From positions 800,001 through 864,000 of the forward strand of contig CAWIIB010000001.1 of NCBI GenBank assembly GCA_963836075.1: a stretch of DNA of 64,000 bases. Direction: 5' to 3'. How positions within the stretch are numbered: position 1 is the stretch's first letter; each line of letters begins with the position of its first letter. This DNA is from an uncultured Acidobacteriota bacterium. GTDB lineage: Bacteria; Acidobacteriota; JAQAZP01. Of this stretch, positions 1 to 64,000 are shown piece by piece. The notes below the pieces were generated by a model that worked only from the letters and a program-made list of their open reading frames with translations, made no database searches and was not told where the DNA came from. The position numbers and the translations under genes were made by a program.

Positions 1-1
1 G

Positions 2-2134
2 TCCAACGGGGAAATGTACTTCGGCGGCATTGCGGGCTTCAATCTCTTTCTCCCCGAGCAGATCGAGGACAACCCGCACCCGCCGCCGGTGGCCTTCACC
101 GATTTCCGGGTCTTCAACCGTTCGGTGGATCCCGGCCCGAACACCGCAGGGCGCACTATTCTCGATCGTCAGATCACCGAGGCAAAATCGATCACCCTGA
201 CCCACCGGGACTACGTCTTCTCCTTCGAGTTCGCCGCGCTGCATTTCGCTGCCCCGGAGATGAACCAGTACGCCTATCGCATGGACGGGTTCGAGGAGCA
301 GTGGAACCGGGTGGGGGGCCGCGGCTATGCCACGTACACCAACCTGCCGCCCGGGCGCTACACCTTCCGGGTGATCGCCTCCAACAAGGACGGCCTGTGG
401 AACCGTGACGGTGCATCCTTGGGGATCACCGTGCTGCCGCCTTTCTGGAGCACCGGCTGGTTCCGGCTGCTGGTGCTGGCCGCCCTGGTCCTCGGTGTCC
501 TCTCGGTGCACACCCTGCGAACCCACGGCATCCGCACCCGCAACCGGGCGCTGGAGGAGATCAACACCGAGCTCAACCGGCAGATTGCCGAACGGGTCCT
601 TGCCGAAAAGGCGCGTCACGAAAGCGAACAGCGATACCGGATCCTGTTCGAAGACTCGCCGCTGGGCGTCTTCCACTTCGATCAGCAGGGCGTGCTCCTC
701 GACTGCAACAAGAAATTTGTCGAGATCGTCGGCCGCAGCCGCAGGCAACTGATCGGTCAGACGCTGCTGGAGGTGGCCCGGGACCGCAGGATCCGCGCCG
801 CCATCGACGACGCCCTCCATTTTGACCGCATCGGATTCTATGAGGGAGCGATCCAGTCCGCCGGTTCGGGACGCACCACCCAGGTACGGGCGATGTTCAA
901 GAAGATCACTCTACAAACAGGCGATTTTCTCGGGGCCATGGGGGTGGTGGAGGACATCACCGAAGGCAAGCGCCTGGAGTCGCAACTCCGCCAGTCGCAG
1001 AAGATGGAGGCGGTGGGCCGTCTGGCCGGAGGCGTGGCCCACGACTTCAACAATCTGCTCACCGTGATCCTCGGCTATTCGGAGCTGTTGCTGTCCAGTC
1101 TGGGCACCGGCGACCCGGCACACCGGCAGGTGGCCCTCATCGACTCCGCCGGCCGCCGGGCCGCCTCGTTGACCAGCCAGCTGCTGGCCTTCAGCCGGCG
1201 ACAGATTCTCAAGCCCAAGGTGCTGCAGCTGAACAGCCTGATCAGCGACATGGAAAAGATGCTGCGGCCGCTGCTGGGTGAATCGGTCCAGCTGGTGACC
1301 AGGTTCCACTCCGGTCTCTGGACCATGGAGGCCGACCCGGGCCAGATCGAGCAGGTGGTGATGAACCTGATCATCAACGCCCGGGATGCCATGCCGGAAG
1401 GCGGCGTGCTGGACATCAGCACCGAAAACATCACCTTCGACGAACCGGACCTCCACGGCCAGTTCGCCATCGGCCCCGGCGATCATGTGGTGCTCCAGGT
1501 GGCCGACAGCGGCACCGGCATGGACCGCACCACCCGCCGGCAGATCTTCGAACCTTTTTTCACCACCAAGGAAAAGGGCAAGGGAACCGGCCTGGGCCTG
1601 GCCACGGTCTACGGGATCGTCAAACAGAGCGGCGGATTTATCCTGGTGGACAGCGAACCGGGTGCAGGGACCTCGTTCCGCATGTATTTCCCGCGTACCG
1701 CAAAACAGGGTGACCACGAGGATCAGGCGGCAACCGGTCCGGACGAAGAGCAGGGCACGGAAACGATCCTGCTGGTGGAAGACGAGGAGGCGGTGCGGCG
1801 GCTGCTGGTGGAGACCCTGGAGAACCACGGCTACCGCATCGTGGAGGCCGAGCACGGGGAAGCCGCGCTGGCGGCGGCGGAGCGCATGTCGGGCCCCCTG
1901 CACCTGATCCTCACCGATGTGGTCATGCCCGGGATCAGCGGCCCGGAACTGGTGGAACGGTTGCAGCCGCGCTTCCCGGGAACGGCGGTGCTCTTCATGT
2001 CGGGCTACACCGACGACGTGATCGTGCACCACGGAATCCTGGACGAAGGGGTGGACCTGCTGAACAAGCCGCTCACCGTGCAGGAACTGCTCCGCGGCGT
2101 CCGCCGCGCGCTGGGCGAACGGGCCGTGGTCTAG
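2..2134 (+). CDS. Hybrid sensor histidine kinase/response regulator (beta-propeller/Y_Y_Y sensor, TM, PAS, HisKA, HATPase, REC); 5' end lies outside the window
   Basis: Y_Y_Y motif ([17 protein letters not shown]), TM helix, PAS, '[13 protein letters not shown]' H-box, '[15 protein letters not shown]' G-box, C-terminal receiver 'ILLVEDE...LTDVVMPG...KP'. The frame is open to the window edge. Confidence 0.93.
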
Positions 2135-3231
2135 CCGCTGAAGAGATCCAGCAGCTCCCGGGCCGCCGCCGTGGCGGTGATTTCCCCCGCCATCACCGAG
2201 GCTTCCAGCTGCGGCAACCTGTCCCCCACCGCCTGGTGGGCCAGGAACCGCTCCCGCAGCTGCTGGCTGAGCAGGGCGTGCATCCAGTCCCGTTCCTGGT
2301 GGCGTCGTCGCTGCTGAAAGACACCGGAGTCCGAGGTTGAGCGGACAAAGGTCTCGATCATCTGCCAGAGGTCCGCAACACCGGCGGCGGTGAGGGCCGA
2401 TGCGGTGACCGCCCTGGTGGTCCAGCCCTCGGTGGCCGGCCGGATGTAGTGCAGTGCCTGCTGGTACTCGGCGCGGGTCAGCTCCGCGGCCCGCCGGTTG
2501 TCCCCGTCGGCCTTGTTCACCAGCACCGTATCGGCAAGTTCCATCACCCCCCGCTTGAGCCCCTGCAGTTCGTCCCCGGCCCCGGCCACCAGCACCAGCA
2601 GGAAAAAGTCGACCATCGAACGGACGGTGATCTCGGACTGGCCCACCCCGATGGTTTCCACCAGCACAACATCATAACCAGCAGCCTCGAAAAGCAGGAT
2701 CGTCTCCCGGGTCTTGCGGGAGACCCCGCCCAGGGTGCCGCCGGAGGGTGAGGGACGGATAAAGGCATGGCCGTTGACGGCCAGCCGTTCCATCCGTGTC
2801 TTGTCGCCGAGGATCGAGCCGCCGCTGCGGCTGCTGGAGGGGTCCACGGCGGTGACCGCCACCTGGTGCCCCCGGCCGGTGAGTTCCGCACCGAGGGTTT
2901 CGATGAGTGTGCTCTTCCCCGCTCCCGGCACACCGGTGATCCCCACCCGCACCGACCCGCCGGTGTGGGGCAGCAGACGTTTGAGCAACTCCTGACCTTG
3001 CTGGAAGTGCTCGGGGGCGTTGGATTCCACCAGGGTGATGGCCCGGGCCAGCCGGCCGCGGTCACCGGAAATGACGCCCTCGGCCAGGTCCGTCACGCTG
3101 ACCTCCGGCCGCCGGGCCGCGTCAGAGCCCGTTGCCGGCGGTCGGTTGCCGGGCAACCCCTCGTGCCCACCCCGCACACCCTGCACCACGTTCAGGGCCG
3201 ACTTCTTCTTTTTGAGTGGTCTTTTACTCAA
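2131..3231 (-). CDS. meaB: Methylmalonyl-CoA mutase-associated GTPase MeaB (ArgK family)
   Basis: '[12 protein letters not shown]', '[17 protein letters not shown]', '[10 protein letters not shown]', 'NKAD'; directly downstream of the mutase. Confidence 0.95.
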
Positions 3232-5380
3232 GCGAATACCCCAGGCGTCGGTTCAGTTCCTCCAGCAGCAGACCGGCCGCGTGGTGGATCACCGTGCCCG
3301 GGCCGAAGATGGCCGCGGCTCCGGCCCGGCGCAGTTCGTCGTAGTCCTGCGCCGGGATCACCCCGCCCACCACCACCATGATGTCCCCGCGGCCCAGGTC
3401 CTCCAGGGCACTGGTCAGCTTGGGGAGCAGGGTCTTGTGCCCGGCGGCCAGGGAGCTGAATCCCACCATGTGCACATCGTTCTCCACCGCCTGACGGGCG
3501 GCTTCCTCCGGCGTCTGGAACAGCGGCCCCACATCCACGTCGAACCCCAGGTCGGCCAGGGCGGTGGCCACCACCTTGGCCCCGCGGTCGTGTCCGTCCT
3601 GGCCCATCTTGGCCACCAGTATGCGCGGGCGGCGCCCCTCCTGCTGCTCAAAGGCCTTGATCAACTGTGCAAAGTTCTCGATCTCTTCTCCCCCGCCGTA
3701 TTCTCCGGAGTAGACACCGGAGATTGTCCGGATCTCTGCCTTGTGCCGGCCCCAGACACCCTCCAGGGCTCCCGAGATCTCACCGAGGCTGGCCCGGGCC
3801 CGGGCCGCTTGCACCGACAGCTCCAAAAGGTTGCCCTCGCCAGTGCGGGCGCAGCGGGCCAGAGCGGCCAGCGCCTGGTCCACCGCCCCATTATCCCTTT
3901 CCCGGCGGAGTTTTTCCAGACGGTGTACCTGCTGCCGGCGCACCTCGCTGTTGTCCACCTCGAGGATGTCGATGGGATCCTCGTGTTCCAGCCGGTAGCG
4001 GTTGACCCCGACGATGGTCTCCTGGCCCGAGTCGATATGAGCCTGGCGCCGGGCCGCCGATTCCTCGATGCGCATCTTGGGCAGGCCGCTCTCCACCGCC
4101 TTGACCATGCCCCCCAGTTCCTCCACCTCCCGGATGTGACCCCAGGCCCGGTGCGCCAGCTGGTGGGTCAGCGATTCGAGATAGTACGAACCGCCCCAGG
4201 GGTCCACCACCCGGCAGATCCCGGTCTCCTCCTGGAGGTAGAGCTGGGTATTGCGGGCGATGCGTGCGGAAAAGTCGGTGGGCAGGGCGATGGCCTCGTC
4301 CAGGGCATTGGTGTGCATCGACTGGGTTCCACCCAGGGCGGCGGCCATCCCCTCGATGCAGGTGCGCACCACGTTGTTGTACGGGTCCTGCTCGGCCAGG
4401 CTCCAGCCGGAGGTCTGGGAGTGGGTGCGCAGGGCCATGGACCTGGGGTCCCGGGGATCGAACTGCTTGACGATCCGGGCCCAGATCAGGCGCGCCGCAC
4501 GCATCTTGGCCACCTCCATGAAGTGGTTCATCCCCTGGCCCCAGAAGAAGGAAAGCCGTGGCGCGAAGTGATCGATGTCCAGGCCGGCGACGATCCCGGT
4601 GCGCAGGTATTCCAGACCGTCGGCCAGGGTGTAAGCCAGTTCCAGGTCGGCGGTGGCCCCGGCCTCCTGCATGTGGTAACCGGAGATGGAGATGCTGTTG
4701 AACTTCGGCATGCTGGCCGCGGTGAAGGAAAAAATGTCGGCAATGATGCGCATCGACTCCGCTGGGGGGTAGATGTAGGTGTTGCGCACCATGTATTCCT
4801 TGAGGATGTCGTTCTGGATCGTGCCGGCCAGCTCGTCCAGCCGCGCCCCCTGCTCCAGCGCGGCGACGATGTAGAACGCCAGCACCGGCAGTACCGCGCC
4901 GTTCATGGTCATGGAGACCGACATGCGGTTGAGCGGGATGTTGTCGAAGAGGATCTTCATGTCCAGCACCGAGTCGATGGCCACGCCGGCCATCCCCACG
5001 TCCCCCTCAACCCGGGGGTGGTCCGAGTCATACCCCCGGTGGGTGGCCAGATCGAAGGCCACGGAGAGCCCCTTTTGCCCGGCGGCCAGGTTGCGGCGGT
5101 AAAAGGCGTTGGACTCTTCGGCGGTGGAGAAGCCGGCGTATTGCCGCACCGTCCAGGGCCGGGTGACATACATGGTGGCGTAAGGCCCGCGAAGGAAGGG
5201 CGGCAGGCCGGCGAGGTGGTCGAGGTGCTCCAGGCCCGCCATGTCGGCCGCCGTGTAGAGCGGTCTGACGCCGATGCGCTCGTTGGTCATCCAGCGGTCC
5301 GGGCTGCCGGAGGCGGTACTGCCGCCGGTGGAATAGGCATGATCCAGGGAAACGTTGGAAAAATCGGGTATGCGGCTCAT
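3224..5380 (-). CDS. scpA: Methylmalonyl-CoA mutase, large (B12-binding, catalytic) subunit
   Basis: '[26 protein letters not shown]', 'RIARNTQ', B12 motif '[10 protein letters not shown]'. Confidence 0.97.
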
Positions 5381-7230
5381 GACAACACCCCCGCCTGTTC
5401 GGCCAGTTCGCAGAGGATCTGCAGGACATCCGAGCGGAGGGTGATCCTCCGGCGGATCCCGGCCTCCCGGAATCGCTCCTCCTTCTCCGCCGGCCCGCCG
5501 GCCAGGTGCAGCACGAGGTCCGGATCCACGGCCAGCAACCGGGCAGCCAGACGGGGCACCAGTTCGTCGTGACGGTCGTCACGGGAGACGATACAGACCG
5601 CGGCCGGGCGGTGCTCCAGCAGTGCGGCCGCCACCTCTTCCTCCGTGTGGAATTCCAGGTCCCCCAGCACCCGGAACCCGCCCACCTGGTAGAAGCTGCG
5701 GATGAACTCCAGCCGGGCCATGTACCCGGCCGGCGGTCCCATGGCCGCCAGCAACACCCGGGGCGGGCCGCTTTTCGACACCCGGATGCGCAACTGCTCG
5801 AAGGGCGAGCCGCCGCGGAGGGGTATTGGCGCCCATACCATATTTTCCGGCAGCGCCTCGCCGGCGAGCGGGTACCGGTTGGTGCCCACCAGCACGTCCG
5901 TTCTGACGGCCAGCCGTTCCCGGCGCCTCGCCGCGGTGGCGGCCGCCATCTGCTGGGGCCGGCCGTCGCGCAGAGCCTGCGCCATCCCCCCGCCGGACTC
6001 GATCTCCTGGAACAGTTCCCAGGCCCGGCCGGCCAACTGGTCGGTGAGCGTTTCCACATACCACGATCCGCCAGCCGGGTCGGCCACCCGGTCGAAGTGG
6101 GACTCCTCGCGGAGGATCAGCTGGGTGTTGCGGGCCAGACGCCGCGAAAGCTCACCGGGGGGGCCGCAGCGCTCGTCAAAGGGCGCGAGGTGCAGGCTGC
6201 CGCAACCGCCGGCGATGGCGGCAAAGGCCTCGGTGGTAGTGCGCAGGATGTTGGTGTGCGGGTCCAGGAGCGTGCTGCTCCAGCCCGACGAGCGGGCGTG
6301 AAAAATCAGCTTCGCCGCCGAACCGTTGCCGCCGCAGGCCTCGACGATTCTTGACCAGACCAGGCGAGCGGCACGGAACTTGGCGATCTCGGTGAAAAAG
6401 TCGGTTCCCACGGCGAAACAGAACCAGCAGCTGCCGGCGGCCTGTTCCGGATCCAGCTGCCGCTTCTCCAGTTCCCGCAGCGCCTGAACCGCCGAGGCCA
6501 TGGCCAGCGCCAGCTCTTCCGCCGCACCAGCCCCGGCATCGTGCCAGGCACTGCCCTGGATCACGGTTGTCCGCAACCGGGGAGCGAATTCCGCGGCCCA
6601 GCGGGTAACCATCGCCTGGCCGTCCCAGACCTGCTCCAGGCTCACCGGCAGTTCGCCGTGCCGGGCCATCGGGTCGAATCCCAGGGCCCCGGTCAACCGG
6701 CTGACGTCAACATCGCGCCCGGCACAGAGGGCCCGGAGAAGTTCCGCAAATCCCGGGGCCGCCGGACCGGTATCGACGTAGAGCGGCGTCTGTTCCAGGT
6801 CCACCCCCTCCAGGGCCGTTTCCAGATCGGCGAGGGTGTCGATGGAAGTGCTGTCGAGCACCAGGTTCACCGCGGTCTGCCCCCGTTCCAGGTCGCGGCG
6901 CAGCAGGCGGTTGAATTCGGCTGGATCGGCAAATGGCAGTTCCTGGGCCACCTCCCAGCGGATCGCGGGCTGCCCCGGAGCCTCGGTGCCGCGGATGAAC
7001 GGCGGCAGCCCGGGGGACACGTGTTGATGCTCCAGCCCCGCCGTATCGGCGGCGGTATAGATCGGCCGCAGCCGAATCCCTTCGACGGTGGTGGTGAACA
7101 TCCGTTTTTCAAAGGACGCCCCCTTGAGCAGGCGGACCACCTCCTCCTGCCACTGGTCCAGGCCCGGCACCGGAAATCCCTCCAGCAATCGCTCTTCAGC
7201 CCCTGCCCCGTTCTCGCCGCTGCTCTTCAT
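5377..7230 (-). CDS. mutA: Methylmalonyl-CoA mutase, small subunit
   Basis: '[12 protein letters not shown]', '[12 protein letters not shown]', '[28 protein letters not shown]'; no DxHxxG; 4-nt overlap with the large subunit. Confidence 0.92.
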
Positions 7231-7328
7231 CGTCTCTCCCCCCTACTCCCGGCCGGTTTCATGCCCGGCCGGCACCGATGAGGAGCGTAATACAAAGCCC
7301 CTCCTCCATCAAGACGGAAATGCCGGAA

Positions 7329-7449
7329 CGGGGACCCCTACCTGTTGATGGAATAGCTGAAGAAAGACCCACAATCACTGTGGTAACTGTCCCCGCCTTT
7401 TTCAAACAATTGATAAATGGAGGGATAGACAAGGTGGTAGCTGTCCCCG
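7329..7449. repeat. Short repeat cluster: GTGGTA(A/G)CTGTCCCCG x2 plus a degenerate inverted copy
   Basis: 7380-7395 and 7434-7449 match at 15/16. 7329-7342 (CGGGGACCCCTACC) is an 11/14 inverted match to 7382-7395. Confidence 0.55.
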
Positions 7450-7507
7450 TCTTGTTGTATGGTATTTGGGAGCGCAAACCCGGGAAACATCAGGAGGAGG
7501 TGGGATC

Positions 7508-7897
7508 ATGTTCTGCCCCAAGTGCGGTGGGGAGTATGTCGACGGCATCACCAGCTGTCCCGAGTGCACTGTTGACCTGATCCATGAACCGCCGGCCGAA
7601 CCGGCGATTGACGAGGAAGACGCCCTGGTGGCGGTGCTGCGCACCGGAGACCCGCTGGTGGTGGCCCTGGCCAAGTCGCTCCTTGACGGGGCCGGCATCG
7701 ACTTCTTTGTCAAGGGCGAAGGGCTCCAGGACCTCTTCGCCTTTGGACGGGTGGGCACCGGCTTCAGCCCGATCACCGGGCCGGCCGAGTTCCAGGTCCG
7801 CCGCTACAAGGAGGCTGAGGCCCGGGCCGTGCTGGCCGATGTCTACCTGGACCAGGACGAGAACGAGGGCAAAGACAGGGACGAAGACGAGGATTAA
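7508..7897 (+). CDS. Zinc-ribbon + DUF2007-like (putative signal-transducing) small protein
   Basis: AGGAGGAGG RBS, then MFCPKC...CPEC, 'LAKSLLDGAGI', 'V....EA.ARAVL', acidic tail. Confidence 0.8.
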   Translation: MFCPKCGGEYVDGITSCPECTVDLIHEPPAEPAIDEEDALVAVLRTGDPLVVALAKSLLDGAGIDFFVKGEGLQDLFAFGRVGTGFSPITGPAEFQVRRYKEAEARAVLADVYLDQDENEGKDRDEDED

Positions 7898-7933
7898 CGG
7901 GTGCCGGCCGCCGTCAACCACCGGGTGGCAGAA

Positions 7934-7963
7934 TTGACAACCCGTTGATTTTCATAGTACATT
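7934..7963 (+). promoter_or_regulatory. Sigma70-type promoter for pepT-OPT
   Basis: TTGACA-N18-TACATT in the intergenic region. Confidence 0.55.
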
Positions 7964-8078
7964 CGCCCGTACATTCCCGGATCGGGGCACACGGTGAAGC
8001 GCGGTGGGCGAACGCCGCACCCACGCCCGCCAGACGCAGTTTTGCCCTGCCAGATACATTTTGAAAGGATTCCCGCTG

Positions 8079-9338
8079 ATGAAAGAGACGGTTCTTGACC
8101 GCTTCCTGCGCTACGTGAAAATCGACACCCAGTCGGCTGAAGGCGTGGAGGACTTCCCCAGCACCGCCAAGCAGTTCGACCTGCTGAAGCTGCTCCGTGA
8201 CGAACTGACCGACCTCGGCCTGGAGGATGTGGAGCTGGACAAGCACGGCTACGTCACCGCCACCCTGCCGGCAAACTTGCCACCGGACCACCCGGCCCCG
8301 GACAAGGTCCCCGCGGTGGCCTTCCTGGCCCACGTGGACACCTCGCCCGATGTCACGGGCAAGGACGTCAAGCCGCAGATTCACCAGAACTACCAGGGCG
8401 GCGACATCCAGCTTCCCGGCGACCCGGAACAGGTGATCCGCGCTGCGGATAACCCGCAACTGAAGACAGCCGTGGGCTGCGACATCGTCACCACCGACGG
8501 CACCACCCTGCTGGGCGCCGACGACAAGGCCGGCATCGCCGAAATCATGACCGCCCTAGACCGTTTCATCTCCGACCCGAGCCTTCACCACGGCCCGATC
8601 AAGATCGGCTTCACCCCCGACGAGGAGGTGGGCCGGGGCGTGGACTTCTTCGACGTGGAAAAGTTCGGTGCCGATATCGCCTACACCCTTGACGGCAGCG
8701 TGCTGGGCGAGATCGAGGACGAGACATTCAACGCCAGCGGCGCGCTGTTCAAGATCCAGGGCATCAACGTCCACCCCGGATATGCCAAGGGCAAGATGGT
8801 CAATGCCCTGCGCGTGGCCGCCGACATCGTCTCACGGCTGCCCTTCAACATGTCTCCCGAGACCACTGAAAAACGGGAAGGGTACCTGCACCCTCACGGG
8901 ATCGAGGGGGGCACCGACCAGGCAATGCTCAAGGTGCTGATCCGCGACTTCGACCTGGAGGGCATGGAGGAGAAGGGCAAACAGCTGGGTCTGATCCGCG
9001 ACGAAGTGGCCGCGGCCTGGCCCGGAGCCAAGATCGACCTGGAGATCAAGGAATCGTACCGCAACATGCGGCTCAAACTGGACGAGGACCCGCGGGCGGT
9101 GGAGTATGCCATGGAGGCCATCCGCCGCGCCGGGTACGAACCGCACAAGGAACTGATCCGCGGCGGCACCGACGGTGCCCGGCTCTGCTACATGGGACTG
9201 CTCACCCCCAATCTCTTTGCCGGCGGGGTGAACTTCCACAGCAAGCTGGAATGGGTGCCGGTGCAGTGGATGGAGGCGGCGGTGGAGACCATCGTAAAGC
9301 TGGCCGGGGTCTGGCTGGAGAAGAGCGCTGACGCATAA
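8079..9338 (+). CDS. pepT: Peptidase T (tripeptide aminopeptidase, M20B)
   Basis: 'RFLRYVKIDTQS', 'AHVDTS', 'LLGADDKAG', 'FTPDEEVG', 'IRGGTDG', 'NFHS'. Confidence 0.95.
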   Translation: MKETVLDRFLRYVKIDTQSAEGVEDFPSTAKQFDLLKLLRDELTDLGLEDVELDKHGYVTATLPANLPPDHPAPDKVPAVAFLAHVDTSPDVTGKDVKPQIHQNYQGGDIQLPGDPEQVIRAADNPQLKTAVGCDIVTTDGTTLLGADDKAGIAEIMTALDRFISDPSLHHGPIKIGFTPDEEVGRGVDFFDVEKFGADIAYTLDGSVLGEIEDETFNASGALFKIQGINVHPGYAKGKMVNALRVAADIVSRLPFNMSPETTEKREGYLHPHGIEGGTDQAMLKVLIRDFDLEGMEEKGKQLGLIRDEVAAAWPGAKIDLEIKESYRNMRLKLDEDPRAVEYAMEAIRRAGYEPHKELIRGGTDGARLCYMGLLTPNLFAGGVNFHSKLEWVPVQWMEAAVETIVKLAGVWLEKSADA

Positions 9339-9353
9339 ACCCGAGGAGGAACC

Positions 9354-11381
9354 ATGGATCACTCCGGAAACCAGAATTTGAGTCTGCCGGAAAATGCTTA
9401 CCGCAAGCTCAAGGAGGGGGAGGAATATCTCCCCGTGGTGCCCAACGATAACCCCCTGCCCGAACTGACGCCCTACTCGCTGCTCTTCGGGCTGTTCTAT
9501 GCCGTGCTCTTCTCGGCAGCTGCGGCCTACCTCGGGTTGAAGATCGGTCAGGTCTTCGAGGCGGCGATCCCCATCGCCATCCTGGCCGTGGGCATGTCGG
9601 TGCTGATCAACAAGAAGCACAGCCTTTCCCAGAACGTGATCATCCAGTCCATCGGCGCCTCCTCGGGTGTGGTGGTGGCCGGCGCCATCTTCACCATCCC
9701 CGGGCTCTACATCCTGAACATCGAAGCCAGCTTCATGCAGGTCTTCCTCGCCTCGCTGCTGGGCGGTTTTCTGGGCATCCTTTTCCTGATCCCCTTCCGC
9801 CGCTACTTTGTCAAGGACATGCACGGCGAGTTCCCCTTCCCCGAAGCCACCGCCACCACCGAGGTGCTGGTGGCCGGCGAGGCCGGCGGCGACCAGGCCA
9901 AGATCCTGGTCATCGGCGCCGCGGTGGGCGGCCTCTACGACTTCCTGGTTTCCGGTGTCGGCGCCTGGAAGGAAGTGGTCTCCACTGCGGTGTTCCAGAC
10001 CACCACCTGGGGCAACTTCGTCTATGACAAGCTGAAACTGGAGTTCCGCCTCAATGTCGGCGCGGCGGTGATGGGCCTGGGCTACATCGTCGGCCTCAAA
10101 TACGCCGCGATCATCGCCGCCGGTTCGTTCCTCGCCTGGTGGGTGCTGATCCCGCTGGTCTACATGATCGGCGCCCAGGTGCCCGAACCGTTCATGACCC
10201 AGACCGGCCTGACCATCAGCCAGATGACCCCCATCGACATCTTCTACGAGTACGTCCGGCACGTGGGCATCGGCGGCATCGCCGCCGCCGGGATCATCGG
10301 CATCATCAAGTCCCGCTCGATCATCTACGGCGCCTTCAAGCTGGCGGGCAGCGAGATCTTCGGCGCCGGCCGCAGCGGCGGACCGGTCTCCGAGGAGCGG
10401 GTGCAGACCGACATCCGGATGAAGTGGGTGGTAACCATGATGGTGGCCACCCTGCTGGGCGTCTTCCTCTTCTTCTACGTCGGGGTGGTGGATTTCAGCC
10501 TGTGGCACGCCGTCGTCGGCCTGCTGATCGTCACCGTCATCGCCTTCCTCTTCACCACCGTGGCCGCCCGGGCCATCGCCATCGTCGGCACCAACCCGGT
10601 CTCCGGCATGACCCTGATGACCCTGATTCTCAGCTCGGTGATCCTGGTCAAGGTTGGACTCACCGGCGAGAAGGGCATTCTGGCCGCGCTGCTCATCGGC
10701 GGGGTGGTCTGCACCGCCCTCTCCATGGCCGGCGGCTTTATCACCGACCTGAAGATCGGCTACTGGCTGGGCACCACGCCGCGGACCCAGGAACGGTGGA
10801 AGTTTCTGGGCACCATTGTCTCCGCCGCATCGGTGGGCGTGGTGATCCTGATGCTGCACCAGACGTACGGGTTCGGTCCCGGCGGTCTGGAAGCGCCCCA
10901 GGCTTCGGCCATGGCGGCGGTGATCGAACCGCTGATGACCGGTCAACCGGCGCCCTGGCTGGCCTACCTGGCCGGCATCTTCATGGCCATCGTACTGGAG
11001 ATGATCGGCGTGCCGCCGCTGGCCTTCGCCCTGGGCATGTATCTGCCGATCCATCTCAACGCGCCGATCCTGGCCGGCGGGATCATCGCCCACATCGTCT
11101 CCACCGGCTCAAAGGACGAGAAGCTGAACCTGGCCCGCAAGGAGAAGGGAACACTGATCGCCTCCGGCTTCATTGCCGGCGGCGCGATCATGGGTGTGCT
11201 CGCAGCGGCGATAAACTTCTTCGGCATGAAGTTAAATGGTGAAGGCTGGTCGCTGATGAACATGCTGCACCTCGAGCACTGGGCCGAGGAGTCCATGGGC
11301 GGTGAACTGCTGGGCTTCGTGATGTTCCTCTGCCTCTGCGCCTACATGATCTGGTTCTCCAAGCGGGTGAAGCCGGAATAA
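9354..11381 (+). CDS. OPT-family oligopeptide transporter
   Basis: 'LPENAY', 'YLGLKIGQVFEAAIPIAI', 'FPEATA', 'DLKIGYWLG', 'APQA..MA'; many TM helices. Confidence 0.93.
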   Translation: MDHSGNQNLSLPENAYRKLKEGEEYLPVVPNDNPLPELTPYSLLFGLFYAVLFSAAAAYLGLKIGQVFEAAIPIAILAVGMSVLINKKHSLSQNVIIQSIGASSGVVVAGAIFTIPGLYILNIEASFMQVFLASLLGGFLGILFLIPFRRYFVKDMHGEFPFPEATATTEVLVAGEAGGDQAKILVIGAAVGGLYDFLVSGVGAWKEVVSTAVFQTTTWGNFVYDKLKLEFRLNVGAAVMGLGYIVGLKYAAIIAAGSFLAWWVLIPLVYMIGAQVPEPFMTQTGLTISQMTPIDIFYEYVRHVGIGGIAAAGIIGIIKSRSIIYGAFKLAGSEIFGAGRSGGPVSEERVQTDIRMKWVVTMMVATLLGVFLFFYVGVVDFSLWHAVVGLLIVTVIAFLFTTVAARAIAIVGTNPVSGMTLMTLILSSVILVKVGLTGEKGILAALLIGGVVCTALSMAGGFITDLKIGYWLGTTPRTQERWKFLGTIVSAASVGVVILMLHQTYGFGPGGLEAPQASAMAAVIEPLMTGQPAPWLAYLAGIFMAIVLEMIGVPPLAFALGMYLPIHLNAPILAGGIIAHIVSTGSKDEKLNLARKEKGTLIASGFIAGGAIMGVLAAAINFFGMKLNGEGWSLMNMLHLEHWAEESMGGELLGFVMFLCLCAYMIWFSKRVKPE

Positions 11382-11388
11382 CGCTCCG

Positions 11389-11727
11389 ATGAAACCGATC
11401 CACATCCAGACGGCGGCCCTGGCCGCGGCAACAGCCGCGGCCGTGGGCCTGCTGCTCTGGCTTACCGCAGGCAGCGGCCGGATGCCGATCCTCCCCGTAC
11501 ATCAGGCCCGGCCCCTGGAGCTTACCGAACCGGGGACCCCATTGATCCTGCAGTGGGACCCCGTTGACGGCGCTGAGGGCTACGAGGTGGAAATCCTCGA
11601 GGCCGCCACCGGCCTGCCCGCTCTGAGCGGCCGGACAGATGAAACAACGTGGTCGCCCGGCGAAGCGGGCGATCTGCTGGACCGTGAGAAGCAATGGCTC
11701 TGGAGAGTGACAGCGGAATCTCGGTGA
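11389..11727 (+). CDS. Small membrane-anchored protein with a fibronectin-III-like strand pattern
   Basis: N-terminal hydrophobic anchor, 'LQWDPVDGAEGYEVEI', 'WLWRVTA'. Confidence 0.6.
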   Translation: MKPIHIQTAALAAATAAAVGLLLWLTAGSGRMPILPVHQARPLELTEPGTPLILQWDPVDGAEGYEVEILEAATGLPALSGRTDETTWSPGEAGDLLDREKQWLWRVTAESR

Positions 11728-12416
11728 TCATCCCCGCACGTGACGAGGAGCAGACCATCGGCCTGGTGGTGGGCGACTGTCTCCGGGTGCTGGGGGAGAT
11801 GGGCCTGGACCACGAAGTCATCGTGGTGGACGACGGATCATCGGACGGCACGGCCCGCGCGGTGGAAGGCCTGGACTGCACGCTGCTTGGCATTGACGGG
11901 CCGGCCCACGGCAAGGGCGTTGCCTTGCGGAAGGGCTTTGCCGCGGCCCGGCACCAGACCTTCCTGATGCTCGACGCCGACTATTCCCACCGCGCCGAGG
12001 ATATCCCGCTGCTCTGGGAGGAGTTCCGCAAGGGCTATGGCCTGGTGGTGGCCGACCGGCTGATCGGCGGCAGTGACGAGTACACCTTTTCCCGCTGCTA
12101 CGGCAACCTTTTCCTCACCACCGTCTTCTCCACCCTCTTCGGCGTCCAGCTCAACGACTCGCTCAACGGGTTCAAGATCTTTGACCGCACGGTCTTCGAC
12201 AGTTTCACTTACACCGCCGAGGACTTCTCCATCGAGATCGAGCTGCTGTCCAACACCAAGCGCCTCGGCCTGAGCATCGGCCAGATCCGCTCCCACGAGC
12301 GGGCCCGCCAGGGCGGCCGGGCCAAGAGCTTCGCCTTCCGCCACGGCTTCTCCTTCCTCTTCCGCATCCTCCACGAACGCTGGCGAAAACCGGAAAAACG
12401 AAACCCGGGCCCCTAG
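11694..12416 (+). CDS. GT2 glycosyltransferase, polyprenyl-phosphate (DPM1-like) type
   Basis: 'ISVIIPARDEE', 'VVDDGSSDGT', 'GKG.ALR.G', 'LDADYSH', 'DSLNGFK'. Confidence 0.9.
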   Translation: MALESDSGISVIIPARDEEQTIGLVVGDCLRVLGEMGLDHEVIVVDDGSSDGTARAVEGLDCTLLGIDGPAHGKGVALRKGFAAARHQTFLMLDADYSHRAEDIPLLWEEFRKGYGLVVADRLIGGSDEYTFSRCYGNLFLTTVFSTLFGVQLNDSLNGFKIFDRTVFDSFTYTAEDFSIEIELLSNTKRLGLSIGQIRSHERARQGGRAKSFAFRHGFSFLFRILHERWRKPEKRNPGP

Positions 12417-12452
12417 TCCATCCTGTCGTCCCAACCGTGGAGCCCCTATCGG

Positions 12453-12863
12453 CTACTCTTCCCCGCTCTCGCCAACGACCTGCCTCTGGTAGTCGGCTTC
12501 ATCGAAATGCCCCAGGGACACTGCGATCAGGCCTTCATCGCCGAAGGTCCATTCCTCGTACCCGCTGATCCGCACGGCCCTGCCGGAGCCTCCAGGACCG
12601 GTGTTCGTGCCGGTCAGGGTCCAGCGATACACACAGTGGTCATCAGCCACGCTGATGTCGTCCATGGCCACAATCATGTCCGGAAAAGCGGTCATGAAGT
12701 CCTGTGCCGCGGCGGAGATCGCCGCGCGCCCAACCGACGGGCTCCCCTCATTGATCTTCAGCGAACCGCTCTCGGAATAAAATGAAGCGACACGAGCGGC
12801 ATCCTGACTGCACCAGGCCGACGTGTAGTTCGACGCGAACGCTTTCAGCTTTTCGGAATCCAT
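12453..12863 (-). CDS. SnoaL/NTF2-like protein (in frame with the upstream hydrolase C-terminus)
   Basis: 'YTSAWCSQDAARVASFY', 'FMTAFPDM', 'WTLTGTNTGPGG.G..VRISGYEEW'; GGAGGA precedes the ATG. Confidence 0.8.
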   Translation of the reverse strand: MDSEKLKAFASNYTSAWCSQDAARVASFYSESGSLKINEGSPSVGRAAISAAAQDFMTAFPDMIVAMDDISVADDHCVYRWTLTGTNTGPGGSGRAVRISGYEEWTFGDEGLIAVSLGHFDEADYQRQVVGESGEE

Positions 12864-13965
12864 CGGCATTCCTCCCGGTGCGCATTCAAAACTCTCGAAG
12901 AACCGTATCAGTTTGACGGCATTTTCCTCCGAGACCTCGATCCCCCACATATCGCAAAACGTACGGAACGTTTCCAGGTTGACATCGTGGTTGTAGGAAC
13001 CGAAGGAGCGGTCGATTCTCCCCTCCAGACCGACGTTGACGTCCAGCATCAACAGCGGCGCCTCGCAGGAGAGGTCGAAGCTGCTCAGCGAGAGGCGCCG
13101 GACAGCGGGACCGGCCACGGTGCGAAAGTGGACTTCCCGCCTGGCGATGTCGAAGACCACGTTCCATCTGGTGTACAGGTTCGCCGAACCAGTCGCTCCA
13201 CCAGCTCCTGGGGGCCACCACCGTTTTGGTCAACACCTGAAGCGAGTAGTCCACCGGTGAGACGCCTTTTTCGGGGTTGAAGCGCTGAATACTGTCCGCC
13301 GCGGCGGCAACACGCTGGACAGACCGACCCGGATTGTCCGCCGGAATAACGCCCCTTTCAATAAATGCAACTCCGGCATCATAAGGCGCATTGGCCAGGG
13401 CCCTGACCGGCAGGTTCTCGCCGGTGTGATAGACGAACCGGCCGTCCAGAAATTCGAGTGTTGCGCACTCCCCGTTTTCGTCCACCACCATGTAGTGACT
13501 GGAGCACTCGTGCTGGGTCAGCCTCACCGGTGAAACGGCCTCGAAGACCTCCTCGACGCTGCGGCAGGTGTCCAGCACATACTGGACCAGCAGGGCTTCG
13601 CTGAGCGGCGGCCGCTCATCGGGGTCCGGGCACCTCGAGGCCATGAGCTGCATCGTGCTCATGGCCAGGCCGGCCTCGTTCATCCCGCTCCACGGCAGTT
13701 CGCGCCCCACCAGGTTGAACGTCACACTTCCGTACCTGGAGACCCATTTCGCGGTTTCGCCAGATGTGCCGGTGAAGTAGCCTTCCTTGGCGATGCCGCG
13801 CCGGTTGATGAAAAGGTGACCCTCGCCGGTGGTCAAATCAAGGTTTGCCGCGAGAAACGGACCGTGGGAAGTGTCGAGGGAAAAGGATGTGCATGCGCGA
13901 GGCGGGGCAGACAGTGAACTGGTCAGCAACAGGCAACCGATTGTAACCGTGATTAGAACGCGCAT
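12864..13965 (-). CDS. Secreted Ntn-hydrolase, choloylglycine hydrolase/penicillin V acylase (C59) family; one frameshift near 13175
   Basis: Signal peptide, then N-terminal nucleophile 'CTSF', 'ANLD', 'GMNEAGLA', 'QYVLD'. The family motif 'YTRWNVVFD' resumes in another frame after ...FGEP. Confidence 0.8.
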
Positions 13966-14106
13966 CTTTGGCCAATTGACGGGCGCTCGGTATATGAAAA
14001 GCATGTGACCGGGCCCGTGAGGTTTTCGATCCGCTGTGTGAGCCGGGATCGGTCGATACATGTGACAGCTCTCCTCTGAATCGACGTCACACCTCAACCT
14101 GAAGAA

Positions 14107-15300
14107 CTACCTGCTATAAGGCACCAGCCAGATCTCCGTCTGGCGCGGGGAGAGCCAGCGGCAGCCGTCAGCGGTGAGCACCACGATCTCCTCGATGGTG
14201 GCCACCCCGTGGCCGGCGATGGGCAGCCGCGGTTCCAGGGTGTAGACCTGTCCCTCCTCCACCTTCAGGTAGGGCAGCTGGCCGTAGCGCTCCCACTTTG
14301 GACAGAGCAGGCCGCCGCCGTCGTGGGCCACCCGGCCCACCTGGTGACCCAGGGCATGGGGGTATTCCTCGTACCCGGCAGTGGTGATGTGGCTGCGGGC
14401 CTTGTCATCCACCTCCCAGCCCATGACTCCCGGCCGGAGGAACTCCGCGGCCAGGGTCACCGAGTCGAGGATCGTCTGGAAACCGCGCAGCACCTCCTCC
14501 GGGGCCGTTGTCTCCCCTTCCCGAAGAAAATACCAGGTGCGCTGGAGGTCCGAGCAGTAGCCGCCCTTGCGCACCCCGAAGTCGATGTTCAGCACGTGGC
14601 CCGGTTCGGCCGTGCGGCTGGTGGGCCCGGCGTGAGCCCCGGCCGAGTCGGGGCCGGTGAAGATGGCCGGGCAGTGCTCCTCGTCCCAGGCCGGCGGCAG
14701 CCCTGTTTTCTCCCGCTCGGCGATGACAAAGGCCGCGGCCTCCTTCTCGGTCACCCCGGGGCGGAGCCAGCCGCCCAGTTTATCGAAGATGCCGATGGTC
14801 TCGGCGATGGCGCCCTCGATCAGGCTCAGTTCACTCTCCGATTTGCGGCCGCGCAGGGCGGCGATCACCGGCTCGGCCGATACCAGGCGGTCGGCATACG
14901 GTGTGCCTTCGAGATACTCGAGGAGCTTGATATACATGCCGTGGGTCAGGCCGTCGGCCACCGGTGTGTCGGTGGAATAGTTGATGGCGATTTTTTGCGG
15001 ATCGAGACGCTGCAACACCTTGAGCAGTTCCTCGTCGATCCCCTTGACGTAGCCGGTGAGCTCCCGGAAGAGCCCGGTTGTCTCGATGTTCGCCCTGTCC
15101 AGGCTGCCCACCAGGGCGATGGTCTCGCCGCCGGCAGTGACCATGAAGGCCGACTGCCAGGTGCAGCCGGTGCCCAGGATCATGTCCAGCGAGGGGTCGC
15201 GGGTCACTTCGGTTTCGCGGACAAAGGTGAGCCAGAGGTCGATGTCCAGCTGCCGCAGGATCTCGGCGGCCTGGGTCAGTTTTTCCTGTTCCAGATTCAT
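14107..15300 (-). CDS. M24 (Xaa-Pro) aminopeptidase family
   Basis: 'IDFGV...GYCSDLQRT', 'HALGHQVG..AHD', 'TLEP', 'IEE'. Confidence 0.92.
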   Translation of the reverse strand: MNLEQEKLTQAAEILRQLDIDLWLTFVRETEVTRDPSLDMILGTGCTWQSAFMVTAGGETIALVGSLDRANIETTGLFRELTGYVKGIDEELLKVLQRLDPQKIAINYSTDTPVADGLTHGMYIKLLEYLEGTPYADRLVSAEPVIAALRGRKSESELSLIEGAIAETIGIFDKLGGWLRPGVTEKEAAAFVIAEREKTGLPPAWDEEHCPAIFTGPDSAGAHAGPTSRTAEPGHVLNIDFGVRKGGYCSDLQRTWYFLREGETTAPEEVLRGFQTILDSVTLAAEFLRPGVMGWEVDDKARSHITTAGYEEYPHALGHQVGRVAHDGGGLLCPKWERYGQLPYLKVEEGQVYTLEPRLPIAGHGVATIEEIVVLTADGCRWLSPRQTEIWLVPYSR

Positions 15301-15373
15301 GAGCAGACTCCTTGGGATTGTATGGGACGACGTCAGTCAGTATGCCACAGAATGAGCCGGGATGACGACCGTC

Positions 15374-17353
15374 TCAGCGCTCGGTCTCCCAGCCGAGGGC
15401 GATGCGGTCGAGGAGGTGTTTTTCATAGGCATCGCAACGGCCGTCCTCGTGGAAGAAAAGGCGGGCGGTCTCGAAGAGGACCATGGCCTGCCGCTCGTCG
15501 GCGCCCAGGTCCTCGGCCACGTGGCGGTAATGGGTGAACAGCTCCAGCCCGGACACGGCGTCCGACAGCTGGGGCACCGCGGCCACCAGCCGGGCATGGT
15601 CCCAGACGTCGCCGGCCCACAGCCGGCCGGCCAGAGGAACGGTGGTCCCGCCGGGGGCGGCGTTGGTCAGGGTCTTCAGGCCGCCCAGACGGGGCAGCAT
15701 CCGGCCCGGTCCCTTGATCTGCGCCGAACGCCAGAACCAGCGGTTCCACTCCCAGGAGCGTCCCCCCTCGGCCCGCAGGGCCCAGATGGGCAGGTCCGGC
15801 TCCATGGGCGAATAGTAGGTGCCGAGGCGGAGATAACGGCCCTCGGGGTCGTGCCAGAGGAAGAGGGTCTCCTCCACGGGATGCTGGGGATCCTCCGGCC
15901 GCCGCCACCCCTCCACCAGCCGCCAACCGCCGGGAACCCGGCCGGCAAAGGTGACAAAACCATCGGCTCTCGATTCAACGGCCCGCACCAGCCCCTCACC
16001 CCAGTGTGCGCTGCGCCGCAACAGACCTGGTTTACGGACCGCCCCCAACACCGTGTCGGGCCAGCAATTGAACAACAACTGCAGGGCCGTCAGCCCGAGC
16101 AGTGTTGCAGAGGCAAACCGGCGGAGACCGCGCTTGCCAGTCGCTGCGGTCCCGCCGGACCGGATCAGCCCGTCCCAGGCCGCGCCCAGCAGCGGGGAGA
16201 GGGCCAGGCAGAGGCCGAACAGCGGTTCCACTGCGTATCGGCCGGCAAATGCGCCATAGACCAGGATGGGCAGCCCGGCCGCGGCGGACCAGGCCAGCCC
16301 CACGGTTACTGTCCGACCGCCGCTGAGAAAGGCAACGGCCAGGAGCACAGCCAGCAGGGTCACGTGAAAAATCCCCCCGGGAAGGAACAGCAGAAGCAGT
16401 GCCGCCAGGGCCAGGACCGTCATTCCGGCGCGGCCGCCGGCCACGGACAGCCCTTTCCCTTCCGGCGCCGGGCGGAGCAGTGCCAGGGGCAGCAGCAGGA
16501 ACCAGGCCAGGCTTTTCAGCACAGTTCCGGCCTGGACGAGGAAGGTGATCCAAACCAGCTGGAAAGTGAGCGACAGGTCGGCGAGGGCGACCCCGCCACC
16601 GGAGCGGGCCCGGAAGGACGGGATGGCCCAGAGGAGCACAGAGAGTCCGAGGTAAAAGAGCGCCGGACCGAAACGCTCCCAACGGCCGCGTCGCGGCCCG
16701 CCCCCCGCAGCCGCCGCGGCCAGCACCACGGGAATGACAAAAAGCTCGGTTTCCCTGGTGAACAGCGCGGCCAGCAGCAGGGGGAAACCGAGGAACAGGC
16801 CTGCCCGTTTCCCGTCGATCATGAACCAGAAGGTCAGCCGCAGGCCAGCAGCAGCCAGCAGCAGGCCCAGGGCCAGGTTGAGATGGCTGGTCCAGGCCAA
16901 CAGGCCGGCCACCGGCGGGCAGGAGATGAAGAGCAGCGCAGAAAGGGCACCGCCGATGGTACTTCCGGAAAGATAGCCGGCCAGTTCGGCCAGCAGGGCG
17001 GCCAGCAGCACCAGCAACAGCAGGAGAACGGTCTGGTATGCTGCCGGATTCTCCCCCAGACCAACATAGAGCAGAACACGGAAGAGGTTGGTCACCGGTC
17101 TGCCGGGATGAACGTGGGAAAAATGATCTCCTGGGGAAACCGCAGCGAGAACCAGACGGCCGGGAAAACCCGCCCCGGACCCGTCAGGCGCCTCGGATGC
17201 CGTCTGCACCACGTGACGGCAGAAAGCCAGGTGTCCGAAATCGTCAACGCGAAAATAGATCTCGTCGGGCCTGACCGCACTGAGCAGGAAGAATGCCGCC
17301 AGAGCCGTAATGATCACTGCCGCTGCCCTGGACCGCCACATGCCTCTGTTCAT
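15374..17353 (-). CDS. Polytopic membrane protein, GT-C-like glycosyltransferase
   Basis: TM1 followed by 'FRVDD' (acidic loop) and 'RP', about 12 TM helices, 'LFTRE', periplasmic C-terminal domain. Confidence 0.6.
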   Translation of the reverse strand: MNRGMWRSRAAAVIITALAAFFLLSAVRPDEIYFRVDDFGHLAFCRHVVQTASEAPDGSGAGFPGRLVLAAVSPGDHFSHVHPGRPVTNLFRVLLYVGLGENPAAYQTVLLLLLVLLAALLAELAGYLSGSTIGGALSALLFISCPPVAGLLAWTSHLNLALGLLLAAAGLRLTFWFMIDGKRAGLFLGFPLLLAALFTRETELFVIPVVLAAAAAGGGPRRGRWERFGPALFYLGLSVLLWAIPSFRARSGGGVALADLSLTFQLVWITFLVQAGTVLKSLAWFLLLPLALLRPAPEGKGLSVAGGRAGMTVLALAALLLLFLPGGIFHVTLLAVLLAVAFLSGGRTVTVGLAWSAAAGLPILVYGAFAGRYAVEPLFGLCLALSPLLGAAWDGLIRSGGTAATGKRGLRRFASATLLGLTALQLLFNCWPDTVLGAVRKPGLLRRSAHWGEGLVRAVESRADGFVTFAGRVPGGWRLVEGWRRPEDPQHPVEETLFLWHDPEGRYLRLGTYYSPMEPDLPIWALRAEGGRSWEWNRWFWRSAQIKGPGRMLPRLGGLKTLTNAAPGGTTVPLAGRLWAGDVWDHARLVAAVPQLSDAVSGLELFTHYRHVAEDLGADERQAMVLFETARLFFHEDGRCDAYEKHLLDRIALGWETER

Positions 17354-17420
17354 CTACCGTTCACCATTGGTGAAAAGTCTATTTTGGCAACCCGGGCAGC
17401 GGGCCGTCCAGACCCGTGCC

Positions 17421-17449
17421 TTGACAATAACTATTGTGTAATCTATATT
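17421..17449 (+). promoter_or_regulatory. Sigma70 promoter driving the long leader and the KamA-family gene
   Basis: TTGACA-N17-TATATT. Confidence 0.75.
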
Positions 17450-17471
17450 TAGTGTAACCGTAAATAGTGTT

Positions 17472-17720
17472 CAGGGCAACGGTACGCGTTGAAATTCTCC
17501 GGAGTCACCAATGGTGAGTCCGGAATGTGCGGATTAACGGTCCCGTCGGCTTCGGGTTATAGATTATGACAATCTTCCGAGTCCAGACGGCCCTATCCCG
17601 GCTGCGGAACCGCCAGATGATGCCCAGTTATTGGTATCCCGCCCGTTCATGATCGATACCCGAGACAGGGATCCCGGGTATCCGGGATCGTATTGACGAT
17701 CCACTCGATCGGGCGATACA
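17472..17720 (+). ncRNA. Candidate structured cis-regulatory RNA (riboswitch-like 5' leader)
   Basis: Nested stems: GGGCA/TGCCC closing 17474-17625, TCCGGAGTCACC/GGTGAGTCCGGA, CCGTC/GACGG, AGATT/AATCT; second domain 17634-17719 (CGCCC/GGGCG, TACCCG/CGGGTA, GGATCGT/ACGATCC). No credible ORF. Confidence 0.55.
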
Positions 17721-17854
17721 TCACAACATTTTCAGATCCACACCATCCTGGAAGAGGATTCCTTATCCCGGGGGGTGAAATCGACAATTTAAATCGATCA
17801 ACTGCCGGTCTTCATGGATCATGAGACCCTGATCATTTACGTAAAAAGACCCTC

Positions 17855-19006
17855 ATGAGCACAAAATATATCGCCAGTCTCGCGGCAGTTCAGCATCTCG
17901 GCGAAGAGGAAAAACGCGTTCTGCAACAAGTGGTGAACCGGTTCTCGTTCCAGGCCAGTGAACATTACCTCTCGCTGATCGACTGGGATGACCCGGACGA
18001 CCCCATCCGACGGCTGATCGTGCCCGATCTCCATGAACTTCACGCGTGGGGCCGTCTGGATGCCTCCAACGAACAGGACCACACGGTCATCCCCGGCCTG
18101 CAGCACAAATACAATTCCACTGCCCTGCTGCTGGCCAGCAACACCTGCGGCGGGAAATGCCGATACTGTTTCCGCAAGCGGATCTTTCTCGACAGCCGCA
18201 AGGACCAGCTGCGCGATCTCACCGGCGCAGTGGACTATCTGCGGCGTCACCGGGAGATCACCAATGTGCTGATCACCGGAGGCGATCCGCTGACCCTGCC
18301 CCCGTCCCGGCTTGAATCGATAATCGGCCGGCTGATGGACATCGACCACATCCGGATCATCCGCATCGGGACCAAGATGCTCGCTTTCGACCCGTTCCGC
18401 GTGGTGGAAGATCCTTCCCTGCCGGAACTGATCCGGCAGGTGATCATCCGGGGGAAACAGATCTACATCATGAATCACTTCGACCATCCGCGGGAAGTTA
18501 CCGAGCCGTCGGTGGAAGGAATCAGGATGCTGAGCCAGGCCGGTGCGGTGCTGCTCAATCAGACCCCGCTGATCCGGGGGATCAACGATTCCCCGACAGT
18601 GCTGGCCGACCTGTTCAGCGGTCTGGCCGCGTTGGGTGTCAGTCCATACTACGTTTTCCAGTGCCGCCCGGCCCTGGGCAACAAGCCGTATTCGGTTCCC
18701 GTGGAAGAGGGCTACCGGATTTTCGATGCCGCCAAGTCGATGGTCTCCGGCCTGGCCAAACAGGCACGTCTCGTCATGTCCCATGCCGAGGGCAAGATCG
18801 AAGTGGTGGGGAAGACTGACCGTCACATCTTCTTCAAGTTCCACCGTGCTGCCGTTGATCTGGACAGCGGGCAATTCATGATTCGCCGCTGCAATCCCCA
18901 CGCCCACTGGTTCGATGACTATGAGCGGCCTGGATTGCCGGCCCCGGCCCCGGGCCGCTACCTGGAAGGCGGCTATGCTCACCGGGCCCAGGCCAGCCTG
19001 GCCTGA
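17855..19006 (+). CDS. KamA-family radical SAM/PLP 2,3-aminomutase (substrate uncertain)
   Basis: 'GLQHKY', CxxxCxxC 'CGGKCRYCFRK', 'LITGGDPL', 'NQTPLIRGIND', 'PYYVFQC', 'MSHAEGKIE'. Confidence 0.92.
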   Translation: MSTKYIASLAAVQHLGEEEKRVLQQVVNRFSFQASEHYLSLIDWDDPDDPIRRLIVPDLHELHAWGRLDASNEQDHTVIPGLQHKYNSTALLLASNTCGGKCRYCFRKRIFLDSRKDQLRDLTGAVDYLRRHREITNVLITGGDPLTLPPSRLESIIGRLMDIDHIRIIRIGTKMLAFDPFRVVEDPSLPELIRQVIIRGKQIYIMNHFDHPREVTEPSVEGIRMLSQAGAVLLNQTPLIRGINDSPTVLADLFSGLAALGVSPYYVFQCRPALGNKPYSVPVEEGYRIFDAAKSMVSGLAKQARLVMSHAEGKIEVVGKTDRHIFFKFHRAAVDLDSGQFMIRRCNPHAHWFDDYERPGLPAPAPGRYLEGGYAHRAQASLA

Positions 19007-19024
19007 CCACCCCCGCCGGGAAAG

Positions 19025-19053
19025 TTGATTCGCCGCCACTGATGTGGTAGATT
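19025..19053 (+). promoter_or_regulatory. Putative sigma70 promoter for the GT2/GT-C operon
   Basis: TTGATT-N17-TAGATT with extended -10 TG. Confidence 0.45.
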
Positions 19054-19130
19054 CTGGCTCGCGTCAAAAGTCCTTTGTTTTGAACAATCAACATTGACCA
19101 GCACCCGCTGTCGGCCCTAAAGGCACCATT

Positions 19131-20168
19131 GTGACCGATTCGTCCGACCACACTCCGCGGCTATCGGTGATCATCGCCGTGTACAACGGGGAGCACATCA
19201 TCCAGCAGACCCTGGAGGCCCTGGGCACCTCCGGCTTCACCGATTTCGAAACGGTGGTGGTGGACGATGCCAGCACCGACCGCTCGGCGGAGCTGATCGC
19301 CCGGTTCCCGGTGCGGCTGGTGCGGTTGGACCGGAACCGCGGCGCCGGGTTCGCCCGGAACGAGGGTGCGCGGCAGGCCCGCGGCGACATCCTGTTCATC
19401 ACCGACCAGGACTGCCTGGTGGAGCCGGAGACCCTGGGCCGGGCCGTTGAAGCGGCAACCGGCCGCCCCCGGCGGATTGTGGGCGGGACCTACACCACCA
19501 TCCCGGCGGACCGCCATCTTTTTGCCAGTTCCTTCCAGTCGCTCCACGTCCACTACTTCGAGACAAAGCTCGCACGCCCCGACTATGTGGCGGCCCATGC
19601 CATGGTGCTCCCCAGAAAGCTCTTCCTCGACCATGGCGGGTTCCCCGAGGAGCCGATCATGGGCAAACTGGACGGGCTGGCCGCCGACGTGCACCTCTGC
19701 CGCGAGATGCGGGGAGACGGCGTGGAGGTGGTGGCCGACCCCACCATCCTGGTGCGCCACGACTTTGGATTCACCGTGTGGAAATCACTGGAAAACGCGG
19801 CCCGCAAGAGCTACACCTGGACCCGCTATGCCCTGGACCAGAGTGCGCTGTTCACCGATTCGGGCAGCGCCTCCACCGAGATGAAGCTGGGGGGAATTTT
19901 TTCCGGTCTGTTCACCGCCGGCCTGCTGCCGGCGCTCCTCACCGGTTCGCTGCCGCTCTGGCTGCTGACCCTGCTGTCGCTGGCCGCGGCCATCTGGGTC
20001 AACCGGCGGTTCTACGGCTTTATCCAACGCGAGCGGGGGACCCTGTTCATGCTGCGGTCCGTGCTCTTTTATACGGTGATGCTCGACCTGATCCTCGTTG
20101 CCTCGGCTCTGGCCACTGCCCGCCACCTGCTGGCCGGGAGGGGGCCGGACAGGGGGACCGGACGATGA
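19131..20168 (+). CDS. GT2 glycosyltransferase with C-terminal TM helices
   Basis: 'LSVIIAVYN', 'VVDDASTD', 'ARNEG', 'ITDQDC'. Confidence 0.88.
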   Translation: MTDSSDHTPRLSVIIAVYNGEHIIQQTLEALGTSGFTDFETVVVDDASTDRSAELIARFPVRLVRLDRNRGAGFARNEGARQARGDILFITDQDCLVEPETLGRAVEAATGRPRRIVGGTYTTIPADRHLFASSFQSLHVHYFETKLARPDYVAAHAMVLPRKLFLDHGGFPEEPIMGKLDGLAADVHLCREMRGDGVEVVADPTILVRHDFGFTVWKSLENAARKSYTWTRYALDQSALFTDSGSASTEMKLGGIFSGLFTAGLLPALLTGSLPLWLLTLLSLAAAIWVNRRFYGFIQRERGTLFMLRSVLFYTVMLDLILVASALATARHLLAGRGPDRGTGR

Positions 20169-21685
20169 CCCGGACGGCGGCAGCGGCCGCGTATCGCTGG
20201 GGGTTTCCCCTGCTGCTGGCCCTGTTGCTGCTGGGGCTGAAGTGGCCCTCCCTCTCCCTGCCGGTGTGGGGCGACGGTCAGGCCTACGTGGTGCCCAACG
20301 GCCTGCTGCTGCTGGAGGAACCGGGGCAGCTCTTCATTCCCGACGAGGTCCACCCGCCCTTCTACTTCCGTTTGCTGGCCGAAGCCTACCGCCTCTTCGG
20401 CACCAGCCTGGCGGTGTCCCATGGACTGATCCTCTTCTTCGCCTTTTTGGCACTGCTCTATACCTGGCGGCTGGGTGAGGCCTTTTTCGGCCGCGGCACC
20501 GGGGCCGCCGCCTCGCTGTTACTGCTCTTTTGCCCGCTCTTCTTCTGCCAGGCAGGGCTGGTCCGCCTGGCCATCCCGCTCACCGCCTTTACAGTGATGA
20601 CGCTCTTCTACGGCCTCTCCGCCCGGCCGCTGCCCCTGGCCCTGTTTGGCGCGGCCCTGGTGCTGACCAAGCACCCCGGCATCTTCATCATCGCCGGCCT
20701 GCTGGCCGCGCTGCTGCTGCCGCTGCTGCGACCGGGCACCGGGAAGCTCCCCGGCGGGAAATCGATCCGATGGCCATTGTTGCTGGCTGCCGGCCTGCCC
20801 GTGGGCGTCTTCCTCCTCTGGGCCCTCTCCTGCCGCCTGCACTATGGCTGGATGTTTCACCCGGAGAACACCGCCGACCTGGGCCTGACAGCCGGGCCGT
20901 TGCTGGCCCGGGTGGGATACTGGCTGCGCCAGTTGTTGCTGCTGAAGTGGATGTGGGTCCCGGCCCTGTTCATCATCGGGGGAGCCAGTGTCCTGCTGCG
21001 ATCCGCAGCGCCCGGCCACCAGGCCCGGCCCGGGCCGCGGGGTTGGGAGCTGGCAACGGCGCTGGGATTGCCATATGTCTTCTTCATCGGTTTCTTCTCC
21101 TGTTATGCCTATGATTTCCCCCGTTACCTGCTGCCGCTCTATCCCTCGTTCTTCCTGCTTGCCGCGGCCGGGGCGCGAAAACTGGCCGGGCAACGGCCGA
21201 TGGCCGGCCTGACCCTGCTGCTGGCGCTGTCGCTCCCCCTGTTCACCTCCGGCTGGTTCCGCGACTACACCCTCCCCCGCCCCCGGGAATACTACGAGAG
21301 CGACCTGGCCTATGAGGAAGTGCTGGCCGCCAAGCGGGCCGCGGCAGCCCACCTCGAACAGCACCACCCGGGGAAAACCGTGCTCACCGGCAAACCGGCG
21401 CTGGACCTCCGGGAACCGGCCTTTGGTTACGTCAGCCACCCCATGGCCGTGATCCACCTGCCGCGGCGCAAGGGCCTGGACCTCGACCTGTTCCGCAAGG
21501 CCGACCTCTTCTACCTCTTCTCCGCCACCAGCCCCGAGGTGGAGGGCGAGAACGGGAAGCAGCTGATCAGGGCCGGGATCCGGCCGGTGCGGGAGGCCGA
21601 CTTCTCCATCCCGGCCATCCCGCTCAAGATCTACCGGCTGGAGGCGGTCCCTCCCGCCACCGGCACCGGGGAGGGGCGGCGATGA
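20165..21685 (+). CDS. GT-C (ArnT/PMT-like) membrane glycosyltransferase
   Basis: ATGA coupling; 'WGD', 'HPPFY', 'LTK..G', 'PRYLLPLYP'; multiple TMs. Confidence 0.8.
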   Translation: MTRTAAAAAYRWGFPLLLALLLLGLKWPSLSLPVWGDGQAYVVPNGLLLLEEPGQLFIPDEVHPPFYFRLLAEAYRLFGTSLAVSHGLILFFAFLALLYTWRLGEAFFGRGTGAAASLLLLFCPLFFCQAGLVRLAIPLTAFTVMTLFYGLSARPLPLALFGAALVLTKHPGIFIIAGLLAALLLPLLRPGTGKLPGGKSIRWPLLLAAGLPVGVFLLWALSCRLHYGWMFHPENTADLGLTAGPLLARVGYWLRQLLLLKWMWVPALFIIGGASVLLRSAAPGHQARPGPRGWELATALGLPYVFFIGFFSCYAYDFPRYLLPLYPSFFLLAAAGARKLAGQRPMAGLTLLLALSLPLFTSGWFRDYTLPRPREYYESDLAYEEVLAAKRAAAAHLEQHHPGKTVLTGKPALDLREPAFGYVSHPMAVIHLPRRKGLDLDLFRKADLFYLFSATSPEVEGENGKQLIRAGIRPVREADFSIPAIPLKIYRLEAVPPATGTGEGRR

Positions 21686-23415
21686 ACGGCGGGTGGCGCT
21701 GGTGGTGTAGGCCGGGCCTGATCATCCTGCTGTTCCTGCTGGGTGCACACGGCTTCCTCGGCCTGCAGAGCATGGCACGGAAGTCGGCCACCTTCGACGA
21801 ATACAAGCACCTGCGCAACGGCTACATCTACCTGCGGCCCGGGGTCTACACCAGGATTCCGGAACCGGACGAGCTGATCAACCCGCCGCTGGTCAACGTT
21901 CTCACCGCCCTGCCCCTCACCGGTCTGGAACTCACCGGGACCGAAACCACCGGCGGCCCGACCGGGGACACCGCCCCGCGGACAAAAACCGGGACCTGGA
22001 AACAGACCTTCCCCTTTGACACCGGGCGCCACCCGGACGTCCTGCTGGCCCGCGGCCGGGCCGCCGCCCTGGCGATCTCCCTGCTCACCGGCCTGCTGCT
22101 CTTTGCCTGGGCCCAGCGGCTCTACGGTGAGGCCGGGGGCCTCTGCGCCCTGGCGCTCTACGCGCTTAGCCCCAACATCCTGGCCCATGCCCGGCTGGTC
22201 ACCGTCGACATCGGGTTTGCCGCCTTTGCCCTGCTGGCGGCCCATGCGAGCTGGCGCTGCGCCGCGGCGCCGGGTCGCCGGCGCGCTGTCTGGATGGGCC
22301 TGGCCGCGGGTCTGGCCCTGCTGAGCAAACACAGCGCCCTGGTCTTGCTGCCGCCGCTGATCGTGGCCTTCGTGATCCGCCGGCTGGTCCTGCGGCGGGA
22401 ACTTCCCCAGGACGATCCGAACCGCTCTTTGACTCGCATCGCGGAACACCTGGCCCTGGCCGCTGTCTGCGCCCTGGCCGTGGTCTGGACCGGCTGCCGC
22501 CTCTTTCTGGTCCCCGCCTTCAGCGCCTCCACCGGGGCCGCCGCCTCCTCCGGGTTGTGGGGGTTCCTCGCCGACCCGCTGCGACTCTGGCTCCATGGCG
22601 TCTTCATCGTCAAAGACGCCCGGATGAACGCCTTTCTCTTCGGCAAACTCTCGCTCACCGGCTGGTGGTACTACTTTCCGGCGGCAGTCCTGATCAAGAG
22701 CACCATCCCGGCGCTGCTGCTGGCCGGCAGCGCAACTGTTGGAGCCCTGACCGCCGCCATACGGTTCCGGCGACGGCCGGGCGCCGCGGCCGACGAGCTG
22801 TTTCTCTGGCTCCCGGCCCTTTTCTTCCTCGGGGTGAGCATGGCCGGAGGGATCAACGTGGGGCTGCGCCACGTGCTGGTGATCTACCCCCTGCTCTTCC
22901 TGCTCTGCGGCCGTCTCTGGCCCTGGTCGCGCGAGAGCCGTTCGCTGCGCGCCGCAGTGGTCGTTCTGCTGGTGTTCCATGCCGCAGCGTGCCTGGCGAT
23001 CCACCCGCACCACCTGGCCCACTTCAACCGGCTGTCCGGCGGGCCGGAAAACGGCTACCGGATGATGGTGGACTGCAACCTCGACTGGGGCCAGGACCTG
23101 AAACTTCTGGCGGAATACCTGGAGGGAGCCGGGGATCACGAGGAACTGCGTCTGGCATATTTCGGGCCCACGCCCCCCGAGGTTTACGGGATCAGCAACT
23201 TCCGCGCGGTCAGCCCGGAGAACCAGCTGCACCCCGAGGCGGGTTTTTACGCGGTGAGCGCCACCCGCCTGCAGAACCTCTACGGTTTCCAGCGCACCCC
23301 GGGGCGGTTCCGCTGGCTGCGGGACCGCCCCCCGGACCACCAGCTGGGATATTCAATCCTCCTCTACCGCATCACCCCGGAGGAAGCGTCTCGCCTTGCG
23401 CAGGGTCAAAGCTGA
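21682..23415 (+). CDS. GT-C (ArnT/GT39-like) membrane glycosyltransferase
   Basis: 'SATFDE', 'NPPL', 'SPNILAHARLVTVD', 'SKHSA', 'GLRHVL', 'DCNLDWGQDL'. Confidence 0.85.
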   Translation: MNGGWRWWCRPGLIILLFLLGAHGFLGLQSMARKSATFDEYKHLRNGYIYLRPGVYTRIPEPDELINPPLVNVLTALPLTGLELTGTETTGGPTGDTAPRTKTGTWKQTFPFDTGRHPDVLLARGRAAALAISLLTGLLLFAWAQRLYGEAGGLCALALYALSPNILAHARLVTVDIGFAAFALLAAHASWRCAAAPGRRRAVWMGLAAGLALLSKHSALVLLPPLIVAFVIRRLVLRRELPQDDPNRSLTRIAEHLALAAVCALAVVWTGCRLFLVPAFSASTGAAASSGLWGFLADPLRLWLHGVFIVKDARMNAFLFGKLSLTGWWYYFPAAVLIKSTIPALLLAGSATVGALTAAIRFRRRPGAAADELFLWLPALFFLGVSMAGGINVGLRHVLVIYPLLFLLCGRLWPWSRESRSLRAAVVVLLVFHAAACLAIHPHHLAHFNRLSGGPENGYRMMVDCNLDWGQDLKLLAEYLEGAGDHEELRLAYFGPTPPEVYGISNFRAVSPENQLHPEAGFYAVSATRLQNLYGFQRTPGRFRWLRDRPPDHQLGYSILLYRITPEEASRLAQGQS

Positions 23416-23455
23416 GGGCTAAAATCGGGTGTGAGCGAACAGAGCGGAGAACCTC

Positions 23456-25104
23456 ATGGAGCCGGAACTGCCGGAAAACCGGGAAGCGGAAGAGAACGAC
23501 ATCTACCAGGGGGAATGGCCCCCGACCGCTGGAGGGCCGGCGGGCAGGGGGTTCGCCTCCTCGGCCACGGCCCTGACGCTGGTGCTGGTCCTGATCATTG
23601 CCGCGGGAGCCGGGCTGCGTCTCTTCCGCCTGGGACAGAAAAGTCTCTGGGTGGACGAGGCGATCAGTTGCGCGCTGGCCTCCACCGGCCACGATCCGGT
23701 GGAACTCCCCCCGCTCTATTTCCGGTTGCTGGGACTGACCATGGAGCTGGCGGGCAGCGAGGAGGAGTGGGCGCTGCGTCTGCTCTCGGCCCTCTGCGGT
23801 ATCGCCGCCATTCCACTGGTCTTCCTGCTGGGCCGCGAGGCCGATGACCGCTGGACCGGTGCCGCGGCCGCCCTCATTCTGGCCCTCTCCCCCTACCACG
23901 TCCAGATCTCCCAGGAAGCGAGGAATTACGCCCTGCTTTCCCTGCTGGCGCTGCTATTCTTCCTGCTTCAAACAGTGGCCCGCCGGCGGCGGGGCGCCAT
24001 CTCCGTGCTGGCCTGGGCCGCTTCCGCGCCGGGTACTGGCCGCGGCCCTCTACACCCACCACCTGGCCGTGCTGCTGATCCCGGCCACTCTCCTGCCCCT
24101 GCTGGCCGGGGATCCGTCCCGCCGCCGCCGGGCCCTGGCGTCCTGGGCCGCCGCCCTGGCCCTGGGAACGCTGATCTACCTGCCCCAGTTGCCGCGCACC
24201 ATTGAACAGGTGCGGTTCCACGCCCGGGTGGGCCGGATGGTGGAGGGCCAGCAGCCGGAGGCCGCCCGGTTGGCGCCGCCCGGTCCGGCGGCACGGGTCA
24301 AACCGGCACTGCGCAAGGCCGCCGGCTCCCTCTACTACATGGGAGCCGGCTACCGCTACACCGACCTCTCCGGCGACGGTCTGCGGGAAGCCATGGGCCG
24401 CTACCCCGACCGGCTGCTTTTGCCGGCCTATGTCCTGCTGCCCCTGGGGGCGGCGCTGCTGGGGCTTTTGCTGCTCTGGCGGGACGATCGGCGGGGCATG
24501 GCGGCCCTGCTGGGCGGCACCCTGCTCATCGTGGTCGCTTTCGGTGCGCTGGAGGGGTCACCGGCGAACCACCTGGCCCAGGCCTTCCCCTGCCTGGTGG
24601 TGCTGATGGCCGCCGGTATTCGCGGCCGCGGATCCCTGGCCGTTCCCGCCGTGGCCCTGCTGCTCCTCTCGGGGCTCTACCTCCTGGCCCTGGTGGGATA
24701 CTTCCGCGAGGATACCTACCTGATGCACCGCGAGAACTGGCGGGAGGCCGGAGCTTATCTGGCGCGGGAAGCGGGCCCCGACGACGCCGTGTTCGTCCAC
24801 GGCGGGCGGAACGGCTATTTTGCCGCCAGCTACTACTACCACGGCCCGGCGCCGGTGAGCTGTTACCTCGACGCAGGACCAGCTCTTCTCCCCGTTCTTC
24901 AAAGAAGAGCTGGCCCCGTTTCACATTCCGGACCACATCCGCTCGCTGGCGGCCAGCCACCGGCGGGTCTGGTTCCTCTACCCTGACTGGGGATCGGTGC
25001 AGCGGCAGGGTGAGCTGACCGGCTTGAACCGCGAACTGCTGGTCAAGGCCAGGAATTTCGGCGAGGACCTCTATCTCTACCAGTATCAGTCCCCCACCCC
25101 GTAA
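23456..25104 (+). CDS. GT-C (GT39-like) membrane glycosyltransferase; two apparent frameshifts (~24033, ~24865)
   Basis: 'SLWVDEA', 'PPLYF', 'SQEARNYA'; continues in frame 2 'AALYTHH...ENWREAGAYL' and in frame 3 '...RRVWFLY...LYLYQYQSPTP*'. Confidence 0.75.
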
Positions 25105-25112
25105 CCGGCCGC

Positions 25113-25778
25113 TCAATCTTCGAAAAGGTTTTTCTGGCGCCGCCGTTCCAGCGCGTTGCGGCAGAAGCCGGCCCGGTGCACCTCCGTGGGGCCCAGACGC
25201 TCCAGGGTCTCCAGGTGGGCTTCCGAACCGTAACCCTTGTTCCGCCGGAAGCCGTATTCCGGGTAGCGGTCATGATAGTCGTCCATGATCCGGTCCCGGA
25301 AGACCTTGGCCACGATGGAGGCCGCGGCGATGGAAACGGACCGGGCATCCCCGCCGACCAGCGCCCTCGAGGGCCCGGGCCACTGGTCCGGAGTGCGGTT
25401 GCCGTCCACCAGCACGAACTGGGGCCGGACAACCAGCCGTTCCAGCGCACCGGCCATGGCCTTCATGGTTGCCTGGAGGATGTTCAGCCGCTCGATCTCC
25501 TCCGGCTCCACCCGGCAGATGCCGATGGCCCGGGCGTGCTCCTCGATCAGCGGCACCAGCTGCTCCCGGCGGGCAGTGGTCAGCCGCTTGGAGTCGTCGA
25601 CCCCGGAGAGCGCGGCAGCCAGCCGGGGTGACCAGGGTGGAAGGACCACTGCCGCCGCCACCACCGGGCCGGCCAGGGGACCGCGACCCGCCTCGTCCAC
25701 TCCGGCCACCTGCCGGAATCCACGGCGGGCCAACCGGATTTCCTCGGCATACATCGGATGTTCTGCACCGTCGTCCAT
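25113..25778 (-). CDS. rnhB: Ribonuclease HII
   Basis: 'AGVDEAGRGPLAGPVVAAAV', 'DSKRL', 'VDGN', 'SIAAASIVAKVFRD', 'NKGYG'. Confidence 0.96.
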   Translation of the reverse strand: MDDGAEHPMYAEEIRLARRGFRQVAGVDEAGRGPLAGPVVAAAVVLPPWSPRLAAALSGVDDSKRLTTARREQLVPLIEEHARAIGICRVEPEEIERLNILQATMKAMAGALERLVVRPQFVLVDGNRTPDQWPGPSRALVGGDARSVSIAAASIVAKVFRDRIMDDYHDRYPEYGFRRNKGYGSEAHLETLERLGPTEVHRAGFCRNALERRRQKNLFED

Positions 25779-25997
25779 TGTCCTTCCCCGAAATACCGGG
25801 CGCCGGCAGTCCCGGCGCTGCAGCGCATCATAGACCATCGGCGCCGGCCCGCACCACCCCGGATTGAGAAGGTCCGGATCATATGCTAGGATTCTGGTTT
25901 CAGACAGTTACATGGTCCGGAGACGGCTCCGTTTCCGGCGCAGATTCGCCACGTTCCCGCCCGGCGGGAAATAAAACTGTGGAAAGGTGCTCCATCG

Positions 25998-26732
25998 ATG
26001 TTCATTACCAGACACATACCGCGTACGGCCCTGGTGGCCCTGGCCATCTCCGCCCTTCTCCTGGCCATCTGCCCCGGCGACCTCCAGGCCCAGCAGGCCC
26101 ACTCCGCCGGCGATGCGTCAAAACGGCCACCCAAGGGCCTGGACGACCCCGAATTCGTCGGCAAGTGGGATTTCCAGGTTCCCGGTGATTTCGGTTCCTG
26201 GAAGCCGCTCCAGGCCAGCATCTTTGACATTCGCGATGGACTGGTTTTTGTCAACGCCAAGTCCAAACGCCCCTGCCTCGATTTGGCCGGCCCCTACAGC
26301 GCCGAGCAGATCGCCACCATCGAGGTGCGGATGCGCGGCATCGAGGTAAAACGCGAGACACCCCCCTCCGGCTCGGCGGGCGGTGCCATGGGGGGAGCCA
26401 GCCAGCGGATGCGTGTCCTGCCCCAACTCTACCAGGGCACACGCATCTACTTCACCCGCTCGGCCAAGCAGAAATACGACCCGGAAAACTCCATCGAATT
26501 TCAATTGCCCCTCGACGGTAAGTTTCACGTCCTGACCATCACCCCCGGCGACCACCCTTCCTGGAAGGGATCGATTCAGAAAATTCGCTTTGACCTCGGT
26601 GATTTCCCCCATCAATACGAACTTGACTACATCTATTTCCACCGCGCACAAACCGGCAAAAAGAAGGGTGAAACCAAGGGAGACAAGAACGCGAACAGGG
26701 TCGGAGCCATTACCACGGAGCCAGCAAAGTGA
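25998..26732 (+). CDS. Secreted hypothetical protein, possible carbohydrate-binding beta-sandwich
   Basis: Signal peptide; 'DGKFH......HPSWKGSIQKIRFD' pattern. Confidence 0.6.
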   Translation: MFITRHIPRTALVALAISALLLAICPGDLQAQQAHSAGDASKRPPKGLDDPEFVGKWDFQVPGDFGSWKPLQASIFDIRDGLVFVNAKSKRPCLDLAGPYSAEQIATIEVRMRGIEVKRETPPSGSAGGAMGGASQRMRVLPQLYQGTRIYFTRSAKQKYDPENSIEFQLPLDGKFHVLTITPGDHPSWKGSIQKIRFDLGDFPHQYELDYIYFHRAQTGKKKGETKGDKNANRVGAITTEPAK

Positions 26733-27841
26733 TGATTCACAATCCCCGGACTGAACTCATTGCCGCCGCAGACCGGCCCCGCTCCACCGGGTGGTGTGCG
26801 GCACTGATCCTGCTGACCTTTTGCTTCAGCATCATCACCAGCTCCGCCTGGGCGGTAAACGTGCGGATCAAGGGCAAAGTGGTGGACGGTGAGCAGAACC
26901 CTGTCGAGGGCGTGGCCGTCACGCTCACCGGCAGCCGGATCAAGGGAAAACCGCTCACCGGCACCACCTCCAAAAAAGGTCTCTTCACTTTTATCGTGGA
27001 GACGGGGAGTTTTGACATCCTGCTGGAAAAGGACGGCTACCTGCCGCAGATTATCAAGCTGGACGCCCGGGAGAGCGGGGTCAAGCAGCTGAAGGTGGTC
27101 CTCGAATCGGTGGCACCCACACCGGCAGCCGTGGTTGACGGTTCCGCCCTGCCCGAAGGGATGGGCAGTCTCACCGGCGAGGATGCAAGCCAGCTGAAGA
27201 AGGGGATCAAAGCCCTGGAGCAGGGAGACACGGCAGGCGCGGAGGCCGTCTTCGCCGCACTGGCCCAGTCTTCCCCGGACAAGGCCGAACCCCACTTCTA
27301 CCTCGGTCTGGCCCTGGCCGAGGCCGGAAAACAGGAAGAGGCCGCCGCCAGTTTCCGCCGGGCCATCGAGATCAACCCCGAGCTGGGACAGGCCTACTTC
27401 AACCTCGGCCGAAGTCTGGTGGAACTGGAGGACCATGACGGGGCCGCCGTCGCCTTCGACCAGGCCGTCACCTCCGGCGCCATGGACGGGGTCCACTGCT
27501 ACCAGCTGGCGGCGAACATCTACATCAACCGCAACGACTACACCCGCATCGCCTACTACCTGGAAAAATACTGCCAGCTGAAAACCGGGGAAGCGGAGAT
27601 GCTCTTCCGCCTGGGATCGGCGTACTTCAACATCGGTGAGATGGACAAGTCGGTGGCCGCCCTGGAGCAGGCGGTGGCCGCCGATCCGGAAATGGTGGGG
27701 GCCCACTACCAGCTTGGTCTCACCTACCTCAACCAGGGGATGACCGAGCAGGCGGTGAACTCGTTCAAAATGGTGGTGGAGAAGGCGCCAGACAGCGCCC
27801 TGGCCGCCGAAGCGGGCAACTGGGTGGCCACCCTGCAGTAG
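26729..27841 (+). CDS. Secreted carboxypeptidase-regulatory-like domain + TPR protein
   Basis: 'IKGKVVDGEQNPVEGVAVTL...T...G.F...EKDGY', followed by multiple TPRs. Confidence 0.85.
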   Translation: MMIHNPRTELIAAADRPRSTGWCAALILLTFCFSIITSSAWAVNVRIKGKVVDGEQNPVEGVAVTLTGSRIKGKPLTGTTSKKGLFTFIVETGSFDILLEKDGYLPQIIKLDARESGVKQLKVVLESVAPTPAAVVDGSALPEGMGSLTGEDASQLKKGIKALEQGDTAGAEAVFAALAQSSPDKAEPHFYLGLALAEAGKQEEAAASFRRAIEINPELGQAYFNLGRSLVELEDHDGAAVAFDQAVTSGAMDGVHCYQLAANIYINRNDYTRIAYYLEKYCQLKTGEAEMLFRLGSAYFNIGEMDKSVAALEQAVAADPEMVGAHYQLGLTYLNQGMTEQAVNSFKMVVEKAPDSALAAEAGNWVATLQ

Positions 27842-27873
27842 CTTCCGGCGTCAGCGGTGAAACGGTACATGAC

Positions 27874-27899
27874 GAGGGCCGCGGCAGTCCGCGGCCCTC
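27874..27899. terminator. GC-rich hairpin between convergent genes
   Basis: GAGGGCCGCGG-CAGT-CCGCGGCCCTC, a perfect 11-bp stem; no U-tract. Confidence 0.55.
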
Positions 27900-27921
27900 A
27901 ACTCTGTACGCTCGCCGGCGG

Positions 27922-28938
27922 TCACTTCGCCGCTGTCTTGGCTTCCGGCGGGGTGGCCAGCCCCTCGATCACCGCCGCGGCCAGCAGCGGGATCATCAGC
28001 TCGTGGTGCCCCACGATGCCGAAACTGTCGGCCCCCACATTGCGCGGCCGGGACAGCACGTTGGTCTCCGGGCGGTAGTGGCGGTTGAAATCAAATGTGG
28101 CGGTGAGAAACGGCGCCAGCACGGCACCAAAGTTGCGGGCCAGGGCCAGGGCCTTGAGAAAGACCTCGGGCAGGATCACCGCCGACCCCACGTTGAGGTA
28201 AGCGCCTCCGCGGATCCGGTTCACCGCGGTGCAGAACCGTTTGAAGTCGAGGTGGCTGGCCTGGCCGATATCGGCCCCCGAAGCTCCGGGGTGCATATGG
28301 ATGATGTCGGTCCCGATGGCCACGTGGACCGTGGCCGGGATGCCGAGGCGCCGGGCCGTGGCCAGGATGCTCCGTTCGGCATGCGGCGCATCGAGGTCGA
28401 TGATCTTCTGCCCCACCGCCGCCCCGAGGCCCAGTCCCTGGGCCACCCCCTCGGAGATCGCCTCGTTGATCAGTGTACCGGTGTCGCGGGCCATCCCGAA
28501 GGTCCCTTCCTCCAGTGCCTTGGGCACGTCCTCGGAGGTCTTCCCCGCATAGGCTATCTCAAAGTCGTGGATCACCGCCCCACCGTTCAGCGCCACCAAC
28601 GAAATCACCCCCCGCTCCATCAGGTCGATGTAAATCGGGGAGAGACCGCACTTGATGTTGTGCGCGCCAAGGCCGAAGATCACCATCCGTTTTTCACGGA
28701 CCGCGGTGACCAACCGGGCGACCACGGTCTTCAGGTCCCGGGCGGCCAGCACGTCGGGCAGGCTGTCGAGAAAGCAGGTGATGGTGGCCCCCGCCTCCAG
28801 CGGGCGGGCCTGGCCCTTGAGCTGCACCAGCCGGCCGGCCCTGCTCAACGAATGGGTCTTCACCCGCTCCAGATCCAACGGCTCCAGATCGTCCAGTTCT
28901 GGGCGGGTATCCTTATCATTTCCGGGTAGTTCGTCCAA
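27922..28938 (-). CDS. Conserved protein with deoxyhypusine-synthase-like fold, function unknown
   Basis: 'GAHNIKCGL', 'NGGAVIHDFEIA..G.TSEDV', 'TVHVAIGTDIIHMH', 'GSAVILPEVFLKA', 'GHHELM'. Probable TTG start after GAAGGA. Confidence 0.7.
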   Translation of the reverse strand: MDELPGNDKDTRPELDDLEPLDLERVKTHSLSRAGRLVQLKGQARPLEAGATITCFLDSLPDVLAARDLKTVVARLVTAVREKRMVIFGLGAHNIKCGLSPIYIDLMERGVISLVALNGGAVIHDFEIAYAGKTSEDVPKALEEGTFGMARDTGTLINEAISEGVAQGLGLGAAVGQKIIDLDAPHAERSILATARRLGIPATVHVAIGTDIIHMHPGASGADIGQASHLDFKRFCTAVNRIRGGAYLNVGSAVILPEVFLKALALARNFGAVLAPFLTATFDFNRHYRPETNVLSRPRNVGADSFGIVGHHELMIPLLAAAVIEGLATPPEAKTAAK

Positions 28939-29041
28939 CGGTCCTTCTCTTTCATAAAGGTCCCCGCATGAGGCGCGCCTGGGGGCGGCACGCAGCCGGG
29001 GGAATAACAAACCTGATCAGGTGAGAGACTGCAGGCGGCAA

Positions 29042-29071
29042 ATCTTAGCAAATGGCCGGCGCGGGGGTCAA
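29042..29071 (-). promoter_or_regulatory. Putative sigma70 promoter of the DHS-like gene
   Basis: Minus strand TTGACC-N18-TAAGAT with extended TG. Confidence 0.5.
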
Positions 29072-29084
29072 ATAACACCTGTAC

Positions 29085-29238
29085 AAAAAAAGGGATTGAA
29101 TCATATTTATTTGGTGGGGGCCATGGTTTATGGAATGTTTATGTAGATGAGCCTGTCAGCGGGAAATGGGTAATCAACCAATTAAGGAAGTGACGTGTTA
29201 ACATTTGGAATATGCCTCAATCCCTGAAACAAATTTGA
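29085..29238 (-). ncRNA. Candidate sigma54-dependent small RNA (~150 nt)
   Basis: Starts just downstream of a -24/-12 element; 5' AGGGATTGA pairs with 3' TCAATCCCT, which runs into a T7 tract; AT-rich, no credible ORF. Confidence 0.45.
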
Positions 29239-29249
29239 TTCAAATACAA

Positions 29250-29265
29250 TGCAATGACCGTGCCG
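29250..29265 (-). promoter_or_regulatory. Sigma54 (-24/-12) promoter
   Basis: Minus strand CGGCACGGTCATTGCA (GG-N10-GC). Confidence 0.6.
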
Positions 29266-29545
29266 GATTTCCGGCGAAGGCGGGAACCCTCGCGGGGCAC
29301 TCTCTGGACCCCAGAGACTATTGGCAGAATCGGGTATCTGCCGTTTTACCTGCGGCATGCCGGCGACCAACCGCCGGCGGGAAAGATAGAAAATGTTTTC
29401 ATACTTAAGGGACTTTGCTTCGTACCTCCCCCGATAAATTACTGTGAACAAAGAAAATCGTCCTGAATATCGCCATACCGGACCTTTGACGAAAAGCCCC
29501 ATTACTAACCAATTACACGATTCAGGGGAGGTGATCAGACCGCGG

Positions 29546-30199
29546 CTATTTGCGGATCTCGTAGGTCAGACAGCACATCAGCCGGCCGCAGATCCCTGAT
29601 ATCTTGGAGGGATTGAGGCTCAGGTTCTGTTTCTTGGCCATGCGGATGGAGACCGGCTCGAACTCGCGAAGGAAGGTGGCGCAGCAGAGCGGCTTGCCGC
29701 AGCTGCCGAACCCGCCGAGGAGCTTGGCTTCGTCCCGCACCCCGATCTGCCGCATTTCGATGCGGGTATGGAACTCGTGCGCCAGGTCCCGCACCAGTTC
29801 CCGGAAGTCCACCCGGCCCTCGGCGGTGAAGTAGAAAACCGCTTTCTTGCCGTCAAAGGTGTAGTCCACGGCCACCAGTTTCATCGGCAGCTGGAACTGT
29901 TTGGTCTTGGTCTGGCAGACGGTGTAGGCGTATCGCTCCCGTTCCTTCTTCTTGCGGTAGCGCTCGTCGTCCTCGTGGGTCGCCTTGCGCAGGGCGCGGC
30001 GGAGTGGCCGGCGCTGATCAACAGTGCCGATCATCGACGGCTCGACGGCAACGAACCCGTATTCCAGCCCCCGCTCGGTCTCCACTATGCAGGGGTCGTG
30101 CACCTGCAGGTCCAGTTCCCCGGCGTTGAAATGATAGAGTTTTCCGCTGCGCCGGAACTTGATCCCCACCACTCTCGGTTTTGTTGCCGTCTCGGTCAT
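29546..30199 (-). CDS. PSP1/YaaT (RicT) family Fe-S protein
   Basis: 'FYFTAEGRVDFRELVRDL', 'RIEMRQIGVRDEA', 'CGKPLCC', 'LNPSKISGICGRLMCCL'. Confidence 0.93.
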   Translation of the reverse strand: MTETATKPRVVGIKFRRSGKLYHFNAGELDLQVHDPCIVETERGLEYGFVAVEPSMIGTVDQRRPLRRALRKATHEDDERYRKKKERERYAYTVCQTKTKQFQLPMKLVAVDYTFDGKKAVFYFTAEGRVDFRELVRDLAHEFHTRIEMRQIGVRDEAKLLGGFGSCGKPLCCATFLREFEPVSIRMAKKQNLSLNPSKISGICGRLMCCLTYEIRK

Positions 30200-30315
30200 C
30201 ATCCCTCCGCCAGATGGCTTTCTGTCTGGTGACAGCGCCGGGTTGGTGCCATGCCAATTATGCCACCAAGCGCGGATAAGATCAAGGATATCTTCACTTT
30301 TGAGCGATCCAGACC

Positions 30316-30344
30316 TTGACACCCTCGTGTGCTTGCACTATATT
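30316..30344 (+). promoter_or_regulatory. Sigma70 promoter of smpB
   Basis: TTGACA-N17-TATATT. Confidence 0.7.
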
Positions 30345-30375
30345 CGCTGTTCTTCAAAGGGAGAAGGAGCGCATC

Positions 30376-30864
30376 ATGGCCCCACGAAAAGCGCCCGCCG
30401 CGGCGGAGAAGCCGCTGGCCACCAACCGCAAGGCCCGCCACGAGTATCACATCCTGGAAACAATGGAGGCCGGCATCGTTCTCCAGGGTACGGAAGTGAA
30501 ATCGCTCCGTGAGGGCAAGGCAAATCTCAAGGAGAGCTACGCCCGGGTGCAGGAGGGCGAGGTCTTCCTGGTCAACTGCCATATCAGCCCTTACTCCCAC
30601 GGCAACCTGCAGAACCACGACCCGTTGCGCAAACGCAAACTCCTGCTCAACAAGCGTGAGATCACGCGGCTGCAGACGAAGCTCAACGAGCGGGGATTCA
30701 CCCTGGTGGCACTCAAGTTCTACCTCTCCCGGGGGAAGATCAAGGTTCAGCTGGGGCTGGCCAAGGGAAAGAAGCTCTACGACAAGCGGGAGTCCAAGCG
30801 CAAGAAAGACATGGACCGGGACGCCAGGGCTGAGCTGAAGTCGGGATACCGGGACGCCTACTGA
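30376..30864 (+). CDS. smpB: SsrA-binding protein
   Basis: 'NRKARHEY', '[15 protein letters not shown]', 'RKRKLLL', 'GKKLYDKR'. Confidence 0.97.
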
Positions 30865-30876
30865 CCGGCCACGGAT

Positions 30877-31140
30877 TCAGCTCTCATCGGCCGGCGTAAA
30901 CTCGCCGGTCTCCACCCGGCGAATCATTTCCCGGTGGTGCTCAACCATGATCCGGCGCAACTGGTCCCGGCCGTTCATCCCCTCGGGCATGCCCCCGTAC
31001 GGGAAGCTGTTGGTTGCCAGGATTGCACCGTCGAGGTAGACCAGCGTCTCGAACCGGCCGCTTACGTCACCCTTGTCCTCGGTCTGGACGTGGTACATTC
31101 GCCCGTTGCAGTTGACGTTGGAATTGAAACCGCCCACCAT
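30877..31140 (-). CDS. Small conserved hypothetical protein (YHVQTED motif)
   Basis: GGAGG RBS; 'GFNSNV..NG..YHVQTEDKG...ETLVY..GAIL'. Confidence 0.7.
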   Translation of the reverse strand: MVGGFNSNVNCNGRMYHVQTEDKGDVSGRFETLVYLDGAILATNSFPYGGMPEGMNGRDQLRRIMVEHHREMIRRVETGEFTPADES

Positions 31141-31225
31141 TGTCAGCCTCCTTGCATCGCCGGCGGGCCGCCGGCATTTGACATGAGACTAGCACTCCCG
31201 TCAGCGGTTGTAAACGGCGATCAGG

Positions 31226-34045
31226 TCAGTCCAGAATGGTGGCCAGGTAGCGCCCGGTATGGGAGTGCGCGGAGTTGGCCACCTGCTCCGGAGATCCCTC
31301 GGCCACTACGGTTCCACCCCTCTCCCCGCCCTCCGGGCCAAGGTCGATGACGTGGTCGGCGCACTTGATCACGTCGAGGTTGTGCTCGATGATCACCACC
31401 GTGTTCCCACCCTCGGTGAGGCTCTCCACCACCCGCAGCAGCTTGCGGATGTCGTCGAAGTGCAGGCCGGTGGTGGGCTCGTCGAGAATGTAGAGCGTCC
31501 GGCCGGTGGCCCGCTTGCTCAGCTCGCGGGACAGCTTGACCCGCTGCGCCTCCCCGCCGGAGAGGGTGGTGGCCGACTGGCCCAGCTTGATGTAGCCCAG
31601 GCCCACGCTGATCATCGTCTGCAGCCGGTTGCGCACCGCGGGGATGTTCTCGAAGAACCGCGCCGCCTGGTTGATGGTCATCTCCAGGACCTGGGCGATG
31701 GATTTGCCCCGGTAGAGCACGTCCAGTGTCTCCCGGTTGTAGCGCCGCCCCTTGCACGACCCGCAGGTGACATAGACGTCGGGCAGGAAGTGCATCTCGA
31801 TCTTGATGATCCCGTCCCCGGCGCACTCCTCGCAACGCCCGCCCTTGACGTTGAAGCTGAAGCGGCCCGGCCCGTACCCCCGGACCCGGGACTCGGGCAC
31901 GGTGGCAAAGAGCTGCCGGACGTGGGTCATCAGACCGGTGTAGGTGGCCGGGTTGGAACGGGGGGTTCGGCCGATGGGGCTCTGGTCGATGTCGATCACC
32001 CGGTCAACGTGGCCCAGCCCGCGGATGTCGCGGTGCGCCCCGGGGCGCGGGGAAGCGCCGTGCAGCCTGCGGGCCAGGGCGCGGTAGAGGATGTCCAGCA
32101 CCAGGGTGCTCTTGCCCGAACCGGAAACCCCGGTGACCACGGTGAAGAGGCCCAGCGGGATGCTCACGTCGATCGTCTTCAGGTTGTGCTCGGCGGCGCC
32201 GACGATCTCGATACGCGGCCGCCCGGCGGCCTTGCGCCGGCGCTCCGGCACCTCGATGGATTTCTCGCCGCTGAGATACTGCCCGGTGAGCGAGCGGGGC
32301 TCGGCCTGGATTTCTTCCGCCGTGCCCTGGGCCACCACCTCTCCGCCATGCACTCCGGCGCCGGGGCCGAGGTCGATGATCAGGTCCGCCTGAAGCATGG
32401 TCTCCAGGTCGTGCTCCACCACCAGCACCGTGTTGCCCAGGTCGCGCATGCCCTGCAGTGTTTCCAGCAGCCGGCGGTTGTCCCGCTGGTGCAGTCCGAT
32501 GCTCGGCTCGTCGAGGACGTAGAGCACCCCCGAAAGACGCGACCCGATCTGGGTGGCCAGCCGGATGCGCTGGCCCTCCCCGCCGGAGAGGGAGGCCGCC
32601 CGCCGGTCGAGTGTCAGGTAGTCCAGGCCGACGTTGGTCAGAAAGTGCAGCCGCTCCTCGATCTCGCGCAGCACCCGGTGGGCGATCTCGCGCTCCGCCG
32701 TGTCCAGCTCCAGCGCCTGGACCATCTCCAACGCTCCCAGCACCGTCAGGCCGGTGAAGCCGCTGATGTTAGTCCCGCCGAGGGTCACGGCCAGGCTCTC
32801 CGGCCGCAGCCGCTGTCCGCCGCAGGAGAGGCAGGGGCTCTGCACCATGTACTTTTCGATCTGCTCCCGGATCACCGGCGAAGTGGTTTCCCGGTAGCGG
32901 CGGCGAAGCAGGGGCAGCACCCCTTCGAAGGGCCGGTTGAAGGCGTGCTTCATCGCCTTGCTCTTGAAGACCATCTCGATCTTCACCTCCCCCGAACCCT
33001 CCAGCAGGATCCGCTGGTGCTTTTTCGACAACCGCTTCCAGGGTTTGTCGAGGTCGATGCCAAAGTGCCCGGCCGCCCCCTCCACCATCTGAAAGAAATA
33101 GGACCCCTCGTTGTCCCCCAGGGGGGCGAATGCCCCCTCGCGTACCGGGCGGCCCGGGTCGGGTACCACCAGAGCGGGATCGAGCTCGAGGGAGGCGCCG
33201 AGGCCGTCGCATGCCGGACAGGCCCCGTGGGGGCTGTTGAAGGAGAAGGACCGCGGTGCCAGCTCGGGGAGGCTGACCCCGCAGTGGTGACAGGAGAGGG
33301 TCTCCGAAAAGAGCTGCTCCGGCAGGTCGGCGTCGGGGTGGTAGGCCAGGGCCACCCCCTCGGCCTGCTTGAGGGCGATCTCCAGCGAGTCGGCCAGCCG
33401 CCCGGCGATCCCCTCCTTGACCACCAGCCGGTCCACCACCACATCGATGGTGTGTTTCTTTCGCGCGTCGAGATCCAGCGGATCGCCCAGTTCGATGAAC
33501 GCGCCGTCCACCCGGGCGCGGATGAACCCCTCCCGCAGCAGGCGCTCCAGCAGTCCGCGGTGGGCCCCCTTGCGGCCCCGCACCACCGGGGCCAGCACCT
33601 GCAGCCTGGTGCCGCCGGGCAGGAGCAGCAGGCGGTCCACCATCTGCTGCACGGTCTGGGCCGAGACAGCCCGCCCGCACTCCGGGCAGTGCGGATGCCC
33701 CACCCGGGCGTAGAGCAGCCGGAGATAGTCGTAGATCTCGGTCACCGTGCCCACGGTGGACCGGGGGTTGCGCCCGGCAGAGCGCTGCTCGATGGCGATG
33801 GCCGGGGAAAGCCCCTCGATGGACTCCACCCTTGGCTTTTCCATCTGTTCCAGAAACTGGCGGGCGTAAGTGGAAAGGGATTCCACGTAGCGGCGCTGCC
33901 CCTCGGCGTAGATGGTGTCGAAGGCCAGGGATGACTTTCCCGAGCCGCTCACCCCGGTGATCACCACCAGGCGGTCCCGCGGGATCACCAGGTCGATCTG
34001 TTTCAGGTTGTGTTCGGCGGCGCCGGTGATGACGATGTTCTTCAT
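31226..34045 (-). CDS. uvrA: Excinuclease ABC subunit A
   Basis: Two Walker A 'GVSGSGKS', zinc fingers, 'LSGGE.QR', 'LDEP'. Confidence 0.98.
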   Translation of the reverse strand: MKNIVITGAAEHNLKQIDLVIPRDRLVVITGVSGSGKSSLAFDTIYAEGQRRYVESLSTYARQFLEQMEKPRVESIEGLSPAIAIEQRSAGRNPRSTVGTVTEIYDYLRLLYARVGHPHCPECGRAVSAQTVQQMVDRLLLLPGGTRLQVLAPVVRGRKGAHRGLLERLLREGFIRARVDGAFIELGDPLDLDARKKHTIDVVVDRLVVKEGIAGRLADSLEIALKQAEGVALAYHPDADLPEQLFSETLSCHHCGVSLPELAPRSFSFNSPHGACPACDGLGASLELDPALVVPDPGRPVREGAFAPLGDNEGSYFFQMVEGAAGHFGIDLDKPWKRLSKKHQRILLEGSGEVKIEMVFKSKAMKHAFNRPFEGVLPLLRRRYRETTSPVIREQIEKYMVQSPCLSCGGQRLRPESLAVTLGGTNISGFTGLTVLGALEMVQALELDTAEREIAHRVLREIEERLHFLTNVGLDYLTLDRRAASLSGGEGQRIRLATQIGSRLSGVLYVLDEPSIGLHQRDNRRLLETLQGMRDLGNTVLVVEHDLETMLQADLIIDLGPGAGVHGGEVVAQGTAEEIQAEPRSLTGQYLSGEKSIEVPERRRKAAGRPRIEIVGAAEHNLKTIDVSIPLGLFTVVTGVSGSGKSTLVLDILYRALARRLHGASPRPGAHRDIRGLGHVDRVIDIDQSPIGRTPRSNPATYTGLMTHVRQLFATVPESRVRGYGPGRFSFNVKGGRCEECAGDGIIKIEMHFLPDVYVTCGSCKGRRYNRETLDVLYRGKSIAQVLEMTINQAARFFENIPAVRNRLQTMISVGLGYIKLGQSATTLSGGEAQRVKLSRELSKRATGRTLYILDEPTTGLHFDDIRKLLRVVESLTEGGNTVVIIEHNLDVIKCADHVIDLGPEGGERGGTVVAEGSPEQVANSAHSHTGRYLATILD

Positions 34046-34097
34046 CTGCCACGGTCCAGGATAGTAGTGGTTGTCCGGAACGGTTCGCGAGGAGTTG

Positions 34098-34127
34098 ATT
34101 CTAGGAGCGCCGTGCCGAATCTGTCAA
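34098..34127 (-). promoter_or_regulatory. Sigma70 promoter of uvrA
   Basis: Minus strand TTGACA-N18-TAGAAT. Confidence 0.6.
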
Positions 34128-34197
34128 CGAAGGGGACCGCTCTCCGGGTTGACCGCCCGGGGCCCTTGCTGTATACCAACCGCAGAGGGAGGGACTG

Positions 34198-34845
34198 ATG
34201 ATCAAAACCGGTATGTCCACGGCTGTTCTCCTGCTGGCCGTCCTGCTGCTCTTCACCGCCACGGCCTGTCAGAAAAAACTACCGACAACGCCCAGCCTGA
34301 GGCCGCTGATCAGCGAGACGGCCGGATTGACGTCCTCCGGCACGGAAGTGCAGCTGGTTCTTTTCGGCACGCTGCGCCTGGGCATGCGCCAGCTGGACCG
34401 GGCCACCCGGGCCAGGTATCTGCAGGAAGTGACCGGGCAGTCGGAAGACCCCTTCCTCGCCCCCACCCCCGACCAGGAGGATCCCTTTCTGATCTTCCTC
34501 TTCACCGTGGAAAACCGCGGTGACAAACCGGCGCTGCTCAGCCCCTCCTTCGCTACCCTCACCGACCAGAAGGGCCGGTTCAACGTCGCCCCCTTCGACA
34601 TCCACGAGTTGAGCGGGATCCTGGCGGTCAACCCGGCCTTCACCCCGGAGGTCTCCCGGCGGATCCACGAACCCACGATCAACGTCAATCCCGGAACGCA
34701 GCACACCAAAATGCTGCTCTTCCCGGCGTTGGACCGTAAGAGCGATGTTGTGGAGGTTTTGATCCCGTCGGTGGTGTCCGGTAACGTGACCGCGGACGCC
34801 CACTTCCCCTTTTCGGTGACCTGGGAGCCGCTTCCGGCATTTTGA
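34198..34845 (+). CDS. Hypothetical lipoprotein
   Basis: Lipobox 'TATAC' after a hydrophobic stretch; Ig-like 'FTVENRGDKP'. Confidence 0.7.
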   Translation: MIKTGMSTAVLLLAVLLLFTATACQKKLPTTPSLRPLISETAGLTSSGTEVQLVLFGTLRLGMRQLDRATRARYLQEVTGQSEDPFLAPTPDQEDPFLIFLFTVENRGDKPALLSPSFATLTDQKGRFNVAPFDIHELSGILAVNPAFTPEVSRRIHEPTINVNPGTQHTKMLLFPALDRKSDVVEVLIPSVVSGNVTADAHFPFSVTWEPLPAF

Positions 34846-34959
34846 CCTTTTTTTCATTGTTTGCTATATTTTGTCGTTTCATTGACGCTCACAAATCTGC
34901 TGCCGGGGCCGTGCCGTACCAACGCCAGAGGCAGACGCCGACACGAAGGGATTCATCAC

Positions 34960-35448
34960 ATGACCGACACCACTGTCAACCCCAAGGCCGCCCTGCTGCT
35001 GGAACGCGGAGTCAAGGCACTGCAGAAAAAGAACTACAAGCAGGCGGCGAACGCGTTTAACTCACTGCTGGAGAAGTTCCCCGGCGAGTATGCCCTGAAA
35101 GACCGGGCGCAGGTCTATATCAAGGCCTGTGAGCGGATGACCGCCGCCAGGCCGAAAGCGCCCACCGATGGCAACGATATCCTGCACCTGGCCACCTACC
35201 ACCTCAACCGGGGCGAACTGGAGCAGGCCCGGGAACTGCTGGAAAAGGCCCGGCGCAAGACGAGCATCAAGCCGGAAACCACCTACGGCTTCGCCATCTA
35301 CCACGCCCTGCTCGGTGAAGAAGAGCAGGCGCTGACCTGCCTCGCCGAGGCCATCGAGCTGGACCAGGCCGTCAAATATGCCGCCCGCACCGAAAACGAT
35401 TTCGCCTCGCTCCAGGAGGAGCCACGATTTAAGGAACTGGTGGGTTGA
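34960..35448 (+). CDS. TPR protein
   Basis: Helical repeats; C-terminal 'LAEAIELD...AARTENDFASL..EPRFKEL'. Confidence 0.8.
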   Translation: MTDTTVNPKAALLLERGVKALQKKNYKQAANAFNSLLEKFPGEYALKDRAQVYIKACERMTAARPKAPTDGNDILHLATYHLNRGELEQARELLEKARRKTSIKPETTYGFAIYHALLGEEEQALTCLAEAIELDQAVKYAARTENDFASLQEEPRFKELVG

Positions 35449-35486
35449 CCTCGCGGGCCCCCGGGGACCCGGCAGGGAGCGGCGCC

Positions 35487-36512
35487 ATGGCTGACCTCCA
35501 AGCTCTGATTCTGGCTGCCGGCAAGGGCACCCGGATGAAATCCGGGCTGCCCAAGGTGTTGCACCGCCTTGCCGGCCGGCCGATGATCCGTTTCGTGGTG
35601 GATACCGCTCTGGCCTGCGGCGCCCGGCGGGTGGTGATGGTGGTGGGCCACGGAGCCGACAGGGTAAAAGAGGCGGTGCGCGACCTGCCGGTGGAGTTCG
35701 TCACCCAGCACGAGCAACTGGGCACCGGTCACGCGGTGATGTCGGCCCGGGGCGAGATGGCGGGCGGGCCCGGCCAGTTGCTGATCCTCAGCGGCGACGT
35801 ACCGCTGCTCGGATCGGACACCGTGAGCCGTCTGGTCGACCTGCAAGCTTCGCCGGGCACCGGCTGCGCCCTGCTCACGGCCACCCTGGAGGATCCCACC
35901 GGATACGGCCGGATCATCGCCGACGGCTCGGGGTTGGTGCAACGGATCGTCGAGGAGGCCGACGCCACTCCCGACCAGCGCCGGATCCGGGTGATCAACG
36001 CCGGCATCTACTGCTTTCATACCGACCTGCTGTTCCGGGTCCTCGACAGTTGCGGCAGTGACAATGCCCAGGGCGAGTACTACCTCACCGACGCCATCGC
36101 CGCCATCCGGGAACAGGGCCACGCGGTGCAGGCACTGGGCGTGCCCGACCCCGACGAGGTGGCCGGTATCAACACCCGGCTGGAGTTGGCCGGGATGGGC
36201 GAAATCATCAACCGGCGCAAGCTGGAACAGCTGATGCTCTCCGGTGTCACGGTGGTTTCTCCGGAGACGACACTGGTGGAGTGGGACGTGGAAGTGGGTC
36301 TGGACACCCTGATCCACCCCCACACCTCGCTGGAGGGCCGGACCCGGGTCGGAACCGGGTGCACCATTCACAGCTTCACCCGCCTGGCAGACAGCAGTCT
36401 CGGCGACAACGCCGTAGTCCGCGAATACAGCACCCTCAGCGGCTGCCGGCTGGAACCGGACAGCGTTACCGGGCCCAACGCCATACTGGAAGGGGACGGC
36501 AGCACCAGCTGA
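35487..36512 (+). CDS. glmU: GlmU-like N-acetylglucosamine-1-P uridylyltransferase with truncated acetyltransferase domain
   Basis: 'ILAAGKGTRMKS.LPKVLH', 'QLGTGHAV', 'GDVPL', 'GYGRI', 'EYYLTD'; only the first hexapeptide repeats are present; upstream of glmS. Confidence 0.85.
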   Translation: MADLQALILAAGKGTRMKSGLPKVLHRLAGRPMIRFVVDTALACGARRVVMVVGHGADRVKEAVRDLPVEFVTQHEQLGTGHAVMSARGEMAGGPGQLLILSGDVPLLGSDTVSRLVDLQASPGTGCALLTATLEDPTGYGRIIADGSGLVQRIVEEADATPDQRRIRVINAGIYCFHTDLLFRVLDSCGSDNAQGEYYLTDAIAAIREQGHAVQALGVPDPDEVAGINTRLELAGMGEIINRRKLEQLMLSGVTVVSPETTLVEWDVEVGLDTLIHPHTSLEGRTRVGTGCTIHSFTRLADSSLGDNAVVREYSTLSGCRLEPDSVTGPNAILEGDGSTS

Positions 36513-36577
36513 CCTGTGCTCGGCAGCAGAGAGAATCGCTTCAGTGCGGGCCCAGCCCTGCCGAAGGAGTCAGTACC

Positions 36578-38407
<1,830 letters not shown>

Positions 38408-38410
38408 CTT

Positions 38411-38493
38411 GTCCGGCCCTCGAACTGCTTTCTCCTCGCTCCGGTCGCGAAACGCTCCAACGTCGCTCGGAAGGAACAGTTGGAAGGCCTGAC
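38411..38493. repeat. Long imperfect inverted repeat after glmS
   Basis: GTCCGGCC..CGAACTG..TTC pairs with GAA.CAGTTGG..GGCCTGAC. Confidence 0.45.
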
Positions 38494-38624
38494 CCCTCAT
38501 TTTTCGCTCACATCCCTTCCTGACTCGACGTACCTGCCCCGATTGAGTAAACTGCCCGATCCGATGAAAATGTAAATTCACGGCCGATCAGCGGTCGATT
38601 CTAATGATGGGTTACAGATACACA

Positions 38625-40941
38625 ATGGGCAATGCCGATCTGCTGAAACAGTTGAACCCGGCACAGCAGAAGGCCGTGATGCACGGCACTGGGCCGATCC
38701 TCGTCCTGGCCGGCGCAGGTTCGGGCAAGACCAGGGTGATCACCTACCGCATCGCCCGGCTGCTTCTGGAAAAGCTGGCCCGCCCCTCGGAGATCCTGGC
38801 CGTCACCTTTACCAACAAGGCGGCGGCGGAGATGAGGTCACGGGTAGACCAGTTGCTGGGGGACGAACTCCCCGGCCTCTGGATCTCAACTTTCCACTCC
38901 GCCTGTGCGCGGTTCCTGCGCATCGAAGGCGCTCCGGACGGCATCGGCCGGCACTTCCAGATCTACGACACCAACGACCAGCAGGCCCTGATCAAACAGG
39001 TGATCGAAAGCCTGAGCCTCAATCCCAAAATTTTCCAGCCGCGGCGGATGCTGGCCTTCTTCAGCCAGGCCAAGAACCAGCTGCTGACACCGGAGACCTA
39101 CAAACCCCATTTCAACGACTGGCTGGGCGACGAGGAGGAGAAGCTCTTCCGGGAATACCAGCAGCGGCTGGCCGACTGCGGCGCGGTGGACTTCGACGAC
39201 CTGCTGCTGCTCACCGTGCGGCTGCTCAACGAGAAGCCCGGGCTGGCCGAGCTCTACCAGCAGCGGTTCCGCTACCTGCTGGTGGACGAGTACCAGGACA
39301 CCAACCGCGCACAGTACCGAGCTGGTGCGCCTGCTGGCCGGCCCGCAGGGCAATGTCTGCGCCGTGGGCGACGAGGACCAGTCGATCTACCGCTGGCGCG
39401 GTGCCGAGGTGCGCAACATCCTCGATTTCGAACGGGACTTCCCCGGGACGCGTCTGGTGAAGCTGGAGCAGAACTACCGTTCCACCGGCACCATCCTCCG
39501 CGCGGCGGGCGGGGTGATCGACCACAATACCCAGCGCAAGGGCAAGAAGCTCTGGACCGCCGCCGGGGACGGCGATCCGATCCGGTTGATCCACGCCGAT
39601 TCCGACCTGGAGGAGGCGCGGATGGTCACCGGCGTGATCAGGGAGGAGCGGCGCCGCTTCGAGCTGGACCAGATGGCAATCCTCTACCGCATGAATTTCC
39701 AGTCCCGGGTGCTGGAGGACGCCCTGCGCGCCGACGGCATTCCGCACAAGATCGTCGCCGGCCTCTCCTTCTACGAACGGAAGGAGATCAAGGACCTGGT
39801 GGCCTACCTCAGGGTCGTGGCCAACCCGCGGGACGACCTGGACCTCAAGCGGATCATCAATGTCCCGCCCCGCGGTGTGGGCAAGAAAACCGTGGAGCGT
39901 CTGGAGAGCCACGCCGCTGCCGGCGGCCTCACCTTGCGCCAGGCCCTGGCCGAGGCGGTGGAGGGCAAAGCCGGAAAGGCGCGGCTCCCGGCGGCGCTGG
40001 CCGATCTGGATACCCTGCTGCGGGAGCAGGCCGGACGCCTGGAGGGCGGGGCCGGGCCGGCCGACCTGCTGGAGGAGATCATCAACGGCACCGGCTTCGC
40101 CGAGTACATCCGCAGCTTCGACATTGCCGGGGCCGACCGGCTGGAGAACGTGGAGGAACTGCTGGCCAAGGCCCGGGAATTCGAGGAGACCTCCGGGGAC
40201 GAGGAAGGCCTGAGCCAGTTTCTCGACCTGGTCTCCCTGGTCTCGGACAGCGATGCCCTGGACGCCGACAGCCCGCAGGTGCGGTTGATGACCCTGCACA
40301 CGGCCAAGGGCCTGGAGTTCCCCCTGGTCTTTATCGTCGGTCTTGAAGAGGGGGTCTTCCCCATCGACCGCGGCGACCAGGACCCCGAGGAACTGGAAGA
40401 GGAACGACGGCTGTTTTACGTGGGGCTGACCAGGGCGATGAAAAAGCTGAACCTCTCCTGGGCCGGACGCAGACGGATCTACGGCCAGACCCGCTACACC
40501 TACGAACAGTCACGGTTTCTGGCCGAGATCCCCGAGGGCTGCCTGATCGACCCCACACCACGCCCCAGGACCGGCCACTCCCTGCCCCGGACCACCGACC
40601 TCAGCTGGGCGCCGGACAGGCGGGCCAGGGCCAACACCGCCCGGCGTGCGGCCTCCTCCAGGTCCGGCAGCGGCAGGCAGGCGGGGAAGAAGGCGGTGGA
40701 CGAGGCCCGCCAGTTCCTGGCCAACCTGAACATCAAGGTGGAGCAACCGGAAGAGGCCCCGGGCGACACGACCCTGGAGCCCCAGCCCGGGGACCTGGTG
40801 CAGCACCCCAAGTTCGGCCGGGGGCGGGTTCTGCAAAAAGAGGGGCAGGGGGAAGACGCCAAGGTCCGCGTGCACTTCAACCGCGTCGGCGCACGGACCC
40901 TGGTGCTGCGCTATGCCCGGCTGGAAGTCCTGGAAGGCTGA
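38625..40941 (+). CDS. pcrA: UvrD/PcrA DNA helicase; one apparent frameshift at ~39318
   Basis: 'LAGAGSGKT', 'VDEYQDTN.AQY' / 'VGDEDQSIY.WRGA', 'LEQNYRS', 'TLHTAKGLEF', 'EERRLFYVG.TRA', C-terminal Tudor-like 'HPKFGRG'. Confidence 0.93.
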
Positions 40942-40953
40942 CCGGGGACGCCG

Positions 40954-42324
40954 ATGAACGAACCCCGACACCAGACACCTGACCCGGATCTGCTGCGGCG
41001 GATTTTGGCCCGCGCGTGCGCCGGCCGGCGGTACAGTGAAGCGGACCTCTTTGCCGAGCGGAAGAGCACCCTGAGGATCGACCTGCTGGACGGCCGGGTG
41101 ATCGGTCTTGTTTCGGGCCTGGAGGAGGGCGCCGCGGTGCGCACCGCCGGGCCGGCCGGCTGCCGCTTCGCACACAGCGGAGGGTTGGACGAAGCGTCGC
41201 TGTGCCGTCTGGCCACCGGCGAGGCCGTGGACAGTTCCGACGGAGCGGCTCATCCCGGACTGGAACCGTCGGTGCCGGAATCGCTGGTGCAGGCCCTGGG
41301 CCATGTCGGCGCCGAGGCCGGGCGGGGCGAACCGCCGTGCCAACGGGTGGAGGTATCCTGCTATGCCGCATGCCAGCAGGTCTGGATCCTTGACGAGAGC
41401 GGACACCTGGCCATGGACCAGCGGTCGGCCTTCCGGGTCAGCGCCCGGGTCCTGACTGCTGACCGCTGGGGCGCGGCCCATCACGGCGGCGCATGGACCG
41501 ACACGATCTTCGACCTCCGGCAGGCGCGCCATCTGGCCCGCCACGCCCGATCCGCCGCCCTGACCGCCGCCGGCGCCAGGCCGGTCCCGGCAGGAGAACA
41601 GACCGTAGTGCTGGCCGCCGGCTCGGGCGGTATCCTGCTGCACGAGGCCTGCGGGCACCTGCTGGAGGCCGACTACATCATCCCCGGGCTCTCCCCCTAT
41701 GCCGGCCGGCTGGGCCAGGCAGTGGCCTCCCCGCTGGTCAGCGCCGTGGATGACCCCACGCTGCCCGATCTCCCGGCGTCGCAGATGGTTGACGACGAAG
41801 GGGTGCCCACAACACGCAAGCTGCTGCTGGATCAGGGGATCATCGCCGCCTTTCTCTGCGGGCGCCGCGAAGCCGGCGGCGGCGCCGGGTTCCAGCCCGG
41901 AAACGGCCGCCGGCGCTCGTTCCGCCACCTGCCGCTGCCGCGGATGAGCAACACCATGATCCTTTCCGGTGAGACGCCCCCGAAGGAGATCATCCGCCGC
42001 ACCGGCAGCGGGATCTACGCCGCGCGCCTCTCCGCCGGTCAGGCCGACCCGGCCAGCGGCCGCTTCCGCTTCACCGTGGCCCAGGGCAGGCTCATCGAAG
42101 ACGGAAAACTGACCTGGCCACTGGACGGGGCGGTGATCAGCGGAACCGGCCCGGCGGCGCTGTCCGCGGTGGACCTGGTGGGAAACGATGCCCGGGTTGA
42201 CGCCACGGCCGCCGGCTGCACCAAGGCGGGGCAGACCATTCCGGTTTCGGTGGGCCACCCCACCCTGCGGATCCGCACCCTGACGGTGGAGCCCCTGGGC
42301 TCGACCAGGGAGGGCCAGCCATGA
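40954..42324 (+). CDS. tldD: TldD family metalloprotease subunit
   Basis: 'LLHEACGHLLEAD', 'DDEG', 'GNGRR', 'PRMSNT', 'GCTKAGQ..PVSVG.PT'. Confidence 0.88.
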   Translation: MNEPRHQTPDPDLLRRILARACAGRRYSEADLFAERKSTLRIDLLDGRVIGLVSGLEEGAAVRTAGPAGCRFAHSGGLDEASLCRLATGEAVDSSDGAAHPGLEPSVPESLVQALGHVGAEAGRGEPPCQRVEVSCYAACQQVWILDESGHLAMDQRSAFRVSARVLTADRWGAAHHGGAWTDTIFDLRQARHLARHARSAALTAAGARPVPAGEQTVVLAAGSGGILLHEACGHLLEADYIIPGLSPYAGRLGQAVASPLVSAVDDPTLPDLPASQMVDDEGVPTTRKLLLDQGIIAAFLCGRREAGGGAGFQPGNGRRRSFRHLPLPRMSNTMILSGETPPKEIIRRTGSGIYAARLSAGQADPASGRFRFTVAQGRLIEDGKLTWPLDGAVISGTGPAALSAVDLVGNDARVDATAAGCTKAGQTIPVSVGHPTLRIRTLTVEPLGSTREGQP

Positions 42325-43662
42325 GCGCATTGACAATGACCGACGCCCTCCCCCTGCTGGACCATTGGCCCAAGGCCGGCGGCGCCGCGGAACTGCTGCT
42401 CAAGCAGAGCCGCAGCCGTCTGTGGAGCATGGCCGGAGGGATCATGGACACCGCCAGGGGCCGGGAGCGGGGGTCAGCGGTGAGGGTGGTGCTGCCGGAC
42501 GGACGCTGCAGCCTGGTCACCGCCGCCTCACCCTCTTTCGCCCGGCTGACCCGCGACCTGGATCGGGCACGCCTGCTGGCCGAGCTCACCGCCCCTGACC
42601 CGCACCTGACCCTTCCCGGACCGGCGCCGGATGCGGGCCTCCAGCCACTCCCCGCCACCGGCGGTTCGCCGGCGGAACTGTTCGGTGAGGATGCCGCCCG
42701 GGCCCTGCTGGACCGTCTGCTGGAGCCGGATACAAGGTGTGCCAGGGTGGTGAAAGCCTGGGTCCGCCAGGCTGAGGTGGGTACCGAGCTGGTGAACAGC
42801 ACCGGGTTCACCGGCAGCCACCGGGGGATATTGACCAGCCTCGGCGTGCTGCTGGACGGCGGCGGAGAGGAGCCGCTGGTTCACGAAGAACTGCTCACCG
42901 CCGGAGCGGTGCCGGCCCCCGATCGCTTTCTGGAAACCGCACGGTCCCGGGCCGCCGGAATATTCGGCGCCCGGGGCACACCTCCCGGACCCACCGGGTC
43001 GCTGGTGCTGACCCCGGAGGCTGCAGGTCCCGCTGCTGGCAGCCCTGGGCACCCGGTTTGTTCCCCTGCCCTGTTTGACGGAAGGCCCGGGTCTGCCGCC
43101 GCCGGGAACCCGGGTGGCGCCGGCGGGCATCACCCTGGCGGATGACGGCCGCCATCCCGGCGGGCCGCGCAGTGCCCCCTTTGATGGTGAAGGAACAGCG
43201 ACAGACACCACGGTCCTGGTCCGGGACGGCATCCTGCAATCCCTGGTGCACGACCGCCGGTCCGCCTCCCGGTCCGGCACCCGCAGCACCGGAAACGCGG
43301 TGCGCGACAGCTACCGCCAGGGCCCGGCTCCCGGCCTGACCACCCTGGTGCTCCACCCCCGGCCGGACCTCACCGAAGACGACCTGCTGGGGGACATCTC
43401 CCGGGGCCTCTACGCGGTGGTTGCCGCCCCGCCGGACCCGGACCGGCTGGAGGCCGGGATCTTCTCCATCCGCTTCCGGGGACGGCTGATCAACAGAGGC
43501 AGGCTCCTCTCTCCCACCGGCCCGGTGGCCTTCCGGCTTCCGCTGGACGATCTCCTCCCCCGGCTCCGGGCGGCTGCCGGCCGACCGAGATTGATCGCCC
43601 TGGACGGCGGCGTGGAAACACCGCTGCTGCGGCTGGACGGCGTACGGCTTGACTCCTGCTGA
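42321..43662 (+). CDS. PmbA/TldE family subunit; apparent frameshift at ~43030
   Basis: 'VNSTG', 'PFDGEG', 'STGNAVR', 'TP.LRLDG'; coupled to tldD. Confidence 0.78.
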
Positions 43663-43668
43663 TCGGAT

Positions 43669-44325
43669 CTAGCTGCGGACATCGGGATTGGAGAGAAAGA
43701 AGGCCAGGTTCTCCATTTGCACGGTGAGGTCCACCGTGTTCAACTTTACTGCGGGGGGCAACCGCAGGTTCAGCGGAGTGAAGTTGAGGATCGCCCTGAT
43801 CCCGGCCGCGGCCAGCCGGTCGGCCAGCACCTGGGCCGCCTCACCGGGCACGGCCAGAACGGCGATGCTGATCCCGTCGCGCTGCAGCACCTCCTCACAC
43901 CGGGCCACGTCGATGATCGGAATCCCCTTCCTGGTGCTGCTGTCGATTTTGCGCGGGTTGCTGTCAAAAAGCGCGGAGACGGTGAATCCACGGCTGTTGA
44001 ACCGCCCGTGGTCGGCCAGCGCCTGCCCCAGGTGCCCCGCACCGAAGATGGCTATCCGGTACTGCTGGTCGAGGCCCAGGATCCGGGTGATGTGATCGAC
44101 CAGGTCTTCCACGTAATAGCCGACACCGCGGACACCGAACTCCCCGAAGCAGGCCAGGTCTTTCCTGATCTGATCAGAATTCAGCTGGAACAGCCCGGCC
44201 AGCCGGTGGGAGGAGATCGTTTTGACCCCCTCGTCACGCAGTCGGGTGAAGCAGCGAAGGTAGAGGGAGAGACGGTTCACCGTATGGTCGGAGATGGTTT
44301 CAGTTTTGCGGGGGATTTTCGTCAT
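43669..44325 (-). CDS. rex: Redox-sensing transcriptional repressor Rex
   Basis: 'RLSLYLR', 'QIRKDLACFGEFG.RGVGY', 'GAGHLG.AL', 'ILNF'. Confidence 0.96.
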   Translation of the reverse strand: MTKIPRKTETISDHTVNRLSLYLRCFTRLRDEGVKTISSHRLAGLFQLNSDQIRKDLACFGEFGVRGVGYYVEDLVDHITRILGLDQQYRIAIFGAGHLGQALADHGRFNSRGFTVSALFDSNPRKIDSSTRKGIPIIDVARCEEVLQRDGISIAVLAVPGEAAQVLADRLAAAGIRAILNFTPLNLRLPPAVKLNTVDLTVQMENLAFFLSNPDVRS

Positions 44326-44340
44326 CTGGGGGCTGTCCGG

Positions 44341-44358
44341 TTGTTCTTTTTTTCACAA
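44341..44358 (-). promoter_or_regulatory. Putative Rex operator (autoregulation)
   Basis: Minus strand TTGTGAA-AAAA-AGAACAA versus consensus TTGTGAA-N4-TTCACAA; 15 nt upstream of the rex start. Confidence 0.5.
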
Positions 44359-44408
44359 GCAGTCTAGCACAGGTTACCGCTTCTGAAAACCGCAGCGCCG
44401 GCGTCTGT

Positions 44409-46202
44409 TCACCTGCTTCGAAAAACGGTGATGCCCCAGTCAGCGCCGCGCTGCCGGGGTGGGTCGGCATTCCAATCGTTGAAGGAGTGCGAGTCGTCGG
44501 ACACGTAGCGCAGCCGGTAGGAGCCGGATGGCAGATTTATTTCACCGCGCCACTCCCGGTTCTTCTTCGCCCCACCGGCGTGGCTGGAGATGTCGTAGTT
44601 CATGGTCCAGACCCGCTCGCCGTTGTCCGCCCGTTCGATCCACCCGTAGTCGTACATCTCGGACTGGGAACCTTCTCCCTGGCAGACCACCAGGACGGTT
44701 GCCGGACGGCTCAATTCAAAGGTGTCCTTCTCGCTGGCATTGTTCCCCGGGGCGGCGATCATCCCCAGCAGGCCGGAGGAACGTTCCGTGGTGTAGGCGA
44801 CATAGGAGCCCGGGGCCGCCTCTTCCCCGACCCAGTACAGCGTGATACCCGCGCGGTCGGCATCCCAGGGTGGAGTGGCATTCCAGCCGTCTCCGCCGGA
44901 GTGGCTGTCGTCGGTGACAAAGGTGACCACGTATTCACCGGGGGCCAGCGTCACCACTCCCTCGTTCATCCGGTTCTTGCGGCCACCGCCGGCCCAGACC
45001 GCCTGCTGCGCGTCCATCGTCCAGACCACCTCGCCGGTGCCGCAGTCCCTGACCCAGCCCCAGTCGTAGAGCGTGTCATCATCCCCTTCACCGATCCCGT
45101 AAAACAGCACCGGTCCGCCCCGTCTGAGCCGCACCATCCGGGTGGAGACGGTGTTGTTCCTCGGGCGCCAGATGGCGGCGATCACCCGGTCCGCGGGAAA
45201 GGCGGGGAGATCGCCGCGGTGGGCCGCCAAAGCCCCACCGCTATCACCGGGGACCAGCCGGACAGTAATTCCCCAGAAATCGGGATCGCGGGGCGGCGGC
45301 TGGTTCCAGCCGCCCCAGTGGTGCGATTCGTCGGTCACATACCAGACTTCGTAACGGCCGGGCTCGAGGGTCATCCGCACCCGGGCCAGGCGGTTCTTCC
45401 GTGCCCCCCCGGCGTGGGTCGTCCCGTCGAATTCCATCTTCCAGGGCCGCGAACGGTCGGCAGTGCGCACCAGCCAGCCGCGGTCGAACAGCTTGCCTTT
45501 GTTTCCTTCGCCCAGGGCATAAATCTCCACTTCGGCGGGTTCCAGGAGTTCGAAGGCTCTGGTGGCAAACGCCTCGCCACCCACCCGCCGAATGCTGGCC
45601 AGTGTCCCCGGCCCCGGTCGCTCTTCGGCAGCGAGGCGAACCGGGATGTCGCCGTGCCCGGCGCCGCCGGGTGTGGTGACCCGCACGCCCCACTGGGCCT
45701 GGTTTGACTGGCGCTCGAAATCCTTCCCCTCCAGCATCACACTGTCGCCGAACAGCCCCTTGATCAGCCCGGACAGGGCCTCGGAGTCCACCCCGCGAAG
45801 CGAGATCGACGGCCCTGCTTTCACCGTGGAGAAGTAGATCTCATACTGCCCGGCCTCCAGGTTCAGCGAGGTGTCGCAATTGAACCCGTATTTGCAGCTC
45901 TGGACACACTGCTCCCTGTCCAGGGCCCAGACGGTCTCCCTGGTGGCCGCGTCCAGCAGCCAGCAGTCGGTGTACGGATGGTCGTTGAGCCAAGCCCCCA
46001 CCACCTGCAGCCGCACCTCCCGGGGACTGCCCAACCGGAAGGCCCCGGAGGTCACCTCCCCGCGCTCCGACCCGTCCAGCCGTGCGAGGTAGTGCGGCGC
46101 GGCGGAAGCCGTCCGGACCGCCGGCAGCAGCATGGCCAGCGCGAACAGCGCGGCCAGAACGCCCGGCGCTCTCCTGATGGTGATGGTTTCCGGATCCAGC
46201 AT
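44409..46202 (-). CDS. Secreted protein with four tandem copies of a ~120-aa domain
   Basis: Signal peptide; repeated GEG..(Y/F)D.GW, AGG..KNR, L.PG.Y, (T/S)D.SH, WN..PP, GIT motifs. Confidence 0.8.
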   Translation of the reverse strand: MLDPETITIRRAPGVLAALFALAMLLPAVRTASAAPHYLARLDGSERGEVTSGAFRLGSPREVRLQVVGAWLNDHPYTDCWLLDAATRETVWALDREQCVQSCKYGFNCDTSLNLEAGQYEIYFSTVKAGPSISLRGVDSEALSGLIKGLFGDSVMLEGKDFERQSNQAQWGVRVTTPGGAGHGDIPVRLAAEERPGPGTLASIRRVGGEAFATRAFELLEPAEVEIYALGEGNKGKLFDRGWLVRTADRSRPWKMEFDGTTHAGGARKNRLARVRMTLEPGRYEVWYVTDESHHWGGWNQPPPRDPDFWGITVRLVPGDSGGALAAHRGDLPAFPADRVIAAIWRPRNNTVSTRMVRLRRGGPVLFYGIGEGDDDTLYDWGWVRDCGTGEVVWTMDAQQAVWAGGGRKNRMNEGVVTLAPGEYVVTFVTDDSHSGGDGWNATPPWDADRAGITLYWVGEEAAPGSYVAYTTERSSGLLGMIAAPGNNASEKDTFELSRPATVLVVCQGEGSQSEMYDYGWIERADNGERVWTMNYDISSHAGGAKKNREWRGEINLPSGSYRLRYVSDDSHSFNDWNADPPRQRGADWGITVFRSR

Positions 46203-46291
46203 TATATTTTCTCCTCGGAATCGGCAGTGCTCTCATACTCCGCCGTGCCAGTATCTGATACGAACCGGACGGCCAAACTGTTCCCCATGGG

Positions 46292-47674
46292 CTACAGATA
46301 GCCCAGGCTGGCCAGCCGCGCTTCCAGCTCGGGGTCCGCGGTGTGCGGAGCGGATGCCTCACCGGCCACGGTGGGTCGGGGCAGCATCCGCGACGGCAGC
46401 TTCCGCCGCAGCTCTTCCAGGCGCCGCGGGTTTTCCCGGCTGAGATCGGTCAGCTCCTGCGGGTCGTCCTCGAGGCAGTGCAACCGGGACGTCCCGTCCC
46501 CGGCCAGGACCAGCTTCCAGCCACCTCCGCGGACCATGGCCAGGGCCTGCCCCGGAACGGCTTCTCCGGGATAGCGCCGCCGCAACGCGGCGTTCACCGG
46601 CTCGGTGTACTGGGCCAGCGCCCATGGCCGCCCCGGAGGCACAGCGTCCCCCGGCAGCAGACCGCGGCGTTCCGGAAATCTGCGGAGGGCCTGGTGCGGC
46701 CCCTCCAGACGCTCCACGAGGGAGGGAAAGAGGTCCAGCGGCTGGAACTGGTCCCCCACCACCGCACCGCTTTCCAGTACTCCGGGCCAGTTGACCAGCA
46801 GGGGCACCCGTACCAGCGTGTCGGAGAGCGAGAATGCGTGGTCCATCATCCCCTGCTCCCCCAGGTGTTCCCCATGGTCGGAGGTGACCACGGAGAGCTG
46901 TCCGTGGGGGCGACCGGAACCGGCCACAAGCTCCAGCACCCGGCCCAGCGCCGCATCCATCCAGGAGAGGGCCCCGTCATACAGCGCACCCAGAATCTCG
47001 AAACCGCGGCGGTCCACCTGCATCCGGCCGCCGAAAAGGGCTGCGGCATCCTGGCTGACACCGCGGAGCTCTCCGTCCGTGGCGCCGATCCTCCGGAGAA
47101 AGGGCCGGGCGTACCGCTCCGGGGGAAAGTACGGCAGGTGCGTGTCCACGAAATGAAGGTAGAGAAAAAACGGCTCCGTTGACCTGAACGCCCGGCGGAG
47201 CAGCTGTTCCGCCGCCGCGGCCACCATTCCCGCCGAATCCTTCAGCGGGAGCACGCCCGCTGCACCGCCCGCCTGGGCTCCGGCCGGGACAACCTGCGGC
47301 GCGACTTCCTCCAGCCGGTGGAATCCCCGGTGCAGCCCGGTGTGCCGGCCGACGAATGCGCTGTTCGCCGATACGCCGAGGGTGCGGTATCCCATACGCT
47401 GCAGCCAGACCGGCAGCGTATCCAGGTCTTCGGAGAGCCGCGGCGCTCCGAAGTGGGCGCCGTGGTCCGCGGGATAGAGCCCGGTGAACAGCGACGCCAC
47501 ACTCTCCAGGGTCCAGCAGGAGGTGGCGATGGCCTGCTGGAAGCGCAGCCCCCCGGCGGCCAGGCGGTCCAGCGACGGCGTCACTGCACCGCCCCGGCCA
47601 TAGCAGCCGAGGCGGTCGGCACGTGCGGCGTCGAGCACCACCAACAGGATGTCGGGCCGCGGAGCGGTTCCCAT
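46292..47674 (-). CDS. Sulfatase-like alkaline-phosphatase-superfamily protein
   Basis: 'LVVLDAARADRL', 'CWTLESVASLFTG', 'DTHLPY', 'TSDHGE', 'RLASLGYL'. Confidence 0.88.
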   Translation of the reverse strand: MGTAPRPDILLVVLDAARADRLGCYGRGGAVTPSLDRLAAGGLRFQQAIATSCWTLESVASLFTGLYPADHGAHFGAPRLSEDLDTLPVWLQRMGYRTLGVSANSAFVGRHTGLHRGFHRLEEVAPQVVPAGAQAGGAAGVLPLKDSAGMVAAAAEQLLRRAFRSTEPFFLYLHFVDTHLPYFPPERYARPFLRRIGATDGELRGVSQDAAALFGGRMQVDRRGFEILGALYDGALSWMDAALGRVLELVAGSGRPHGQLSVVTSDHGEHLGEQGMMDHAFSLSDTLVRVPLLVNWPGVLESGAVVGDQFQPLDLFPSLVERLEGPHQALRRFPERRGLLPGDAVPPGRPWALAQYTEPVNAALRRRYPGEAVPGQALAMVRGGGWKLVLAGDGTSRLHCLEDDPQELTDLSRENPRRLEELRRKLPSRMLPRPTVAGEASAPHTADPELEARLASLGYL

Positions 47675-47813
47675 CAGCGTCCCCCCGATGGACTGAAGAT
47701 CAACGGTTCGGTGTGAACAGATACAGACGGATTCTAATTGGCGGGCGCAAACGAGGCAAGAAGAGCCGCAGCGGTGCCTCGGGGCACCGGGCGCAGTCCG
47801 GGAGTGTCGACAG

Positions 47814-48059
47814 TTAAACCAGGTCGGGGATCTCGTCCATGTCCGGATGCCACTGCGGGTTGCCCTGCTTGTTTCCGGGAGACATGGATTTCTGCTGGTT
47901 GGCCAGAATCTGCTGCTGCTGCTGAGCCTGCTGGAGGAGAACGGCTTCCATCTGGATGGAACGCTGATTCAGGGCTGAGATCTCCAACCGGTGTGTCACG
48001 TGGGCAATGGTGAAGTAGACCACCAGCAGGACGAGAATGAGTTTGTGGGTTTTTTTCAT
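47814..48059 (-). CDS. Small exported or membrane-anchored Gln-rich protein (81 aa)
   Basis: GGAG RBS; MKK plus hydrophobic helix; QQAQQQQQ. Confidence 0.6.
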   Translation of the reverse strand: MKKTHKLILVLLVVYFTIAHVTHRLEISALNQRSIQMEAVLLQQAQQQQQILANQQKSMSPGNKQGNPQWHPDMDEIPDLV

Positions 48060-48138
48060 CGATAGAGCTCCATGATCCTGATCCTCCGAAAGACAACCTG
48101 GAACGTACCGCATCGGAGGCCGGCAGCTATCTGTTAGA

Positions 48139-48154
48139 TGCAAGTTGCAGGCCA
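48139..48154 (-). promoter_or_regulatory. Sigma54 promoter upstream of the small protein
   Basis: Minus strand TGGCCTGCAACTTGCA (GG-N10-GC). Confidence 0.55.
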
Positions 48155-48397
48155 CCCCCGGTTGCACATCAGGACTGGCTGAAATTTCGATATCGACCTG
48201 TCCGCGGGCAAAAAACAGGAGAGGCCAGCAATCAAGTGGGTAACTTTTTTCCACTTTTCGTCTCTTTTAATCCCTGATCCGTTTTCCCGGCGGGCGGCCC
48301 GATGTTGCCCCTGCGGCCGGAAACCGGTACCATGCACACCATGGACCCGGGAACCGGGCGACGTCGGTTCCGCAACAGATGGAGGAAAAGACCAGAA

Positions 48398-49534
48398 ATG
48401 GAGCCAGTTCTCGATACACGGCGGATCTACAGACTGTCCCTGGCCGGCCTGCTGGCCGTGCTGCTCAGCTTTACCTGGCTGACTTCCCCCTCGGTGGCCG
48501 AGGAGGAGGCCGCACCACCACGGATGGTGTTTTCGTCGGTGACCCACGATGCCGGCCAGGTGGAGCGGGGGGCGATGATCTCCCACCAGTTCACCTTTCG
48601 CAACACCGGCGGTTCGGATCTGGTGATCCTGAGCACCAAGGCCGGGTGAGGGTGCACGGTGACCGGGGACTACGACCGGGTCACCCCTCCTGGTCAGGAG
48701 GGGCGCATAACCGTCACACTGAACACGCAAAAATTCAACAAGCCGATCTCGAAAACCGTCACCATCACCACCAACGACCCGGCGTCGAAACGGGTGGTGT
48801 TGACCATGAAGGCCGCCGTTCGTTCGCCCCTGGAGATCAGGCCTGACGACCGGGCCGATTTCCGTGTCTACCACGGGGAGGGGGGCAGCCGGTTGCTGGG
48901 TCTGATTCTCCGTCAGGACACTGAAGCCAGGGTGGTGAGTATCCAGTCGAACAGCGAACTGTTCACCGTGAATTGGGGCCCCTGGTCCCCCTCCGAAAAC
49001 CCGTCCCCGCAGGAGCGGGAGATCTTTGCCGGGGCGGCCGGCAACTCCGCCGTCCGGCTGGAGATCGGTCTCAGTCCGGATGCCACCGTGGGCTACCACA
49101 GCGGGCGGATCACCATTTATCTCGACGGAACGGAGCAGAAGCAGCTGGAGATCAAGGCCCTGGCCCGGGTGATGGGCCGCATACACTTCACGCCCCAGTG
49201 GATCTACTTCGGCTCGGTAACCGCCGGTGAACCGCAGCAGGCCGAGCGGCTGCTGGAGGTCCGCGCCCACGGCGGGCTCCCCTTTACGGTCGGCGGGGTG
49301 GAATACCAGGGACTCCCGCTCCAGTGGGAGATCAAGCCGCTGGAGGAGGGCGCCGGCACCGACATTCTCTTCCGCTGGGACGGTTCCGAACCGGCGGGCA
49401 TCCACAAGGGCCGGGTGGTTATCCTGACCGACAACCCGGCCCAGCCCCGCATCGAAGTGCCGTTCAGCATCAACGTACTGGCCGCGGAACCTGAAAAGGA
49501 AGAGCCGGTGGACAACCGGCTGAAGAGGCGCTGA
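48398..49534 (+). CDS. Exported DUF1573/Ig-like multidomain protein with in-frame TGA at 48647 (probable selenocysteine, UGC motif)
   Basis: Signal peptide, 'HQFTFRNTGGSDLVILSTKAG-TGA-GCT....PPGQEGRITVTL...KTVTITTNDP'. ORFs 48302..48649 and 48659..49534 share one frame. Confidence 0.82.
48648..48689 (+). promoter_or_regulatory. SECIS-like hairpin
   Basis: GGTGACC (48658-64) pairs with GGTCACC (48679-85) around a G-initiated loop; GAGG/CCTC lower stem overlaps the UGA. Confidence 0.6.
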
Positions 49535-49538
49535 GTTC

Positions 49539-51476
49539 TCAGTCAGCGTGGATGGTGAAACTGCCGGCGGCGCTGTACTGGTCGCCGCTGGCGGTGCCGT
49601 CCAGCACGACCAGTTCCAGACCCATGGGACACTCCAGCAGCTGCGCGGGCATCTGGGCTGGGATCCGGATCGGCAGGTTGATCCGCCGTTCGTCGCCCGG
49701 CTGGATGCTGCCCGACCCGCGGCGGAAGCCGTTGACCCGGCTGCCGTCACAGCGGATCAGGTCGAGGCTGGCCTGGAAGGACTGCCGGGTATCCGAGATG
49801 TTGGCGATGGCCAGCTGGGTCCAGAGCTGTTCACCGGTGCTCACTTCCGCCTGGACCAGCAGGCCCACCTGGAAGACCTGAATCGTGCCTTCCCGGACCA
49901 CCGTCCAGCTCACCCGCTCGGTGAGCCGGCCGTCCGGATCGGCCAGCAACCAGGAATCGTGGAGGGTGACCACCGCCTCCAGAAGATGCTCTCCCGGAGC
50001 GACGGAGTCGGTCTGGAGCTGGTACTGGGTGCCATGGCCGTCGGCCAGCGGTGTCCCGTCCAGAGACCACTGCACGTCCACCACATCTGCCGCCGTCCGC
50101 ACCAGGAAGGACTGCACGGCGGTCTCCAGGATCACCTGCTGAGACGAAGGCTCCCGGGAGTCCACCGGCCCGGCGTAGTCAAAGATCTCCAGGGCCATGA
50201 TCTCGCGGCAGACCGGGTCGAACCCGCTGTCCAGCGACCGCATCAGGCAACTGTCCGCCGGGCGGAACTTGCCGTGGGCGTAATACTCGCATCCCTCGTT
50301 GATCCCCACCCCTTCGATACCCAGCCAGTGGTGCCACTTGAGCTGCTGGGCCGCCATGTCGAACCAGCCCATGGAGGTGCAGTTGGGAGCGGACGGTTCG
50401 GGTCCACTGTACGTGTCGTAGGGGTTCTGGTACTCGTCGGTGAGACCGCCGAAGCTGTGGCCGAACTCGTGCAGCATCAGCTGGTGGGCGCTGGACGAAC
50501 CGCCGGCAAAGACGGCGTAGGCACCGGCGCCACCGCCGTAGCGCGACGTGTTGACCAGCAGGATGATCGTGTCGTATTCAGGAACGGCCGCGGCCGCCTC
50601 GAGCACCAGGGAGGTCTGAGCGTAGAGCAGCTGCGGAACGCCGGCGTAGTTGAACGAGGAATTGAAGGCCGTGTCCACATAGACCGGGGGCGACTGGTCC
50701 GGCTGGTCGGTCCCCGACTGGCTGGAGACCACCTCGAGCTTGTGAATGTTGACAAAGGACGCGAAGCGGTTGAACGGCTCACTGCCCAGCAGACCGTCCA
50801 CCAGGTTGTCCACGTGGTCGGCAAAGAGACCCATTTCAAATTCGGTGTAACCGTCGCCCAGCACCAGGATGTCCAGACGGTTGGCCGGGTCACCGGTCTG
50901 ATACACCATTTCCGCCTGGGTGCCGGCAGTGGTGCGGCGGGACTGCCGTGTCCGGTCTTCGCTGAGCCCGATCTCCCGGCCATCCAGGACGGTGAGCGGG
51001 CCCCAGGGGTCGCCCGCCCGGGAGATTTCGATCCGCTGGCCGGGCCCCACCACTGGAACAACGACCGAAAACCGCTGGTCGTCTTCCAGTGAAGCAGGGC
51101 CGCCGGCCAGGGATCCGTCAACCACCGTATCGGCGTGAACGAGGAAGGGGTCGGCCAGGGGCCGGCGCAGGATCGCGTGGCCGCTGGCCTTGTCGATCAC
51201 GGTGATTTCCAGCGAACCACTGTCCGCTGCTGCAGCCGGCCCCCGGCGGGAGGATACCCGCTGCACCGAAGTGAGCTCGATGCCGTGGGGGCCGCTGCGG
51301 AAGACCAGCCGCTGGGCGGACCGGTCATCCATGGAGACGTCGTCAGCCATACACGGGGAAAAACCGAATGTGGTGGAAATGATGACCATGAGAAGAGCGG
51401 TGAACAGAACCCGGGGATACCTGGCATCGGATTTGATTACCGGGCGATGTGCGCTGATTCTGTTTCCCTTGCTCAT
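49539..51476 (-). CDS. Secreted M64 (IgA-peptidase-like) metallopeptidase with Ig-like C-terminal domains
   Basis: 'LDILVLGDGYT', 'YGGGAG', 'HEFGHSFGGLTDEY', 'CLMRSL...FDPVC'. Confidence 0.88.
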   Translation of the reverse strand: MSKGNRISAHRPVIKSDARYPRVLFTALLMVIISTTFGFSPCMADDVSMDDRSAQRLVFRSGPHGIELTSVQRVSSRRGPAAAADSGSLEITVIDKASGHAILRRPLADPFLVHADTVVDGSLAGGPASLEDDQRFSVVVPVVGPGQRIEISRAGDPWGPLTVLDGREIGLSEDRTRQSRRTTAGTQAEMVYQTGDPANRLDILVLGDGYTEFEMGLFADHVDNLVDGLLGSEPFNRFASFVNIHKLEVVSSQSGTDQPDQSPPVYVDTAFNSSFNYAGVPQLLYAQTSLVLEAAAAVPEYDTIILLVNTSRYGGGAGAYAVFAGGSSSAHQLMLHEFGHSFGGLTDEYQNPYDTYSGPEPSAPNCTSMGWFDMAAQQLKWHHWLGIEGVGINEGCEYYAHGKFRPADSCLMRSLDSGFDPVCREIMALEIFDYAGPVDSREPSSQQVILETAVQSFLVRTAADVVDVQWSLDGTPLADGHGTQYQLQTDSVAPGEHLLEAVVTLHDSWLLADPDGRLTERVSWTVVREGTIQVFQVGLLVQAEVSTGEQLWTQLAIANISDTRQSFQASLDLIRCDGSRVNGFRRGSGSIQPGDERRINLPIRIPAQMPAQLLECPMGLELVVLDGTASGDQYSAAGSFTIHAD

Positions 51477-51520
51477 TTGCTTCTCCTCATGCCGTTTGAT
51501 CGCTGCTGGCCAAGAGATAT

Positions 51521-51536
51521 TTCAACATCCGTGCCA
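51521..51536 (-). promoter_or_regulatory. Sigma54-like promoter for the M64 peptidase, beside an AT-rich tract
   Basis: Minus strand TGGCACGGATGTTGAA (perfect -24, variant -12); AT-rich 51548-51615. Confidence 0.45.
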
Positions 51537-51801
51537 CCTACGGCACACAATAATCCATAATAAATATAGATTTTTATGTACTTTATTTAGAATAGTTTAT
51601 ATTGTAGTGAAAATTGACAGGCTGGTGCGAGGCAGGATTTTGGCTGTTTCAGAGCGCTGGGGATGACATCAATAAGCCCCGGAAAAGGGTAATTATTTAC
51701 CCATGCCACCGGTAATGGGAAAACTTTTACCTTCCTTGCTGGCCGGAGTCACCGGAACCCCGGGACTGGATCGAAAGCCGGGCCAATCCAGGGGATCCGG
51801 A

Positions 51802-52220
51802 TTACTTGTCGAAGAACCCGAATTTGGACCCGATCCGCATCTTGTCCTGCAAATCCTGGAAATCTTCGTACTTGATGACCAGGGCGCAGAGCGATTCCAT
51901 CTCCTCGGAGAGACGTGGTCCCGGTCTTGTGGATGGCGATGATCGGCTTTCCCAGGGCACAGGCATAGCCGGCTTCGAAAAATGCCTGCCGCGAGGGGTA
52001 GGAGAACTCACCGATATAGTATTCCGCTGAGTTGAGACCCTCCAGCCGGTGCTGCATCTTTTCCGCCGAGTGCTCACCGCCCAGTTTCCCCCAGCCGTCC
52101 ACATCCCGCTTGGGCACGAACAGTTCCGTATCAGCATCTTCGAGGTAGTCAACCAATCGTTTCCACTTCCTGGCGCCCCAACTTGGGACCCGTACCCAGA
52201 TAGACCCGTTTTTTGCTCAT
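51802..52220 (-). CDS. Nucleoside 2-deoxyribosyltransferase-like small protein; two apparent frameshifts (~52157, ~51917)
   Basis: Pieces join as MSKKRVYLG.../VDYLEDADTELFVP...EFSYPSRQAFFEAGYACALGKPIIAIH/RLSEEMESLCALVIKYEDF. Confidence 0.65.
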
Positions 52221-52285
52221 CATCCTCCCCCCCCTTTTGATCGATTCCAGCCACTCATCAGTATACGCGCGGCATCGCCGCATGT

Positions 52286-53447
52286 TCACGGCGCCCGGTC
52301 CTTGCCGGACTGCCCCACCATCCCGGCCATGTGTCGGTCCAGCCCCAGGGAACGGACTTTGCCCGCCATGCGCCGGTGCTGCTCGAAGCCCAGCCTGATC
52401 AACTCGTCGATCAGTCCGGTGAAATCGAGCCCCGAGGCTTCCCACAGCATGGGGTACATGCTGATCGGCGTGAATCCGGGGATGGTGTTCACCTCGTTGA
52501 GCACCAGCGCCCCGGTCTCCTCGGACGAAAAAGAAGTCCACCCGGGCCATCCCCCGCACTCCCAGCGCCTGGAAGGCCTCGCCCGCAAGCCGGCGGACCT
52601 CGTCCGCCACCGGCTGCGGAATTTCCGCAGGCACTACGGTCTGCGAGGACTGGTCCAGGTACTTGGCCCGGTAATCGTAGAATGTGCCGCCGGGGATCAC
52701 TTCACCGGCCACCGAGACCCGGGGCCGCAGGTTTCCCAGCACGGCACACTCGATTTCCCGCCCGGACACCGCCTCCTCCACCAGCAGCTTGTCGTCGTAA
52801 CGGAAGGCCTCGTCCACCGCCGCCGCCAGCTGCTCCTCCCGGTCCACCCTGCTGATGCCGACACTGGAACCGCCGCGGGCCGGCTTGACGAAGCAGGGGA
52901 GCCCGATGTCCCGCAGCAGTGCAGCTCCCGTGCCGTCAGGGTCGGCTTTCCAGTGGTGCTCTTCCACGGCGCGCCAGGGGACCACCGGCAGCCCGCTGGA
53001 GGCGAGGACAATCTTGGTCCGGTCCTTGTCGAAGCAGAGTGCCGAGGCGTCCAGCGGTGGACCGGCGTATGGGAGCCCGGCCATTTCCAGCACCCCCTGC
53101 AGCGTCCCGTCCTCTCCCGGAGAACCGTGGATCATCGGCAGGACAAAATCGACGGCGATCCGTTCCGCCGACTCCCCGGCGCCGGCCTCCGCCAGCAGCC
53201 CGCCCGCGGCAGCATCGGCCGGCAGTGAGCATCGGCGCACACCGGGAGCCTCCCCGTCGCCCCGCGACATCATCTCCAGGGTTCCCGGACCGCAAAACCA
53301 GGCGCCGTCCCGGGAGATGCCGACCTCCAGCACCCGGTACCGCCCGCGGTTGATCTGTTCCAGCACGCCGCGGGCCGACACCAGGGAAACTTCATGCTCG
53401 GTTGATGGGCCGCCAAAAAGAATGGCCACGGTCGGTGTATCGCGCAT
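52286..53447 (-). CDS. ddl: D-alanine--D-alanine ligase; apparent frameshift at ~52530
   Basis: '[14 protein letters not shown]', 'HGSPGEDG', '[11 protein letters not shown]', 'FYDYRAKY', 'ARVDFF' / '[15 protein letters not shown]'. Confidence 0.93.
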
Positions 53448-53694
53448 GGTTCGGCTCCCGCTCGAGGGAAAACAGACACTGCCGGAGGACTTCTGTTCTT
53501 TGTGTGATTCTACCAGACATGGAATCCCTCCGATACCACAGAAAAGGGGTAAGACCGGGGAGCCCAGTTGCCGACTATTCAATAGAGGCCGCTGGGGTCC
53601 GGAAAGCGGTGGCGGAATACCGCCTTTTCCGGTGTGCCGTGACATTTTCACCCGGCACCCGCCCGGTCTGCTTCAGTACGAAACGGAGTCGTGC

Positions 53695-54567
53695 ATGACC
53701 GACAACTGGAAAGTGAACAAGAAGATTCTCATCGTCGATGACGACCGGAATTTCCGTGAATTCCTGCGTACCATGCTCACCGAGTGGGGCTATCCCGTGG
53801 TGGAAGCCGAGGACGGCATCAAAGCCATGCTGCGCATCATGGACGAGTCACCGGACCTGGTGCTGCTCGACCTGGCCATGCCCACCATCTCCGGACACCG
53901 GGTCACCGAGTTGATCAACAGTGTCCCCGACATCCGCAACATCCCGATCATCGTCATCAGCGGCAATGCCATGAAGTTCAAGGATCGCCTGGAGACCCTC
54001 GGTGCCGTGGCCGTCTTCTCCAAGCCGTTCGACCTGGAGGAGCTGCTGTCCGCCATCGATACGGTCCTCTCCGCCCCCACCGTGGAGATCATCGAGGAGA
54101 ACGCGGCCGAGGCTCCGTCCCCTTCTCCGCCCTCCGAAACAGTGGAAAGCCCGGTCCGGCCGGCTGGTCAAGACAAGCGGCGGGGCTGGTTTGCCCCGAT
54201 GCGCGACGGTTCACCGCAAAAGACCCTGGACCGCCTGCGCCGGGCGATACAGCAGAAACCGGACGACCTTGAGGCCGCCGGATATCTCAAGCTGGCAGAA
54301 ACCCTGATCGTCAGGAATTTCTTCAAACGGTTCGACGAACCGGGCGACGTGGTGCCCCGCCTGCACCCGCAGCTGGCCCAGGAGATCACGAGGTTCAGCC
54401 TCAACCCCGCCGAAGGGTTCCTGCTGTCACAGATGGACGGCCAGACCGACCTGGGCAGCCTCTTTTTTGTCAGCGGGATGAACCGTTTCCGCACCTGCCT
54501 GCTGCTGGAAAACCTGCTCCGCGAGGGTATCGTGCTGCTGGAGAACGGGAGGGCGCTCGATGAGTGA
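53695..54567 (+). CDS. Response regulator (REC + C-terminal DUF4388-associated-like helical domain)
   Basis: 'ILIVDDD', 'LLDLAMP', 'KPF'; C-terminal 'LNPAEGFLLSQMDG'. Confidence 0.85.
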   Translation: MTDNWKVNKKILIVDDDRNFREFLRTMLTEWGYPVVEAEDGIKAMLRIMDESPDLVLLDLAMPTISGHRVTELINSVPDIRNIPIIVISGNAMKFKDRLETLGAVAVFSKPFDLEELLSAIDTVLSAPTVEIIEENAAEAPSPSPPSETVESPVRPAGQDKRRGWFAPMRDGSPQKTLDRLRRAIQQKPDDLEAAGYLKLAETLIVRNFFKRFDEPGDVVPRLHPQLAQEITRFSLNPAEGFLLSQMDGQTDLGSLFFVSGMNRFRTCLLLENLLREGIVLLENGRALDE

Positions 54568-55642
54568 CAGCGGCACCATCTCCGGTTCCCCCTTCTGGTC
54601 GGCCAGCTACCCGATGGTCATTTTCAACCAGGAAGGCATGATCAGGGAGTCCAACCCGGCCTTTAATCTCTGTTTCTCCGACCAGGCCGGCCAGCTGTGC
54701 GGCACCAACCTGGCCCAGTTGTTCTTCCCCAACAATCCGGCCAAATTCGCCGAACTGCTCACCGCCATGATCCGCTCCGGTGATGACAAACGGCCCACCA
54801 TCGAGGTGGAATCCAACGGCAAGCACTACCGGGCCGACATCTTCCCGCTCCACGGGGACAACGGCAGCGGCGGCCCGTCACTGCTGGCCACCGTGCTGAT
54901 CGACATCACTCGCGAGAAACAGATCGAGCAGAAAAAGGCGGACTTCACCTCGATGATCGTCCATGACCTCCGCGGGCCGCTCACCGCGATCATGGGTGTC
55001 ATGGAGCTGGTGGTGGCCTCGTGGGACAAGGGGCTCAAGGAGTCCTACCGCGAGATGCTGTCCAATGGAGTCCAGGAATCGATACGGATGAGCGGCCTGA
55101 TCGATGAACTGCTGGATTTCGGCAAAATCGAATCGGGCAAGTTCACCATCACCAGTGACCGGATCAGTGTCGCCTCGGTGGTCCGGCGGGCGGTGACCTC
55201 GATGAAGAACATCGCCGAGCGCGAAGGCATTCTGCTGGAATCGGTGATCGAGGCCCAGCTGCCCAACGTGCTGGGGGACGAGGACAAGCTGACCCAGGTC
55301 TTGATCAACCTGCTCTCCAACGCCATCAAGTTCACACCCCGGGAGGGCATGGTCTGCGTTTTTGTGGAGAATGCCGACGGTGAGCGGCCGGACACCCCGG
55401 AGATCAGAATCACCGTCACCGACACCGGCGGCGGCATCGGCCGGGAGGAGGTGGACAACCTGTTCGCCCGCTACAGCCAGGCCGACAACCAGGACGCGGC
55501 TGCGGGCAAGAAGCTGGGCGGGACCGGCCTGGGCCTCTACATCGTCAAGGAACTGGTGGAAGCCCATGGCGGCCGAATCGCACTGGCCAGTGAAAAGGGC
55601 CTTGGCACCTCGGTGATCTTCACCCTACCCCTGTCCGACTGA
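54560..55642 (+). CDS. PAS-domain sensor histidine kinase
   Basis: 'HDLRGPLTAI', 'NLLSNAIKFT', 'DTGGGI', 'GTGLGL'. Confidence 0.92.
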   Translation: MSDSGTISGSPFWSASYPMVIFNQEGMIRESNPAFNLCFSDQAGQLCGTNLAQLFFPNNPAKFAELLTAMIRSGDDKRPTIEVESNGKHYRADIFPLHGDNGSGGPSLLATVLIDITREKQIEQKKADFTSMIVHDLRGPLTAIMGVMELVVASWDKGLKESYREMLSNGVQESIRMSGLIDELLDFGKIESGKFTITSDRISVASVVRRAVTSMKNIAEREGILLESVIEAQLPNVLGDEDKLTQVLINLLSNAIKFTPREGMVCVFVENADGERPDTPEIRITVTDTGGGIGREEVDNLFARYSQADNQDAAAGKKLGGTGLGLYIVKELVEAHGGRIALASEKGLGTSVIFTLPLSD

Positions 55643-56752
55643 CCCGGGCACCTTCACCCGCTGCTGGGTGGCGTACTGGTTGAAGAGCCGTCCCCACTTG
55701 CCGGCCAGAACCTTGCGCACCCGGGACTTGCCCACCATCGGGTACCAAAGGACATCGTGGTAGAACCGGGAGGCCACATAGGACCAGGGCACCAGCCAGG
55801 TCCGCAGCAGCAGGTGCTCCAGCGGCTTCAGCGCCCCGTGGTAGATCAGTTTCTGCCCGCGGCTGGCCAGGGTATTCTTCTTTGATCGGAAACCGAAACT
55901 GACCTTCTCCACGTCGTCGCCCACGATATCGATCTCCTCGAAGCGGCCGCAGCCCAGCCCGCGCTCGTGGGCGAGGCGGATGAAGTCGAGGGACATGGGA
56001 TCGATGCCCATCATGTGCGCCGATACCGCGTCGATGGCCACCATGTCGGCGCTGGCCAGGACGTAGTCGGTCTCGTGGGGCACCATGCAGCGCGGCCCCG
56101 GGCCATCCCCGGCCACCGTGCCGTCCATCACCGCGAAGAGGCCGGGGTGGATCTCCTTCTGGATCATCAGCAGATCCACCAGCGTCTCGTGGATCACGCT
56201 GTGGGTCCAGTGCCGCTTCTGGTTCAAGAGGCCGCCAAAGGCGTTCTTCATCGCCCCGGTCATCTCGGTAAACACGTGGGTCTTCATGGTGGGCAGGTGG
56301 ATGATGTTTTCGCCGATGAACCGTTTGGGGATCTGAAACCCTTCGGGGTAGACCTGGTCGAGAACCAGCAGCTCCCCCTTGGGCCGGAAGTCGATCCACT
56401 CCTCCTCCTCCAGGTGGATGTTGTTCAGACCGTACTTGTCCACCACCACCTGCTTCTGGTGGTTGTTCACCTCGCCCACCTTGGAGTTCACCACCACCGT
56501 GCTGTTGTGACAACCGTGGATCAGCCCGGGGTCGTAGCCGTCCTCCAGCATGGTGTTGATCACCCCGTCCAGCTGGTACGGGGTGGTGGAGCAGGCCGGG
56601 AAGTAGACGTGCCAGGAGATGTTGATCTTCAGCCCGGTCTCGTTCTCCGGCGGGAGGTGTGACTGGTAGTCGGCAAGGCGCATCACCTTGCCGTAATCGG
56701 CGATCACCCCTTCGGGGCTGGTCTTCAGAACGGCCACCTTCGATCTGCTCAA
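55625..56752 (-). CDS. DUF362 domain protein
   Basis: 'LKINISW', 'STTP', 'LPTMKTH', 'TGAMKNAFG', 'DG..AGDGPGP', 'DMVAID'. Confidence 0.85.
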   Translation of the reverse strand: MSRSKVAVLKTSPEGVIADYGKVMRLADYQSHLPPENETGLKINISWHVYFPACSTTPYQLDGVINTMLEDGYDPGLIHGCHNSTVVVNSKVGEVNNHQKQVVVDKYGLNNIHLEEEEWIDFRPKGELLVLDQVYPEGFQIPKRFIGENIIHLPTMKTHVFTEMTGAMKNAFGGLLNQKRHWTHSVIHETLVDLLMIQKEIHPGLFAVMDGTVAGDGPGPRCMVPHETDYVLASADMVAIDAVSAHMMGIDPMSLDFIRLAHERGLGCGRFEEIDIVGDDVEKVSFGFRSKKNTLASRGQKLIYHGALKPLEHLLLRTWLVPWSYVASRFYHDVLWYPMVGKSRVRKVLAGKWGRLFNQYATQQRVKVPGSVGQG

Positions 56753-56931
56753 GACTCGGGTCTCCTTGGTTGTCTCGCGCCCGGCGCGAATCATTCAACA
56801 TCGGGAAGAGGAATTATAGACCCTGCCGCCCACTGTTGCCACTTCCGGCAGGAGTCTGCTATATTTTCAATCCTGTCCGGAATGGCCGAATAGGGAGAAA
56901 CATCACCTCAACCGGAGTTACCCCTGACTGC

Positions 56932-58197
56932 ATGAACAACGACCCCCTTCAGCCGAGCACCGTAATCACCCCCGAAACGGACGCGCCGTCCTCCGCGGGC
57001 CGGGGCCTGCTGCTCTCTCTCGCGGTCCTGGCCCTGCTGGCCGTTCTTGGCTTCGTGCTCTACGGCAACACCATCGACTCCGAGTTCCACCTCGACGATT
57101 ACCCCAACCTGGTGGACAACGCGGCGATCCACATGACCAGTCTCGATGCGGAATCACTCTGGCGGGCCCTCTCCACCTCGGTGGGCGGCAACCGGCCGGT
57201 GGCCTCGCTGCTCTTCGCGCTCAACTTCCGCGCCGGCCAGTTCAACGTGCGCAGTTTTCACATCACCAGCATTATCTGTCACATTCTCGCCGGCTGGCTG
57301 CTCTTTCTCTTTCTCCGCCGCACCCTGCTGCTGTCCCGCTTTGCCGGGCGCTTCGGCGACCGGGCCAGCCTGGTGGCCCTGCTGGCCACCCTGGTCTGGT
57401 TCGCCCACCCGATCCAGACCCAGGCGGTGACCTACATCGTCCAGCGGGCCAACGTGCTCTCCGGGCTGTTCAGCTTTGCCGCGCTCTACCTCTTCGCCGT
57501 GATCAGGACGTCCAGCCCCGGCCGCGGACTGCGGGCCCTGCAATGGGCCGGCCTGCTGCTGGCCGGTCTGCTGGCCCTGGGCAGCAAGGAGACCGCCGCG
57601 GTGCTGCCGGTGATCATCCTGCTCTACGAACTGTTCTTCATCCGCACCTTCGACTTCGGCGCCCTGCGCAACAAGTGGGCCTACCTGGCCGGCATCATCA
57701 TCGCGCCCGCGCTGATCCTCGCCGCCGACTACCACCGTTTCGGCATGTCGCTCATCGAACGGACGGGGGCCATCTACCAGTTGCGCGGGTTCACCATGTG
57801 GGAGCGCGTGCTCACCGAGTTCCGGGTGCTGGTGCGCTACATCACCCTGCTCATCCTGCCCCTGCCGGGCCGGCTGAACCTCGAACACGAGGTGTCCATC
57901 TCCCGGGGCCTGTTCAGCCCGCTGACCACCCTGCTCAGCCTGCTGGTGCTGCTGGCCCTGGTGGCCCTGGGCTTCTACCTTGCCCGGCGGCGGCCGCTGA
58001 TCTCGTTTTTCATTTTCTGGTTCTTCATCCAGCTGGCCATCGAGTCCTCGGTGGTGCCCCTGGAGCTGATGTTCGAGCACCGGCTCTACCTCCCCTCGGT
58101 GTCGCTGGCCGTAATCCTGGCCGCGCTGCTCCTCGAGCAGCAAAAAACGTCCACTTCCCCTCCCCCGCTGCGGACCGACGAGGAGGTGCAGTCATGA
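56932..58197 (+). CDS. TMTC-like GT-C glycosyltransferase, membrane portion
   Basis: 'FHLDD', 'RP', 'HPIQTQAVTYIVQR', 'SKE', 'FEHRLYLPS'. Confidence 0.85.
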   Translation: MNNDPLQPSTVITPETDAPSSAGRGLLLSLAVLALLAVLGFVLYGNTIDSEFHLDDYPNLVDNAAIHMTSLDAESLWRALSTSVGGNRPVASLLFALNFRAGQFNVRSFHITSIICHILAGWLLFLFLRRTLLLSRFAGRFGDRASLVALLATLVWFAHPIQTQAVTYIVQRANVLSGLFSFAALYLFAVIRTSSPGRGLRALQWAGLLLAGLLALGSKETAAVLPVIILLYELFFIRTFDFGALRNKWAYLAGIIIAPALILAADYHRFGMSLIERTGAIYQLRGFTMWERVLTEFRVLVRYITLLILPLPGRLNLEHEVSISRGLFSPLTTLLSLLVLLALVALGFYLARRRPLISFFIFWFFIQLAIESSVVPLELMFEHRLYLPSVSLAVILAALLLEQQKTSTSPPPLRTDEEVQS

Positions 58198-59166
58198 ACA
58201 CCCTCCTGGCAAAAGTCACCGGCAAAGTACCCGGGCACCCTGATCCTGCTGGCGGTGGTGCTGGTCTTCTCGCTGTTCACCATCCAGCGAAACCGGGTCT
58301 GGACCACCGAACTGTCGCTGCTGGAGGACTCGGCGCAGAAATCCCCGGGCAAGGCGCGGATATTCTCCAACCTCGCCCGGACCCACTACCTGATGGCCGA
58401 AGCGGAAACCGACGGTGACGCGGCCCTGGCCCGGATGCAGCAGGTGATCGACAACGCACAGAGCGCATTGAAGCGCGACCCCACCCTGCTGGATGCCCAC
58501 GTGCACCTGGGCAACGCTTACGCCTACCTGGCCCAGATGGCCGCCGGCAACCCGGAAACCGCGGCCCAGGCGTCGGAACTGCGCGAGATGGCCATCGATT
58601 CCTTTTCCCGGGCCATCTCCATCAACCCCGAATATCCCGACGCCCATGTCAACCTGGGCCTTGAACTCTCCCGCAAGGGTTTGAAGAATGAAGCCATCGA
58701 GGAGTACAAACTGGCCATCGAACTCAACCCGATGCACCTCAAGGCGCGCAACAACCTGGGCAATGTCTACCAGTCCCAGCAGCAGTACCAGCTGGCCATC
58801 GAGCAGTATCTCTTCTGCCTGGACATGTATTCCGGAATGCCGGAGGTGCACAACAACCTGGCCAACAGCTACCTGAGCCTCAAGCGCTACGAGGAGGCCG
58901 AGCAGCACTACAAGGCGGCGATCAACCTGTTCAAGGATTTCGGTATCGCCCACACCAACCTGGCCATGGCCTACCTGGAACAGGGCAAGGTCAAGGAAGC
59001 GCGTTTCCACATCGACGAGGCGCTGCGCATCGACCCCAACAACAGCGTGGCCCAGTCGATGGTCAGCACCGTACCGCTGCAGCGGGTACCGGTGCAACCG
59101 GGAGACGGCGCACCGCGCACCCGCCCGCCACGCCCCGGCCCACCGGCCGCTCCCCAGGGTCAGTAG
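58194..59166 (+). CDS. TM + TPR portion of the TMTC-like protein (needs a 1-nt correction near 58225 if started at ATG 58194)
   Basis: GAGGAGG RBS and ATGA overlap; 'TIQRNRVW' motif, then about 7 TPRs. Confidence 0.75.
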
Positions 59167-59189
59167 CCAAAGCCACCCACCGGACAGGA

Positions 59190-60341
59190 TCACCCTTTTC
59201 CGTGCAGCAGTCGTGCGCCGATAAGGCAGAGGAAAACGGCGCAGAGGGTGAAGGACCAGAGCGCCGCGCCGCTGATGCCGGTGAACAGCTGGTTCATCTC
59301 GGTGCTGCGGACCGGTGCTGCGGAATCGAACCCGCCCTGAGCCGTCAACCGGGCCTGGACGTCCCCGGGCAGGCGCGGGTCCAGCACTTTCATCACCGCC
59401 GGGAAGTGGCGCAGCAGGATTTTCTGCTCCGCGGCCGCCATGACCGGCCGCCCGGCGTCGAGGTGGTGGTTCCGTGCGCCGATGTGCCGCAGGGCCTCGG
59501 TGATGAAGAAGTCCTCCACCGCCCAGGCCCCGTATCCCGCCACCGTCTCTTCCGGGTTGAAGCGGGCCCCGGTCTCCTGCCACCGCAGACGGTGGATGCG
59601 GTTCTGTCTTCCCAGGCCGTTCCGGTCAAAGCGGGTCTTGAAGGCCACCCCGGCCTTGCGGTCCACGATCAGGTGGCCCAGCTGGACCTGCTGGAGAAAC
59701 CCGCCCAGGGCCAGCAGGAAGACGGCCGATCCGAGCAGGATGTTTCTCCAGACCCGCGCGGCCGGCGGATTGATCCCCTGCCCCGGGCGGATCACCAGGG
59801 CCACGTAGAGCAACCCCAGCGCCCCGGCCAGCAGGTTGATCCAGACGTCGCGGATCTCCCCCACCCGCAGGGGCAGGAGGTGCTGGACATACTCGTCCAG
59901 CAGTCCGGCCAGCACGGTGAACAGCAGGCCGTGAACATAGATCTGGGGCCCGGGCAGCCGCCGGTGAAAAGCCCACCAGAAGAGCACCGCCAGCAGGCTG
60001 TATTCCAGCAGGTGGACCTTCTCCACCAGGCCCACCACCGGGTTGGGCCCCTTGAGCAGCACGAAGACCAGACCGAAGAGCAGCAGAAAGAGGCCCAGCC
60101 GGAGCCAGCGTGAGGGCTGCCCCCGAAACAGGCGCAGGTGGACGGCGAGAAACCCGAGGACCGCTGCGGCGAAGAGGATGAACAGCGGCAGTTGCACGCC
60201 CTCGTCACCCAGGGCGGCCCGCAGCCGGCCGACATAGGGCAGGGTGAGCAGGATCAGGGCCAGCGCCAGGACCAGGACAGCAATCCGCAACTCCTCGGGT
60301 ATACCCCTGGCCGCCGGCCTGCCGTGATCCGGTTCCATCAC
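59190..60341 (-). CDS. VanZ-like membrane protein with C-terminal soluble extension
   Basis: 'EKVHLLEYSLL', 'LDEYVQHLLP.RVGEIRDVWIN'. Confidence 0.8.
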   Translation of the reverse strand: MMEPDHGRPAARGIPEELRIAVLVLALALILLTLPYVGRLRAALGDEGVQLPLFILFAAAVLGFLAVHLRLFRGQPSRWLRLGLFLLLFGLVFVLLKGPNPVVGLVEKVHLLEYSLLAVLFWWAFHRRLPGPQIYVHGLLFTVLAGLLDEYVQHLLPLRVGEIRDVWINLLAGALGLLYVALVIRPGQGINPPAARVWRNILLGSAVFLLALGGFLQQVQLGHLIVDRKAGVAFKTRFDRNGLGRQNRIHRLRWQETGARFNPEETVAGYGAWAVEDFFITEALRHIGARNHHLDAGRPVMAAAEQKILLRHFPAVMKVLDPRLPGDVQARLTAQGGFDSAAPVRSTEMNQLFTGISGAALWSFTLCAVFLCLIGARLLHGKG

Positions 60342-62310
60342 ATCCGCTCCGGGATCCCGATTCCGAGAATGGCAAGGGTCTGTGCCATCCGGCTGCGGAA
60401 GAGCCGGACCAGCAGCGACCGCATCTCCCGCAGGCGCGGGTCGTCCTCACCGATGATGTGATACTTGTGGTAGTAGGTGTTGAACCGCTGGGCCATGGTA
60501 AAGGCGTGGCGGGCAACCTGGGACAGTTCCAGGGCCTCCACCGCCGAGGCGGTGACGTCCTCGCCCTGGGAGAGCAGGTGCAGCAGTTCCCAGGTGTCGC
60601 CCCTCTCGGCGTCGGAGAGCAGTTCCATGTCGTAGCGGGCGGCGGCGTCAGCGGCCTGGCGTTGGTCGAAACCGCCCAGCTTGCCAATGATGTTGCCCGC
60701 CCGCACCGCGGCATACTGGACGTAGGGCCCGGACTCACCCTCGAAACTCATCGCCTCGTCGAGGTCGAAGACGATGACCTTGTTTCTCGTGAACTTGAGC
60801 ATGAAGAAACGCAGCGCGCCCTGGGCGATGACCCGCGCCGTTTCCCCCTGCGCCTCCGGCGTCAGAGCCGGGTTGCGCTGGGCCACCTCCCGGCCGGCCT
60901 TCTCCTCCAGGTGGTCCAGCAGGTCGTCGGCCTTGACCCCCAGCCCCTTGCGGCCCGACATCTCCACGAACTGCCGGCCGGCATCGTCGTCGGACACCGG
61001 CAGCCCCAGCTCCCGGGCCGTGCCCGGGCTCAGCGCCACGAACTCGTAGGAGAAGTGGATCGAGCGGTCGGACTGCTCGGGGTAGCCCAGCACCCTGAGC
61101 CCCTCGGCCACGATGCGCTGGAGGTAGGACTGGCGCACGTCGATCACGTTGTAGACTACACCGGCGTTGCCGAACTGCGGTGCCTGGTCCGCGGGAACAC
61201 CGTCCGCCCGGGTGGCCCACAGCTGGTGGCCGTCCGGGTAGCGGTGGAACCGTGCGTAGGTGAAGTCGGCGCCCAGCAAGCCGAACTTCCAGAGCTGGTA
61301 GGCCACGTCCTTGCCCACGTAGGTCACCGTGCCGTCGGAGCGCACCAGCACCTTGTCCGGGTCGTCCATCTCGGCAAAGGCTTCGCTCTCTTTCAGCGGC
61401 ATGACCCAGCAGCCGGCGTTCTTGCCATCTTTCTCCAGCACGGCGGCGCCCCGTTCCTTGAGCAGGTCAAAGGCCTTCTGCCAGAACTGCAGGCGGATGA
61501 TCTCCCCCTCCCAGGGCAGCAGGTCGTAGGCCACACCGATGCGCTCCATGGTGGCGATGTGCTGCCGGACGTTGCGCTCGGCGATGGCCGCGGCCACGAC
61601 CGCGGTCTCCCCCTCCCCCTCCTCGATCTGCCGCAGGGTGGTGCTGCGCATTTGCCCGGCCTTGTCGCCGACCGACTCGTAGAAGTCCATCACCCGGGAG
61701 TAGACGTCCCAGCAGCTGAAGTCGAAGGGCTCGGCCACCCCCTCCAGGTCCTGCAGGGTCTTCACGCCCCCAGTTCCCGGAAGCCGATCACCACGTCGGC
61801 CACCTGGACTCCGGTGTTGTCGATGTAGTTCTGCACCTCCACCGGGCGGCCCAGGCTGCGCAGGGCCCGGACCAGGGTGTCGCCCAGCACGGCGTTGCGC
61901 AGGTGGCCGATGTGCGCCGCCTTGTTGGGATTGATGTTGGTGTGCTCGACGATGGCTCTCGGGGCTGAAGGGTCCGCTTCAGCCGGACCGGCGACCAGGG
62001 CCTGGTGCAGTTCACCCACGAAGCGGTTGCGGTCGAAGAAGATGTTGACATACCCGCCGCCGGCCACGGTGATCGACGAACAGCCGGGCGGGGGCGTGTC
62101 AAAAGATTCGACGATCTGCTGGGCGATCTGCCGCGGCGCCCGCTTGAGCATCTTGGCCAACTCGAAACAGACCGGCGTGGCCAGGTCGCCCATCTCGGTG
62201 TTCGGGGGCTGCTCCAGCACCAGCCGTTCAGGCGCCTGCCCGAACAGCGTGTGGATTCGCTCGCTCAGCGCGGTGGAGACATTCTCTCTCAACTGATCCC
62301 AGATGGCCAT
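60338..62310 (-). CDS. argS: Arginine--tRNA ligase; apparent 1-nt deletion in a G run at ~61770
   Basis: '[18 protein letters not shown]', '[10 protein letters not shown]', 'EMSGRKG', '[12 protein letters not shown]', 'LGIGIPERM'. Confidence 0.95.
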
Positions 62311-62586
62311 GCGGCTCCCCCTGTCGCCCGTCGCTACGGGCGCCCGAATTACGCGATTTACCCACTCCTGTCCCGCCCTGCGGCGGATCAATTGCCGGAG
62401 CAAAACAGGATAGGCAAAAGCGTTCTCCCAGTCAATCCGATCGAGGAGTTGAGAGAAAAGGATTTGGTCTGTAATGAAAATATCGCGGGCTAATTCCCTC
62501 TGCTCTTCAGGAAATACCAGGAGCAGATTTCAGGGCAGCCGAACCCGGTTCAGTTTTCATTTATTTTCATCGTGGGAGGTGGATGA

Positions 62587-62928
62587 ATGTGTAGCAGGAC
62601 CACAGCTTTCAGCCTGTTTATTCTTCTGCTGATCTCCTGCATCCCGGTGATCGCCTTCGGTCCCACCAATTCACGCCTGCTCGGCTTCAGCGGAGCCGGC
62701 AGGAGAGTGATGGACGACACGTCGTATGATAATGATTACTGGCGAGATTTCGTTTCCCCGGTCGATTCCGATTCCTGGGTGTTCTCCGCCGGCTGCACAT
62801 ACAAGAAGAGCGGCAACATGGGATTCGATCTCTTCCTGCAAAGAATCGACGGCGACGGAGCCACACAAATTTCCACTTTCGAAGAGGAATACTGGCGGCT
62901 CGGCTTTGGCATGACCTTCCTGTACTGA
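62587..62928 (+). CDS. Small secreted hypothetical protein ending in an OMP-like beta-strand
   Basis: GGAGG RBS, signal peptide, C-terminal 'YWRLGFGMTFLY'. Confidence 0.5.
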   Translation: MCSRTTAFSLFILLLISCIPVIAFGPTNSRLLGFSGAGRRVMDDTSYDNDYWRDFVSPVDSDSWVFSAGCTYKKSGNMGFDLFLQRIDGDGATQISTFEEEYWRLGFGMTFLY

Positions 62929-62997
62929 TGCCCCACACTTCACAGAAGATTAAGGTTCCTGTTATATTTAGCCGTTGTACATCCTTGGGAGGATCAG

Positions 62998-64000
62998 ATG
63001 GCTTCGCCCCCGCGGCCCGGGACCATCGGGCGCTACCAGATCACCAGCAAGCTCGGCGAAGGGGCGATGGGCGTAGTCTACAAGGCCCTCGACCCGGTGA
63101 TCGGCCGGATGGTGGCGATCAAGACCGTCCGCACCGACACCGGGATGACCGGGGAGCAGTACGAGGACTTCACCCGGCGCTTCATCCAGGAAGCCCGCAT
63201 CGCCGGCACCCTCTCCCATCCCAACATCGTCACCATCTACGACGTTGGCCAGTGGCAGGACTCCCCCTTCATCGCCATGGAGTTCCTGGAGGGGCAGTCC
63301 CTGATGGAACTGCTGGCCGCCAGCTCCCCCTTCACCCCCTCGCGGCTGGTGAACCTGCTGGCCCAGATGGCCCGCGGCCTCGACTTTGCCCACGAGCACA
63401 AGGTGGTGCACCGGGACATCAAGCCGGGCAACATCATGGTCCTGCCCGGGGACCGGGTGAAGCTGATGGATTTCGGTATCGCCAAGATCCCGGGCCTCGA
63501 CACCACCCAGACCGGCGTCTTCCTCGGTTCGCCCAACTACACGGCGCCGGAGCAGATCGTCGGCAATTCGGTGGACCACCGGGCGGACATCTTCTCCCTG
63601 GGCATCGTGGCCTTCGAGCTGCTCACCGGTGCACTGCCCTTCCCCGGGGACTCCATCACCTCCGTGCTCTACAGCATCGTGCACAAACCGCCGGAATACC
63701 CCGATCACCGGCCGCGAATCGAAACCCTGGACCAGCGCTGGCAGGCGGTGTTCAACATCGTGCTGGACAAGAACCCCGACCGCCGCTTCCAGCGGGCCGA
63801 AGCATTCCTCGATGCGCTGGGCGAGAGTGTCCTGGGACGGCGTCCCGACAGCGCTGCGGGGCCCGAGGCCCGGACCACCGTTATCCCGCACTTCACCGAC
63901 CCGCCGCCCGGCACGGTTCTTGCCGGCACCCGCAAGAACCGGCGGCCGGCTGCGCGGCCCTCCGATGTCTTTCGCGGCCAGGAGGAGGTGCCGGACAGCG
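62998..64000 (+). CDS. Hanks-type Ser/Thr protein kinase (3' end outside the window; absent from the ORF track)
   Basis: Translated by hand: 'GRYQI..KLGEGAMGVVY', 'VAIK', 'HRDIKPGNI', 'DFGIAK', 'YTAPEQ', 'DIFSLG'; GGAGGA RBS. Confidence 0.95.
   Translation, partial: MASPPRPGTIGRYQITSKLGEGAMGVVYKALDPVIGRMVAIKTVRTDTGMTGEQYEDFTRRFIQEARIAGTLSHPNIVTIYDVGQWQDSPFIAMEFLEGQSLMELLAASSPFTPSRLVNLLAQMARGLDFAHEHKVVHRDIKPGNIMVLPGDRVKLMDFGIAKIPGLDTTQTGVFLGSPNYTAPEQIVGNSVDHRADIFSLGIVAFELLTGALPFPGDSITSVLYSIVHKPPEYPDHRPRIETLDQRWQAVFNIVLDKNPDRRFQRAEAFLDALGESVLGRRPDSAAGPEARTTVIPHFTDPPPGTVLAGTRKNRRPAARPSDVFRGQEEVPDS

Follow-up and report, generated by a model that had tools for sequence, protein, structure and literature searches.

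A candidate KamA-specific cis-regulatory leader with an embedded divergent promoter in uncultured sediment Acidobacteriota

Genes of the KamA family of aminomutases are known targets of structured leader RNAs. In Dehalobacter, ablA, which codes for lysine-2,3-aminomutase, is preceded by tandem Na+ (DUF1646 motif) and c-di-AMP riboswitches, and Na+ riboswitches also lie upstream of eam (beta-glutamate) genes (PMC9337991). The locus presented here resembles ablA in having a multi-domain structured leader before a KamA-family aminomutase gene, and it resembles the Na+ and c-di-AMP systems in coming from organisms of saline sediments, where such enzymes produce osmolytes. It differs from those leaders in giving no Rfam match, including to those families. 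It differs from ablA in that the gene lies beside glycosyltransferase and membrane-protein genes, not an osmolyte acetyltransferase gene, and encodes an enzyme with Arg at the position of Asp293.

Two further groups of RNAs invite comparison. The lysine riboswitch (L-box) is a large multi-helix junction that controls genes of lysine metabolism, in some Firmicutes also those of the kamA type. The RNA predicted here is also a large multi-helix junction, but it gives no L-box match at E<=10 and precedes an enzyme without the lysine-binding Asp. EAR (eps-associated RNA) and other processive-antitermination leaders are structured RNAs of polysaccharide operons. The glycan-gene setting is shared, but again there is no Rfam match, and the element tracks KamA, not the glycosyltransferases that a KamA-less congener keeps. 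Antitermination by a NusG paralogue was considered and rejected, since the genome has 1 NusG-family gene and a dedicated paralogue is therefore unlikely.

An initial sequence-only reading of this DNA had loosely likened the leader to the orphan ldcC motif. That motif is a single bulged hairpin with a possible pseudoknot and highly conserved nucleotides, occurs in Firmicutes and two Spirochaetes, and has decarboxylase or polyamine genes downstream (PMC5737381). Both are orphan cis-regulatory candidates before an amino-acid- or polyamine-type enzyme gene, but the present leader has two multibranch domains (~160 and ~90 nt), belongs to Acidobacteriota and precedes a radical SAM aminomutase gene. 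The ldcC motif is included in Rfam, no family of which matched the leader, and the likeness is not supported.

The same reading had failed to match the leader to known riboswitch classes, and Rfam searches confirm this. With Rfam 15 at the gathering score, 0 matches were returned for the window (the whole 64-kb stretch of DNA analysed). At E<=10, positions 17300-17950 gave only a chance 11.6-bit snoRNA match on the other strand, and the L002 and L004 leaders gave 9 chance matches, none consistent with the leader and one of them reaching 17.8 bits on the other strand. Searches of the main texts of papers gave no description of the leader; supplements might add further motifs. The feature itself is confirmed as real, in that it is conserved, foldable and outside every Rfam class. 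From its sequence it is best described as a candidate for a new, narrow, KamA-specific cis-regulatory leader, whose status as a riboswitch is unproven.

The locus, its aminomutase-like gene and the predicted leader promoter

The whole leader is contained in the 500-nt intergenic gap between two divergent genes (Table 1). Orthologues of the divergent membrane protein are 77% identical in the related genome G002 and 74% in the congener G001, and a 663-aa ORF occupies the same place in a third relative, L004. On the 3' side of the aminomutase-like gene are genes for a family-2 glycosyltransferase (GT2), a 635-aa membrane protein without a Pfam match and PMT_2/ArnT-like membrane glycosyltransferases. 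A scan of the neighbouring genes turned up no regulator.

Table 1. Coordinates of the predicted features at the leader locus (positions in the window; MFE, single-sequence minimum free energy fold)
Feature	Position	Strand	Remarks
Divergent multi-pass membrane protein gene	15374-17353	-	659 aa; no Pfam match; assigned to P(-)
P(+), predicted sigma-70-type promoter of the KamA leader	17421-17449	+	TTGACA-17-TATATT; 11/12
Domain 1, multibranch fold	17470-17630	+	RNAalifold consensus of 40 pairs
P1 helix of domain 1, GGGC/GCCC	17474-17477 with 17622-17625	+	outer closing helix
H3 hairpin, 10-12 bp	17498-17524	+	in MFE of all three lineages; best-supported helix
H5 hairpin	17544-17589	+	in MFE of all three lineages, registers shifted
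P(-), predicted promoter of the divergent membrane-protein gene	17556-17585	-	within H5 loop and 3' arm
Domain 2, three-way junction, ~91 nt	17632-17722	+	in MFE of all three lineages; consensus of 26 pairs
Poorly conserved linker	17723-17795	+	imperfect hairpin 17741-17777 and small A/U-rich hairpin 17780-17798
Hairpin just 5' of the ribosome-binding region	17796-17834	+	predicted; closed by GATCA/TGATC
KamA-family radical SAM aminomutase-like gene	17855-19006	+	383 aa; no equivalog cut-off reached

The downstream gene had been read as a KamA-family aminomutase, and profile searches support this assignment at the level of the family. The protein scored 209.9 bits with TIGR00238 (KamA family; cut-off 199.2), and this general family model was the only one passed; with TIGR03820, the lysine 2,3-aminomutase equivalog, it reached 201.6 bits against a cut-off of 525.4. 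Alignment to lysine 2,3-aminomutase (2a5h_A) showed that the cluster cysteines are kept (CxxxCxxC; C-R-Y-C motif region), as is the Arg to which the alpha-carboxylate binds. The lysine side chain is bound in 2A5H by the pair Asp293 and Asp330. At the position of Asp293 the protein has an Arg, which was also present in 14 of 14 aligned relatives, and the region of Asp330, which falls outside the HMMER alignment, reads M-S-H by eye. The Arg at the Asp293 position makes a basic substrate unlikely. For this reason the basic amino acid or polyamine that had been suggested as the ligand is disfavoured as an effector, as judged from the predicted active site. More speculatively, an Arg in the active site could point to an amino acid whose side chain is anionic, for example a beta-glutamate-like one.

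When metagenomes were scanned with the KamA protein, 169 relatives came up, and 80 of them were retained. Among these 80, the close relatives were L003 (82% amino acid identity), L005 (80%) and L004 (77%), and the remainder were 48-60% identical. In this more distant group, the upstream neighbour was a Bac_transf sugar transferase in both of the two loci tested; at one of them, a DegT aminotransferase precedes the Bac_transf gene and an unannotated protein of ~420-450 aa follows KamA. Such sugar-transferase neighbours suggest that this KamA subfamily takes part in glycan biosynthesis rather than in osmolyte or lysine metabolism. Many sediment bacteria carry members of the subfamily within clusters of polysaccharide genes.

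Promoter-like sites of the sigma-70 type were defined by -35 and -10 hexamers 16-18 nt apart that are conserved among relatives, a description that fits both predicted promoters of this locus. The consensus promoter that had been noted ~400 nt before the KamA start codon was recovered as P(+), the sole promoter-like site called in 17200-18000 of the host genome (G000), where shuffled sequences gave a mean of 0.8. It is found at the same place in G002 (TTGACA-17-TATACT) and L004 (TTGACA-17-TATATT), scores 11/12 in the three lineages and has pairwise identities of 33/35, 30/35 and 29/35. P(+) sits precisely where the conserved block begins on its 5' side, and transcription is predicted to start near 17456.

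Distribution, conservation and predicted fold of the leader

The leader was found in three lineages of one genus, namely G000, G002 (the same as L003) and L004, and its hosts are a few related uncultured sediment bacteria. The L003 leader is identical to that of G002, so the comparison involves three distinct leader sequences; L005 came without upstream DNA. The leader is single-copy in G000 and G002 and always lies 5' of the KamA gene. A BLAST search of 61 genomes with 17380-17860 gave matches only in G000 and G002. Across 90 loci, nhmmer with the leader matched only G000, G002 (twice), L003 and L004, and across 84 loci the covariance models R1 and R2 matched only L003 and L004, with the next best at E = 0.079 and 1.1. 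A pattern scan of genome contigs returned 78 stretches, among which R1 confirmed only L130 (173.3 bits), a record equal to G002 that also carries a secondary 15.7-bit R1 match on the opposite strand. The 15 other weak R1 matches (12.2-20.9 bits, E 0.0039-0.94) were in GC-rich genomes pre-selected for containing the model piece. The GTDB class of the host has three species genomes in all, and the class-level search covered these 3. Parts of the leader also occur in sediment and salt-marsh sequencing runs, and contigs from 4 runs yielded few variants and no sign of RNA.

Conservation is concentrated in the two folded domains. In the three pairwise comparisons, identity is 129/161, 108/161 and 107/161 (80, 67 and 66%) for domain 1 (17470-17630) and 69, 80 and 69% for domain 2 (scored as 17631-17722). 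It falls to 31/68, 21/68 and 27/65 (46, 31 and 42%) for the linker at 17723-17790 and to 57, 42 and 39% for the final 64 nt ahead of the start codon. Both domains are conserved far more strongly than this adjoining non-coding DNA. Identity at four-fold degenerate sites of KamA is 67.5, 64.1 and 59.9%, and the domains are clearly above it in 2 of 6 comparisons (p = 2.6e-4 and 9.1e-4), the others giving p = 0.046 to 0.44. Two linkers had been picked out as conserved-looking: CCGGCTG.GGAACCGC proved to be invariant across the three lineages, and GCGGATTAACGGTCCC is conserved between G000 and G002 only.

The conserved part stops sharply near 17735. Such an edge would also be expected of an independent small RNA (~270 nt, on either strand) that is not a leader at all. 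An 8-bp helix on the antisense strand closes the entire conserved block, and at the aligned place in the linker of G002 and L004 the block is followed by a hairpin and then a run of 5-6 U. That arrangement is absent from G000, which has no terminator after domain 2. There is also no promoter-like site before the block on the antisense strand, and G001 has lost the block along with KamA. A stand-alone RNA is thus very improbable.

Folding of the leader (416 nt) gave an MFE of -144.5 kcal/mol (z = -2.98), and 1 of 100 shuffles was as stable; for the opposite strand, z = -2.26. Domain 1 is made up of P1, a small hairpin, H3, the long hairpin H5 and a further small hairpin at 17598-17607. The multibranch domain that had been proposed, closed by GGGCA/TGCCC, stood in part: a fold closed by GGGC/GCCC is present in the single-sequence MFE of G000 and L004 and absent from that of G002. 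Because the sequence of this outer helix never varies, it is uninformative either way. On the sense strand, the z of domain 1 is -2.10 in G000, -0.50 in G002 and -3.24 in L004, so that in G002 it is no more stable than its shuffles; for domains 1 and 2 together, z is -2.53 in G000 and -2.99 in L004.

Individual helices differ in what their variation shows. H3 of L004 differs from that of G000 at 12 of 27 positions, yet a 10-bp stem stays; judged by eye, its register has moved by one base and both partners differ in three of its pairs. In G002, two pairs of H3 are broken and one is changed on both sides. The 3' arm of H5, GTCCAG, is invariant and its 5' arm is variable. The second three-way domain of the sequence-only reading was recovered in every lineage as domain 2, in whose closing helix one pair changes from C-G to U-A. 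An inverted repeat, CCGGG..CCGGG, lies within 17669-17688.

Further downstream, hairpins are predicted in the pre-start tail (17723-17854) of all three lineages. The one near the start region, also anticipated from the sequence, has GATC-type closing pairs and a following GATCAT that are invariant in the three lineages, with a differing interior. No terminator or sequestering helix was found consistently in all three, nor did an alternative pairing common to them emerge.

Comparison of orthologous leaders had been proposed as a check on the RNA. They turned out to be conserved and to adopt similar predicted folds in three lineages, but covariation was not significant. Of the 66 consensus pairs, 5 are changed on both sides, a count that comes from three distinct sequences only. 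Among 500 shuffles, 100 reached the number of double changes seen in domain 1 and 63 that seen in domain 2. Non-standard pairs fill 14/120 cells in domain 1 and 9/78 in domain 2 (23/198 in total). The antisense strand folds as well or better: the consensus fold energy is -74.4 kcal/mol antisense versus -66.5 kcal/mol sense, and domain 2 has z values of -2.18, -2.14 and -1.03 on the sense strand and -2.58, -4.64 and -2.83 on the antisense strand, the latter being better in all three lineages. The counts of G-U versus A-C were 9:7 in domain 1 and 1:2 in domain 2. The sense strand is favoured solely by the predicted promoter P(+), with which the conserved block begins, and the structural support for a leader is suggestive only.

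The leader does not appear to be coding, since no upstream ATG frame of at least 8 codons is common to the three lineages and a 1-nt indel puts nucleotides that are themselves invariant into another frame. A shorter frame was weighed as part of a translation-gated attenuator, in which an 11-codon leader peptide at ~17615-17650 would span the domain junction and its translation would unfold the closing helices. Such a frame, M-(M/K)-P-S-..-P-A-R-S-stop, is indeed open in all three lineages, with the stop kept as TGA or TAA and with three third-position changes. In G002, however, the start is CTG and not ATG, and the substitutions fall mostly at codon position 2 (5/8 between G000 and G002, 4/6 between G000 and L004), the opposite of a coding pattern. 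With no clear Shine-Dalgarno sequence and no other common upstream frame, such an attenuator is hardly credible.

A predicted minus-strand promoter within domain 1 and a KamA-less congener

The longest invariant runs within domain 1 coincide with a second promoter-like site, P(-), on the minus strand. Its sequence is TGGACT-18-TATAAC in G000 (from 17585 to 17556), TGGACT-18-TATAAT in G002, TGGACG-18-TATAAT in L004 and TGGACT-17-TATAAT in G001, and scores 10/12 in the last three. The G000 copy is missing from the promoter-scan list because its last -10 base is C, which places it below the scan rule; TATAAC is a weak -10 element. The extended -10 TAATCTATAW is common to P(+) and P(-) and has 4 copies in the 6.2-Mb genome, two of them at this locus, inverted and 118 nt apart. 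The other two copies lie in A/T-rich stretches upstream of ORFs, as judged by eye. In the corresponding region of G002 and L004, 3 promoter-like sites were found versus 0.2-0.4 expected.

The congener G001 serves as a natural KamA-less control. It has no KamA orthologue, its best KamA-family match being 39% identical and located elsewhere in the genome, and it retains the divergent pair of the membrane gene (74% amino acid identity) and the GT2 gene (79%), now 358 nt apart. Its DNA upstream of GT2 aligns to the G000 KamA-GT2 spacer (19024-19091) with a local score of 96 against a shuffle mean of 15.5. A 41-nt stretch adjoining the membrane gene is also clearly homologous between G001 and G000 (z = 8.9). 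Against 17591-17854 of G000, the G001 gap gave nothing (z = 0.2), and the models of domain 1 and domain 2 had no match in G001. In G001, P(+) has decayed: by eye, the hexamers at the aligned place are TTGATG and TGTAAG. No promoter-like site was called on the KamA-side strand of the gap, the sole such site being P(-), directed towards the membrane gene. The tie between leader and aminomutase that had been supposed is borne out here: the genome without KamA keeps the flanking genes and loses both domains and P(+).

These observations assign different parts of the region to different genes. Since the KamA-less G001 keeps the block as a minus-strand promoter, the best-conserved "loop" of domain 1 is, on sequence grounds, the predicted promoter of the divergent gene and not an RNA ligand-binding element. 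We read P(-) as probably serving the membrane gene, and it persists whether KamA is present or not. P(+), H2-H3 and domain 2 appear to be kept only together with KamA, and the leader apart from P(-) seems to travel with that gene. Domain 2 would serve KamA, because G001 has no domain 2 and keeps P(-), for which domain 2 is thus dispensable.

The arrangement recalls 'excludon'-type units, in which opposed neighbours have promoters beyond each other and 5' UTRs that are mutually antisense. Divergent neighbours with a head-to-head overlap are likewise predicted here, from promoter-like sites alone, but one partner also has two conserved folded domains, unlike in excludons. The locus could be controlled at the level of DNA and antisense overlap only, by two convergent promoters of one design together with operators, for example the inverted repeat within 17669-17688, the RNA folds being incidental. 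The genome-rare extended -10 common to both promoters, the conservation of P(-) in four lineages and the enrichment of promoter-like sites agree with such control, as do folds that are about equally good on both strands and the non-significant covariation. A protein operator, however, would not stay a hairpin through three double-sided pair changes, as H3 does in L004. Moreover, domain 2, the part that would serve KamA, lies ~180-270 nt downstream of P(+), which is an odd position for an operator, and the scanned neighbours include no regulator gene. Control by DNA alone is, on balance, doubtful.

Proposed mechanism and meaning

Most probably, the region is a cis-regulatory leader RNA specific to KamA, and the promoter of the neighbouring gene is embedded in it. 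In its full form, as a lineage-specific 5' leader of ~400 nt of the KamA-like gene with P(-) inside it, this reading stands at about an even chance of being right. Transcription would begin at the conserved P(+), and the leader RNA, with the sense strand presumed active, would fold into domain 1 and domain 2. The two domains may govern the formation of the fast-evolving downstream hairpins, a terminator-like stem at ~17741-17777 and the stem by the ribosome-binding site, and the state of these hairpins would decide whether transcription continues through KamA or whether KamA is translated. Possible effectors are a metabolite, a protein and the antisense transcript. P(-), within domain 1, faces P(+), and the two transcripts are predicted to overlap head-to-head over ~17456-17550, so firing at one promoter should interfere with the other. 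Because the leader contains the neighbour's promoter, control may come both from the folding of the RNA and from head-on interference between the promoters.

A more specific possibility is that the leader is a metabolite-binding riboswitch, with one or both domains as an aptamer whose small-molecule ligand is connected with the aminomutase and switches the downstream hairpins on binding. A long structured leader after a conserved promoter, conserved junction strands, at least one stem (H3) that varies with its pairing kept and a variable expression-platform region all have this character. So do the confinement of the leader to loci with KamA and the precedent of KamA-family genes as targets, for example of the tandem Na+ and c-di-AMP riboswitches (PMC9337991). 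The comparison with Rfam, the covariation among three lineages and the absence of a consistent terminator or sequestering helix all tell against it. The largest conserved unpaired block is the opposite-strand promoter, the antisense strand folds as well or better in consensus energy and in the z of domain 2, and ligands such as basic amino acids or polyamines are a misfit with the Arg at the Asp293 position. We regard a riboswitch as unlikely. A bolder version would make it a new riboswitch class, in which domain 1, domain 2 or both sense the substrate or product of the KamA-like enzyme, an amino acid with an anionic side chain (e.g. beta-glutamate-like) that decorates envelope glycans, and which is wired head-to-head with the promoter of its partner, a membrane glycosyltransferase-like gene, a single signal thereby setting the two genes. 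This version is a long shot.

The preferred reading, a KamA-specific leader with an embedded promoter, has consequences beyond this locus. The embedded P(-) illustrates that a block of a long leader that looks like conserved, unpaired RNA can be a DNA signal for the opposite strand, which calls for caution in riboswitch hunting, and G001 provides a natural deletion control. The narrow distribution keeps the practical importance modest for now. If the region is a functional leader RNA, it would be a regulatory RNA outside the existing classification, from a class of sediment Acidobacteriota that has hardly been sampled, and it would offer a handle on the product of an uncharacterised aminomutase subfamily.

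Elements within the KamA leader

The 10-mer TAATCTATAW has only four copies in the 6.2-Mb genome to which the window belongs (two for the reversed control), and all four are located in A/T-rich stretches 5' of ORFs. This motif could belong to a small class of promoters or to a site for a shared regulator.

Each of the three lineages that carry the leader has an uninterrupted short frame of 11 codons (M-M/K-P-S-...-P-A-R-S-stop) running across the boundary between domain 1 and domain 2. Its stop codon is conserved as TGA or TAA in each of them. When the three lineages were compared, the substitution pattern in this frame was unlike that of coding sequence.

In a salt-marsh sequencing run, one low-depth contig joins 17502 to 17595 and thereby skips 92 nt (17503-17594). 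The skipped segment covers half of hairpin H3, together with hairpin H5 and the promoter-like site P(-). This join may reflect a deletion that occurs in nature, replacement of the segment by divergent sequence, or an error of assembly.

Features in the window and on contig C9 of the same genome
Feature	Position	Remarks
Short frame	17615-17650	11 codons
TAATCTATAW	17439-17448	window
TAATCTATAW	17557-17566	window
TAATCTATAW	159149-159158	contig C9
TAATCTATAW	1927565-1927574	contig C9
249-aa ORF	23456-24205	N-terminal half of PMT_2/STT3-like domain
380-aa ORF	23844-24986	different frame; overlapped by the 249-aa ORF

Downstream glycosyltransferase genes

Between KamA and the family-2 glycosyltransferase gene (GT2), a 68-nt stretch (19024-19091) shares ~87% identity with the DNA immediately 5' of GT2 in the KamA-less congener. 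The glycosyltransferase operon may have its own promoter or leader in this 68-nt stretch, in which case control by the KamA leader may be limited to KamA. Further downstream, the 249-aa and 380-aa ORFs look like two pieces of a single GT-C-type gene that a frameshift has divided.

An arginine-bearing KamA-family subfamily

The window's KamA (17855-19006) belongs to a subfamily in which Arg, within the motif F-Q-C-R-P, occupies the position of Asp293, the lysine-binding residue of lysine 2,3-aminomutase. The Arg is present in 14/14 aligned members; loci listed for the subfamily are L008, L011, L012, L015, L017, L031, L040, L050, L067, L071, L076 and L082, plus the window gene. KamA relatives of 48-60% identity are set in polysaccharide clusters, where their neighbours include Bac_transf, DegT (in one of the two loci tested) and an unannotated protein of ~420-450 aa. 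The Arg-bearing subfamily may act in glycan biosynthesis as an aminomutase that is so far uncharacterised.

What the first reader, a model, noticed from the sequence alone, without database searches (positions are those of the whole stretch)
48398..49534. Probable exported selenoprotein: DUF1573-type Ig-fold protein with a U-G-C motif and SECIS-like hairpin
Seen: two ORFs in the same frame are separated only by TGA 48647-49, reading ...STKAG*GCTVTG.... Right after it GGTGACC/GGTCACC closes a hairpin with a G-initiated loop. Known: DUF1573 domains carry a conserved 'CGC(T)' motif at this point, just after 'F.F.N.G..L.I', and bacterial Sec insertion uses a hairpin immediately 3' of UGA. Inference: the TGA encodes Sec at about residue 84 of a 378-aa signal-peptide-bearing protein. 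A periplasmic Ig-fold protein with a UxC redox or metal site has no function known to me, and automated annotation would split it.
Basis: partly seen in the sequence, partly recalled or inferred. Interest (0 to 1): 0.82.

Follow-up and report, generated by a model that had tools for sequence, protein, structure and literature searches.

The report
Exported DUF1573 selenoprotein, known family
This is a real gene for an exported three-domain protein that carries selenocysteine in a U-G-C motif, but it belongs to a selenoprotein family described in 2007 whose function is still unknown.

Summary
An in-frame TGA at 48647-48649 joins two ORFs into one 378-aa reading frame (48398-49534, +), and a GGTGACC/GGTCACC hairpin starts 11 nt after it. 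The selenocysteine reading is strongly supported. In 57 homologous domains from 61 related genomes, the aligned codon is TGA in 22 and TGC/TGT in 35, with no other codon. Two orthologs (82% and 77% identity) keep the TGA. Purifying selection acts on both sides of it. The two pieces match complementary halves of one Pfam domain. The genome has selA, selB, two selD genes and tRNA-Sec(UCA). All 22 TGA forms have a hairpin whose loop starts 20-24 nt after the UGA, and these hairpins are more stable than in the Cys forms. The AlphaFold model (pLDDT 91) shows three beta-sandwich domains, with U-G-C lying between two strands. The family is not new. 'OS_HP2 / DUF1573 (pfam07610), UxC/UGC' was listed as a selenoprotein family in 2007 and 2008 and again in reviews of 2022 and 2026, and NCBIfam has a model for it, NF041425. 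This protein scores below that model's cut-off. Its function remains unknown; I favour a redox-active selenenylsulfide site over metal binding. Extra observations are repeated Sec/Cys switching and a second Sec-form-specific hairpin with a GGUC loop.

The parts
48398..49534 (+). Whole selenoprotein gene: 378 codons plus the terminal TGA, with Sec at codon 84.
   Evidence: Searches show the frame. The Met at 48398 is conserved in both orthologs, but in-frame ATGs upstream (48302, 48332) are not excluded. dN/dS is 0.08-0.22 on both sides of the TGA.
48381..48386 (+). GGAGGA, a possible ribosome-binding site. GGAGG ends 12 nt before the ATG, which is rather far.
   Evidence: Read directly. This is inference only.
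48398..48499 (+). Probable Sec-type signal peptide (residues 1-34): basic n-region, hydrophobic LSLAGLLAVLLSFTWL, then SVA before EEE.
   Evidence: Sequence. AlphaFold gives a low-confidence helix at residues 8-23. Homologs have N-terminal hydrophobic or lipobox-like segments. The twin arginine is not conserved in one ortholog. No signal-peptide predictor was run.
48527..48820 (+). DUF1573 (PF07610) Ig-like domain, residues 44-141, spanning the TGA.
   Evidence: 83.3 bits, E 1.3e-23; the piece before the TGA matches profile positions 2-39, and the piece after it matches 54-98.
48647..48649 (+). UGA read as selenocysteine (residue 84).
   Evidence: the aligned codon is TGA in 22 and TGC/TGT in 35 of 57 homologous domains. 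Both orthologs keep TGA.
48647..48655 (+). U-G-C motif, the Sec form of the family's CGC.
   Evidence: C84 and C86 are at least 90% conserved. In the model, residues 83-86 are non-strand between strands 75-82 and 87-92.
48658..48685 (+). Hairpin H1, the SECIS candidate: stem GGUGACC/GGUCACC plus two inner pairs, loop GACUACGA starting 21 nt after the U of UGA.
   Evidence: -17.2 kcal/mol. An H1-type hairpin of -6.5 kcal/mol or better occurs in 22 of 22 Sec forms and 19 of 35 Cys forms.
48686..48701 (+). Hairpin H2: CCUCCU-GGUC-AGGAGG, encoding P-P-G-Q-E-G, with the GGUC loop at +45 to +48 from the U.
   Evidence: Paired cells are 74.0% in Sec forms and 46.0% in the Cys-form alignment. The Gly codon is GGU in 14 of 22 Sec forms and 5 of 35 Cys forms.
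48830..49177 (+). Second beta-sandwich domain (about residues 145-260), with no Pfam family.
   Evidence: Secondary structure. The domain is alignable in homologs of about 340 aa.
49178..49483 (+). Third beta-sandwich domain (about residues 261-362), with no Pfam family.
49532..49534 (+). True stop codon, also TGA; both orthologs end at the same ...RLKRR.

Best explanation
The stretch 48398-49534 (+) is one gene for an exported protein of 378 aa, made of three beta-sandwich (Ig-like, ASH/PapD-type) domains. The first domain is DUF1573. The UGA at codon 84 is decoded as selenocysteine by tRNA-Sec(UCA) and SelB. SelB would be recruited by mRNA structure just downstream: hairpin H1 at 48658-48685, possibly together with hairpin H2 and its GGUC loop at 48686-48701. 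The product carries U-G-C where most relatives carry C-G-C, between two strands of domain 1. It is a further member of the published DUF1573/OS_HP2 'UGC' selenoprotein family.

Shown by computation here: the single frame, the Sec/Cys alternation, the Sec machinery, the Sec-form-specific hairpins and the predicted fold. No selenium insertion was measured.

Inferred: export through the Sec pathway, and the chemistry. My preferred mechanism (about 0.5) is that Sec84 and Cys86 form a reversible selenenylsulfide, so that domain 1 acts as an extracytoplasmic redox centre that exchanges thiols and disulfides, or reduces a substrate, on the cell envelope. Domains 2 and 3 would serve as spacer or binding modules.
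For: - **One frame.** Searches show a single frame. The two pieces hit complementary halves of PF07610 (profile positions 2-39 and 54-98), and the whole protein scores 83.3 bits.
- **Sec/Cys alternation.** Of the 69 homolog rows found in 61 genomes, 22 carry one TGA. I fetched 57 of them, including all 22. In every case the TGA aligns with the first Cys of CGC, and the other 35 have TGC (29) or TGT (6).
- **Orthologs.** The two orthologs, at 82% and 77% identity, keep the TGA. dN/dS is 0.08-0.16 before the TGA and 0.17-0.22 after it.
- **Sec machinery in the same genome.** selB scores 365.7 bits, selA 562.8 bits, there are two selD genes each with its own in-frame TGA, and tRNA-Sec scores 74.7 bits with anticodon TCA.
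- **SelB across genomes.** All 13 genomes with a TGA form have SelB above the cut-off. The 4 homolog rows in the 10 genomes without a SelB match have no TGA.
- **Hairpin H1.** The mean best hairpin is -11.24 kcal/mol in 22 Sec forms and -6.19 in 35 Cys forms (Mann-Whitney p 1.4e-5). For the fixed window +9..+39 the means are -11.76 and -5.5 at equal G+C (p 2e-8). Related genomes are not independent, so these p-values overstate.
- **A natural comparison.** One genome (G005) has sister tandem paralogs, one TGA and one TGC (support 99*). Both hairpins are kept only in the TGA copy (sequences).
- **Fold.** pLDDT is 91.4 and pTM 0.77, with three beta-sandwich domains. The best Foldseek hits are arrays of HYDIN-type Ig domains.
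- **Redox precedent.** A periplasm-facing CGC is the mutation-sensitive active site of MauE, a disulfide-forming protein (passages read in bioRxiv 10.64898/2026.03.05.709764).
Against: - There is no experimental evidence of selenium insertion.
- The hairpin alone is not better than shuffled sequence (z -0.26).
- No Rfam family matches the region. The best match is serC leader at 14.6 bits, against a gathering score of 35.
- RNAalifold finds no common structure for the 22 Sec forms, because H1 sits in different registers in different clades.
- 19 of 35 Cys forms also reach -6.5 kcal/mol in the H1 region.
- The protein scores 79 bits against NF041425, below its cut-off of 100.
- Nothing speaks for a redox role in particular. 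I found no conserved neighbour gene: only a Mur ligase next to 3 Cys-form genes, from clustering 20 loci. I found no fusion to a catalytic or thioredoxin-like domain in 10 multidomain relatives. No coordinates were available to measure the Se-S distance.
- The read evidence is thin. One contig of an independent metagenome spans the TGA. Six of its eight differences are listed and none is at the TGA, but two are not shown.
Confidence: 0.85

Rival explanations
1. Same selenoprotein, different chemistry: U84 and C86 form a two-coordinate site for a soft metal or metalloid (Cu(I), Hg(II), As(III), Zn, or selenium/sulfur species), and the protein is an envelope metal carrier or sensor rather than a redox enzyme.
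For: Published lists of prokaryotic selenoproteins include metal-handling families such as MerP/MerT-like, CopZ-like and P-type ATPase UxxC (tables read). CXC motifs that bind Cu or Zn are known (recalled; di-Cys zinc sites appear in PMC6255694, seen only in the search listing). The only nearly invariant potential ligands are the two Cys/Sec positions.
Against: No conserved His, Met or third Cys lies near the motif in the alignment. No metal-resistance or transport genes are among the 10 neighbouring ORFs scanned, and no neighbour family recurs across the 20 loci clustered. Sec is usually found in redox sites (established knowledge, restated in the reviews read).
Confidence: 0.3
2. The TGA is a genuine stop: the locus is a pseudogene, or two separate genes of 83 aa and 291 aa.
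For: Table 11 gives two ORFs. Public gene callers report the 290-aa piece of a relative.
Against: The TGA sits at the same column in 22 homologs from 13 genomes. Both sides are under purifying selection in one frame. The pieces are complementary halves of one domain. The 291-aa piece would lack a signal peptide and half of its first domain.
Confidence: 0.02
3. The TGA is an assembly or sequencing error for TGC/TGT.
For: The best DNA run laid has no contig over 48525-48710, so the window's own position is not re-confirmed by reads.
Against: Two separately assembled genomes of the same genus have TGA at the same codon, as do 19 further homologs. A contig from another metagenome spans the site, and no difference is listed there (with the caveat that two of its eight differences are not shown).
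Confidence: 0.01
4. TGA is read as another amino acid, either through genome-wide recoding (Trp or Gly) or through near-cognate read-through, and not as Sec.
For: None specific to this gene.
Against: The gene itself and both orthologs terminate at a TGA after ...RLKRR. The column is Cys in all 35 non-TGA homologs, not Trp or Gly. The full Sec machinery is present.
Confidence: 0.01

Closest known systems
OS_HP2 / 'DUF1573 domain-containing protein' selenoprotein family (Zhang et al. 2007, PMC1976440; Zhang & Gladyshev 2008, PMC2398784; reviews PMC9312934 and PMC13188914; NCBIfam NF041425)
   Same: Same Pfam domain (pfam07610) and same UxC/UGC motif, with Sec replacing the first Cys. Cys homologs are abundant: 354 in the 2008 table, and 17,708 library proteins at E<=1e-3 here. 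Function is unknown in all these sources.
   Different: The window protein scores 79 bits against NF041425, below its 100-bit cut-off, and so do the other three copies in this genome (84, 66 and 49 bits). It is a three-domain protein of 378 aa. The one titled record I saw for a close ortholog is labelled Acidobacteriota (L097), whereas the family was first found in deltaproteobacterial worm symbionts and ocean metagenomes. I did not see the papers' figures or supplements, so I cannot compare their SECIS models or architectures.
Cys-form three-domain DUF1573 proteins (about 320-400 aa)
   Same: Collinear over residues of about 20-360 at 23-30% identity, with an N-terminal hydrophobic or lipobox-like segment, the CGCT and TNDP motifs, and the same three-domain length.
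   Different: They carry Cys instead of Sec. The mRNA after their Cys codon folds less stably.
Redox-active CXC/CGC sites: MauE (bioRxiv 10.64898/2026.03.05.709764, passages read). Erv2 CGC, the CGC peptide mimic of PDI and thioredoxin reductase GCUG are recalled, not checked here.
   Same: A C-G-C pair facing the periplasm or an oxidising compartment and acting as a disulfide relay. A neighbouring Cys/Sec pair forms a small-ring (seleno)sulfide.
   Different: These proteins have entirely different folds: a membrane four-helix protein, a flavoenzyme tail and a pyridine nucleotide-disulfide reductase. This is a resemblance of motif only, with no homology.
Bacterial SECIS as in E. coli fdhF (recalled: hairpin directly after UGA, with a GGUC-type apical loop bound by SelB)
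   Same: A hairpin begins 11 nt after the UGA, with its loop 20-24 nt downstream, in all 22 Sec forms. The loop is GGUC in the clade of the paralog at G000:C1:411713.
   Different: In the window gene the H1 loop is GACUACGA, and the GGUC loop lies on a second hairpin 45 nt after the U. The register of H1 differs between clades. No Rfam model matches.

Membership tests
Pfam PF07610 (DUF1573) | Score above the gathering threshold over the whole domain. | tested here: met
   83.3 bits against a cut-off of 26.1; residues 44-141 match profile positions 2-98 of 98.
Pfam PF07610 (DUF1573) | Conserved C-G-C(T) motif after the F.F.N.G..L.I stretch. | tested here: met
   The motif is U-G-C-T at residues 84-87. 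C84, C86, F65, N69, G71 and L75 are at least 90% conserved among 60 aligned proteins.
Published DUF1573/OS_HP2 selenoprotein family | A pfam07610 domain with Sec in a UxC/UGC motif, aligned to Cys in homologs. | tested here: met
   The family definition was read in tables of PMC2398784 and PMC9312934.
NCBIfam NF041425 (OS_HP2_seleno) | Score at or above the curated cut-off of 100 bits. | tested here: not met
   79 bits as a protein and 73.4 bits in the genome scan. The protein is related to this model but falls outside its curated bounds.
Bacterial selenoprotein gene | In-frame UGA aligned with Cys (or Sec) in homologs. | tested here: met
   22 TGA and 35 TGC/TGT among the 57 domains examined. 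These are 57 of the 69 rows; the 12 rows not fetched carry no TGA.
Bacterial selenoprotein gene | SECIS-like stem-loop shortly after the UGA. | tested here: met
   H1 is -17.2 kcal/mol with its loop at +21. A hairpin of -6.5 kcal/mol or better occurs in 22 of 22 Sec forms, and it is more stable than in Cys forms. bSECISearch itself was not available, and its criteria are recalled, not checked.
Bacterial selenoprotein gene | selA, selB, selD and tRNA-Sec in the genome. | tested here: met
   all are above the curated cut-offs. ARAGORN finds tRNA-SeC with anticodon tca.
Bacterial selenoprotein gene | Selenium demonstrated in the polypeptide. | not testable with these tools
   This needs 75Se labelling or mass spectrometry.
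Exported (Sec-pathway) protein | Cleavable N-terminal signal peptide. | tested here: inconclusive
   Only inspected by eye: n-, h- and c-regions with SVA before EEE, a low-confidence helix at residues 8-23, and similar N-termini in homologs. No predictor was available.
Thiol/selenol oxidoreductase (by function, not by family) | Reversible Se-S bond between residues 84 and 86, and catalytic exchange. | not testable with these tools

The most novel reading that the evidence does not exclude
The U/C-G-C motif of DUF1573 is the active site of a so far unrecognised class of extracytoplasmic redox (or chalcogen/metal-transfer) modules, built on an Ig-like fold instead of a thioredoxin fold. It would be used by thousands of envelope proteins. 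The repeated switching between Sec and Cys marks the site as catalytic. At least 10 changes are needed on a 57-domain tree, and at least 4 are forced by well-supported branches. In addition, Sec insertion in part of the family may rely on a two-hairpin signal whose GGUC loop lies about 40 nt after the UGA, further away than in the classical bacterial SECIS.
Probability: 0.3. Interest if true: 0.6.

Novelty: new member of a known kind. Interest (0 to 1): 0.3.

Why it matters
For annotation, this gene, two further TGA-containing paralogs in the same genome and their relatives fall below the curated NF041425 cut-off. Public gene calls truncate them, so their products are reported as fragments. 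For biology, DUF1573 is a very large family of envelope proteins with a nearly invariant CGC motif and no known function. Sec has replaced the first Cys repeatedly, and that is the best available hint that the motif does chemistry. This makes a simple biochemical test (redox potential, thiol exchange, metal binding of the isolated domain) worth doing. The finding does not reveal a new kind of system.

Tried and rejected
- **Consensus RNA structure.** RNAalifold on the 22 Sec-form downstream regions returned no pairs, because H1 is in different registers in different clades. I therefore compared per-sequence hairpin energies instead.
- **Rfam.** A scan of 48560-48800 gave only sub-threshold chance-level matches: serC leader at 14.6 bits and SAM-Chlorobi at 11.7 bits.
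- **Solved structures by sequence.** The only hit was a chance match at E 0.64.
- **Foldseek on the whole model.** It returned generic arrays of Ig/ASH domains (ciliary central-apparatus proteins, titin, cadherins), with no enzyme or site information. I did not fold domain 1 alone, and I did not run the VIA-align searches.
- **Gene neighbourhood.** The flanking genes are on the opposite strand: a sulfatase and a 146-aa ORF with no family upstream, and a Peptidase_M64 protein downstream. Ddl and Rex lie further off. I clustered ORFs from 20 loci, called with my own crude caller. The only recurrent neighbour was a Mur ligase, next to 3 Cys-form genes. I draw no functional conclusion from this.
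- **Domain fusions.** Ten multidomain relatives showed only repeated DUF1573/ASH-type domains, plus one T9SS sorting tail.
- **Reads.** All four runs laid are Logan contigs. The best holder has no contig over the TGA. One contig of a salt-marsh metagenome spans it. A metatranscriptome contig covers 48779-49020 only, which does not show transcription or read-through.
- **Promoter and terminator scan.** Nothing useful for this gene.
- **The 538-aa antisense ORF at 48134-49750 (-).** It has no Pfam family, and I regard it as a by-product of high G+C content.
- **Twin-arginine export.** Considered and set aside, because the RR is QR in one ortholog.
- **Not done.** I made no request for paper supplements. 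The supplements and figures of the 2007 and 2008 papers may hold OS_HP2 alignments and SECIS drawings that I did not see. I did not use the search for homologous proteins, the listing of cluster members or complex prediction.
Full report
**Observation**

TGA lies at 48647-48649, in the frame of the ATG at 48398. With TGA read as U, the frame runs to the TGA at 49532-49534 without any other stop. It gives a 378-aa protein that reads ...LSTKAG-U-GCTVTGDYDR... with U at residue 84. The stored P0001 has one extra last residue, because the terminal stop was read as well. Table 11 gives two ORFs, ending at 48649 and starting at 48659.

GGTGACC (48658-48664) pairs with GGTCACC (48679-48685). The best single hairpin is 28 nt long, has 9 bp and -17.2 kcal/mol, and its loop GACUACGA starts 21 nt after the U of UGA. 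Taken alone, this fold is not better than shuffled sequence of this G+C-rich stretch (z -0.26; 76 of 200 shuffles fold as well). The hairpin counts as evidence only through comparison with homologs.

**One domain, split by the TGA**

The read-through protein matches Pfam DUF1573 (PF07610) over residues 44-141 at 83.3 bits and E 1.3e-23. It also matches the HYDIN/VesB-like Ig domain. The piece before the TGA matches profile positions 2-39, and the piece after it matches 54-98. The stop therefore lies inside a single domain.

NCBIfam gives NF041425, 'OS_HP2 family (seleno)protein', at 79 bits, below its curated cut-off of 100.

**Sec/Cys alternation**

A search of the window's genome and 60 relatives found homologs in 33 of 61 genomes, 69 rows in all. 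Of these, 22 had exactly one TGA inside the match, 2 had a TAA and 45 had no stop. I fetched 57 of the 69, including all 22 with a TGA. The 12 not fetched are weak rows without a TGA.

At the column aligned to residue 84, the codon is TGA in 22, TGC in 29 and TGT in 6, and nothing else occurs. The two same-genus orthologs (82% and 77% identity) keep the TGA.

dN/dS against these two orthologs is 0.08 and 0.16 for residues 36-83, 0.17 and 0.18 for residues 85-145, and 0.22 and 0.19 for residues 146-378. The signal-peptide part evolves freely. Both halves are therefore translated in this frame.

In a 60-protein alignment of full-length Cys forms, C84 and C86 are at least 90% conserved.

**Sec machinery**

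The same genome encodes:
- SelB, at 365.7 bits against a cut-off of 242.
- SelA, at 562.8 bits.
- Two SelD genes, each with its own in-frame TGA.
- A tRNA-Sec at 74.7 bits, with anticodon TCA.

All 13 genomes that hold a TGA form have SelB above the cut-off. The 10 of 61 genomes without a SelB match contribute 4 homolog rows, none with a TGA. Because 51 of 61 genomes have SelB, this agrees with the reading but is weak on its own.

**RNA structure after the UGA**

All 22 Sec forms have a hairpin of -6.5 to -18.1 kcal/mol whose loop starts 20-24 nt after the U. Only 19 of 35 Cys forms reach -6.5. The mean is -11.24 for Sec forms and -6.19 for Cys forms (p 1.4e-5). For the fixed window +9..+39 the means are -11.76 and -5.5 at equal G+C (p 2e-8). 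Related genomes are not independent, so these p-values overstate the case.

The register and loop of this hairpin (H1) differ between clades. For that reason RNAalifold finds no consensus structure.

A second hairpin (H2, 48686-48701 in the window) is in a constant register and encodes P-P-G-Q-E-G. Its cells are 74.0% paired in Sec forms. In the Cys-form alignment they are 46.0% paired; that alignment holds 35 Cys rows plus the window row. Covariation in H2 is modest.

The Gly codon in H2 is GGU in 14 of 22 Sec forms and in 5 of 35 Cys forms. It reads GGUC in 9 of 22 Sec forms and 1 of 35 Cys forms. GGUC is, from recall, the loop type that SelB recognises in E. coli fdhF.

In the clade of the paralog at G000:C1:411713, the GGUC loop sits on H1 at +20 and H2 is weak. 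Which hairpin binds SelB in the window gene is open.

One genome (G005) offers a natural comparison. It has tandem sister paralogs (support 99*), one with TGA and one with TGC, and both hairpins are kept only in the TGA copy.

**Evolution**

On a tree of the 57 domains, built with the Sec/Cys column masked, the Sec/Cys state needs at least 10 changes. At least 4 are forced by well-supported branches, and shuffled labels need 17.7 on average. The tree rests on only 101 columns and many forks are unresolved. Even so, Sec and Cys have clearly been exchanged several times.

**Protein**

AlphaFold2, run with the 60-sequence alignment, gives mean pLDDT 91.4 and pTM 0.77. The model has a low-confidence N-terminal helix (residues 8-23) followed by three beta-sandwich domains. 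Residues 83-86 (G-U-G-C) are non-strand, between strands 75-82 and 87-92.

Foldseek finds arrays of HYDIN-type, titin and cadherin Ig domains, and nothing enzymatic.

The N-terminus has the look of a Sec-type signal peptide, with SVA before EEE. Homologs have similar or lipobox-like N-termini. No predictor was available, so export is inferred.

The HMMER scan of 1.84 billion representatives found 17,708 relatives at E<=1e-3, 4,198 at E<=1e-10 and 33 at E<=1e-30. The best hit is a 290-aa protein, 76% identical, that covers residues 88-377 only. This shows that public gene calls truncate such genes at the TGA.

**Context**

The gene stands alone on the + strand. Upstream on the opposite strand are a sulfatase and a small ORF with no family. 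Downstream, convergent, is a Peptidase_M64 gene. Ddl and Rex lie further away. The same ORF layout around the gene is seen in the two orthologous loci.

Across 20 loci no neighbour recurs, except a Mur ligase beside 3 Cys-form genes. Ten multidomain relatives carry only repeated DUF1573/ASH domains. Context therefore gives no functional lead.

**Reads**

One contig of an independent salt-marsh metagenome spans 48541-48750 with eight differences. The six that are listed do not touch the TGA; two are not shown. The best holder has no contig over the site. A metatranscriptome contig covers only 48779-49020.

**What is known**

OS_HP2 was named in the 2007 study of Olavius symbionts, with 2 Sec sequences (Table 2 and section 12 read). 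The 2008 ocean-sampling study lists 'OS_HP2, pfam07610, UxC, 2 selenoproteins, 354 Cys homologs' (passage read). [quoted passage not shown]

A full-text search for 'DUF1573' found only 4 papers, none on function. One of them lists a DUF1573 gene in a table of the iron-dependent stimulon of Bacteroides thetaiotaomicron.

The family is therefore known and its function is not. The only taxon name I saw for a close ortholog is 'Acidobacteriota bacterium', in a record title (L097).

**Mechanism**

Shown by computation: one frame, Sec/Cys alternation, the Sec machinery, Sec-form-specific hairpins and the fold. No selenium insertion was measured.

Inferred: export, and the chemistry of U-G-C. I favour a reversible selenenylsulfide acting as a redox centre, at about 0.5. 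Sec is typically used in redox sites. A periplasm-facing CGC is the mutation-sensitive active site of the disulfide-forming protein MauE (passages read). From recall, Erv2 and CGC peptides also behave as disulfide relays. The main rival, at about 0.3, is a two-coordinate soft-metal or chalcogen-binding site. Nothing in the neighbourhood or domain fusions decides between them.

**Verdict**

This is a correct and well-supported selenoprotein call, and a new member of a known family.

Noticed in passing
G000:C9:2364022-2365940 (L076; also L024/L027), with the same pair of genes in both same-genus genomes (L060, L063): Two DUF1573 genes lie in tandem on the minus strand. One has TGA in the S-U-G-C-T motif. 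The other is a divergent copy with H-C-S-C-I-S instead of CGC, on a very long branch (2.34, support 100*). They could be a partner pair, but this was not pursued.
   Followed up: partly
G000:C1:411680-412024 (L026, L077): A third TGA-containing DUF1573 paralog. Its first hairpin carries a GGUC tetraloop 20 nt after the UGA (-11.3 kcal/mol), and the hairpin is conserved in both same-genus genomes.
   Followed up: partly
G000:C4:17381-18301 and G000:C9:892330-893256 (L018, L019): The genome has two selD genes, each with one in-frame TGA. SelD itself is therefore probably a selenoprotein here, in two copies.
   Followed up: no
window 48134-49750 (-): A 538-aa open frame runs antisense over the whole selenoprotein gene and is longer than either table-11 piece. 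It has no Pfam family. It is probably an artefact of high G+C content, but a gene caller could pick it.
   Followed up: partly
window 49539-51476 (-) and 46292-47674 (-): The gene is flanked by genes for a Peptidase_M64-like protein (645 aa) and a sulfatase (460 aa). ORFs of matching size and strand flank the gene in the two same-genus loci, though these were not scanned against Pfam. No link to the selenoprotein was found.
   Followed up: partly
61 related genomes: SelB above the curated cut-off is found in 51 of 61 sampled genomes of this phylum. Two of the 51 (G025, G048) are unpublished genomes.
   Followed up: no
L092:4455-5900, L093:7220-8752, L094:4310-5734: A Mur-ligase gene lies next to the three-domain Cys-form DUF1573 gene in three genomes. 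The window has a D-Ala-D-Ala ligase gene about 2.6 kb downstream. This may be coincidence or a loose link to the cell wall.
   Followed up: partly
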